Below the pieces are notes generated by a model. That model was not told the origin of the DNA. It did not search any database and saw nothing but the letters and a program-made list of their open reading frames with translations. DNA of 32,000 nucleotides from Candidatus Electrothrix sp. GW3-4 (GTDB lineage: Bacteria; Desulfobacterota; Desulfobulbia; Desulfobulbales; Desulfobulbaceae): assembly GCF_037902255.1 (NCBI RefSeq), contig NZ_CP147990.1:540001-572000 (forward strand), given 5' to 3'. A program made the translations under genes and the position numbers. Within the stretch, counting starts at the first letter, position 1, and each line of letters begins with the position of its first letter. This document shows, one piece after another, positions 1 to 32,000 of the stretch.

Positions 1-439
1 TGACGGAACCCTCCGAGTCCTTGCCATTGCTGCCGCGTTACTTTCCGCCCCGGAGGGCTCTCTTGTTGTTGTGGAAGAAGTTGATAATGGAATCCATCCC
101 AGTCGGGCAAGGCAACTCTTACAAGCAATGCGTGGGCTGGCTGAAAAAAGACAACTGCGTTTGCTGCTGACAACCCATAACCCGGCTCTTATGGACGCCT
201 TACCTGATGAGGCAATAGGAGACGTTGTTTTTTGTTACCGTAACCCGGAAAATGGGTATAGTGAGCTGAAAAAATTGTCTGCTCTGGTCGATTATCCCTC
301 TCTTATCGCACAGGGATCTTTAGGTCATCTTGTCACCAATGGGGTCGTTGAGAGATATGCCAAAAGTGATTGTACTCCTGAACAAAAAAAGGAAAAGGCG
401 TTGGCCTGGCTTGCAGAACTTGATCAGGAGGAAGAATGA
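1..439 (+). CDS. C-terminal part of an ABC/SMC-type AAA ATPase (AAA_15/AAA_21-like); the 5' end lies upstream of the window
   Basis: The frame is open from base 2. Translation reads ..DGTLRVLAIAAALLSAPEGSLVVVEEVDNGIHPSRA.. (tail of ABC signature, Walker B hhhhEE, D-loop) and ..LLLTTHNPALMD.. (H-loop His). Stop is TGA 437-439. GTG 71 in the ORF track is only the first in-window start codon. Confidence 0.8.
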   Translation, partial: DGTLRVLAIAAALLSAPEGSLVVVEEVDNGIHPSRARQLLQAMRGLAEKRQLRLLLTTHNPALMDALPDEAIGDVVFCYRNPENGYSELKKLSALVDYPSLIAQGSLGHLVTNGVVERYAKSDCTPEQKKEKALAWLAELDQEEE

Positions 440-890
440 GTATCTGCATAATAGACACCTCTATTTTTTGCAACATTCTGAAAGCACCTGGGAAAGTCAG
501 GATTATTCATCTATTATGGACTTGATGAAAGAAAAGATTCAAGGCGGTGAGTCATTGCTTTTTCCTATGACCGCTATTATAGAAACAGGGAATCACATTG
601 CGCAAAATGGTGACGGAAGCCAGAAACGCTCCTGTGCTGAAAGATTTATAAAGCAGTTACAGGGGGCTATTGCAGGCGAGGCTCCCTGGACACCGATGAA
701 GCCGTTTGCAATTGAAGAGTTCTTACGTTGGCTGGGTGAATTTCCAGATTACGCGATGAGAGACATTGGGTTCGGCGACCTCTCTATCATCAAAGATTGG
801 GAAGAACTACGAAGAATTCACTCTGGACAGCGAGTATACATCTGGACGCTTGATAATGATTTGAAGGGGTATGATTATCACCCCGGTTAA
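436..890 (+). pseudogene. PIN-domain nuclease-like gene interrupted by a 1-nt frameshift (or sequencing error) near 490-500
   Basis: ATG 436 overlaps the upstream stop (ATGA) and encodes MSICIIDTSIFCNILKAPGK, a typical first PIN acidic motif hhDTShh. That frame stops at 523-525. The -1 frame continues SQDYSSIMDLMKEK..AIIETGNHI..GFGDLSII..IWTLDNDLKGYD* to 890, supplying the remaining E/D/D PIN positions. One extra A in the run at 493-495 would fuse both parts. Confidence 0.55.
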
Positions 891-916
891 TCGTAAATAA
901 AGAAACCGAAAAAGTT

Positions 917-1513
917 ATGGCAAAGGATGATTCAGAAAAAGACAGACAAGCGCGGATTGAGAAATTACAGCGTAAAATTGAAGAACTGACCGGTGGAAAG
1001 CCTGTTTCATTCAGCTCAGAGAACTGTTCGTCGGAACTGAAAGAAAAATTCTTGGAATATGTGCTCACTTTTGAAGAGGGAGAGCATGCTCCGTTATTTG
1101 ATACCCTGACCAATGCCGGTCTGCATCTCCCGGCACCTGATGAGCTGGATGATGGAGCACTCACGGGGAAACTCTGGGAAGTCATTCATGCCCTGGCAAT
1201 GCTCGGAGTTTTTCTCCATAACACAGATCATCTGAATGATCGTGAACTCTATGAGGATCTGTGGCAGGATGCCTTACGGGAAGACTATTTTATTCAACCC
1301 GCGAACAGGGATTTCGCCTGTCATCTTGATATGATCGGCAGCGGAAGCGAGGAAGACCTCTTCATCTTCCTGAAATATTACGCAGACGAAGGAGAGCGGG
1401 AATGGTGGAAGGAAGAGTACCCGCAAGATGATTTTCCGGCTTCTGCACCAAGGCCCTATGATCGTGACCGTCATCTCCCTAAACGGGAGGAATGGGAAGA
1501 AGGCCAGTGTTAA
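917..1513 (+). CDS. Hypothetical acidic protein (198 aa), no recognisable catalytic motif
   Basis: Clean ORF with ATG 917, 27 nt after the preceding stop and on the same strand as the ATPase and PIN genes. Coiled-coil-like N-terminus (RQARIEKLQRKIEEL) and conserved-looking ..TDHLNDRELYEDLW.. and ..PYDRDRHLP.. segments. Family not recognised. Confidence 0.6.
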   Translation: MAKDDSEKDRQARIEKLQRKIEELTGGKPVSFSSENCSSELKEKFLEYVLTFEEGEHAPLFDTLTNAGLHLPAPDELDDGALTGKLWEVIHALAMLGVFLHNTDHLNDRELYEDLWQDALREDYFIQPANRDFACHLDMIGSGSEEDLFIFLKYYADEGEREWWKEEYPQDDFPASAPRPYDRDRHLPKREEWEEGQC

Positions 1514-1527
1514 TCGGTTACCCTGCC

Positions 1528-1650
1528 TTAAGCCGTCCGCATTTCCCGAACCATCTCCGTCGGGCTCTGCCCAAAGCAGCGCTTAACCTCGTGACTGAAC
1601 TGTGACGCATTTTCATATTCCACATTGTCCGCAGCAAGATAGACCTTCAT
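1528..1650 (-). pseudogene. Remnant of an AraC-family regulator (C-terminal second HTH only)
   Basis: Minus-strand translation MKVYLAADNVEYENASQFSHEVKRCFGQSPTEMVREMRTA* matches the AraC C-terminal signature (..GYxxxSxFSRxFKRxFGxSPxE..). An in-frame stop lies 9 codons upstream of this Met, so only about 40-48 codons survive. Confidence 0.45.
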
Positions 1651-1753
1651 ATTTTCCTGTCCCCATAGACCCATAGATCACAGGTCGTTGTTCGTCGTAG
1701 CTGTGACCGATCAATAATCGTTCAAAGCAGGTTGCCAGAACCTGCTTCATGTG

Positions 1754-1790
1754 CCCGGAGGATGTCCCCTCCGGGCTCTTTTATTTTATG
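1754..1790 (+). terminator. Rho-independent terminator-like hairpin
   Basis: CCCGGAGG (1754-1761), 6-nt loop, CCTCCGGG (1768-1775), then CTCTTTTATTTTA. It sits inside the long TTG-1732 version of the MFS ORF, which argues for a later MFS start. Confidence 0.4.
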
Positions 1791-1818
1791 CAGTATGCAA
1801 AGCGTTGATCCCCTTTAT

Positions 1819-3048
1819 ATGTCAGAAGAAGAAAAGATGCAGCCTGATGCCCAGGTCGTCGCGGCAGTGCCCGCTGGTTGGTATGTCCTTGGCGTCCTCA
1901 GCCTGCTCATGGGATTCGGGTCCATCTCCACCGACCTCTATCTGCCCGCCATGCCAGTGATGGGCCGGGCCTTGGGTGCGGATGCCGGGATGATTGAGCT
2001 GACCATTTCCGGTTATCTCATCGGGTTCAGCCTGGGGCAGTTGCTCTGGGGGCCGATCAGTGATCATTACGGTCGTCGTTCCTCGGTGTCTGCGGGACTA
2101 ATTTTCTTTATCATCGGCTCGGCAGGCTGTGCCCTTTCCCGGACAGCGGAGGCCTTGATCGGCTGGCGCATCGTGCAGGCCGTCGGGGCCTGTGCCTGTG
2201 TTGCCCTGTCCCGTGCCATGGTCCGTGATCTCTATAAGGGCAATCGGGCCGCGCAGATGCTCTCCATGCTCATGACCGTCATGACCATTGCGCCGATCCT
2301 CGGCCCCTTGGTGGGCGGGCAGATCGTGGCCTTGGCTGGCTGGCGTGCTGTCTTCTGGACCCTGGTGACGGTGGGGGCGCTTACTTTTGTTCTTCTCTGG
2401 ACCATCCCTGAGACCTTACCGGCCCGGCGGCGCAATACCGAATCCCTGGGCATGGCCCTGCGCTATTACGGGGAGCTGCTGCGCCATCGTAAAATTCTGG
2501 GTTATGCCATAACCGGTGGCTTTCTTTATGTGGGGATGTTTGCCTATGTTGCTGGAACACCCTTTATCTATATCAATTATTATCATGTCTCGGAGCAGCA
2601 ATTCGGCTTTTTTTGGGGTATTGTCATTGCCGGGGCCACCGTGGCGAATCTGATCAATGCCAAGTTGGTTGTCCGGCATGGCTATGATCGGATTCTCTTG
2701 CTGGGAACCGTGGTGATGGCCCTTGCCGCCTTTGCCGTTGCCTGGACCGCCGGAACCGGTTGGGGCGGGATTTGGGGCTTGGTGCTGCCCTTGTTTGTGT
2801 TTATTTCCAGTGTGGGGTTCATTGTGGCCAACTCGGTTGCCGGGGCCATGACCTGCTTTCCTGAACGGGCCGGAGCGGTATCCGCCCTGGTAGGGGCGAT
2901 CCAGTACGGGAGCGGGATTATTGGTTCTGCCCTGGTTGGGCTTTTGGCCGATGGGACGCCTTGGCCGATGGGCTTGATTATTGGGATGACCGGGGTGGGG
3001 TGTTTGCTTTCGGTTTTTCTCTTGTTGAACAAGGGCGGGGGAGATTGA
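1819..3048 (+). CDS. MFS transporter, Bcr/CflA (DHA1) multidrug-efflux subfamily
   Basis: About 12 hydrophobic segments. N-terminal signature ..GFGSISTDLYLPAMPVMGRALGA..ELTISGYLIGFSLGQLLWGPISDHYGRR.. is typical of Bcr/CflA. Start is placed at ATG 1819 (ATG 1837 is an alternative) because TTG 1732 spans a terminator hairpin. Confidence 0.85.
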   Translation: MSEEEKMQPDAQVVAAVPAGWYVLGVLSLLMGFGSISTDLYLPAMPVMGRALGADAGMIELTISGYLIGFSLGQLLWGPISDHYGRRSSVSAGLIFFIIGSAGCALSRTAEALIGWRIVQAVGACACVALSRAMVRDLYKGNRAAQMLSMLMTVMTIAPILGPLVGGQIVALAGWRAVFWTLVTVGALTFVLLWTIPETLPARRRNTESLGMALRYYGELLRHRKILGYAITGGFLYVGMFAYVAGTPFIYINYYHVSEQQFGFFWGIVIAGATVANLINAKLVVRHGYDRILLLGTVVMALAAFAVAWTAGTGWGGIWGLVLPLFVFISSVGFIVANSVAGAMTCFPERAGAVSALVGAIQYGSGIIGSALVGLLADGTPWPMGLIIGMTGVGCLLSVFLLLNKGGGD

Positions 3049-3181
3049 TCCGGCCTCTGGTTGGGGGAGGAATTTTTGTTTACTCGCCTCCTATTCCGTG
3101 CTATTGCTTGTACTTGTTCGATAAGAGGAAGTATGCCCGAGTAATTCGTTCGACGATGTCATTTATCTTTGCACGAAGTAT

Positions 3182-3517
3182 GTGTCGGAGGACACTCCGC
3201 AACCGTGTCGGGAGTGGTTGGAGGCTATCAATGATACGCTGGATGAGGAGGTTGATGAGTCTCGGTATCGTCGTGCTGCAATTCAAAAGCTGTTTACGGC
3301 TATCGAGAGTGATCATATTTCCCCGGAAGAGCGCGCTCGGATGATTGAGGAATATCATCAGGAGGAGTTGCAGGGGGCTGCGCTTGAGGAAGGAAAGAGA
3401 GAGATTGCCTCCTCTCTGTTGCGGCAGGGAGTGCCTGTGGAGGTTATTGCAAAGGCGACGGGTTTGTCGCTGGGTGGGCTTGCTGTGATGCGGGGGCGGG
3501 AAGGCGGGCCTCTATGA
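3182..3517 (+). CDS. Small ORF resembling only the C-terminal tail of Rpn/YhgA-like PD-(D/E)XK recombination-promoting nucleases (probable gene fragment)
   Basis: GTG start. ..EEYHQEELQGAALEEGKREIASSLLRQGVPVEVIAKATGLSL.. is the Q/E-rich repeat plus helix-turn-helix-like tail seen at the C-terminus of Rpn-family proteins. An in-frame stop at 3122-3124 leaves no nuclease core. Confidence 0.4.
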   Translation: MSEDTPQPCREWLEAINDTLDEEVDESRYRRAAIQKLFTAIESDHISPEERARMIEEYHQEELQGAALEEGKREIASSLLRQGVPVEVIAKATGLSLGGLAVMRGREGGPL

Positions 3518-3629
3518 TACCTTGAAGGGCGCCGGACAATTTCAGCTATCGCTTGGAGCGTGCTGATGAATCTTTATCTTTTTTTATTCGAAATATAGAA
3601 AGATTAATAGCAAATCAGATATCTGGTAA

Positions 3630-5036
3630 ATGGAAAGAAAATATTACGATTCAGATTTTAAACCGATAAGAAATAAAATTAAAAAATATCAACCTCTTGA
3701 CATTGCGAACATTGCACTTGATGAGCTTAGAAAGAAAGAAGATTGTTGTACTCCTCCACACCCTTGGTTTTTATTCAACATAATTACATGGTCAGTTCAC
3801 TTTGGAAATAAAGATTCTAAGAAGAAAATAGACAAGAAAGAATTTATAAATCTTTACAACATGGTGCAAGACTTTCCAGACGATGAATCTATTATTGAAA
3901 GAATAAAGTTGTCAAAAGATGCACACTCAGTCTGGTGGGCAATAAGAAGTATTTTTCACCAACAAAAATTATATCAATTAAGAAATAACAACATAAATAT
4001 ATTGTTTATTCTAGAACTGTCAAAAACAATCAATCAGGAAGCGGCTAACTTTGTTAAGTTTGTAGTTTTATTGTCGATATCGCTAAGTAAAAATTCAAAT
4101 ATTTTTTATAATAAAAAATATTTTAAAACACTATTTGATAGTCAAGATATAGATAACTATTGGAATATTTTTAATATAACAGAGGATAAGTTAAATGAAA
4201 TAGCAAAGATAAGTAAAGATACATATAAAAATGTTAAATTTGAAAAAAACAGCATGACAATATTTTCTACTCACCCATTATTTATAAATAATCAAGGAAA
4301 TCTTGGGGTAATATGTTATCCTGTTTTTAAGGCGTTTGTACGAAACGGTATATACGATTTATTAATTAAATATGAGATGATAGAAAGGAAAAAAATAGAA
4401 TATGAATTTGAACGTATTATACTAGAATACACAAAACTAGAGTGCATAAAGAAAAGTGAGAATAATTTTATAAGACCTAATTCAGGTGTAGACGGAATAA
4501 TACAAGAAGATGACTTACTGTTTTTTATTGAATGCAAGTCTAGCAGTTTTCATAAACTTTTACCACAGTATCCCACTCAAGAAGCTCATTTTAGTTCACT
4601 AAAACAATCGGTATTAAAAGGTTACAAACAAATGTTGAGTAGCTACAGGAAGTATTCAAAGCAAAAAAAAGCATTTGGAATAATCGTAACCCTGTATGAC
4701 CTAACTATTGGTTGCTCTATAGAATTTTGGAAGCATTCTATTGAAAAATGGATTATGAGTGAAAATCTAAATGAAAAGGAAATAGAATTTCTAAAAAAAT
4801 ATGTATGGGTCATTAATTATACAGAATATATAGAAATACTGCATTCGGCAAAGAATCTCTATGATATTTATAATAAAATCAACAAGGCGTTAAGTGAATT
4901 TTCAAATCATGGGTCTATCTTTCTCGAAGATTATTTTTCCAAAAATTACAGGGTAGAAGATATTAAAATGTTTGGAGATAATATTAATGAAATTGATAAG
5001 CTTCTAGGGATATCTACCTCGATTGAGCGATCTTGA
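3630..5036 (+). CDS. Hypothetical 468-aa protein with a C-terminal restriction-endonuclease-like (Mrr-cat/PD-(D/E)XK) motif, encoded on an AT-rich island
   Basis: Single long ORF in a segment that is visibly far more AT-rich than its flanks. YEFERIILEYTK (about 4398) followed by GVDGIIQEDDLLFFIECKSS (4485-4544, with D 4491 and E-C-K 4530-4538) reproduces the E..D..ExK arrangement of Mrr-like nucleases. The N-terminal 250 aa or so are unrecognised. Confidence 0.6.
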   Translation: MERKYYDSDFKPIRNKIKKYQPLDIANIALDELRKKEDCCTPPHPWFLFNIITWSVHFGNKDSKKKIDKKEFINLYNMVQDFPDDESIIERIKLSKDAHSVWWAIRSIFHQQKLYQLRNNNINILFILELSKTINQEAANFVKFVVLLSISLSKNSNIFYNKKYFKTLFDSQDIDNYWNIFNITEDKLNEIAKISKDTYKNVKFEKNSMTIFSTHPLFINNQGNLGVICYPVFKAFVRNGIYDLLIKYEMIERKKIEYEFERIILEYTKLECIKKSENNFIRPNSGVDGIIQEDDLLFFIECKSSSFHKLLPQYPTQEAHFSSLKQSVLKGYKQMLSSYRKYSKQKKAFGIIVTLYDLTIGCSIEFWKHSIEKWIMSENLNEKEIEFLKKYVWVINYTEYIEILHSAKNLYDIYNKINKALSEFSNHGSIFLEDYFSKNYRVEDIKMFGDNINEIDKLLGISTSIERS

Positions 5037-5148
5037 AAAATACCTCCAGGTCATATTTCACACTACTCAGTAGGGCATAAAGAATACAAAGGCAAAAAAA
5101 ACACAAGTTGGTATCACAGGCCATTTTTGAACCGCGCAACCATCCTGT

Positions 5149-5442
5149 TTCTCGATTCCATCAGGGCAATGCATGCTTACATCACCCCAAAGTCAACCGG
5201 AATCAACACAATGTCAATTTGAATCATCCTATTTCAAACCGGAATCAACCTGATTCCAATCGAAAATGGTTCAATGTCAATTGACATCAGGGCAATTCCT
5301 GTTAACATTGACCCGATTCCAATTGGAATCAAGGCAAAGTGAATTGGAATTGGATCAAAGTCAATCGGAATCAGAGCAATTCCAATTGGAATTACGTCAA
5401 TTCCAGTGTGCATCATCCCGATTCCGGCGTGTTCTGCGCCGG
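5149..5442. repeat. Array of about 12-14 degenerate 21-bp tandem repeats (consensus about WKYCAATYGGAATCANNNCAA) containing three perfect CAATTG-centred palindromes
   Basis: The register is read directly from the sequence, with units starting at 5191, 5212, 5233 ... 5422. GGAAT occurs at 5199, 5241, 5325, 5346, 5367, 5388. ATTCC occurs at 5253, 5295, 5316, 5379, 5400, 5421. All spacings within each set are multiples of 21. Palindromes are ATGTCAATTGACAT 5274-5287, GATTCCAATTGGAATC 5315-5330 and AATTCCAATTGGAATT 5378-5393. Confidence 0.85.
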
Positions 5443-5474
5443 AGGAAATTAATCAACTTTAATCTACGTTAACC

Positions 5475-6899
5475 ATGTGTTTGTGTAAGAGAAAAGGAAA
5501 GTCATCCTCTACCATTATCCATCGTTTCCTCCCCTGTTTCTTCCTTCTCCTCTTCCTCCTGGCCCACGCCTGCTCCGCGACCGCAGAGGAAGGCCTGCCC
5601 GATGCCGAGGAGATCAAGGAAACCTCTGCCGTTATTGAGACGGTCAGCAAAAAGAGTGATGATGCAAAGATCAAGCAGCGGGCCGAGGGCATCTTTGCCG
5701 AGATTCCCGGCCTGGAAAAGGTGGTCGTGACGGTTTCAGAAGGGGTGGTGGTGCTTTCCGGGCCAGTTGCCAACGAGGAGTCAGCCCAACGCGCCCGCCA
5801 TCTGACCAATCGCCTTGCCGGTGTTGTGATCGTGCAGGATCATATTGAGCGCACCCTGAATCTCCAGGAGAATCTCAAGCCCAGGGCTGCCGAGTATGCG
5901 GATAAGGCCAACCGTTTTGTCAAATCCCTGCCTCTCATCCTGACCGCCCTGGGCATTTCCGGGCTGATTCTGCTGGCTGGTTTTCTCCTCGCCCGCTTCT
6001 CCCTGCTCTGGGAGAAGATTACCCCCAATCAGTTTGTTGCAGAGATCCTGGCCCAGATCATCCGCATCGTTGCCATTGGCGGGGCCGTGCTGACCGCCAT
6101 GAATCTGCTGGGCGCAAGCCGGATGATCGGCACCCTGCTGGGCGGGGCCGGGGTAGTGGGTTTTGCCGTGGGTTTTGCCGTCAAAGACACCATTGAGAAC
6201 TATATCGCCAGTATCATGCTCAGTCTCCGCCAGCCCTTTCGCCCCAGGGATTTTGTCTCGATCAATGAGCATCAGGGCGTGGTTATTCGCCTGACCTCCC
6301 GGGCCACTATCCTGATGACGGCGGACGGCAATCATTTACGGATACCGAACGCGGTGGTGTTTAAGGCGACTATTCTTAATTATACTACCAATCCCGAGCG
6401 TCGCTTTGATTTCACCCTGGGGATAGGCGTAAACGATGACCCGGTTGCTGCCACTGAGGCCGGTGTTGAGGCCATCGCCAGCCTGCCCTTTATCCTGGAT
6501 ACCCCCCCGCCGGGTTCCTTTGTTGAAGAGATGGGGGATGCCCATATTGTCCTTCGCTTTATGGGCTGGATCAATCAGAAGGAAACCGACTTTGTCAAGG
6601 CAAGGGGCTATGCCATGCAAAAGGCGAGGGAGGTCCTTGAAGAGCAAGGTTTTTCTCTGCCAGTACCGAGGTATAGCCTCCGTTTTGAGGAGAGCAAAAT
6701 GTTGTTTCCAGAATCAACAGCAAAGCCAACGCCAGAGGCGGAGAAGGAGCAGCTTGTCCGCAGGGAAGATGTTGCATCAGTTGCTGAAATCGATGCAATG
6801 GATGTGAGCCCTGAGCAGCATCTTCAGGAAAAGGTGGAGGACGAGCGCAAGGCCACTCAGGAAGAGGATCTTTTGGATGAGGATAGTCCGAAGGAGTAG
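5475..6899 (+). CDS. Mechanosensitive ion channel (MscS family) with N-terminal signal peptide and BON domain
   Basis: Signal-like FLPCFFLLLFLLAHACSA. BON-like ..KVVVTVSEGVVVLSGPVANEESAQRARHLTNRLAGVVIVQDHI... TM helices followed by the MscS core ..GFAVKDTIENYIASIMLSLRQPFRPRDFVSINEHQGVVIRLTSRATILMTADGNHLRIPNAVV... Confidence 0.85.
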   Translation: MCLCKRKGKSSSTIIHRFLPCFFLLLFLLAHACSATAEEGLPDAEEIKETSAVIETVSKKSDDAKIKQRAEGIFAEIPGLEKVVVTVSEGVVVLSGPVANEESAQRARHLTNRLAGVVIVQDHIERTLNLQENLKPRAAEYADKANRFVKSLPLILTALGISGLILLAGFLLARFSLLWEKITPNQFVAEILAQIIRIVAIGGAVLTAMNLLGASRMIGTLLGGAGVVGFAVGFAVKDTIENYIASIMLSLRQPFRPRDFVSINEHQGVVIRLTSRATILMTADGNHLRIPNAVVFKATILNYTTNPERRFDFTLGIGVNDDPVAATEAGVEAIASLPFILDTPPPGSFVEEMGDAHIVLRFMGWINQKETDFVKARGYAMQKAREVLEEQGFSLPVPRYSLRFEESKMLFPESTAKPTPEAEKEQLVRREDVASVAEIDAMDVSPEQHLQEKVEDERKATQEEDLLDEDSPKE

Positions 6900-6997
6900 A
6901 AGGGGAGAATCGTGAGTCGGGCTGCTTGCGAGCAATGAAAGCGGACAGCGGGACAGCTGATACTGTTCAAGGGAACTAAAAAACAGGAGATCATTTT

Positions 6998-9145
6998 ATG
7001 AGAATCACCATTGCATACAACCTTCGGACAGATGATACAGAAGCAACAGCTGAACTGCTTACTGATGCAGACATAAACAGGATACACGAGGCCATTACCA
7101 GTCTTCATCACTCGGTGACAGTGGTCGAGGTTTCTGGCAAACCCAATGAAGTCATTGAGCGCCTGATTGAAAGCGAACCTGATCTTATTTTTAATCTGGC
7201 AGAAGGAACCATTGGGAGCTCCAGGGAGGCCTTTTATCCGGGACTATACGAGCAAATGGGAATACCGTTTACCGGCGGCAATGCCTCTCTGCTTCATCTT
7301 AATCTTGATAAACATCTTGCCAAGACCGTTCTCTCCAATCACGGCGTCAATGTACCAAAGGGCATCTTGATTACGGGGAGGGATTTTGCCTTGCCCGATG
7401 ATTTGCAGTATCCCTTGATGATTAAACCGAATTCAGAGGGATCAAGTAAGGGAATTACCCAGGATTCAGTCGTTGACACCAGAGATATCGCCCTGACCAG
7501 AATAAACCGTCTGTTAGATCATTATCCTGCTGGCCTTGTTGTTGAAGAATATATCGGAGGCCGGGAGCTCAGTATTCCCTTCCTTGAAAGTTATCCGGGA
7601 AAATTGCTCGACGTCGTTGAACATACCTTTGATCTCAGGAAGATTGGGGGGAAATATAATATCTACGACTATGATATGAAACAGGGCGGAGAAGCCGCTG
7701 AATCAGTCCATGTGGTCTGCCCTGCCAATATCAATGCAGAAGAAGAAAAAGCCGTGACCCAGATGGCGCGGGAAGTTTTTGATATCATGTCCTGTCCTGA
7801 TGTCGGTCGGGTGGATATTCGCTTGCATACAAACGGAACGCCCTATTTTATTGAATTGAACCCTTTGCCGAGTCTTCATCCTGATGCCTCGCTTATGACC
7901 GCTGCCCGGTCGCGCGGACTTGAATTTCGCGATGCCCTGCGTTTGGTGATACGTTCGGCGGCCCGCCGCTATGGTATTCCGCTCAGATCTGCTAAGCAAA
8001 CGAAAAAAGCTGATATTGCCTTTGAAACGCCACGTCCCGGTGCCAGGGAGCTGGGCATGCAAATCGGCTGGATGACTCCCGGAGTACATAATGCAATTAC
8101 AGATGTGAAAGGTGTTCGTGTTGGTCATGTTTCACGATTTGCAGATGATGTTCAGATCCCTGGTCAAACAGAGAAAAGTACTATCCGTACCGGTGTTACG
8201 GCAATTATGCCTGCCGGGCGGGCCTATGCGAATAGAATCGCAGCAGGCGGCTTTATCTTAAATGGCGTCGGTGAAATGGCGGGCTTAACCCAGGTGATTG
8301 AGACCGGTTGGCTGGAAACGCCGATATTGCTCACCAACTCACATTCTGTGGGCCGGGTTCATGCCGGTGTCGTTAACCATATGTTGAAAAAGTATCCGCG
8401 ACTCGGTACAGAGACCGATGTGGTCCTGCCGGTTGTTGGTGAAGCTGACGATTCCTTTTTAAATGATGTCCGGGTGGGAGTTTGTTCGGCCCAGGACGCT
8501 GTAAAGGCGATGGAATCAGCATCCTCGGGTCCGGTGCAACAAGGATCGATAGGCGCTGGCATCGGCATGACAAGTTTTGATTTTGCCGGGGGCATCGGAA
8601 CCTCGTCACGTATTATCACGGTGTCGGAAGGTAAGGCATTTACAGTCGGCGTTCTTGTGCTTTCCAATTTTGGAAAAATGCGCAACCTGACCATTGATGG
8701 AGGTGTTGTCGGCAGAACCCTTGACAGGGAATTTGATCAGGAAGGACGTCGTGCGGTATCAGAAGGTTCAATCATTGTTGTTGTTGCTACAGATATCCCC
8801 CTTATCACCAGTCAGCTAAACCGGGTTGCCAAACGGGCGGCCCTGGGCCTCGGGCGCACGGGTTCCTACGCCGCTGCAACCAGTGGGGAAATTATTCTTG
8901 CTTTCAGTACCGGTAACCGCAAGCCCCGGGTGAATACTTCTAAAAGTAACTTTATCACCTTGAAATTGATCTCAGATAATTACATTGATATGGTGTATGA
9001 AGCTGTCGTCGAGGCCACTGAAGAGGCGGTGATAAATGCCATATTTTGTTCCAATGGAATGAATGGACGTGAACAGCGCTGGTGCCCGCCTGTTCCGCAT
9101 CAACGTATCCTTGAATTATTGAATAAAGGGGAAATAACTTCATGA
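6998..9145 (+). CDS. Fusion protein: N-terminal ATP-grasp D-Ala-D-Ala-ligase-like domain plus C-terminal S58/P1 (DmpA-like) aminopeptidase domain
   Basis: N-terminal half: ..PLMIKPNSEGSSKGI.., ..VVEEYIGGRELSIPF.., ..DIRLHTNGTPYFIELNPLPSL.. (ATP-grasp Mg/ATP motifs). C-terminal half from about residue 350: ..ITDVKGVRVGHV..TGVTAIMP..LLTNSHSVG..VVGEADDSFLND..GAGIGMTSFDFAGGIGTSS..GSIIVVVATDIPL..GRTGSYAAATSGEIILAFSTGN.. (DmpA/S58 fold). Confidence 0.75.
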   Translation: MRITIAYNLRTDDTEATAELLTDADINRIHEAITSLHHSVTVVEVSGKPNEVIERLIESEPDLIFNLAEGTIGSSREAFYPGLYEQMGIPFTGGNASLLHLNLDKHLAKTVLSNHGVNVPKGILITGRDFALPDDLQYPLMIKPNSEGSSKGITQDSVVDTRDIALTRINRLLDHYPAGLVVEEYIGGRELSIPFLESYPGKLLDVVEHTFDLRKIGGKYNIYDYDMKQGGEAAESVHVVCPANINAEEEKAVTQMAREVFDIMSCPDVGRVDIRLHTNGTPYFIELNPLPSLHPDASLMTAARSRGLEFRDALRLVIRSAARRYGIPLRSAKQTKKADIAFETPRPGARELGMQIGWMTPGVHNAITDVKGVRVGHVSRFADDVQIPGQTEKSTIRTGVTAIMPAGRAYANRIAAGGFILNGVGEMAGLTQVIETGWLETPILLTNSHSVGRVHAGVVNHMLKKYPRLGTETDVVLPVVGEADDSFLNDVRVGVCSAQDAVKAMESASSGPVQQGSIGAGIGMTSFDFAGGIGTSSRIITVSEGKAFTVGVLVLSNFGKMRNLTIDGGVVGRTLDREFDQEGRRAVSEGSIIVVVATDIPLITSQLNRVAKRAALGLGRTGSYAAATSGEIILAFSTGNRKPRVNTSKSNFITLKLISDNYIDMVYEAVVEATEEAVINAIFCSNGMNGREQRWCPPVPHQRILELLNKGEITS

Positions 9146-10152
9146 AGGTCATTGAAAAGTATAACGACAGTCTGCATAACCCGTATTGGAAGTATCAGCT
9201 TGGGCCGGAGACATATGAAGTCAAGGATACCCCTCTTCGGGTTGAAGCCATTAAAAAGGCCCTGCGTTCTGATGACCGCTTTGATTTTATAACGGCACAA
9301 CAATTTCCTGAACGCTTTATTGCACGGTTGCATCCGTATCACGATTATATCCTGAATACAGCTTCAGGATTAAAAGATGATGATGAGGAGTTTTATCCTG
9401 ACCTCTTTCCTGGGGAGAACGCAAATCTCAGGAGAAAAGTGGATTCACCGCTTTGGGGCGGCATATGGTGTACAGATGCTGTGACGCCCATAAAAAGAAA
9501 GACATACGAGGTGGCCCGTGCTTCTGCTGAAACCGCGCTGACAGGTGCAGAACTGCTCCGTAAAGGGCTGGAAAAAACAGTCTATGCCTTGTGTCGACCT
9601 TCAGGCCATCACGCCGGGCCCCGTGTCTTTGGCGGGTATTGTTATTTCAATAATGCAGCTGTTGCTGCCGAGTATTTATTGCCGGAAGGGAGAGTTGCTC
9701 TTGTAGATATCGATTATCATCATGGCAATGGAACACAGGAATTTTTCGATGAGGTTAAATCGGTTTTTACTGCTTCGATTCATTGCGATCCTACCAACGA
9801 ATACCCCTATTTCTGGGGCTATGCTGACGAAAAAGGAAAAGGTCAGGCTGCTGGTACCAATCATAATGAACCGTTGCCCAAGGAGACAGGAATAGAACAA
9901 TACAGCGGTGCTGTTGACAGAATACTCAGTAAGATAGAAGAATTCAAACCCTCCTTTTTAATTATTGCTGCTGGTTTTGATACCCATAGAAATGACCCTA
10001 TTGGCGGCTTCAACATTCATACAGAAGACTATATTTCTATAGGCCGTCAGTTTAAGGCCCTGGGGATCCCGACCTTGGTATGTCAGGAAGGCGGGTATAA
10101 TGTTGATGTTCTCGGGCAATGTGTAAAGAATTTTTTATTAGGGTTTATGTGA
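9142..10152 (+). CDS. Histone deacetylase-family amidohydrolase (acetylpolyamine/acetoin-utilisation type)
   Basis: ..RPSGHHAGPRVFGGYCYFNNAAVAA.., ..VALVDIDYHHGNGTQEFF.., ..IIAAGFDTHRNDPIGGF.., ..QEGGYN.. are the HDAC zinc/active-site motifs. ATG 9142 overlaps the upstream stop (ATGA). Confidence 0.85.
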   Translation: MKVIEKYNDSLHNPYWKYQLGPETYEVKDTPLRVEAIKKALRSDDRFDFITAQQFPERFIARLHPYHDYILNTASGLKDDDEEFYPDLFPGENANLRRKVDSPLWGGIWCTDAVTPIKRKTYEVARASAETALTGAELLRKGLEKTVYALCRPSGHHAGPRVFGGYCYFNNAAVAAEYLLPEGRVALVDIDYHHGNGTQEFFDEVKSVFTASIHCDPTNEYPYFWGYADEKGKGQAAGTNHNEPLPKETGIEQYSGAVDRILSKIEEFKPSFLIIAAGFDTHRNDPIGGFNIHTEDYISIGRQFKALGIPTLVCQEGGYNVDVLGQCVKNFLLGFM

Positions 10153-10159
10153 CTCAACA

Positions 10160-10262
10160 TTGATGGCCTGGTAAAAAGTCAGAAAACAGCAATTCGCTAA
10201 CGGCAACTCAACGAGTTACAATGCGATTTTTCGCAAAATTGGACTTTTTACGAAACCATCAA
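10160..10262. repeat. Imperfect 21-bp terminal inverted repeats bracketing about 60 bp (MITE/REP-like intergenic element)
   Basis: TTGATGGCCTGGTAAAAAGTC (10160-10180) versus the reverse complement of GACTTTTTACGAAACCATCAA (10242-10262), which is TTGATGGTTTCGTAAAAAGTC. 17 of 21 positions are identical. It fills almost the entire HDAC-ydcF spacer. Confidence 0.4.
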
Positions 10263-10266
10263 CATT

Positions 10267-10857
10267 ATGTGGAGAAGAATCTATAAAAAGATAGCTGTGA
10301 TGTTTATCGTCCTCGCAAGTAGTTGGGGGCTGTATCTTGCCGGGGATATTATCGTATTTTCCACAATAAATAAAACGCCTCAAAGTGATGTTGCCATTGT
10401 TCTGGGAGCAGCTGTCTGGAAAAATACTCCGTCACCTGTGTTTGAAGAACGGATCAAGCATGCTATTGCGCTTTATCAGCAAGGCATTATCAGTAAAATT
10501 TTGTTTACCGGAGGAGTTGGAAACGGGAAACAGTATGCTGAATCGGAAGTAGCCAGAAACTATGCTCTTAAGCGAGGGGTTCATTCTTCGGATATTCTCA
10601 TTGAAACTGTATCGGAAACCACACAACAGAACCTCCTTGAAGCCCAAAGGCTGTTAGAATCGCATACCCTTCACTCTGCAATTCTTATCAGTGACCCGTT
10701 GCATATGAGGAGGGCAATGGTTATGGCAGAGGATATTGGTCTTTCTGTGGCATCTTCACCCACTCCGACAAGCCGTTACAGGACTTTGAGGACACAGGCA
10801 ATGTTTCTTCTCAGAGAGATGTATTTTTATCAGCGGTATCTGTTCACTGGGGCGTAA
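10267..10857 (+). CDS. YdcF/ElyC-like DUF218 family protein with N-terminal membrane anchor
   Basis: ..DVAIVLGAAVW..PSPVFEERIKHAIALYQQGIISKILFTGGVG..SEVARNYALKRGV..ILIETVSETTQQN..ILISDPLHMRRA.. matches the DUF218 pattern. Confidence 0.75.
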   Translation: MWRRIYKKIAVMFIVLASSWGLYLAGDIIVFSTINKTPQSDVAIVLGAAVWKNTPSPVFEERIKHAIALYQQGIISKILFTGGVGNGKQYAESEVARNYALKRGVHSSDILIETVSETTQQNLLEAQRLLESHTLHSAILISDPLHMRRAMVMAEDIGLSVASSPTPTSRYRTLRTQAMFLLREMYFYQRYLFTGA

Positions 10858-11143
10858 TTGGCATAAACAGTATATGGGTTCTGGAGGATGGAAAAGGGGC
10901 GGTTGCTTCGGTTGAGTCCAGCTCAATAAGACCTAGTACAGTAATTTGCAAGTTCGACTAATAACTTCACGCAAGTAATTTTTGAAACTTATGGTTTTCA
11001 CAGCCGGTTAAGCCGATATGAGTTATTAGCAAAATTTAGCGGTTGCTGTACTAGCATTCAGTCGGTCTTTCGGGGTAGGTTGATGCAATTGAGGATAATC
11101 TGTTATTATTGAGTGAGCTGGTGGGGAAGCAGGAGAAAAGATT

Positions 11144-11374
11144 ATGCCTGAATACATTATGGAACATATTGAATGGGTCTTCAGCGGTATCGGTGTCGCC
11201 GTGCTGTCAGTCATTGGCAGGTGGTTTTTCAAGAAGAGGAACAAGGGAGTGGGTAACATCGGTTCCAATAATCGTGTGGGCAGGGATCATACCTTCACGA
11301 TTGATAAGTCAGTGCATCAAACGCACAGCGGCGATGGCGATAATGTAGCTGGGGACAAGATAGTCAAGGGATAG
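11144..11374 (+). CDS. Small single-pass membrane protein (76 aa); in frame with the next ORF across one TAG codon
   Basis: ATG 11144 preceded by GGAGAAAAG. TM segment WVFSGIGVAVLSVIGRWFF then KKRNK. The tail ..HQTHSGDGDNVAGDKIVKG ends at TAG 11372-11374. Confidence 0.55.
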   Translation: MPEYIMEHIEWVFSGIGVAVLSVIGRWFFKKRNKGVGNIGSNNRVGRDHTFTIDKSVHQTHSGDGDNVAGDKIVKG

Positions 11375-11377
11375 GGT

Positions 11378-13030
11378 ATGTTTGACCGGAACGAGCAACA
11401 TACGACCGAGTTCAATCAGACGCACAATGGTCCAGGTGATAATGTCAGGGATAAATATATCATCAATAACTACCTGCTCGGTTCAGTGGATTACCAGCAG
11501 CTTGTTCAGGATATCAAGGACGCAGAAGAGCTACTGGCAGGCATTGCCCCGGATAAGATCGACCTGCGCCTAAAGCAGTCTGCCAAGGTGGAGGAATTGA
11601 AGCATCGGCTGGTGGACTTTAAGGCGGATGTCTTTCGCCTCCATGAGCTGTTCACCCGGATTCCCATTAACACGGAGCGATTGCGTAAAGCCAAGGCCCA
11701 TTTTGATAAAGGTGAGTTTCGGGAGGCTGATGCCGTGCTCAAGGCCGAGGAGATTCAACAGGACGTTGAGCGACTGAAGCTGGAGGAACAGGCGGCAAAA
11801 AACAGGCTGGCTGCGGTGCGTAAGGATTTGGCGGACAGGGCGCAAGAGTTCCTGCTCAAGGCCCGACTTTCCTTACTCAACCCGGTGAAGGAGGATGAAG
11901 ACAGGTTCAAACGGACAGAGGGGTATTTTGAACAGGCTCTTGCAACGGCCCGAACAGGCAAAGTTTTGCACGAGTACGCTGTCTTTCTCTCGAAACACAA
12001 TGACTTCAGCAGGGCAGAACCTTTGTACAGAGAAGCCTTGGAGCAGCTCCGTAGATATGGCAAGGCGAACCCAGAAGTTTTTCTTGCGAATGTCGCAGCG
12101 ACAGTGAACAATTTGGCAAACCTGCATAAGACCATAATTGAATACACCTTGGCTGAGGATGAATACAAAAAAGCCTTGAAAGCATACCGTACTCTCGCCA
12201 AACTGAAGCCGGAAGTCTTTTCCCCAAGTGTAGCCATGACTCTGAATAATCTGGCTGTACTGCATAGTCAAAGAGAGAAATACGATTCGGCGTTGGCGGA
12301 ATACCAAGAAGCGTTGGAAATCAGACGCGACCTTGCCAAGACTAACCCGGAAGCCTTTCTCCCGGATGTCGCAGCGACGCTACACGATTTGGCTACTCTA
12401 TATTATCAAACTAAAAAATACGACCCGGCTCTGGCAGAATATCGGGAAGTCTTAAGAATCAGGCGTGATCTTGCAGAGCTACATCCGAAAGAGTTTCTAT
12501 CGGATGTAGCTATGACTCTAAATAATCTGGCAGCTCTGCATTATAAAACGAAGCAATATGATTCAGCTTTGGCGGAATATGAGGAAAGCTTGACGATGTA
12601 CCGCCGCTTTAGTGAATTCAATCCAAAAGCCTTTATGTCATATGTCGCTGGCACGTTGAATAACTTGGCTAGCTTGCATAAGGATACAAATCAATATGGG
12701 GCGGCTGAGAAAGAGTACGGGGAAGCACTGGAGATATACCGCGCTCTTGATCAAAACGAGCCAAAGACTTTTCTCCCTGACTTGGTAACGACATTACTCA
12801 ATCTGAGCATTTTCTACCTCCAATCCGTACCGGACAAAGCAAAGTCTGTCGCTTATGCTCAGGAGGCACGGGATATCTTGAAGCCCCTATGTGATAAGGC
12901 CCCGCATCTGCAAGAGTATCTTGACATGGCCGAAGGGCTACTGAAAGACAATAAGGCCAAGTCCGAAGCAAGCATCGTTTGTTTCTTTGCCAAACTTTCT
13001 CTCAGCCTTCCTTCAACCTCATTACGTTGA
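11378..13030 (+). CDS. Coiled-coil plus tetratricopeptide-repeat protein (KLC/TPR_12-like repeats)
   Basis: The N-terminus repeats the upstream motif (NQTHNGPGDNVRDKYII). About 170 aa are coiled-coil-like. Then come 6-7 units of the pattern NPEAFLPDVAxTLNNLAxLHxxxxxYxxAxxEYxEALxIRRxLA. Confidence 0.8.
   Translation: MFDRNEQHTTEFNQTHNGPGDNVRDKYIINNYLLGSVDYQQLVQDIKDAEELLAGIAPDKIDLRLKQSAKVEELKHRLVDFKADVFRLHELFTRIPINTERLRKAKAHFDKGEFREADAVLKAEEIQQDVERLKLEEQAAKNRLAAVRKDLADRAQEFLLKARLSLLNPVKEDEDRFKRTEGYFEQALATARTGKVLHEYAVFLSKHNDFSRAEPLYREALEQLRRYGKANPEVFLANVAATVNNLANLHKTIIEYTLAEDEYKKALKAYRTLAKLKPEVFSPSVAMTLNNLAVLHSQREKYDSALAEYQEALEIRRDLAKTNPEAFLPDVAATLHDLATLYYQTKKYDPALAEYREVLRIRRDLAELHPKEFLSDVAMTLNNLAALHYKTKQYDSALAEYEESLTMYRRFSEFNPKAFMSYVAGTLNNLASLHKDTNQYGAAEKEYGEALEIYRALDQNEPKTFLPDLVTTLLNLSIFYLQSVPDKAKSVAYAQEARDILKPLCDKAPHLQEYLDMAEGLLKDNKAKSEASIVCFFAKLSLSLPSTSLR
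12092..12919 (+). repeat. Six in-frame 138-bp (46-aa) tandem TPR-type repeat units inside the TPR gene
   Basis: The unit-initial Val codon recurs at 12092, 12230, 12368, 12506 and 12644, and the Leu codon opening the sixth unit falls in the same register at 12782 (constant 138-bp spacing). A more degenerate unit precedes at about 11954. Confidence 0.8.
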
Positions 13031-13413
13031 AAGCGTTTCCACCTCATAGAGGCTGATCTTTTGATCAACTGTGACCAGCACCATTGATTCAACCTGAGCT
13101 TGGGCAATGAGTAAACGGTCAAAGGGGTCGTTATGATGATATGGTAACTGCTGGAGAGCGTAGATATGGGGCAGTTCTATGAAGAGCATATTCAGTTCGT
13201 TCTCCCTTGCCTGCGTTTCTACCAGTTCCGGTAATGCCCCGCACTGAGCCGAAGTTTGCCGAGCTGCTGTTTGATCTGGATTTCCCAAGGGGAAACATGG
13301 CTCAAATACAGCTGGTTTTCAGGATCAGAGCAGGCGTTGTAAGCAGCCGGAGGGATTTTTTCGGGTTCCGAGTTAAACCAGAGAAAAATATGGGTATCCA
13401 GAAGCAATTTCAT
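13022..13413 (-). pseudogene. vapC: PIN-domain VapC-like toxin split by a 1-nt frameshift
   Basis: ORF 13219-13413 gives MKLLLDTHIFLWFNSEPEKI..LYLSHVSPWEIQIKQQLGKLRLSA. ORF 13022-13288 in another frame gives ..ALPELVETQARENELNMLFIELPHIYALQQLPYHHNDPFDRLLIAQAQVESMVLVTVDQKI... Together they form one canonical roughly 130-aa PIN toxin. The frames switch around the GGGG run at about 13247-13250. Confidence 0.7.
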
Positions 13414-13643
13414 GCGTTTTCCCCTGACCAGAATGTATCGGGCAGGGTATCATCAAAATCTTCGCTTATCTCTATTTGTCCCTTAAACTGCCCAAACTGT
13501 CGCCGAGTTGCCGTCCGATTCTGCGACTTTTTTGGCTCGTACAGCACAATCACCCGTACAGTGCCGTACTCTATATCATGAGGAAGCTTCAGGCATATCT
13601 CTCGATTTTTCGTCACCTCCGCCTGTAATTCCAGTGCCTGCAT
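13410..13643 (-). CDS. Type II antitoxin partner of the PIN toxin (family not assigned)
   Basis: ATG at 13643 is preceded by GGAGGTAAGGAC. MQALELQAEVTKNREICLKLPHDIEYGTVRVIVLYEP..FGQFKGQIEISEDFDDTLPDTFW is a typical antitoxin C-terminal tail. The stop overlaps the toxin ATG (ATGA). The longer ORF-track start at 13757 lacks an RBS. Confidence 0.6.
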   Translation of the reverse strand: MQALELQAEVTKNREICLKLPHDIEYGTVRVIVLYEPKKSQNRTATRRQFGQFKGQIEISEDFDDTLPDTFWSGENA

Positions 13644-13934
13644 GTCCTTACCTCCTTGTAGGGCCTTTCCAGCGAATAGCTTCTTCTTTTTGCTATGGTA
13701 TTCCTTTTCCCATGATTGCGCAAGTACAGGGATTATTCCTGAACCGCCCTGTCTCATTTCCTTATATCTTTGAGCCGCCTATTTACCTTTTTCCCTCCTC
13801 ACCGTTATTTTTTCCTCAGATTGTCTTGATGTAATGTATTCTATGTGGTAATAAGCAAAATTTGCTTAATTTTAGGCTTTGGGTAAATCTGCCTGAAGCA
13901 AAACGACACACACTCCGATTATGTCCTTTGGTGT

Positions 13935-13955
13935 CCCTGATCATGCATGACAGGG
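13935..13955 (+). promoter_or_regulatory. Hairpin in the rpsB leader (possible S2 autoregulatory or leader structure)
   Basis: CCCTG-A-TCATG/CATGA-CAGGG lies 44 nt upstream of the rpsB ATG. Function is inferred only from position. Confidence 0.25.
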
Positions 13956-13998
13956 ATCGGCAGCAGGAGTGGAGGTATAACCATAAAGGAGAACGAAA

Positions 13999-14772
13999 AT
14001 GGCAGCAAAAGTAACCATGCGGGAGATGCTTGAGGCAGGTCTGCATTTCGGACATCAGACCAGACGCTGGAATCCCAAGATGAAACCGTACATCTACGGT
14101 CCGCGGAACGGCATCTACATCATCAACCTGGATGCGACCATGAAGATGTTCCGCACTGCGTACAGCTATATCAAAAATGCTGTGGCTGAAGGTGGGGATA
14201 TCATGTTTGTCGGCACCAAGCGCCAGGCCCAGGCCATCATGAAGGAGCAGGCCTCGCGTTGCGGTATGCACTATGTCAATCACCGTTGGCTCGGTGGGAT
14301 GATGACCAACTTTCAGACCATTAAAAATTCCGTGGATCGTCTGAAATCGATTGAGTCTATGCAGGAGGATGGCAGTATCAACCGTTTCCCGAAAAAGGAA
14401 ATCCTGCTGATGGAAAAAGAGCGCATTAAATTAGAGCGTAATGTCGGTGGTATCAAGGATATGCGCAAATTGCCGGACGTCCTTTTCGTTATTGATCCTC
14501 GCAAAGAAGAGATTGCTATCAGCGAGGCACAAAAACTGAATATCCCGGTTGTTGCTCTGACCGATACCAACTGTAATCCTATCGGTATCGATCATCTTAT
14601 TCCTGGTAATGATGATGCGATCCGTGCCATCCGTCTGATCACCTCCCTGATTGCCGATGCCGTTATGGAAGGCAAGGCAGAAGCTGGGGAAGAGGTTGCT
14701 GATATCGATGAGATGGAAACAGCAATGACCGGCGAGCAGGTTAGCGCTGCTGAACAGGCTCCAGAGGCATAA
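13999..14772 (+). CDS. rpsB: 30S ribosomal protein S2
   Basis: ..[37 protein letters not shown].. plus the acidic C-terminal tail. RBS AAAGGAGAA. Confidence 0.97.
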
Positions 14773-14834
14773 CGCCTGAGCAGCAAGAAATGAACAACGC
14801 TGTGACGTTGTTTTTTGCATAGAAGGTGAGAAGG

Positions 14835-14860
14835 GAAGGGGCTGACAGGCCCCTTCTTTT
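14835..14860 (+). terminator. Rho-independent terminator or attenuator between rpsB and tsf
   Basis: GAAGGGGC (14835-14842), loop TGACAG, GCCCCTTC (14849-14856), TTTT (14857-14860). Confidence 0.65.
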
Positions 14861-14967
14861 GTCCTGAACTTCCTCACTAAGCGTGGGGCCTGTCAGGACA
14901 GTGATAAAAGAATATTACCGGGCAGAATGCCTGGAAGAAAAAGTATTTGTAGCTAAAGGAGAAGACA

Positions 14968-15561
14968 GTGAAAATTACCAGCCAAATGGTCAAAGAGTTA
15001 CGGGATAAGACCAATGCAGGCATGATGGACTGCAAGCGGGCCCTGGAGAATACAGAAGGTGATTTGGAAAAGGCTGTGGATTTGCTGCGCCAGAAGGGAC
15101 TTGCTGTTGCGGCAAAGCGGGCTGAGCGAGCCACCTCTGAGGGAACCATTGAGTGCTACGTGCATGCAGGCGGCAAGCTTGCGGTTATGGTTGAGGTGGG
15201 TTGCGAGACCGATTTTGTTGCCAAGACCGATGATTTTCTGGCCTTTGCCAAGGACGTTGCTATGCATATCGCTGCGGTGGGTCCCCTGGCTATTACCCGA
15301 GACGATGTACCCCAGGATATGGTTGAGCGCGAGCGCGAGATCTATGTCAACCAGGCCAAGGAATCCGGTAAGCCGGACAACATCATTGATAAGATCGTGA
15401 CCGGCAAGATTGATAAATATATTGCCGAGAACTGCCTGATGGAACAGAAGTTCATCAAGAACCCGGATCTGACTGTACAGGATCTGCTCAATGAGCTGAT
15501 GGCCAAGATGGGCGAGAACATCTCTGTAAAACGTTTTACCCGGTATCAGCTCGGTGCCTAA
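14968..15561 (+). CDS. tsf: Translation elongation factor Ts (short form, 197 aa)
   Basis: GTG start after AAAGGAGAAG. ..MVKELRDKTNAGMMDCKRALE..GDLEKAVDLLRQKG.. is the EF-Ts UBA-like N-terminus. Confidence 0.95.
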   Translation: MKITSQMVKELRDKTNAGMMDCKRALENTEGDLEKAVDLLRQKGLAVAAKRAERATSEGTIECYVHAGGKLAVMVEVGCETDFVAKTDDFLAFAKDVAMHIAAVGPLAITRDDVPQDMVEREREIYVNQAKESGKPDNIIDKIVTGKIDKYIAENCLMEQKFIKNPDLTVQDLLNELMAKMGENISVKRFTRYQLGA

Positions 15562-15729
15562 GTTGCGTTTGCGCTGATAACGCTGAGTTTTCGGTTGCCG
15601 GATAAAGGGGTACCGGCAACCGTTCGGGTCGGCAGATCCGATTTCTCCTCCACCCTCTTTCCAGGCCGCAGTGTTCTGAAGACCTGCCGCATAATGCAAT
15701 AACTTCCCTGCCAGCGGAGGCGTATCCTG

Positions 15730-16437
15730 ATGCAGTTTCGACGAATCCTTCTTAAGATCAGCGGTGAGGCCCTGATGGGCGATGGTGCCTACGGTATCAG
15801 CCCGGACATGATCTCTTTTGTGGCCCAGGAGATCAAAAATATCCAGGAGCAAGGCGCCCAGGTGGCCCTGGTGATCGGGGCAGGGAATATCTTTCGCGGA
15901 GTGGCTGGTGCTGCTGGTGGAATGAATCGGGCTGCTGCTGATAATATGGGGATGCTGGCCACGGTCCTCAATGCCCTGGCCATGCAGGATGGGTTGGAGC
16001 AAATCGGCGTCCCTTGCCGGGTGATGTCTGCTATCACGATGCGCAATGTCTGTGAACCCTATGTTCGGGTCCGGGCTATTGAGCATCTGGAAAAGGGCAG
16101 GGTGGTGATCTTTGCCGCTGGCACCGGCAATCCCTATTTTACCACGGATACCGGTGGGGTCCTCCGGGCCCTGGAGATCGAGGCCAATGTGATGATGAAG
16201 GCCACCCGGGTGGATGGGGTGTATGACCGTGACCCGGAAAAAGACAGCAATGCGGTCCGTTATGATCGCCTGACCTATACCAAGGTCCTGCAGAAGGAGC
16301 TACGGGTGATGGATGCCGCGGGCATCTCTCTGGCCCGGGATAATGACCTGCCGGTGTTGGTCTTTAATATGAAGAAGGAAGGTAATATTGTCCGGGCCGC
16401 CGCAGGCGAGGATGTCGGTACTCTGATTACGGCCTGA
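15730..16437 (+). CDS. pyrH: UMP kinase
   Basis: ..[19 protein letters not shown].., ..[10 protein letters not shown].., ..[18 protein letters not shown].., ..[12 protein letters not shown]... Confidence 0.95.
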
Positions 16438-16482
16438 TTTCCTTTCAGTACGGAATTTCCTGCCCGTTATGTCGGGTGTGCT

Positions 16483-16542
16483 GTAGGGGCGAATCCCTGT
16501 GTTCACCCTTTTGGTTGGGCAGGCACAGGGGCCTGCCTCTAC
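16483..16542. repeat. REP-like imperfect palindromic element (GTAGGGGCGAATCC... / ...GGCCTGCCTCTAC)
   Basis: GTAGGGGCGAATCCCTGTG (16483-) versus the reverse complement of CACAGGGGCCTGCCTCTAC (-16542): 14 of 19 arm positions match. It is intergenic, between the convergent pyrH and MBL genes. Confidence 0.4.
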
Positions 16543-16609
16543 TTCATTTATTGAAAAATTCTTAACCCGATTCCGCAAGACAATCCGGGATTGTCCTCCC
16601 CCTTTGCTC

Positions 16610-17398
16610 TTATTCGTTGTTGATTTTCCCCACGGTGATAACCCGGCTGGGCTGATCCTGATGGGCCAGATCCAGGCTAAAGCACGGTTGAAGATGGGCC
16701 AGCTCCTGCTCGACCTGGGCGGCCACCAGCTTCGGCCGATTATTGGTTTCACTGAGATGGGCCAGGACCACATGCCGGACCTCGGTCGTACAGAGCTCAG
16801 CAAGAAAGGCAGCTGCATCCTGATTGGCCAGATGCCCCTGGTTGGAGCGGACCCTCTGCTTAATGGGCATGGGATAGGGGCCGGTGAGTAACATCTCCGG
16901 GTCATAATTTGCCTCCAGGATCAGGGCCTGGCAATGACGGAGACGCTGGCGAATCAGGGTGGTGATCTTACCGGTATCTGTGCAATAGGCCACTGAATTT
17001 ACTCCATCTGAGACGAGAAAGCCCACCGGATCCACGGTGTCGTGGGAGATGCAAAAAGGATGGATGTGCAGATCATCCAGGTCAAAGCCGGTTCCGGTGG
17101 CAAACTCACAACGTTGGTGGAGCTGCTTGACTCGGGCCTCGGATGCTTGATGGGTGCCATGATTGGCAAAAACCGGCAGGTTACAGCGCCGGGACATCAC
17201 CCCGACCCCGCTGGTATGGTCGCCATGTTCATGGGTGATCAGGATCGCATCCAGATCTTCCGGTGAGCGATCAATCAGGGCCAGACGGCGGCTGAGCTCC
17301 TTGCCGGAAAAACCAGCATCAATCAGGATAGCGGTGGAACCGGACTCGATCAGGGTGCAATTACCCTTAGAGCCAGAGCCTAAAACAGAGAATTTCAT
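16610..17398 (-). CDS. MBL-fold metallo-hydrolase
   Basis: MKFSVLGSGSKGNCTLIESGSTAILIDAGFS..LDAILITHEHGDHTSG.. (HxHxDH). ATG 17398 is preferred over the TTG at 17404. Confidence 0.85.
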   Translation of the reverse strand: MKFSVLGSGSKGNCTLIESGSTAILIDAGFSGKELSRRLALIDRSPEDLDAILITHEHGDHTSGVGVMSRRCNLPVFANHGTHQASEARVKQLHQRCEFATGTGFDLDDLHIHPFCISHDTVDPVGFLVSDGVNSVAYCTDTGKITTLIRQRLRHCQALILEANYDPEMLLTGPYPMPIKQRVRSNQGHLANQDAAAFLAELCTTEVRHVVLAHLSETNNRPKLVAAQVEQELAHLQPCFSLDLAHQDQPSRVITVGKINNE

Positions 17399-17459
17399 GG
17401 GCAAGGCAGGGGAGGAAGGAACAGGTTGATGGATATCGTCTTTTGGCGCATCAATTTTC

Positions 17460-17489
17460 TTGACTGTGAAACGGTTTTTGCGGTATATA
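17460..17489 (+). promoter_or_regulatory. Sigma70-type promoter for tRNA-Leu
   Basis: TTGACT (17460-17465), 17-18 nt spacer, GTATAT/TATATA (17483-17489), about 14 nt before the tRNA 5' end. Confidence 0.55.
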
Positions 17490-17502
17490 TATCAGCACTT
17501 CA

Positions 17503-17590
17503 GCCGGAGTGGTGAAACTGGTAGACGCACTGGACTCAAAATCCAGCGGGCCTTGCGCCCGTGTCGGTTCGACTCCGACCTCCGGCACCA
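17503..17590 (+). tRNA. tRNA-Leu (anticodon CAA), long variable arm, encoded CCA
   Basis: Acceptor GCCGGAG/CTCCGGC. Anticodon stem CTGGA/TCCAG with loop CTCAAAA (anticodon CAA). Long variable arm CGGGCCTTGCGCCCGTG. T-arm TCGGTTCGACTCCGA. Ends ACCA. Confidence 0.95.
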
Positions 17591-17599
17591 AGAACATTC

Positions 17600-17635
17600 A
17601 ACCAGTTAGGCGTTTTCGTCTAACTGGTTTTTTTA
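17600..17635 (+). terminator. Rho-independent terminator after tRNA-Leu
   Basis: AACCAGTTAG (17600-17609), 10-nt loop, CTAACTGGTT (17620-17629), then a T run. Confidence 0.8.
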
Positions 17636-17774
17636 TGCCCAAATGCAGCCGGGGGGACATGGGGGGTGTTTTGCTTTGCTTCACCCAGTTCAGTTTCCTG
17701 CTGTTGCTGCCTTTGCTTGTATTGCCTGCGTGTGTTTGAGCATACTTTTTTTGTCCGGTCGAATGAAGCAACTA

Positions 17775-20700
17775 TTATTCCGGCAGTGTCTCATGCAGCC
17801 CGGAATACACTCTTTGCATCATCAGGGCCATGACAACCGACCCGAAGTCATCCTTATCTTCCATAATCCGTTCAAAAATACTCTGATTCTGCTCCATGCG
17901 GTCAATCAGCTTGTTCCTGAACAGCTCTTCAAAGGGAAACTTGAAGGTATCAAGCGTATTGGCCCTTGCCTGTGTCTGCAAGGTCTTGTCGTTCATCATG
18001 TCCGTTGCAAGCTGATCAAAAAAGAGCTTATCTGCCTGCTCAAACTCTGTGCCGAAACGCTGGTTGAGCAGGTCGATGATTTCAGATAAGGCGGCCTCTT
18101 CATCCTTGGTCTGTTTGATTCCGGCCTCGCTGATGCCGTCAAGTTCGCCGTCCTGGCTGGCCTCAAGGGCAATGGCCCCCTCTTTCATCTTTTGCAGCCG
18201 GTAATATTCCAAAGCCACTTCATCGGTAACCCGCAGCTGGTCTGAAATGTCAGCCTTGGGTAATTTGCTGTGCAGCAACTTGGCATAGGCAAAGAATTTT
18301 TCCAGCTCCGGGTCAGGCAGGGGCATAATCTGGGCCAGAAAGGCATAAAGATTGGTCCAGGTGCGCAGTCCTTTCTTGAATTCGTCCTGCTCTTCCAAGG
18401 TTGCAAGGGCCTTGAAGCGGTCAACCGCCGGATCAAGAAAGGCGTTCAGTTCTTTCTGTACTTTGGCGGCCATTGTCTTGGCGGGCCTGAAGTAGGCACG
18501 GGCAAAGGCGTTAATTTCCGACTGCCGATAGAGCTGTTGTGCATCCAGCTTGTTTTTCAGGTCATAGAGATGATTCGGGGTCGGCTCTTCTTTAACCGTG
18601 GTAATCTCATAATACGGTTGAAACGAGGCAAAAATGGTCTCCCGGTCATTGGCAAAGTCCAGGATAAAGGTATCCTCCTTGCCCGGACAGGTGCGGTTCA
18701 GGCGGGAAAGGGTCTGCACGGCCTTGACCCCGGACAGCTTCTTGTCCACGTACATGGTATGGAGCAGGGGCTGATCAAAGCCGGTCTGGAACTTGTCCGC
18801 ACAGATGAGGATTTTATACTCCTCCCGGTCAAAGACCGTGGGCAGCTCCTTTTCACTGCATCCGGTCAGCTGCGGTTCAGTAACACCCTCCGGGAAATCA
18901 TCATCAAGCACCTTGCCGGAAAAGGCCACCAGCACTTTCATATCCTGGTACTTCTTGGCCTTGAGGGAGCGTTGGAACTCATCATAATAGCGTTTGGCAT
19001 GGAGCCGGGAACCGGTCACCAGCATGGCCTTGGCCCTGCCACCGATCTGTGCAGCCACCACCTGCCGGAAATGCTCAAGAATGACCTCTGTTTTCTGGGC
19101 CAGATTATGGGGATGAAGAGAGACAAAACGGCCTATGGCCTGCGCCGCCTTTTTCTTGTTCATCTCCGGGTCATCTTCAATGGCCTTGGAGAGCTTGAAA
19201 AACAGGGCATAGGTGGTGTAGTTCGCCAGTACATCAAGAATAAATCCCTCTTCAATAGCCTGGCGCATGGAATAGAGGTGAAAGGGTTGTGGTTTGCCTG
19301 CGGCATCCTTTTGTCCGAACACGGCCAGGGTCTTGTATTTCGGGGTGGCGGTAAAGGCGAAAAAGGACAGGTTCTGCTGTCGGCCACGGGCCTTGCAGGA
19401 TTGCTCCACCATCTCCCGGATTTCATCTTCCGGGTCATAGTCTGTATCCGCGCCGTCTGTATCCGCACTATAGAGTCCCCCGGCTTCAGCGGTCTGCCAT
19501 GCCGCTTCCTGTTCTGATCTGGTCCTGTCCCCCTCTTGAGAGGCGTTAAGACGTTCAAAAGAGGTGGCTGCCAGCACCTCTTTCATTTTTTTGCTGGCCT
19601 CGCCGCCCTGAGAACTGTGGGCCTCATCAATAATCACGGCATAGCGGCGATCAGGAAGGTCTTTGGCTGCATCAAGAATAAAGGGGAACTTTTGCAGGGT
19701 GGTAATGATGATATGAACGGATCTTTGCAGGGCCTGGGCAAGCTGGGCGCTGCCCTTGTCGATCCGCTGCACCACTCCGGTTTTATGCTCGAATTGATAG
19801 ACGGTGCTTTGCAGCTGCTGATCCAGCACCCGGCGGTCGGTGACAATAATCACCGCATCAAAGATGCGTTCATCTGCTGCATTATGCAGGCTTGCCAGCC
19901 GATAGGCCAACCAGGCAATGGAATTGCTCTTGCCTGATCCGGCGGAATGCTGGATCAGGTAGTTATGCCCGGCCCCGTGCTCTCGGGCATGGGCGGTGAT
20001 CTTGCGTACCGCATCCAGTTGATGAAAGCGGGGAAAGATCAGTTTTTCCGTTGTAATGGTCCGGCCTGCGATGTCCTTTTCATCAACCTGGAGATGGATG
20101 AAGCGTTTGATGATCTCCAGCCAGCTGTCCTTTGTCAGGATTTCTTGCCAGAGATAGGCGGTTCTGTAATTATTGTCTGCCGGGGGATTACCCTTGCCGT
20201 GGTTATGGCCCTTATTAAAGGGCAGCCAGAAGGTATCTCTGCCCTCAATCCGGGTGGTCATATAGACTTCATCCGTATCAACGGCGAAATGGACCAAGGC
20301 CCGTTTCTTAAAGGCAAAGAGCAGCTCCCGCTTGTCCCGAGTGCTGGCGTACTGGCGTTTGGCGTCTTTTGTGTTCTGGCCGGTGAGCTGGTTTTTCAGC
20401 TCCAGAGTGGCCACGGGCAGGCCGTTGAGGGACAGGGCAAGATCAACCGAGTTCCTGTTTTTGCGGCTGTAATAAACCTGTCGGTACACCTTGAGGCGGT
20501 TCTGATTATACAGGGCCACGGTGTCCGGGTTGAGGCCGCTTTCCGGTTGAAAACAGGCCATGCGGAACTTAACCCCGTAGTCGGTAAAGCCGTTGCGCAG
20601 CACGTCCAGCGAGCCGCGCAGGTCCATTTCCCGGCAGAGGCGTTGGATAACCCGGTTTTCCGTGTCCGGCCCGTGAACAGAGGTTATGCGTTCCCAGGCC

Positions 20701-20855
20701 GAGGGTTGGGTGCTTTGGAGAAAGGCCAGCACCTCGTTTTTAAACAGGCCGGTTTCCGGGTCATAATCCGCTGCCTGTCCTTGTTCGTAGCCGCCGTGTT
20801 CGGTCAGGCTGGCAACGATGGCCGTTTCAAAGGATGATTCGCTGGTAATGGACAA
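17775..20855 (-). CDS. hsdR: Type I restriction enzyme R subunit (HsdR, SF2 helicase/nuclease)
   Basis: 1026 aa. ..YLIQHSAGSGKSNSIAWLA.. (motif I), ..AVIIDEAHSSQGG.. (DEAH box), ..FAFTATPK.., ..VDKKLSGVKAVQTLSRLNR.. (motif VI). Lies in the same locus as hsdM and hsdS. Confidence 0.92.
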   Translation of the reverse strand: MSITSESSFETAIVASLTEHGGYEQGQAADYDPETGLFKNEVLAFLQSTQPSAWERITSVHGPDTENRVIQRLCREMDLRGSLDVLRNGFTDYGVKFRMACFQPESGLNPDTVALYNQNRLKVYRQVYYSRKNRNSVDLALSLNGLPVATLELKNQLTGQNTKDAKRQYASTRDKRELLFAFKKRALVHFAVDTDEVYMTTRIEGRDTFWLPFNKGHNHGKGNPPADNNYRTAYLWQEILTKDSWLEIIKRFIHLQVDEKDIAGRTITTEKLIFPRFHQLDAVRKITAHAREHGAGHNYLIQHSAGSGKSNSIAWLAYRLASLHNAADERIFDAVIIVTDRRVLDQQLQSTVYQFEHKTGVVQRIDKGSAQLAQALQRSVHIIITTLQKFPFILDAAKDLPDRRYAVIIDEAHSSQGGEASKKMKEVLAATSFERLNASQEGDRTRSEQEAAWQTAEAGGLYSADTDGADTDYDPEDEIREMVEQSCKARGRQQNLSFFAFTATPKYKTLAVFGQKDAAGKPQPFHLYSMRQAIEEGFILDVLANYTTYALFFKLSKAIEDDPEMNKKKAAQAIGRFVSLHPHNLAQKTEVILEHFRQVVAAQIGGRAKAMLVTGSRLHAKRYYDEFQRSLKAKKYQDMKVLVAFSGKVLDDDFPEGVTEPQLTGCSEKELPTVFDREEYKILICADKFQTGFDQPLLHTMYVDKKLSGVKAVQTLSRLNRTCPGKEDTFILDFANDRETIFASFQPYYEITTVKEEPTPNHLYDLKNKLDAQQLYRQSEINAFARAYFRPAKTMAAKVQKELNAFLDPAVDRFKALATLEEQDEFKKGLRTWTNLYAFLAQIMPLPDPELEKFFAYAKLLHSKLPKADISDQLRVTDEVALEYYRLQKMKEGAIALEASQDGELDGISEAGIKQTKDEEAALSEIIDLLNQRFGTEFEQADKLFFDQLATDMMNDKTLQTQARANTLDTFKFPFEELFRNKLIDRMEQNQSIFERIMEDKDDFGSVVMALMMQRVYSGLHETLPE

Positions 20856-21015
20856 GGTGTTTCCCTTTTGTTGCGATTGGACTTGGCATTTTTGCTCGTC
20901 AAAGACAGTGCCCGGTGTTGAAACACCGGGCTATTTTCGGCAGTCCCTCTGGGACGCTGTTGCCCGGACATCCCGCCCCCAGAGGGGCAACTGAACATAG
21001 CCCACCGTTGACGCA

Positions 21016-21393
21016 TCAGGAGCGTTTCCTGAAAAATGTTACTCCCGGCAGGTCTTGGAAATGATTGTCCGAGGTAATCAGCTGGGCATTATGAAAACGG
21101 GCTGTGGCATAGATAATCGAATCGGCAAAGGAGAGGGAATACTCGGCGGAGAAATCTGCCGCTTGCAGGGCAATAGCTGTGGAAAGTGGGACAACTTCCG
21201 CCTGTTCAGTCAGGGCGACCGCCTCTAACGCTGTCTGTATGTTCTGTTTCCGTGCCACCCACTTGTACAGCTCGAACTGGACCGATGTCGGCACGATGAC
21301 TGAATCTATCTTTGTGAAATACTCTTCAAAGTCTCGGCAAAGTACGCCGTCGGTCAACCACTCAATCCAACCGCAGGTATCAATCAGAATCAT
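21016..21393 (-). CDS. vapC: PIN-domain toxin VapC
   Basis: MILIDTCGWIEWL.., ..VPTSVQFELYKW.., ..FADSIIYATA.., ..LITSDNHFQDL.. (D-E-D-D PIN positions). 4-nt overlap with vapB. Confidence 0.88.
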   Translation of the reverse strand: MILIDTCGWIEWLTDGVLCRDFEEYFTKIDSVIVPTSVQFELYKWVARKQNIQTALEAVALTEQAEVVPLSTAIALQAADFSAEYSLSFADSIIYATARFHNAQLITSDNHFQDLPGVTFFRKRS

Positions 21394-21614
21394 TCTGCAT
21401 TCCGTTCGTTTCGGTCCCGGTACTCGGAGGAATCGCTATATGTACAGGACGAGAGCATACCTCTGGCCTGGCTGATTGACTGTTGGGGAATCAGTTCAAT
21501 AATGCGTCCCCGTGCGACCAAAGTAAATTGTTGACCTGCCTGAAGGTCAAGATCATGGCGCATAGCCTTTGGGATGGACAATTGAAATTTGCTGGAAAGT
21601 TTCGCTTGGAGCAT
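21390..21614 (-). CDS. vapB: AbrB/MazE/SpoVT-type antitoxin VapB
   Basis: ..KLSSKFQLSIPKAMRHDLDLQAGQQFTLVARGRIIELIP.. is a swapped-hairpin AbrB-like DNA-binding domain, immediately upstream of vapC. Confidence 0.8.
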   Translation of the reverse strand: MLQAKLSSKFQLSIPKAMRHDLDLQAGQQFTLVARGRIIELIPQQSISQARGMLSSCTYSDSSEYRDRNERNAE

Positions 21615-21708
21615 AATTTTACCTTTTTTAAATCGATATGCTTAACTGTAAAACAAAAAGATAGGGGGTGTCAATTCGCAATTGACAGTTGAATGAATTA
21701 TCCAGTTT

Positions 21709-21743
21709 CCGCTGAACCTGCCTGGCGAATCAGCGGTTTTTTT
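21709..21743 (+). terminator. Orphan plus-strand terminator-like hairpin in the hsdS-vapB spacer
   Basis: CCGCTGA (21709-21715), 14-nt loop, TCAGCGG (21730-21736), TTTTTTT (21737-21743). No plus-strand gene precedes it. Confidence 0.3.
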
Positions 21744-21884
21744 ATTGCACAGTTCCCGGAGCCGCAGCCTTGAAGCCTGCTTTCTCCTGGAAATTGCGGC
21801 ATGGATGCTTTACATATCGGGCTGTCTGTTTGAAAAAAAGGGCACTCACTTTCTTAAAGTATGCGATCAGTTTTAAAAAGTAAG

Positions 21885-21907
21885 GCCTCTCTTTTAAAAA
21901 GAGAGGC
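21885..21907 (-). terminator. Perfect 23-bp palindrome, probable terminator of hsdM-rhuM-hsdS
   Basis: GCCTCTCTTTT-A-AAAAGAGAGGC lies about 70 nt downstream of the hsdS stop (minus-strand sense). A/T runs on both sides allow bidirectional action. Confidence 0.5.
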
Positions 21908-21977
21908 ATCAGTTTTAAAGACTGAGCGCTCTATTTTTCAGTTCTCCCTGTTGTACGCAGCAAGCGTCGATGACATA

Positions 21978-23291
21978 CTATCCAGCATCCCGTACATCAA
22001 TCTTGCCGGTGACTGCTTCGGAAATCAGGGCGGTGCGGTATTCTTTGAACAGGTTGATTCCTCGTTTTGTACGGGTGATGATTTGATCAATAAGAGACAT
22101 TTTTTGTACAATATGAGCAACTATGGATATCTGTTCATCCAATGGGGGTAATGCAATGCACAGGTCTTTAATCACAGATTGACTAATATTTTGCATAGAA
22201 CTACTAGCCCCTGTAGCTCGTTCTTCAATTTGCATACGGCTTGTAGAAGATCGAATGTAATAAACCAAGAATTTTGCATTTGCGATATTGTCTCTTGATC
22301 TGAAACGAAATAATTTGTCACAAAGTAAAATGTTGGGATAATCCTCTTCAACAAGTGCTGCCAGTCCTACAAGGTCTCGTATGTTTGCTCTACTAACAAT
22401 AATATCATTCTGTTGAATCTTGCATTGAAGTCTTGGGGGTAATGCGTCGGGTAGCTTTTTATTTTGAAAGGAATCAAAATGCTCTCCATTTACACAGCCA
22501 ACTTTTAAAATTCCCCACTCATTATTATCAGCCTGTTGTGCTTCACATTGTGGAGACCACCCTTGGTCAATAGAGGATATGCAAAGTTTTAATTTGATTG
22601 CATCCCAATGCTTCGGAATCTCCCCCAACCACTCCACTCCTGAATCCTTCATCTCGGCATCAGGATTAAGGCCCTTGGTTACGGCCTCATTGATAACCGC
22701 TTGCTTTTTCTCCTCGTACAGCTCAATCAACCGCTCTTTGTTGGCAATCAGGTTATCTATTTCCGCTGTTTTGCGGTCAAGGTAGGCGGCAATGGTGGTT
22801 TGTTCAGAGTGGGACAAGGAGAAAACTGAATATTGATTCAAGTCTTCAAAGCGCAACGAAGGTTGCATTATGAGAGAAATAGCATTCTTTTCATACGAAA
22901 ATAACCTTTGTAAAAAGTAGAAATAATATGATGAGCAAGTTATCTTGATGTCATGCGGTATAATTAGCGCGCAATTCTGAGACAAAGAAAATCTCCCTGA
23001 CATTCTCTTCAGAGACATGGCCTTCGCCCCTACCGTTGTAACAAAAAGAATTATATTTTCAAAATCATAATCAAATGACTCAATATGACCTAAAATGCCA
23101 TTATTTTCTGTCTGTCCACTATACACTGGGTATTCACCAGAATGATGACTTATGTAACTATTGGTGTAAGAAGCAGCATTAGTTCCTTTTTCCCATCGAA
23201 AAAGATACTTCAGCTTAATTGAATCCCAATGCTCCGGCACCTCCCCAATCCACTCCACCCCGGAATCTTTATACCTCGGATACGGCTTCAT
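21978..23291 (-). CDS. hsdS: Type I restriction-modification specificity subunit (HsdS)
   Basis: Two variable, AT-richer target-recognition halves. Each is followed by a conserved spacer: ..LSHSEQTTIAAYLDRKTAEIDNLIANKERLIELYEEKKQAVINEAVTKGL.. and ..LPPLDEQISIVAHIVQKMSLIDQIITRTKRGINLFKEYRTALISEAVTGKIDVR... Confidence 0.9.
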   Translation of the reverse strand: MKPYPRYKDSGVEWIGEVPEHWDSIKLKYLFRWEKGTNAASYTNSYISHHSGEYPVYSGQTENNGILGHIESFDYDFENIILFVTTVGAKAMSLKRMSGRFSLSQNCALIIPHDIKITCSSYYFYFLQRLFSYEKNAISLIMQPSLRFEDLNQYSVFSLSHSEQTTIAAYLDRKTAEIDNLIANKERLIELYEEKKQAVINEAVTKGLNPDAEMKDSGVEWLGEIPKHWDAIKLKLCISSIDQGWSPQCEAQQADNNEWGILKVGCVNGEHFDSFQNKKLPDALPPRLQCKIQQNDIIVSRANIRDLVGLAALVEEDYPNILLCDKLFRFRSRDNIANAKFLVYYIRSSTSRMQIEERATGASSSMQNISQSVIKDLCIALPPLDEQISIVAHIVQKMSLIDQIITRTKRGINLFKEYRTALISEAVTGKIDVRDAG

Positions 23292-24316
23292 GACTTGCGC
23301 TCCTTGCTCTTATCCTCAACCTGCCGGGTCATCTGCTCAAAATCTTCTTCCTCTACCTGCCGCGCGTCAATCTGTAAACGGTTCTGATGAAAACGATCAT
23401 ACTCCGATTGCGCCAGTTCTTTTGCCATCTTATGAGAAATCTTTCCGGCATGTTCCAAGATATTACGGTCGTTCAACTGCAAAAATCCATCCAGTTTGGC
23501 TATCCAATCGGTCATGTGCATGGGAATACGTCGCATGGCCTGCCCCTCGGCAAAGACCAGATACTGTTCCACCAGATTGTTCAAGGCCAGCAACTCTTCC
23601 TCATTCAGGTAATTCTTGGCATTCACCACATCGCCTTTACGCACTTTTACACCGCGCCAAGTCATCAACCCCATGTTCGGCTTGGTGTGGTCGGCCCGTT
23701 CGTGGATGATCTCAGCAGCAGTATGCCCGGTTACGGCCCAATGCATTTTATTCTGAACGGTTTTGAAAAAGTTGATGCTGATATCAAGCGTTGGGTCATA
23801 ATCAATACTTGTGGCATAAATATCTGTAACCTTTCTATAGAATCTCTTTTCAGAGGTGCGGATATCCTGAATGCGCCGGAGTAATTCATCAAAATAATCA
23901 AAAGGCAAATCAGGGTTTTTCAGTCGCTCATCGTCCAGCACAAAGCCTTTGATAATGAATTCTTTAATGTGGCGGGTAGCCCATTGTCGGAAGCGAGTTG
24001 CGACATGGGATTTGATCCGGTAGCCCACGGAAATAATGGCATCCAGATTATAAAAAGATGTTCGGTAATTTTTACCGTCACTGGCAGTTGTAAAGAATTT
24101 CTTTACAACTGAATTTTCTTCCAACTCCCCTTCTTCAAATATTCTTTTCAGATGCTGTCCGATATTTTGCTTGCTGGATTGAAACAAATCAGCCATATGT
24201 TTTTGCGTCAACCAGACAGTTTCACCCTGAAGCTGTACTTCTATTTTTGTCCGGCCATCTTCTGTCTGATAAATAAGAATCTGAGAGGTTGTTTGCAGCC
24301 CTTTTTCTTCGCTCAT
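23288..24316 (-). CDS. rhuM: RhuM-family protein embedded in the RM operon
   Basis: ..ILIYQTEDGRTKIEVQLQGETVWLTQKHMADLFQSSKQNIGQHLKRIFEEGELEENSVVKKF..YNLDAIISVGYRIKSHVATRFRQWATRHIKEFIIKGFVLDDERLK.. is the RhuM signature. 4-nt overlaps on both sides. Confidence 0.85.
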   Translation of the reverse strand: MSEEKGLQTTSQILIYQTEDGRTKIEVQLQGETVWLTQKHMADLFQSSKQNIGQHLKRIFEEGELEENSVVKKFFTTASDGKNYRTSFYNLDAIISVGYRIKSHVATRFRQWATRHIKEFIIKGFVLDDERLKNPDLPFDYFDELLRRIQDIRTSEKRFYRKVTDIYATSIDYDPTLDISINFFKTVQNKMHWAVTGHTAAEIIHERADHTKPNMGLMTWRGVKVRKGDVVNAKNYLNEEELLALNNLVEQYLVFAEGQAMRRIPMHMTDWIAKLDGFLQLNDRNILEHAGKISHKMAKELAQSEYDRFHQNRLQIDARQVEEEDFEQMTRQVEDKSKERKS

Positions 24317-26118
24317 ATCAAAACCCTCCTTTCCAACTCCGCAGTTTCCTCTTCCAACCGCAGAATATCCGCCCGAATCTCGGCCAGCGAGCGCAGCGGC
24401 TTGAACTCATAAAAATACTTGGTAAAGTTGATTTCATACCCGGTCTTGGTCTTGCTCTCATCAATCCACGCCCCTGGTACGTGCGGTTTGACCTCCCGCT
24501 CAAAGTATTCTTCAATACTCTGCGGAACCAACCGACCGCGCTCATCCTTGCGCAGAAAGGGGATGTTCTCATAATCCCGCAACTTGGGATCAGGTTTGGG
24601 CTGGCCCTTTTTATCCCTTTTCACCTGTCCGTTCTCCATTATCAAAGGCCGTTCAACAACCACCCGCCAGTACCCGAAAAAGGCATTGGGATAGATCTTG
24701 CAGAACTCATTTTCCTGAAAATCGCCGTACAGATTGGCAATAAAGCCGATCCCCTTTTCCGCGCCGTTTTCCGCAATGGCCTTGCGCTTATTGCCCAGAC
24801 TGCGGGGCATCTTCTGCCAGAAGCGGTTAAAGTCCAGCTTACCCTCTTTGAGCAACTTATCATCCTTGGCCCCGGTGGCGTTGATCAGCTGCACCTTGCC
24901 CTTGCGTTCTGCGCTTTTATGATTGGAGAGTATCCAGACATAGGTCGCAATCCCGGTATTATAAAAGAGTTGATCCGGCAGGGCGACCACAGCCTCCAGC
25001 CAGTCGTTTTCAATGATCCACTTGCGAATCTCACTTTCACCACTCCCGGCCTGGCCGGTAAACAGGGGCGAGCCGTTAAAGACGATACCGATGCGACTGC
25101 CTTCCGGCTTCATCTTAGAGAGCATATGCTGGAGAAAGAGAAAGGCCCCGTCATTGATCCGGGGCAGCCCGGCCCCGAAGCGGCCAGCATGGCCTTTGCT
25201 CTCGTGTTCCTCCTTGATGCTCTTTTGCGCCTTTTTCCAGCTCACCCCGAAAGGCGGATTGGAGAGCATGTAGTCAAAGCGTTCCTCTGCCAGCTCGTCC
25301 GCAGTAAAGGTGTTGCCGAATTTGATATGGGCCGGGTTCTGGCCCTTGATCAGCATATCCGACTTGCAGACCGCATAGGATTCCGGATTGATCTCCTGGC
25401 CAAAGACCTCCAGTTTCCCCCTGGGATTGAGTTCATGGAGATAGCTTTCCGCAACAGAGAGCATACCCCCGGTGCCGCAGGCCGGATCATAGAGGGTGGT
25501 AACCATGCCCGGTTCTGTCAGGCTGTCCCGGTCTGTGATAAAAAGCAAATCAACCATCAGGCGGATAACCTCGCGGGGCGTGAAATGCTCTCCTGCGGTC
25601 TCGTTGGACAATTCAGCAAACTTGCGGATCAGCTCTTCAAAGACATAGCCCATCTCCATGCTGTCCATAGCGGAAAGATCAATCTCAGCAAAGGCCTTGA
25701 CCACCTGAAAGAGCAGGTCGGTTTTGGGATCATCCATCTTGTCAATCTCGGTCTCGAAATTGAAGTATTCCAGGATTTCCCGTGCTCCGGCAGAAAAGCC
25801 GTTGCTGAAGTTGCGCAGATTGGCCGCGATGTTGTCAGGGTCAGCAACCAGCTTGGAAAAATCGTACTGACTGCGGTTATGGAACTTGAACCCAGCAGCC
25901 TTGTTCAGCACAGCATCCTTGGCAGTGTCGGAAGACATCTTTTCCACCTTGGGCAGTTGCGCCAGCACCTTGTCCTTGGTGGGGGCAAGAATGCAGTCCA
26001 GCCGCCGCAGCACGGTCATGGGCAGAATGACTTTGCCGTAATCCGCCTGTTTGTAATCGCCGCGCAGCAGGTCGGCCACCTGCCAGATAAGATTTGCTTT
26101 GTCTTTGAAATTGGTCAT
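24313..26118 (-). CDS. hsdM: Type I restriction-modification N6-adenine DNA methyltransferase subunit (HsdM)
   Basis: ..LYDPACGTGGMLSVA.. (SAM motif I) and ..MLSNPPFGVSWKK.. (motif IV NPPF). HsdM_N-like N-terminus ..LIWQVADLLRGDYKQADYGKVILPMTVLRRLD... Confidence 0.93.
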   Translation of the reverse strand: MTNFKDKANLIWQVADLLRGDYKQADYGKVILPMTVLRRLDCILAPTKDKVLAQLPKVEKMSSDTAKDAVLNKAAGFKFHNRSQYDFSKLVADPDNIAANLRNFSNGFSAGAREILEYFNFETEIDKMDDPKTDLLFQVVKAFAEIDLSAMDSMEMGYVFEELIRKFAELSNETAGEHFTPREVIRLMVDLLFITDRDSLTEPGMVTTLYDPACGTGGMLSVAESYLHELNPRGKLEVFGQEINPESYAVCKSDMLIKGQNPAHIKFGNTFTADELAEERFDYMLSNPPFGVSWKKAQKSIKEEHESKGHAGRFGAGLPRINDGAFLFLQHMLSKMKPEGSRIGIVFNGSPLFTGQAGSGESEIRKWIIENDWLEAVVALPDQLFYNTGIATYVWILSNHKSAERKGKVQLINATGAKDDKLLKEGKLDFNRFWQKMPRSLGNKRKAIAENGAEKGIGFIANLYGDFQENEFCKIYPNAFFGYWRVVVERPLIMENGQVKRDKKGQPKPDPKLRDYENIPFLRKDERGRLVPQSIEEYFEREVKPHVPGAWIDESKTKTGYEINFTKYFYEFKPLRSLAEIRADILRLEEETAELERRVLI

Positions 26119-26381
26119 GAATGGGTATCTCTTGGGGGTATCTGTTGAGGAACAGGAAAGTATGCTGTAGTGAATCAGTCGTGCTTATGTAACAGGAGCT
26201 GGGGGATTGCTCAAGGGAAATGAGGAAGAGCAGACATATCTGCGATAACCTGTTTACGCCTCCACCCCGGCCTTTTGCAACCTCCTGAAAATCGCTTCGG
26301 CAATATCATCGGCTCCGGTCGATGCATCGGTCTGCGGTGTTGCCAAGTCCCGGATAAAAGAACAGGTGCATTTCACGAAAA

Positions 26382-27596
26382 TCAATCAGGGGAAAAGAAC
26401 ACCTTTTTTCCGATAAATTCTGCAATGGTTTTTGCATCAGACTGTGCATTCTTCTGATTATGGTAATTGACCACGTTCTCTCTTTGTCCGTTGTTCAGAA
26501 TAATGTTCAGTTGGTAGTTGGTGTAATCTGGACCATCTGAGTTTGAAACTGAATGCGGAATGAGTTGTAAGGCATAGATCTCTGAGAAAGAAATGATCTT
26601 TTGTCTTTTTCCCCTTCCTTTCCTGAATATGTTATTCTTTCCGTCAAATAGCCGAGGGGAAGAGAGAAAATACAGCAAAGAAGCACCCGCTAGCAGAAAA
26701 AGCAGGCTTACCAATTGTGCCAGGCCCTCTTCAACAAATGATTCCGGAATCCATCTGCCGTGTTGCCGGGGACCGACATACGATAAACATCCTATTCCTA
26801 CCGCCATAAAAAGCCCGCAGAATGCTTTTACGCCGAGTGTGGTTTTATAGGTAAGTAATCTTTTTGTAGGTATTGAAAGTTTATAGGGATCAAAATTTGA
26901 AGAGCTCGTGTTGAGCGGTTTCCAGTTCATTGTATCCGTAACCGCATCATTGCATTCACCATCGCCTTCATCAAGGCATTGGGCAGGGCCTTTCTTCTTT
27001 TTTTTCAGCAGAGGGTCCAATCGTCTCCGCGCATCTCTGACATTTGCTATAGCATAGAACCCCGGGCCTTGAACGATGGCTTGGAGAGCGGAAAAAACAT
27101 TGCCGCTGGACTGGGCAGGAGGTGTTTCCTCGGCAAAGATCAGATCCCCCGACCCATCTCCTTTTGCTTTGAGGGTGTTTTTCTCAAAGTGATGGGGATA
27201 AAAACTCCTGATCCGCACTTCTCCTAAGGTACCATCAAGGATAATTGCCCACTGATCGGTAATCACATAGGCGATAAGGTCGGCCTTGGTGAACAGCCAT
27301 ATAGGGGATCCTAGCAAAGCAATGCCGAGGAACAGCCCCGGTATGCCGAAGAGAAGAAAGATCAGAGAAAAGAGGGCGAATGCATCGGAAAGATCAGGGA
27401 CCTTGAAGTCTACCGCATTACCCATCCAGAAGATAAAGAATACGGTGATGATGATGCCAAGGATTGTGAGAGGAACGGCTCTCAGGGCATAGCCTGCCGG
27501 AATTGGACTGCCCAGCCACTTGATTTTTTCGCCTTGCTTGAGTTCCGCCTTCAGGGCCTGACGAATTTTCTTCGGGATTTGCTGAATGGCCTTCAT
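26382..27596 (-). CDS. Hypothetical membrane protein (404 aa) with two 'TM hairpin + soluble beta-rich domain' halves
   Basis: Two pairs of hydrophobic helices (LTILGIIITVFFIFWMG / LFSLIFLLFGIPGLFLGIALLG and AFCGLFMAVGIGCLSYV / LVSLLFLLAGASLLYFL), each followed by about 70-90 polar residues. A K-rich linker (KKKKKG) separates the halves. Own promoter upstream. Confidence 0.6.
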   Translation of the reverse strand: MKAIQQIPKKIRQALKAELKQGEKIKWLGSPIPAGYALRAVPLTILGIIITVFFIFWMGNAVDFKVPDLSDAFALFSLIFLLFGIPGLFLGIALLGSPIWLFTKADLIAYVITDQWAIILDGTLGEVRIRSFYPHHFEKNTLKAKGDGSGDLIFAEETPPAQSSGNVFSALQAIVQGPGFYAIANVRDARRRLDPLLKKKKKGPAQCLDEGDGECNDAVTDTMNWKPLNTSSSNFDPYKLSIPTKRLLTYKTTLGVKAFCGLFMAVGIGCLSYVGPRQHGRWIPESFVEEGLAQLVSLLFLLAGASLLYFLSSPRLFDGKNNIFRKGRGKRQKIISFSEIYALQLIPHSVSNSDGPDYTNYQLNIILNNGQRENVVNYHNQKNAQSDAKTIAEFIGKKVFFSPD

Positions 27597-27631
27597 TTTT
27601 CCCTCCTTTTCTCTTGCTGCTGATAATGGTT

Positions 27632-27660
27632 ATTATCAATAAGAAAAAGAAAGGTGTCAA
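27632..27660 (-). promoter_or_regulatory. Sigma70-type promoter for the 404-aa membrane protein gene
   Basis: On the minus strand: TTGACA (27660-27655), 17 nt, GATAAT (27637-27632), about 35 nt upstream of ATG 27596. Confidence 0.55.
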
Positions 27661-27847
27661 GTGAATTGGGTCGTAAGTCTCAGCCTTCAGCGAAGGGGGT
27701 GACAAGGGATTTTTCTAGGATCTGCTTGCTTTGTCTCGTTTTCTGATCAGGAAGTCGAGCTCTGCATAACTGCGTATTGATCATCTTGGTTGGATCGAGT
27801 AACCTGCTGTTGTTCCTTTTCAGTAAATCTTTATCTTCTGTTTTCTC

Positions 27848-28702
27848 ATGCACAATATCATCCTGTTGCTCCTTTGTTTGCTCTCTCTCTGTACGGTCGG
27901 TTGTGATGAAAACACCGATATGCGGCTTGCCACCGAGGCAGGCATTGACGCAGTGCGCGCGGTTGCCCTGACAGATAAGGCGGTTCAGCGGATGGCGGTT
28001 CGGTCCTCTGCCTATGCGGACAGCAAGCAAAGGGTGGCGCCAGCCACGAGTAAATACGCCCGACGTCTCCAGCGGCTGGTGGGCGATCATTATCAGACAG
28101 GCGAACTGACCTTTAACTATAAGGTCTACCTGGCCCAGGAGGTCAATGCCTTTGCCATGGCGGACGGAACCATCCGGGTCTACAGCGGCCTGATGGATAT
28201 GTTCACCGATGATGAGTTGCGTTTTGTTATCGGGCATGAGATGGGCCATGTGGCCATGAAGCATATCCATAAAAAACTTCGGATAGCCTATGCCTCCAGC
28301 GCGGTGCGCAAGGCCATTGCTGCCACTGATAGCACTGCTGGCGAGATTGCCCGGTCACAGCTCGGGGGCTTTGTCAAGGTCTTGCTGGGGGCCCAGTTTT
28401 CCCAGCTGGAGGAAAAAGAGGCAGATGATTACAGCTTGATCTTTATGCGGGAACAGGGATATGCTGCGCAGGCCGCTGTTACGGCCCTGAAGAAGCTCGC
28501 CACCCTGGGCAATAACCATTCCTTTTTATCCAGCCATCCTGCTCCGGGCAAACGGGCAGAACGCCTGCAGCAGCAGCTGGAGGGCAAGGCGGTCAGCATT
28601 GCAGACCAGAAAAAAGGCCTGTGGGAAAAGACCAAGGGGGCGGTGCTCATGGTGGTGAATCTGCTGCTTGGCCTCCTTCGTTGGCTGGCCGGGCTTTTGT
28701 AG
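27848..28702 (+). CDS. M48-family zinc metallopeptidase lipoprotein (LoiP/YcaL-like)
   Basis: Lipobox ..LSLCTVGC... ..FVIGHEMGHVAMKH.. (HExxH). ..EEKEADDYSL.. (downstream Glu ligand region). Confidence 0.85.
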   Translation: MHNIILLLLCLLSLCTVGCDENTDMRLATEAGIDAVRAVALTDKAVQRMAVRSSAYADSKQRVAPATSKYARRLQRLVGDHYQTGELTFNYKVYLAQEVNAFAMADGTIRVYSGLMDMFTDDELRFVIGHEMGHVAMKHIHKKLRIAYASSAVRKAIAATDSTAGEIARSQLGGFVKVLLGAQFSQLEEKEADDYSLIFMREQGYAAQAAVTALKKLATLGNNHSFLSSHPAPGKRAERLQQQLEGKAVSIADQKKGLWEKTKGAVLMVVNLLLGLLRWLAGLL

Positions 28703-28866
28703 TTGATCAATACTGGGGAACTACATATCTCTCAAGATGTCTAAAAGGCGATATGTAGTTATAAGCTCACGGAAAAAATAATGCATAACAGGAGGGAAAA
28801 CCCGCTACCACGTCGTTTGGTGGTTCTATGCCTTATTTCGGGTGGTCAACGTTCACGGCGTGTGTG

Positions 28867-29178
28867 CTAATTCCCAGCATTGATTACATAAAAAACTCCG
28901 CCTAACTGAAAAATTATCGTCGTCCCAGTGCAGGTCTCAACGGTACCGTTATTTATATACCCAGATGAGCTGTCTATTATTTTCCCTAAAGAAAGTATTG
29001 TTCCATCATTGGTTAGAAAAGAGGAACCTGCTTCAAGGGAAATATTGCTGCAATTCATCGTAAGGGTACTGTCGCTGTTGATGGTCAGAGTGCTTCCGTC
29101 CTTAATAATCAGCTCTCCCGCCTGTATTGATGCGGGCAGGAGGAACAGAAGCAGGATTGCTAAGAGAAATATTTTCAT
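28867..29178 (-). CDS. Small secreted beta-rich protein (103 aa)
   Basis: Signal peptide MKIFLLAILLLFLLPASIQA. S/T/G/N-rich alternating pattern (..STLTINSDSTLTMNCSNISLEAGSS..). RBS GGAGGGAAG. Lies 25 nt downstream of the S74-domain gene on the same strand. Confidence 0.6.
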   Translation of the reverse strand: MKIFLLAILLLFLLPASIQAGELIIKDGSTLTINSDSTLTMNCSNISLEAGSSFLTNDGTILSLGKIIDSSSGYINNGTVETCTGTTIIFQLGGVFYVINAGN

Positions 29179-29203
29179 TTTGCTTCCCTCCGTTCCGGTT
29201 GAT

Positions 29204-30661
29204 TTACTGCACTCCGGCCTGATGTTCCAGTGCTGTTATTTTATTCTCCAGCCTGTTGATAGTTGTCTGTTGGTCCTGCATAACTTTTGTGAGCACAGCG
29301 ACCACATCCATGGTGCTTATTGATCTCCTGCTTTGAGTGGCAACTAAATCCGGGACTTCTTCGGCAATAAAACCAATAGACTCTTCATCAGGAGAGGTTT
29401 TGTAATGGAAGCGGACAGGTCGCAACGCCGCCAAGGTAGATTCTGCATCCTCCAGCTCCAAAGAGCGAATGTCTTTTTTCAGGGTCCGACTGCTGCCCAG
29501 TTCAAGATTACCGCTAATGAGCGCATCGCCGACCACATACAGCGTCTGTGTTACAGTGTTGCCGTCATCGTCACCTATTCGGGCATTACCGACAACATGT
29601 AAGCTGGCGTCCGGTGACGTGGTGTTGATACCAACAGTTCCAGGATTCCCCTTCAGATAAAGAGTATTTTCAGCCGTTCCGGGTATGATTTTGAACGGCA
29701 ATTTGCTGCCGTTGGTTACATCCCGGATAAAAAAATTCGTCTCATTGGCCGCTACATCCCAAGTTTGCGGGGTGAAGCCATCAGAACCATCCTGCTCAAG
29801 TCGAACTGTAGGTGTATTGCCCTCCATTATATGGAGATCAACGACCGGAGTTGCAGTTTTTATACCGACATCACCATCACTTTCAACATACAGTGTGTTT
29901 GAAGGCGCACCTGCTTCAACCTTAAAAGGGACTTTTCCAGCTGTACTGTCTTCCACCGCAAAATAATTTGCTCCCCCATTGCTGGAATCATTAAAAATAA
30001 ATCGCCAATCATTTGCCGGAAAGCTTCCTGAGTTGGATGTGTCATCAATATGAATACGTAGATTGTTTTCTTTAAGACGGATGGTATCGGACCCAAAAGA
30101 TTCACTCGTTGTACAATCAACCCCTACGCATTCACTGCCCTGAACAATTTGATCCGTTGCAATGACATTTGCAGCATACGCAGAGGGGGCAAGCAGGTCC
30201 CCAAGAGCTGTCAGAAGAGCCTCTAATCGAGAGGTCCCCTTTTGGTCAGCAGATTCTTCAACTCCTGGAGCGATAATTACACCGCCTTGAAGGAGGAAAC
30301 CTCCTGATGTGTTCCACACCGGATATTTAATCTCTTCATCTGTTTCACTTCGTTCCGCACGACGTTCTCTCTTAGGAGATATGCCTTGCCGTACCTCGTA
30401 GGTGTATTGTCCGTCCAGGAGGTTTCCTGAGGCCGTCCAAGATAGAGGCGTTCCATCACTTGTTTCATCACACATTAATTTACCATCTGGTCCAACTACT
30501 CGAAGTAAAAGAAAAGAGGCGCCATAAGTACCTTCAACATAAAGTCCGTTCTGATGCACCGTTATTTCCGCCCCCTGCTGGCCATTCACTGTCGTCAGAG
30601 CGACACCCGTAACTGTAACGACCAAAAGAGATAAAAAAAGATGTAGTATATTTTTTTTCAT
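29204..30661 (-). CDS. Secreted protein with C-terminal peptidase_S74 (tail-fibre/endosialidase intramolecular chaperone) domain
   Basis: Signal-like MKKNILHLFLSLLVVTVTGVALT. C-terminus ..SSRTLKKDIRSLELEDAESTLAALRPVRFHYKTSPDEESIGFIAEEVPDLVA..MDVVAVLTKVMQDQQTTINRLENKITALE matches the S74 chaperone pattern (S-x-R-x-K...IGFIAQEV...). An internal duplicated module of about 75 aa is present (..NDWRFIFNDSSNGGANYFAVEDSTAGKVPFKVEAGAPSNTLYV.. / ..QTWDVAANETNFFIRDVTNGSKLPFKIIPGTAENTLYL..). Confidence 0.75.
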   Translation of the reverse strand: MKKNILHLFLSLLVVTVTGVALTTVNGQQGAEITVHQNGLYVEGTYGASFLLLRVVGPDGKLMCDETSDGTPLSWTASGNLLDGQYTYEVRQGISPKRERRAERSETDEEIKYPVWNTSGGFLLQGGVIIAPGVEESADQKGTSRLEALLTALGDLLAPSAYAANVIATDQIVQGSECVGVDCTTSESFGSDTIRLKENNLRIHIDDTSNSGSFPANDWRFIFNDSSNGGANYFAVEDSTAGKVPFKVEAGAPSNTLYVESDGDVGIKTATPVVDLHIMEGNTPTVRLEQDGSDGFTPQTWDVAANETNFFIRDVTNGSKLPFKIIPGTAENTLYLKGNPGTVGINTTSPDASLHVVGNARIGDDDGNTVTQTLYVVGDALISGNLELGSSRTLKKDIRSLELEDAESTLAALRPVRFHYKTSPDEESIGFIAEEVPDLVATQSRRSISTMDVVAVLTKVMQDQQTTINRLENKITALEHQAGVQ

Positions 30662-30866
30662 AACTCTCACCAATGATTACGTTTTAATAAAATATTTTAT
30701 CGTAATTGAGTATAATTTTTATTACTGTTAACTTTATGGTAGCATAGAATGGAACATTGTGGCAGTAAAAACGAACTTGCAGTATGTTCCTCTGTATGAA
30801 GAGGGAGTTGATCAAACAGGAAGTTAGGTGAAATATCTGCACATCCTTTCGCTGGGGGGAATACCT

Positions 30867-32000
30867 TTGAAGAAACGTTTTTTTACTCTCATATTGAGTT
30901 GTCTCGCTTTTGTTCATCCCTTTATGGGCAAAAGGGCATTTTCTGCTGCCGGAGGTGATGAGCATAGCCTCAGACCTTCTTCAGCAGATATCTGCCTGCC
31001 AGGCCAACCGTGCCTCATGAGCATTGATAAAACGAATAACTCGGCCTTGAGGGCTAAATGGCGCTCAACTGACGACCCCTCTCAGGATGGATGGGCAACA
31101 GAAGTTTTTAACTCACAGGCGGATCAGCAACTGAAAAAAATCGGCAAAATGATTCTTCACCCAGAGAAGTTGGGTGAGCATCTTGTTGAGCTTATTGATA
31201 AGGAATTTCGATCGTCATATCAGTACCCCCTACCGATTGAAACAGTGTACGAAGATAAGGAGCTGACCGTTCGGAGGTTTTCCCCCTCAGCATCAGGATC
31301 AGGAGAAGAAAAAGATATAAAACAGGGAAAAACAGCTTTCACTGAGTTGATAAAAGGAATAGGAGCTCCCTTTCAGGGGGCAAAGGATCTTCGTTTTAAA
31401 TTCAAACTTTATCGGGTAAATAAAGAAAAGGATCATATAACAACCTACCAATACTTTGCTCTTTCCGGCCTTACGGACCAGGGAATGCTGGAACAAAACG
31501 CGACATGGCGAATTATCTGGAAAGAACGAGACAATGGCTTGCCTGTTCTTGCGAACCTCTTTGTTGAGGCATTTGAGGAGGTACAAGGACATGCATCAAC
31601 AGGACGTCTTTTGCACGATTATACAGAAGCTGTTCTTGGAGATAACCCAAGCTATTCCAACCAAATTCTCCACGGTTACCAGGAATTTCTTGGTAAAATA
31701 GAGAACACCCATGAGTTTAATATATTCGGTGCAGCAGGTCTCGCTGTGGGCGATGTGAATAATGACGGATTAGACGATCTTTATCTTTGTCAGGAACAAG
31801 GGCTTCCTAATCGACTGTATCTTCAGCAGGAGAACGGTACAGCCGTAGACATATCGGCCAAGGCCGGTGTAGATTGGTTGGAAAGTTCACGCAGCCCCCT
31901 TTTTATCGACTTTGATAATGATGGAGACCAAGACCTGGCCGTAACCATGCCAGGGGCTCTGGTGCTGGCAGAAAATAATGGGCAGGGTGTTTTTACCATC
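30867..32000 (+). CDS. Secreted FG-GAP/VCBS-repeat (ASPIC/UnbV, CRTAC1-like) protein; the 3' end lies beyond the window
   Basis: Not in the ORF track because no stop occurs in the window. The frame is open from 30828 to 32000. TTG 30867 follows GGGGGGA and gives the signal-like (M)KKRFFTLILSCLAFVHPF.. . FG-GAP motifs ..FGAAGLAVGDVNNDGLDDLYLCQ.. and ..SPLFIDFDNDGDQDLAV.. near the end. The start codon is uncertain (ATG 30924 is an alternative). Confidence 0.7.
   Translation, partial: MKKRFFTLILSCLAFVHPFMGKRAFSAAGGDEHSLRPSSADICLPGQPCLMSIDKTNNSALRAKWRSTDDPSQDGWATEVFNSQADQQLKKIGKMILHPEKLGEHLVELIDKEFRSSYQYPLPIETVYEDKELTVRRFSPSASGSGEEKDIKQGKTAFTELIKGIGAPFQGAKDLRFKFKLYRVNKEKDHITTYQYFALSGLTDQGMLEQNATWRIIWKERDNGLPVLANLFVEAFEEVQGHASTGRLLHDYTEAVLGDNPSYSNQILHGYQEFLGKIENTHEFNIFGAAGLAVGDVNNDGLDDLYLCQEQGLPNRLYLQQENGTAVDISAKAGVDWLESSRSPLFIDFDNDGDQDLAVTMPGALVLAENNGQGVFTI

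Follow-up and report, generated by a model that had tools for sequence, protein, structure and literature searches.

Dispersed arrays of phased 21-bp palindromes in cable bacteria and their possible role as regulatory binding tracks

An intergenic array of 21-bp palindromic units from the cable bacterium Candidatus Electrothrix is one copy of a dispersed, multi-copy family of cis-elements in Ca. Electrothrix and Ca. Electronema. The array is under strong purifying selection, with orthologous copies being far better conserved than their flanks and synonymous sites. We tentatively read it as a cis-regulatory set of putative dimer-binding sites arranged on one helix face next to promoters, an interpretation which we consider a serious candidate though still short of probable. 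Cable bacteria cannot be cultivated in pure culture and, to our knowledge, nothing is known about gene regulation in them. All coordinates refer to the stretch of DNA that was analysed, 32,000 nucleotides in length and termed the window.

Architecture of the array

Positions 5149-5442 can be written as 14 head-to-tail rows of exactly 21 bp without a single indel (13-14 units). The well-defined part spans 5170-5442 and comprises 12 units and a terminal unit with a G+C-rich inverted repeat (Table 1). Identity of the array to itself was 0.57, 0.52, 0.49 and 0.51 at lags of 21, 42, 63 and 84, respectively, compared with a background of ca. 0.15-0.35. When the sequence was shuffled 2000 times, the highest identity over lags 5 to 59 had a mean of 0.318 ± 0.013 and never exceeded 0.378, in support of the head-to-tail 21-bp array that a preliminary description of this DNA had proposed. 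No second 294-nt stretch came near the array value within the 32-kb window and a PWM built from the array units found no further unit clusters there. Because the units are only ca. 57% alike, Tandem Repeats Finder reports 3.1 copies only (5187-5250) instead of 13 units. A second 21-bp match of this program (21856-21919) consists of unrelated terminator-like hairpins and was rejected.

The consensus unit consists of a 14-bp palindrome, ATTCC-N4-GGAAT, and a 7-bp spacer with the pattern Y-R-nnn-Y-R. Unit composition is symmetric, and the spacer is present in both orientations. The preliminary description had reported six GGAAT and six ATTCC pentamers in phase. All six GGAAT do share one phase; for ATTCC the count has to be corrected to seven, six of which share a phase. 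The three perfect palindromes, with centres 42 and 63 bp apart, and the two flanking ORFs had been placed correctly. Since the 21-bp spacing of the palindromes corresponds to exactly two helical turns, all sites lie on the same face of the helix, and the earlier geometric argument to this effect stands. A wedge-model curvature prediction did not find the arrays to be curved above shuffles: ratios of end-to-end to contour length were 0.87-0.96 for six arrays and ca. 0.88-0.92 for shuffles, with a phased A-tract control at 0.30. An array of GANTC or CAATTG methylation sites was also considered and rejected; these sites are not conserved because unit position 14 is C or T at a ratio of ca. 50:50.

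Table 1. Features of the array locus in the window.
Feature	Position	Strand	Remarks
AT-rich ORF	3630-5036		sub-threshold GapS1 antiphage-family match
Conserved upstream box (TT)GGTATCAC-N11-12-GA(A)CCGCGCAAC	5108-5140	+	aligned with L005, L213, L209
Degenerate leading 21-bp unit TTCTCGATTCCATCAGGGCAA	5149-5169	.	21-bp layout; PWM 12.5 bits; ortholog alignment
Core array, twelve 21-bp units in unbroken register	5170-5421	.	consensus TTCCAATTGGAATCAnnnCAA
End units of the core array, family-specific			first CATCACCCCAA, last TTCCAGTGTGCATCA
Perfect 14-bp palindrome ATGTCAATTGACAT	5274-5287	.	TGTC/GACA variant of core
Perfect 16-bp palindrome GATTCCAATTGGAATC	5315-5330	.	
Perfect 16-bp palindrome AATTCCAATTGGAATT	5378-5393	.	
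Sigma-70-like promoter match	5281-5308	+	TTGACA, 16 nt, TAACAT; TG before -10
Terminal unit TTCCGGCGTGTTCTGCGCCGG	5422-5442	.	G+C-rich inverted repeat at 5424-5442
Last stretch homologous to relatives' 3' tail, AGGAAATTAATCAACT	5443-5458	+	
BON-MscS channel gene	5475-6899	+	gene towards which the array points here

Dispersal and conservation

Four relatives (L005, L209, L213 and L215) carry the orthologous array at the same locus, and all of them do so without the GapS1-like gene. The comparison with relatives devoid of the AT-rich ORF thus came out in favor of an independent array and refutes the earlier suggestion that it belongs to an adjacent foreign island. The L005 copy is 95-96% identical to window positions 5177-5458 and has sharp ends, while the leading unit at 5149 is shared with L209 and missing from L005 and L213. 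Paralogous, colinear arrays of 11-19 units, ca. 70% identical to one another, are found at other loci in Electrothrix and Electronema (L207, L208, L210, L211 and L214). At least two copies exist per genome, as seen for L208 and L210, both from Electronema sp. PJ, and for the window copy and L214 from one sample, which also yielded L001, 100% identical to the window. L208 and L210 share their flanks in addition to the array, and L207 contains two inverted copies within 5 kb which flank a 4.2-kb gene. Literature searches on the motif, on repeats of 21 bp and on cable-bacterial repeats yielded nothing relevant; the catalogue in the paper on closed cable-bacteria genomes is restricted to repeats above 250 bp in length and 99% in identity, most of which are IS elements (PMC10926707).

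The array is 97% and 89% identical in genome pairs whose adjoining 5' flanks and 3' tails reach only 72-76% and 78-80%, respectively. Between the window and L005, the array diverges by 3.7%, compared with a pS of 0.30 and a dS of 0.38 for mscS. Every indel between array copies measures 21, 42 or 84 bp, so that the register is always kept. Changes per position amount to 1.5 in the core and 2.6 in the spacer, with positions 12, 13, 15 and 21 being invariant. The two half-sites of a palindrome vary independently: covariation of palindrome partners within units is absent and pairing is no more common than shuffles predict, with five pairs at z-scores of -0.6 to +1.1 and pair 5-8 below expectation (z -3.4). 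Both strands of the array look alike. Judged from these alignments, the pattern would fit a binding site better than a hairpin or a gene. Independent half-sites, whole-turn spacing and a core more constrained than the spacer are the properties expected of an operator array, and the 5-N4-5 geometry of the palindrome matches known dimer operators. A point against this reading is that spacers and unit-specific deviations are conserved between species beyond the needs of simple operator arrays.

A dispersed family may also represent a selfish or neutral minisatellite of the BOX, MIRU or REP/BIME type without a function of its own, spread by ectopic recombination or some transposase, in which case proximity to promoters and junctions would be a by-product. 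BOX elements are pneumococcal and follow the arrangement boxA-boxBn-boxC, MIRU are mycobacterial and REP/BIME enterobacterial. Like these elements, which are often oriented with genes, the array is multi-copy and intergenic, has distinct end modules and varies in its number of internal tandem units. The flanks shared by L208 and L210, the inverted pair in L207 and a short-read contig break within the array would suit such a repeat, as would the location of copies beside rearrangement breakpoints, in a slot for variable defence genes and near an IS3-family element. However, the known families are defined by stem-loops or small coupled ORFs, and the array shows neither covariation, pairing beyond composition nor a conserved ORF. 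Its orthologous copies are also much better conserved than adjoining non-coding DNA and synonymous sites, and the register is perfect despite units being only ca. 57% alike. At the loci examined, neither terminal inverted repeats nor target duplications nor an associated transposase were found, and the ca. 70% identity among paralogs argues against a recent burst of copying. A MITE was rejected as no terminal inverted repeats exist beyond the unit motif. The preliminary description had named scattering of the unit throughout the genome with no positional association as grounds for abandoning a specific role. Dispersal is indeed what we observe, while positional association holds for most copies, which precede a gene in its own orientation and carry a conserved promoter-like tail. 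Overall, we consider a functionless dispersed repeat unlikely.

RNA and protein-coding alternatives

The array could alternatively act at the RNA level, either as a non-coding RNA or as a long 5' leader binding many copies of an RNA-binding protein, with the 21-nt repeats (GGAAU/AUUCC motifs or small hairpins) serving as a sponge or attenuator and the asymmetric end units defining the transcript. The polarity of the array, its specific first and last units and the tail are compatible with this idea, as is the conservation of nearly all array positions between species, and the array would be part of the mscS 5' UTR if transcription in the window starts at 5281-5308. Predicted folds of either strand outperform those of shuffles (z -4.2 and -4.5). 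A consensus fold of eight copies yielded 90.9% paired cells compared with 86.9% for shuffles, and 16 pairs with double changes compared with 10.5, although these double changes represent roughly one event because four of the eight rows are orthologs. Covariation terms are small for both strands, the term of RNAalifold contributing only -1.9 of -41 kcal/mol, and the reverse strand gives an equivalent pseudo-structure of 70 pairs, 14 of them with double changes. A structured RNA should match a curated family or show strand-specific covariation. Rfam searches at gathering thresholds and by E-value returned no matches to the array, even with permissive settings, where only generic hairpin noise was seen; palindrome partners lack covariation within units and mismatch types are strand-symmetric. 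An intrinsic terminator is also absent, since the terminal inverted repeat is not followed by a T-run. Taken together, we regard a function as RNA as improbable. A CsrB/Rsm-like GGA sponge was rejected specifically, as GGA motifs would be located in stems, the strands are symmetric and Rfam matches are lacking.

Further, 21 bp correspond to seven codons, and the unbroken register might reflect a real or decayed coding heptad repeat, since ATT CCn nnn GGA ATy reads I-P-x-G-I-x-x on both strands. Gene callers have placed ORFs on such arrays ca. 30 times, genuine secreted proteins with AVPVGxx heptads exist (e.g. P0007 and P0026), and variability among units is somewhat higher at positions 2, 5, 8, 11, 14, 17 and 20. 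Yet all six frames of the window array contain stops, and the open frame and its strand differ from copy to copy. Substitutions among the four orthologs are distributed 14/13/12 over the codon phases, and the 3.7% divergence of the array is difficult to reconcile with a coding repeat, in which roughly one position in three should be free to vary, given the mscS pS. Gly is always encoded by GGA and Ile by ATY, no Pfam family covers the array ORFs and the tails of these ORFs resemble junk. A coding heptad repeat, and with it the translation as a conserved protein which the preliminary description had raised as a possible objection, has hardly any credibility in our view.

Gene context and promoters

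At ca. 7 of 9 independent loci the array points in the same direction as a gene located 25-400 nt downstream, a proportion that is not statistically significant. These genes are mscS, an fn3 gene, genes for a PPDK-like enzyme, PFOR and ClC, a 73-aa/TerC locus and an fn3 homolog (L215); as a point against a link to promoters, the L207A copy faces the 3' end of a gene. No DNA-binding gene was found to recur beside arrays among the related loci. Copies adjoin rearrangement breakpoints, a slot used by variable defence genes and an IS3-family element.

A conserved tail containing GCTGTATATTT follows the array within ±1 bp of its register in L005, L213, L209, L215, L208, L210, L214 and L207B. In relatives this tail consists of a -10-like TATATT unit, a leader and a Shine-Dalgarno site, all assigned by resemblance to consensus. 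The terminal-unit sequence GGCGTG(C/T)TCTGC is conserved in most array copies. A sigma-54 promoter in the upstream box or the tail was rejected as the GG/GC spacing, compared with the consensus by eye, does not fit.

The window deviates from this arrangement at both ends. Between the upstream box and the array, relatives have ca. 190 bp of additional conserved intergenic DNA which is deleted in the window. Past 5458, where relatives carry the TATATT unit, leader and Shine-Dalgarno site, the window lacks the conserved tail, and a diverged remnant of the tail region overlaps the mscS start codon. The first ca. 100 nt of mscS, encoding the signal peptide, have no homolog in relatives and therefore mark a rearrangement junction. 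A promoter scan here returned only two promoter-like sites compared with 1.2 expected. The sigma-70-like match at 5281-5308 may replace a native promoter lost by rearrangement; the A at 5304 within it is specific to the window, the three orthologs having G. The earlier proposal that the array controls the channel gene would apply to the window at best, since the array of relatives precedes fn3-domain or other genes. Four Electrothrix mscS loci are without an array and only L005 has one, for which reason we dropped the link to mscS and the use of mscS loci as a test bed.

Binding-site model and comparison with known systems

Based on the results above, the best support still goes to the preliminary option of a cooperative regulator or nucleoid-protein array, in agreement with the phased palindromes and with indels in multiples of 21 bp. 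Each copy measures 230-400 bp, is predicted to be straight and contains 11-19 of the degenerate 14-bp palindromes, 21 bp apart. It is followed by an asymmetric tail which comprises a -10-like TATATT, ca. 70 nt of leader and a ribosome-binding site. We infer that the ligand is a dimeric DNA-binding protein which would occupy each palindrome, with neighboring dimers touching across the 7-bp spacers to form a continuous protein track from ca. -40 to -330 relative to the adjacent promoter. Such a track could set promoter activity, either through repression by occlusion or through recruitment of RNA polymerase. In the window, the native tail was lost through a rearrangement that joined the array to mscS, and transcription may now start at the promoter-like site inside the array.

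Several tandem operators resemble this arrangement. ArgR binds ARG boxes of 18 bp separated by 3 bp, giving a 21-bp period, GlpR uses tandem 20-bp operators and the CI repressor of phage 186 forms a wheel of dimers. Like the array, these operators place palindromes every two helical turns on one face beside a promoter, and cooperative occupancy is the expected mode for them as well as for our model. However, they comprise 2-4 sites, or up to ca. 7 in the case of 186 CI, compared with 11-19 in the arrays; ATTCC-N4-GGAAT matches none of their motifs, and the whole array, unlike these operators, is a dispersed and colinearly conserved module. We know of no characterized bacterial regulator with anything approaching 12-19 tandem operators.

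Longer series of sites are known from partition centromeres. In F-plasmid sopC, SopB binds a 16-bp palindrome in each of 12 units of 43 bp. Both sopC and ParR/parC share with the array at least 10 tandem units, spacing by integral helical turns and a palindromic core, and their design supports a protein filament, as is proposed for the array. Tandem sites of 21-22 bp are also typical of iterons, and the array might thus be an origin or a sopC/parC-type centromere of a plasmid or phage, with the AT-rich tail adjoining it in relatives as an unwinding element. The phage contig L205 offers a parallel: it carries six in-frame TTCC-N4-GGAA repeats with a 21-bp (7-codon) spacing in an ORF directly upstream of a DnaC-like loader, with an AT-rich region alongside, which corresponds to the lambda ori-in-O arrangement. 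In contrast to these six near-identical units, the 13 units in the window are diverged and non-coding and have no replication genes with them. Pfam, NCBIfam and PADLOC scans of its neighborhood identified MFS, GapS1-like and BON-MscS genes, in line with the earlier statement that no rep or par gene is nearby. Iterons are accompanied by an initiator gene and consist of near-identical direct repeats with an AT-rich region on a plasmid or phage, whereas arrays consist of 12-19 degenerate palindromes, no initiator was found at the window or at ca. 10 related loci, the contexts are chromosomal and the AT-rich tail is lost in the window. Likewise, a partition centromere forms one cluster per replicon beside a parA/parB, parM/parR or tubZ/tubR operon, while the arrays occur several times per chromosome in housekeeping intergenic contexts, with units much more degenerate than in sopC/parC and without par genes at any locus. 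Different genera have retained them at orthologous loci. None of the copies adjoins a rep, par, integrase or phage gene, and a BLAST comparison with 72,556 plasmids and 50,697 phages gave no match. The iteron and centromere options of the preliminary description are thus unsupported, and we consider an origin or centromere very unlikely.

A bolder extension of the dimer-binding model, which we put forward as speculative and rather doubtful, is that the arrays are the DNA half of an undescribed chromatin-like or regulatory system, in which a candidate protein polymerizes on 250-400-bp tracks of ATTCC-N4-GGAAT palindromes phased at 21 bp and thereby controls a set of promoters in cable bacteria.

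Significance and look-alike arrays

The array recurs in multiple conserved copies, on which selection acts about as strongly as on protein sequence, and it precedes genes for ion channels (MscS, ClC and TerC) and central metabolism (PFOR and a PPDK-like enzyme). Used as bait, it provides a handle with which to fish out the putative binding protein and define its regulon. Standard repeat finders and annotation miss long arrays whose sites are diverged yet perfectly phased, and gene callers mis-call them as 'IPIGI' hypothetical proteins. Even a neutral dispersed repeat would be worth flagging as a source of spurious ORFs and short-read assembly breaks.

A metagenome scan for four GGAAT at 21-bp spacing returned at least 120 loci, most of which are coding repeats or chance matches. 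We set aside L193 (PPGGIPP coding) as well as L135 and L180 (near-identical satellite, possibly eukaryotic) and left out L203, a low-coverage and probably chimeric contig; P0042 was not found on any contig. Arrays of the same architecture were found in unrelated lineages, in other phyla, namely L176, L160 and L196 (33% G+C). If these belong with the cable-bacteria arrays, the system or a convergent counterpart would be widespread, and it would have been overlooked because its units are too diverged for repeat finders. L160 and L176 are located between convergent genes, and the LysRS neighbor of L176 best matches named Verrucomicrobiota proteins at ca. 62-64% identity.

Results and discussion

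The DNA between the AT-rich GapS1-like ORF and mscS carries a head-to-tail repeat of 14 rows of exactly 21 bp without indel (consensus unit TTCCAATTGGAATCAnnnCAA). Array self-identity was 0.57, 0.52, 0.49 and 0.51 at lags of 21, 42, 63 and 84, whereas in 2000 shuffles the highest value over lags 5-59 was 0.318 ± 0.013 (maximum 0.378), and comparable 21-bp periodicity was found nowhere else in the window. The clear array spans 5170-5442, the unit at 5149 being degenerate. These results confirm the repeat given in the preliminary description, its three perfect palindromes with centres 42 and 63 bp apart and its six GGAAT pentamers, all in one phase; of ATTCC pentamers there are seven, not six, with six in phase. 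The divergence of the units limited TRF to 3.1 copies. Elsewhere in the window, at 21856-21919, TRF gave another hit of period 21; it was rejected as a relative, since it consists of unrelated, terminator-like A/T-flanked hairpins (aaagtaaggcctctcttttaaaaagagaggc) between convergent genes. Two Logan short-read contigs, L001 (window 5369-10185) and L002, are 100% identical to the window and both end inside the array (start at window 5369); k-mer assemblies are broken by the array or by strain variation within it.

The array belongs to a multi-copy, conserved and apparently undescribed family of cable bacteria; a literature search found no description of these arrays. Spurious ORFs called on arrays, both strands of which translate as I-P-I-G-I-x-x, served as a census proxy. 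A profile of window-derived peptides, searched against 1.8 billion representatives, retrieved 64 proteins. Of these proteins, about 30 are plainly array translations. A second peptide search gave 34 clusters, in which no organism was named apart from Ca. Electronema sp. PJ, Ca. Electrothrix aestuarii, E. sp. LOE2 and E. sp. AU1_5. On the corresponding contigs (L-numbers), the arrays comprise 11-19 units and occupy chromosomal sites unrelated to each other. Eight copies align colinearly with characteristic units in a common order, first CATCnCCCCAA, then TTCCAATCGAAAATGG, TGTCAATTG, TTCCTGTTGACATTGA and last TTCCAGTGTGCATCA, and all indels among them measure 21 or 42 bp. L209 lacks exactly one unit, and in L208 an internal stretch of 84 bp is duplicated compared with L210. 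L214, whose reverse transcriptase-protease fusion may be a defence RT, shares run SRR28154588 with L001, and the window's genome therefore very probably contains at least two array copies. The inverted L207 arrays around a single gene resemble the ends of a composite element. In a metagenome copy (L204:232-440), five 42-bp repeats (GACAATTCAGTTGTGAATTTGCTTTCCGAGTTGTGGATAGA), which have an inverted motif of their own, come after the 21-bp array, and L204:1050-1150 is a run of TGTTGAT heptamer repeats. The IPIGI profile also pulled in P0007 and P0026, genuine-looking secreted proteins with long AVPVGxx or SxPVGxx heptads; they are unrelated to the arrays and are examples of such heptads in real proteins.

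Coordinates and context of arrays, neighbouring genes and other features
Contig	Position	Feature	Context
Window	330-890	ORF	PADLOC candidate defence protein PDC-M07B, 2.5e-43
Window	3630-5036	AT-rich ORF, 468 aa, GapS1-like	just 5' of array; 25-32% G+C in ~50% G+C genome
Window	5149-5442	array	
Window	17503-17587	tRNA	
Window	20911-20956	Rfam Acido-Lenti-1 sRNA	37.8 bits, barely over gathering score 37
L209	6745-8031	PIN_8 gene	just 5' of array, fn3/mscS locus
L215	2591-3685	HSDR_N_2 gene	just 5' of array, fn3/mscS locus
L207	1428-1700, 6113-6385	arrays, inverted pair	flank one 1415-aa PPDK_N/PEP-utilizer gene
L208		array	upstream of PFOR
L210		array	between trkH and ClC channel gene
L211		array	between glmS and 73-aa gene + terC
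L214	3785-6969 region	array	between IS3-family element (orfA + rve) and reverse transcriptase/trypsin-like protease fusion gene
L160	3300-3560	array	between convergent genes
L176	1740-1975	array	between convergent genes
L196	1620-1850	array	divergent intergenic region; 33% G+C
L180	400-672	array, ATTCC-N4-GGAAT cores	near-identical satellite in an unrelated metagenome contig

The gene 3' of the array encodes a BON-MscS channel whose closest relatives (80-86% amino-acid identity) come from Candidatus Electrothrix and other Desulfobulbaceae assemblies, which identifies the source of the window as a cable bacterium. The preliminary description proposed a comparison with mscS loci lacking the AT-rich ORF. 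The Desulfobulbaceae MAG whose mscS is closest, L005, has an array at 393-674 that matches window 5177-5458 at 95% identity; over 5180-5450 the two differ at 10 of 271 bp. Homology stops abruptly on either side, array and mscS are separated by an fn3-domain gene, and this locus has no GapS1-like gene. The orthologous locus with array also occurs in L213 (Electrothrix sp. LOE2), L209 (E. sp. AU1_5) and L215. The gene lying 5' of the array differs between the window, L209 and L215, and the array therefore adjoins the foreign gene and is not part of it, contrary to the earlier suggestion that it could belong to a foreign island. This position acts as a variable slot for defence-type genes, with the array as its border. 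The window's ORF in this slot was probably acquired horizontally as a single-gene defence system; it matches the NCBIfam GapS1 antiphage family below threshold (7.6e-24, 84 bits; cutoff 320 bits) and nothing in Pfam or PADLOC.

The array is absent from four Electrothrix mscS loci (L003, L004, L006 and L007), in which a homolog of window gene 917-1513 abuts mscS; the ~4-kb stretch between both genes in the window is therefore rearranged. The PDC-M07B-type ORF and a partial ORF ahead of it, which looks like its ATPase partner, lie at window 1-890; the pair is kept upstream of the 198-aa gene in L003 and L004. The mscS 5' end is rebuilt by rearrangement. Its first ~100 nt (window 5475-5573; signal peptide MCLCKRKGKSSST...) are unique, with no homolog in any relative, and coincide in part with what is left, in diverged form, of the promoter and leader seen in relatives; the ATG has no Shine-Dalgarno site ahead of it.

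Between the window and L005, mscS has a pS of 0.30 and a dS of 0.38, and 3.7% of array sites differ. For a cleaner control, array and flanks were compared at one locus within each genome pair: array identity is 97% between L005 and L213 and 89% between either and L209, compared with 76% and 72-76% for the adjoining 5' intergenic flank and 80% and 78-79% for the 3' tail. The array evolves several-fold slower than neighbouring non-coding DNA, which is evidence against a neutral repeat. In its genomic organisation the family is similar to modular dispersed repeats of the BOX, MIRU and BIME types. It has neither the stem-loop nor the coupled-ORF logic of those repeats, and the constraint on it is much stronger; we regard a functionless dispersed repeat as unlikely. 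Changes per position amount to 1.5 in the palindromic core (unit positions 21, 1-13) versus 2.6 in the spacer (14-20), and positions 12, 13, 15 and 21 show none.

A coding relic is extremely improbable: all six frames of the window array contain stops, the open frame and strand vary from copy to copy, four orthologs together have 39 variable columns, spread 14/13/12 over the three phases, and no Pfam family matched array translations. Both array strands fold better than shuffles, to an equal degree, and in RNAalifold the consensus folds of the two strands were comparable and their covariation terms small. The modest excess of the plus-strand consensus fold over shuffles arises largely because the four orthologs are split from the other rows, approximately one event. 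Rfam gave no match to the array, and an RNA leader or sponge seems to us a doubtful explanation. Across 90 non-redundant units, palindrome partners pair no more commonly than column composition predicts (five pairs, z -0.6 to +1.1), and pair 5-8 pairs more rarely than expected (z -3.4). Mismatch types are strand-symmetric, the strongest dependencies link adjacent positions, and the spacer is found in both orientations (GGG-CAA or CCC-GA). A curvature prediction, likewise proposed earlier, yielded straight arrays in an approximate wedge-model estimate. With coding, RNA or cruciform pairing and curvature set aside, phased palindromic half-sites remain. Independently varying half-sites, a 14-bp palindrome, 5-N4-5 geometry and strict helical register are the signature expected of a dimeric DNA-binding protein.

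The single unit is symmetric and the whole element asymmetric. The last units are followed by TTCCAGTGTGCATCAnnCCGn and TTCCGGCGTGCTCTGCnnCAG and then by an AT-rich unit, nAAAAGCTGTATATTTnTT, within ±1 bp of array register; at the fn3 loci a ~70-nt leader, GGAGG and ATG come next. Recognisable tail versions also occur in L208, L210, L214 and L207B, and TATATT in the tail may, by its consensus, be a -10 element. At about seven of nine independent loci, array and downstream gene have the same orientation and lie 25-400 nt apart; L207A is the exception. The window retains the tail only to 5458, and the region around its mscS ATG is a diverged remnant of the TATATT unit. The one promoter-like site (TTGACA, 16 nt, TAACAT at 5281-5308) lies inside the array, and its -10 requires an A at 5304 that is specific to the window.

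For the arrays of cable bacteria we predict a regulatory function as follows. Dimers would occupy each palindrome, neighbouring dimers would touch across the 7-bp spacers, and together they would line a single face of straight DNA for ~250-400 bp beside a promoter, forming a protein track that would repress or activate the adjacent gene. We favour this mechanism tentatively, at somewhat under an even chance, and assign part of the probability to none of the explanations considered; no recurrent DNA-binding gene was found near the arrays. The geometry and the cooperative protein array put forward in the preliminary description are retained, while its iteron, centromere and island-cargo options are dropped. 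Tandem operator arrays (ARG boxes, GlpR operators, 186 CI) are similarly arranged but have far fewer sites. The sopC/parC tracks are also alike in arrangement, but par and rep genes are absent here, and an origin- or centromere-like role is very unlikely.

Plasmid and phage records held nothing similar to the array. On a phage contig, L205:257-382 comprises six near-identical 21-bp repeats (TTCCTGTAGGAAACGCACCCC; TTCC-N4-GGAA) in frame inside a 244-aa ORF (translation GAPLPVGN), directly upstream of a DnaC-like helicase loader. This is a probable lambda-style origin inside an initiator gene, with the same motif geometry as the window array but a quite different context. A metagenome scan for which GGAAT was a requirement, so that independent information comes only from the ATTCC partner and the N4 spacing, listed among its matches intergenic (A/T)TTCC-N4-GGAAT-N7 arrays of 10-13 diverged units in 21-bp register from other lineages. 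The L160, L176 and L196 arrays share the cable-bacteria architecture and are candidates for the same class. The LysRS neighbour in L176 has Verrucomicrobiota proteins as its best named matches (~62-64% identity).
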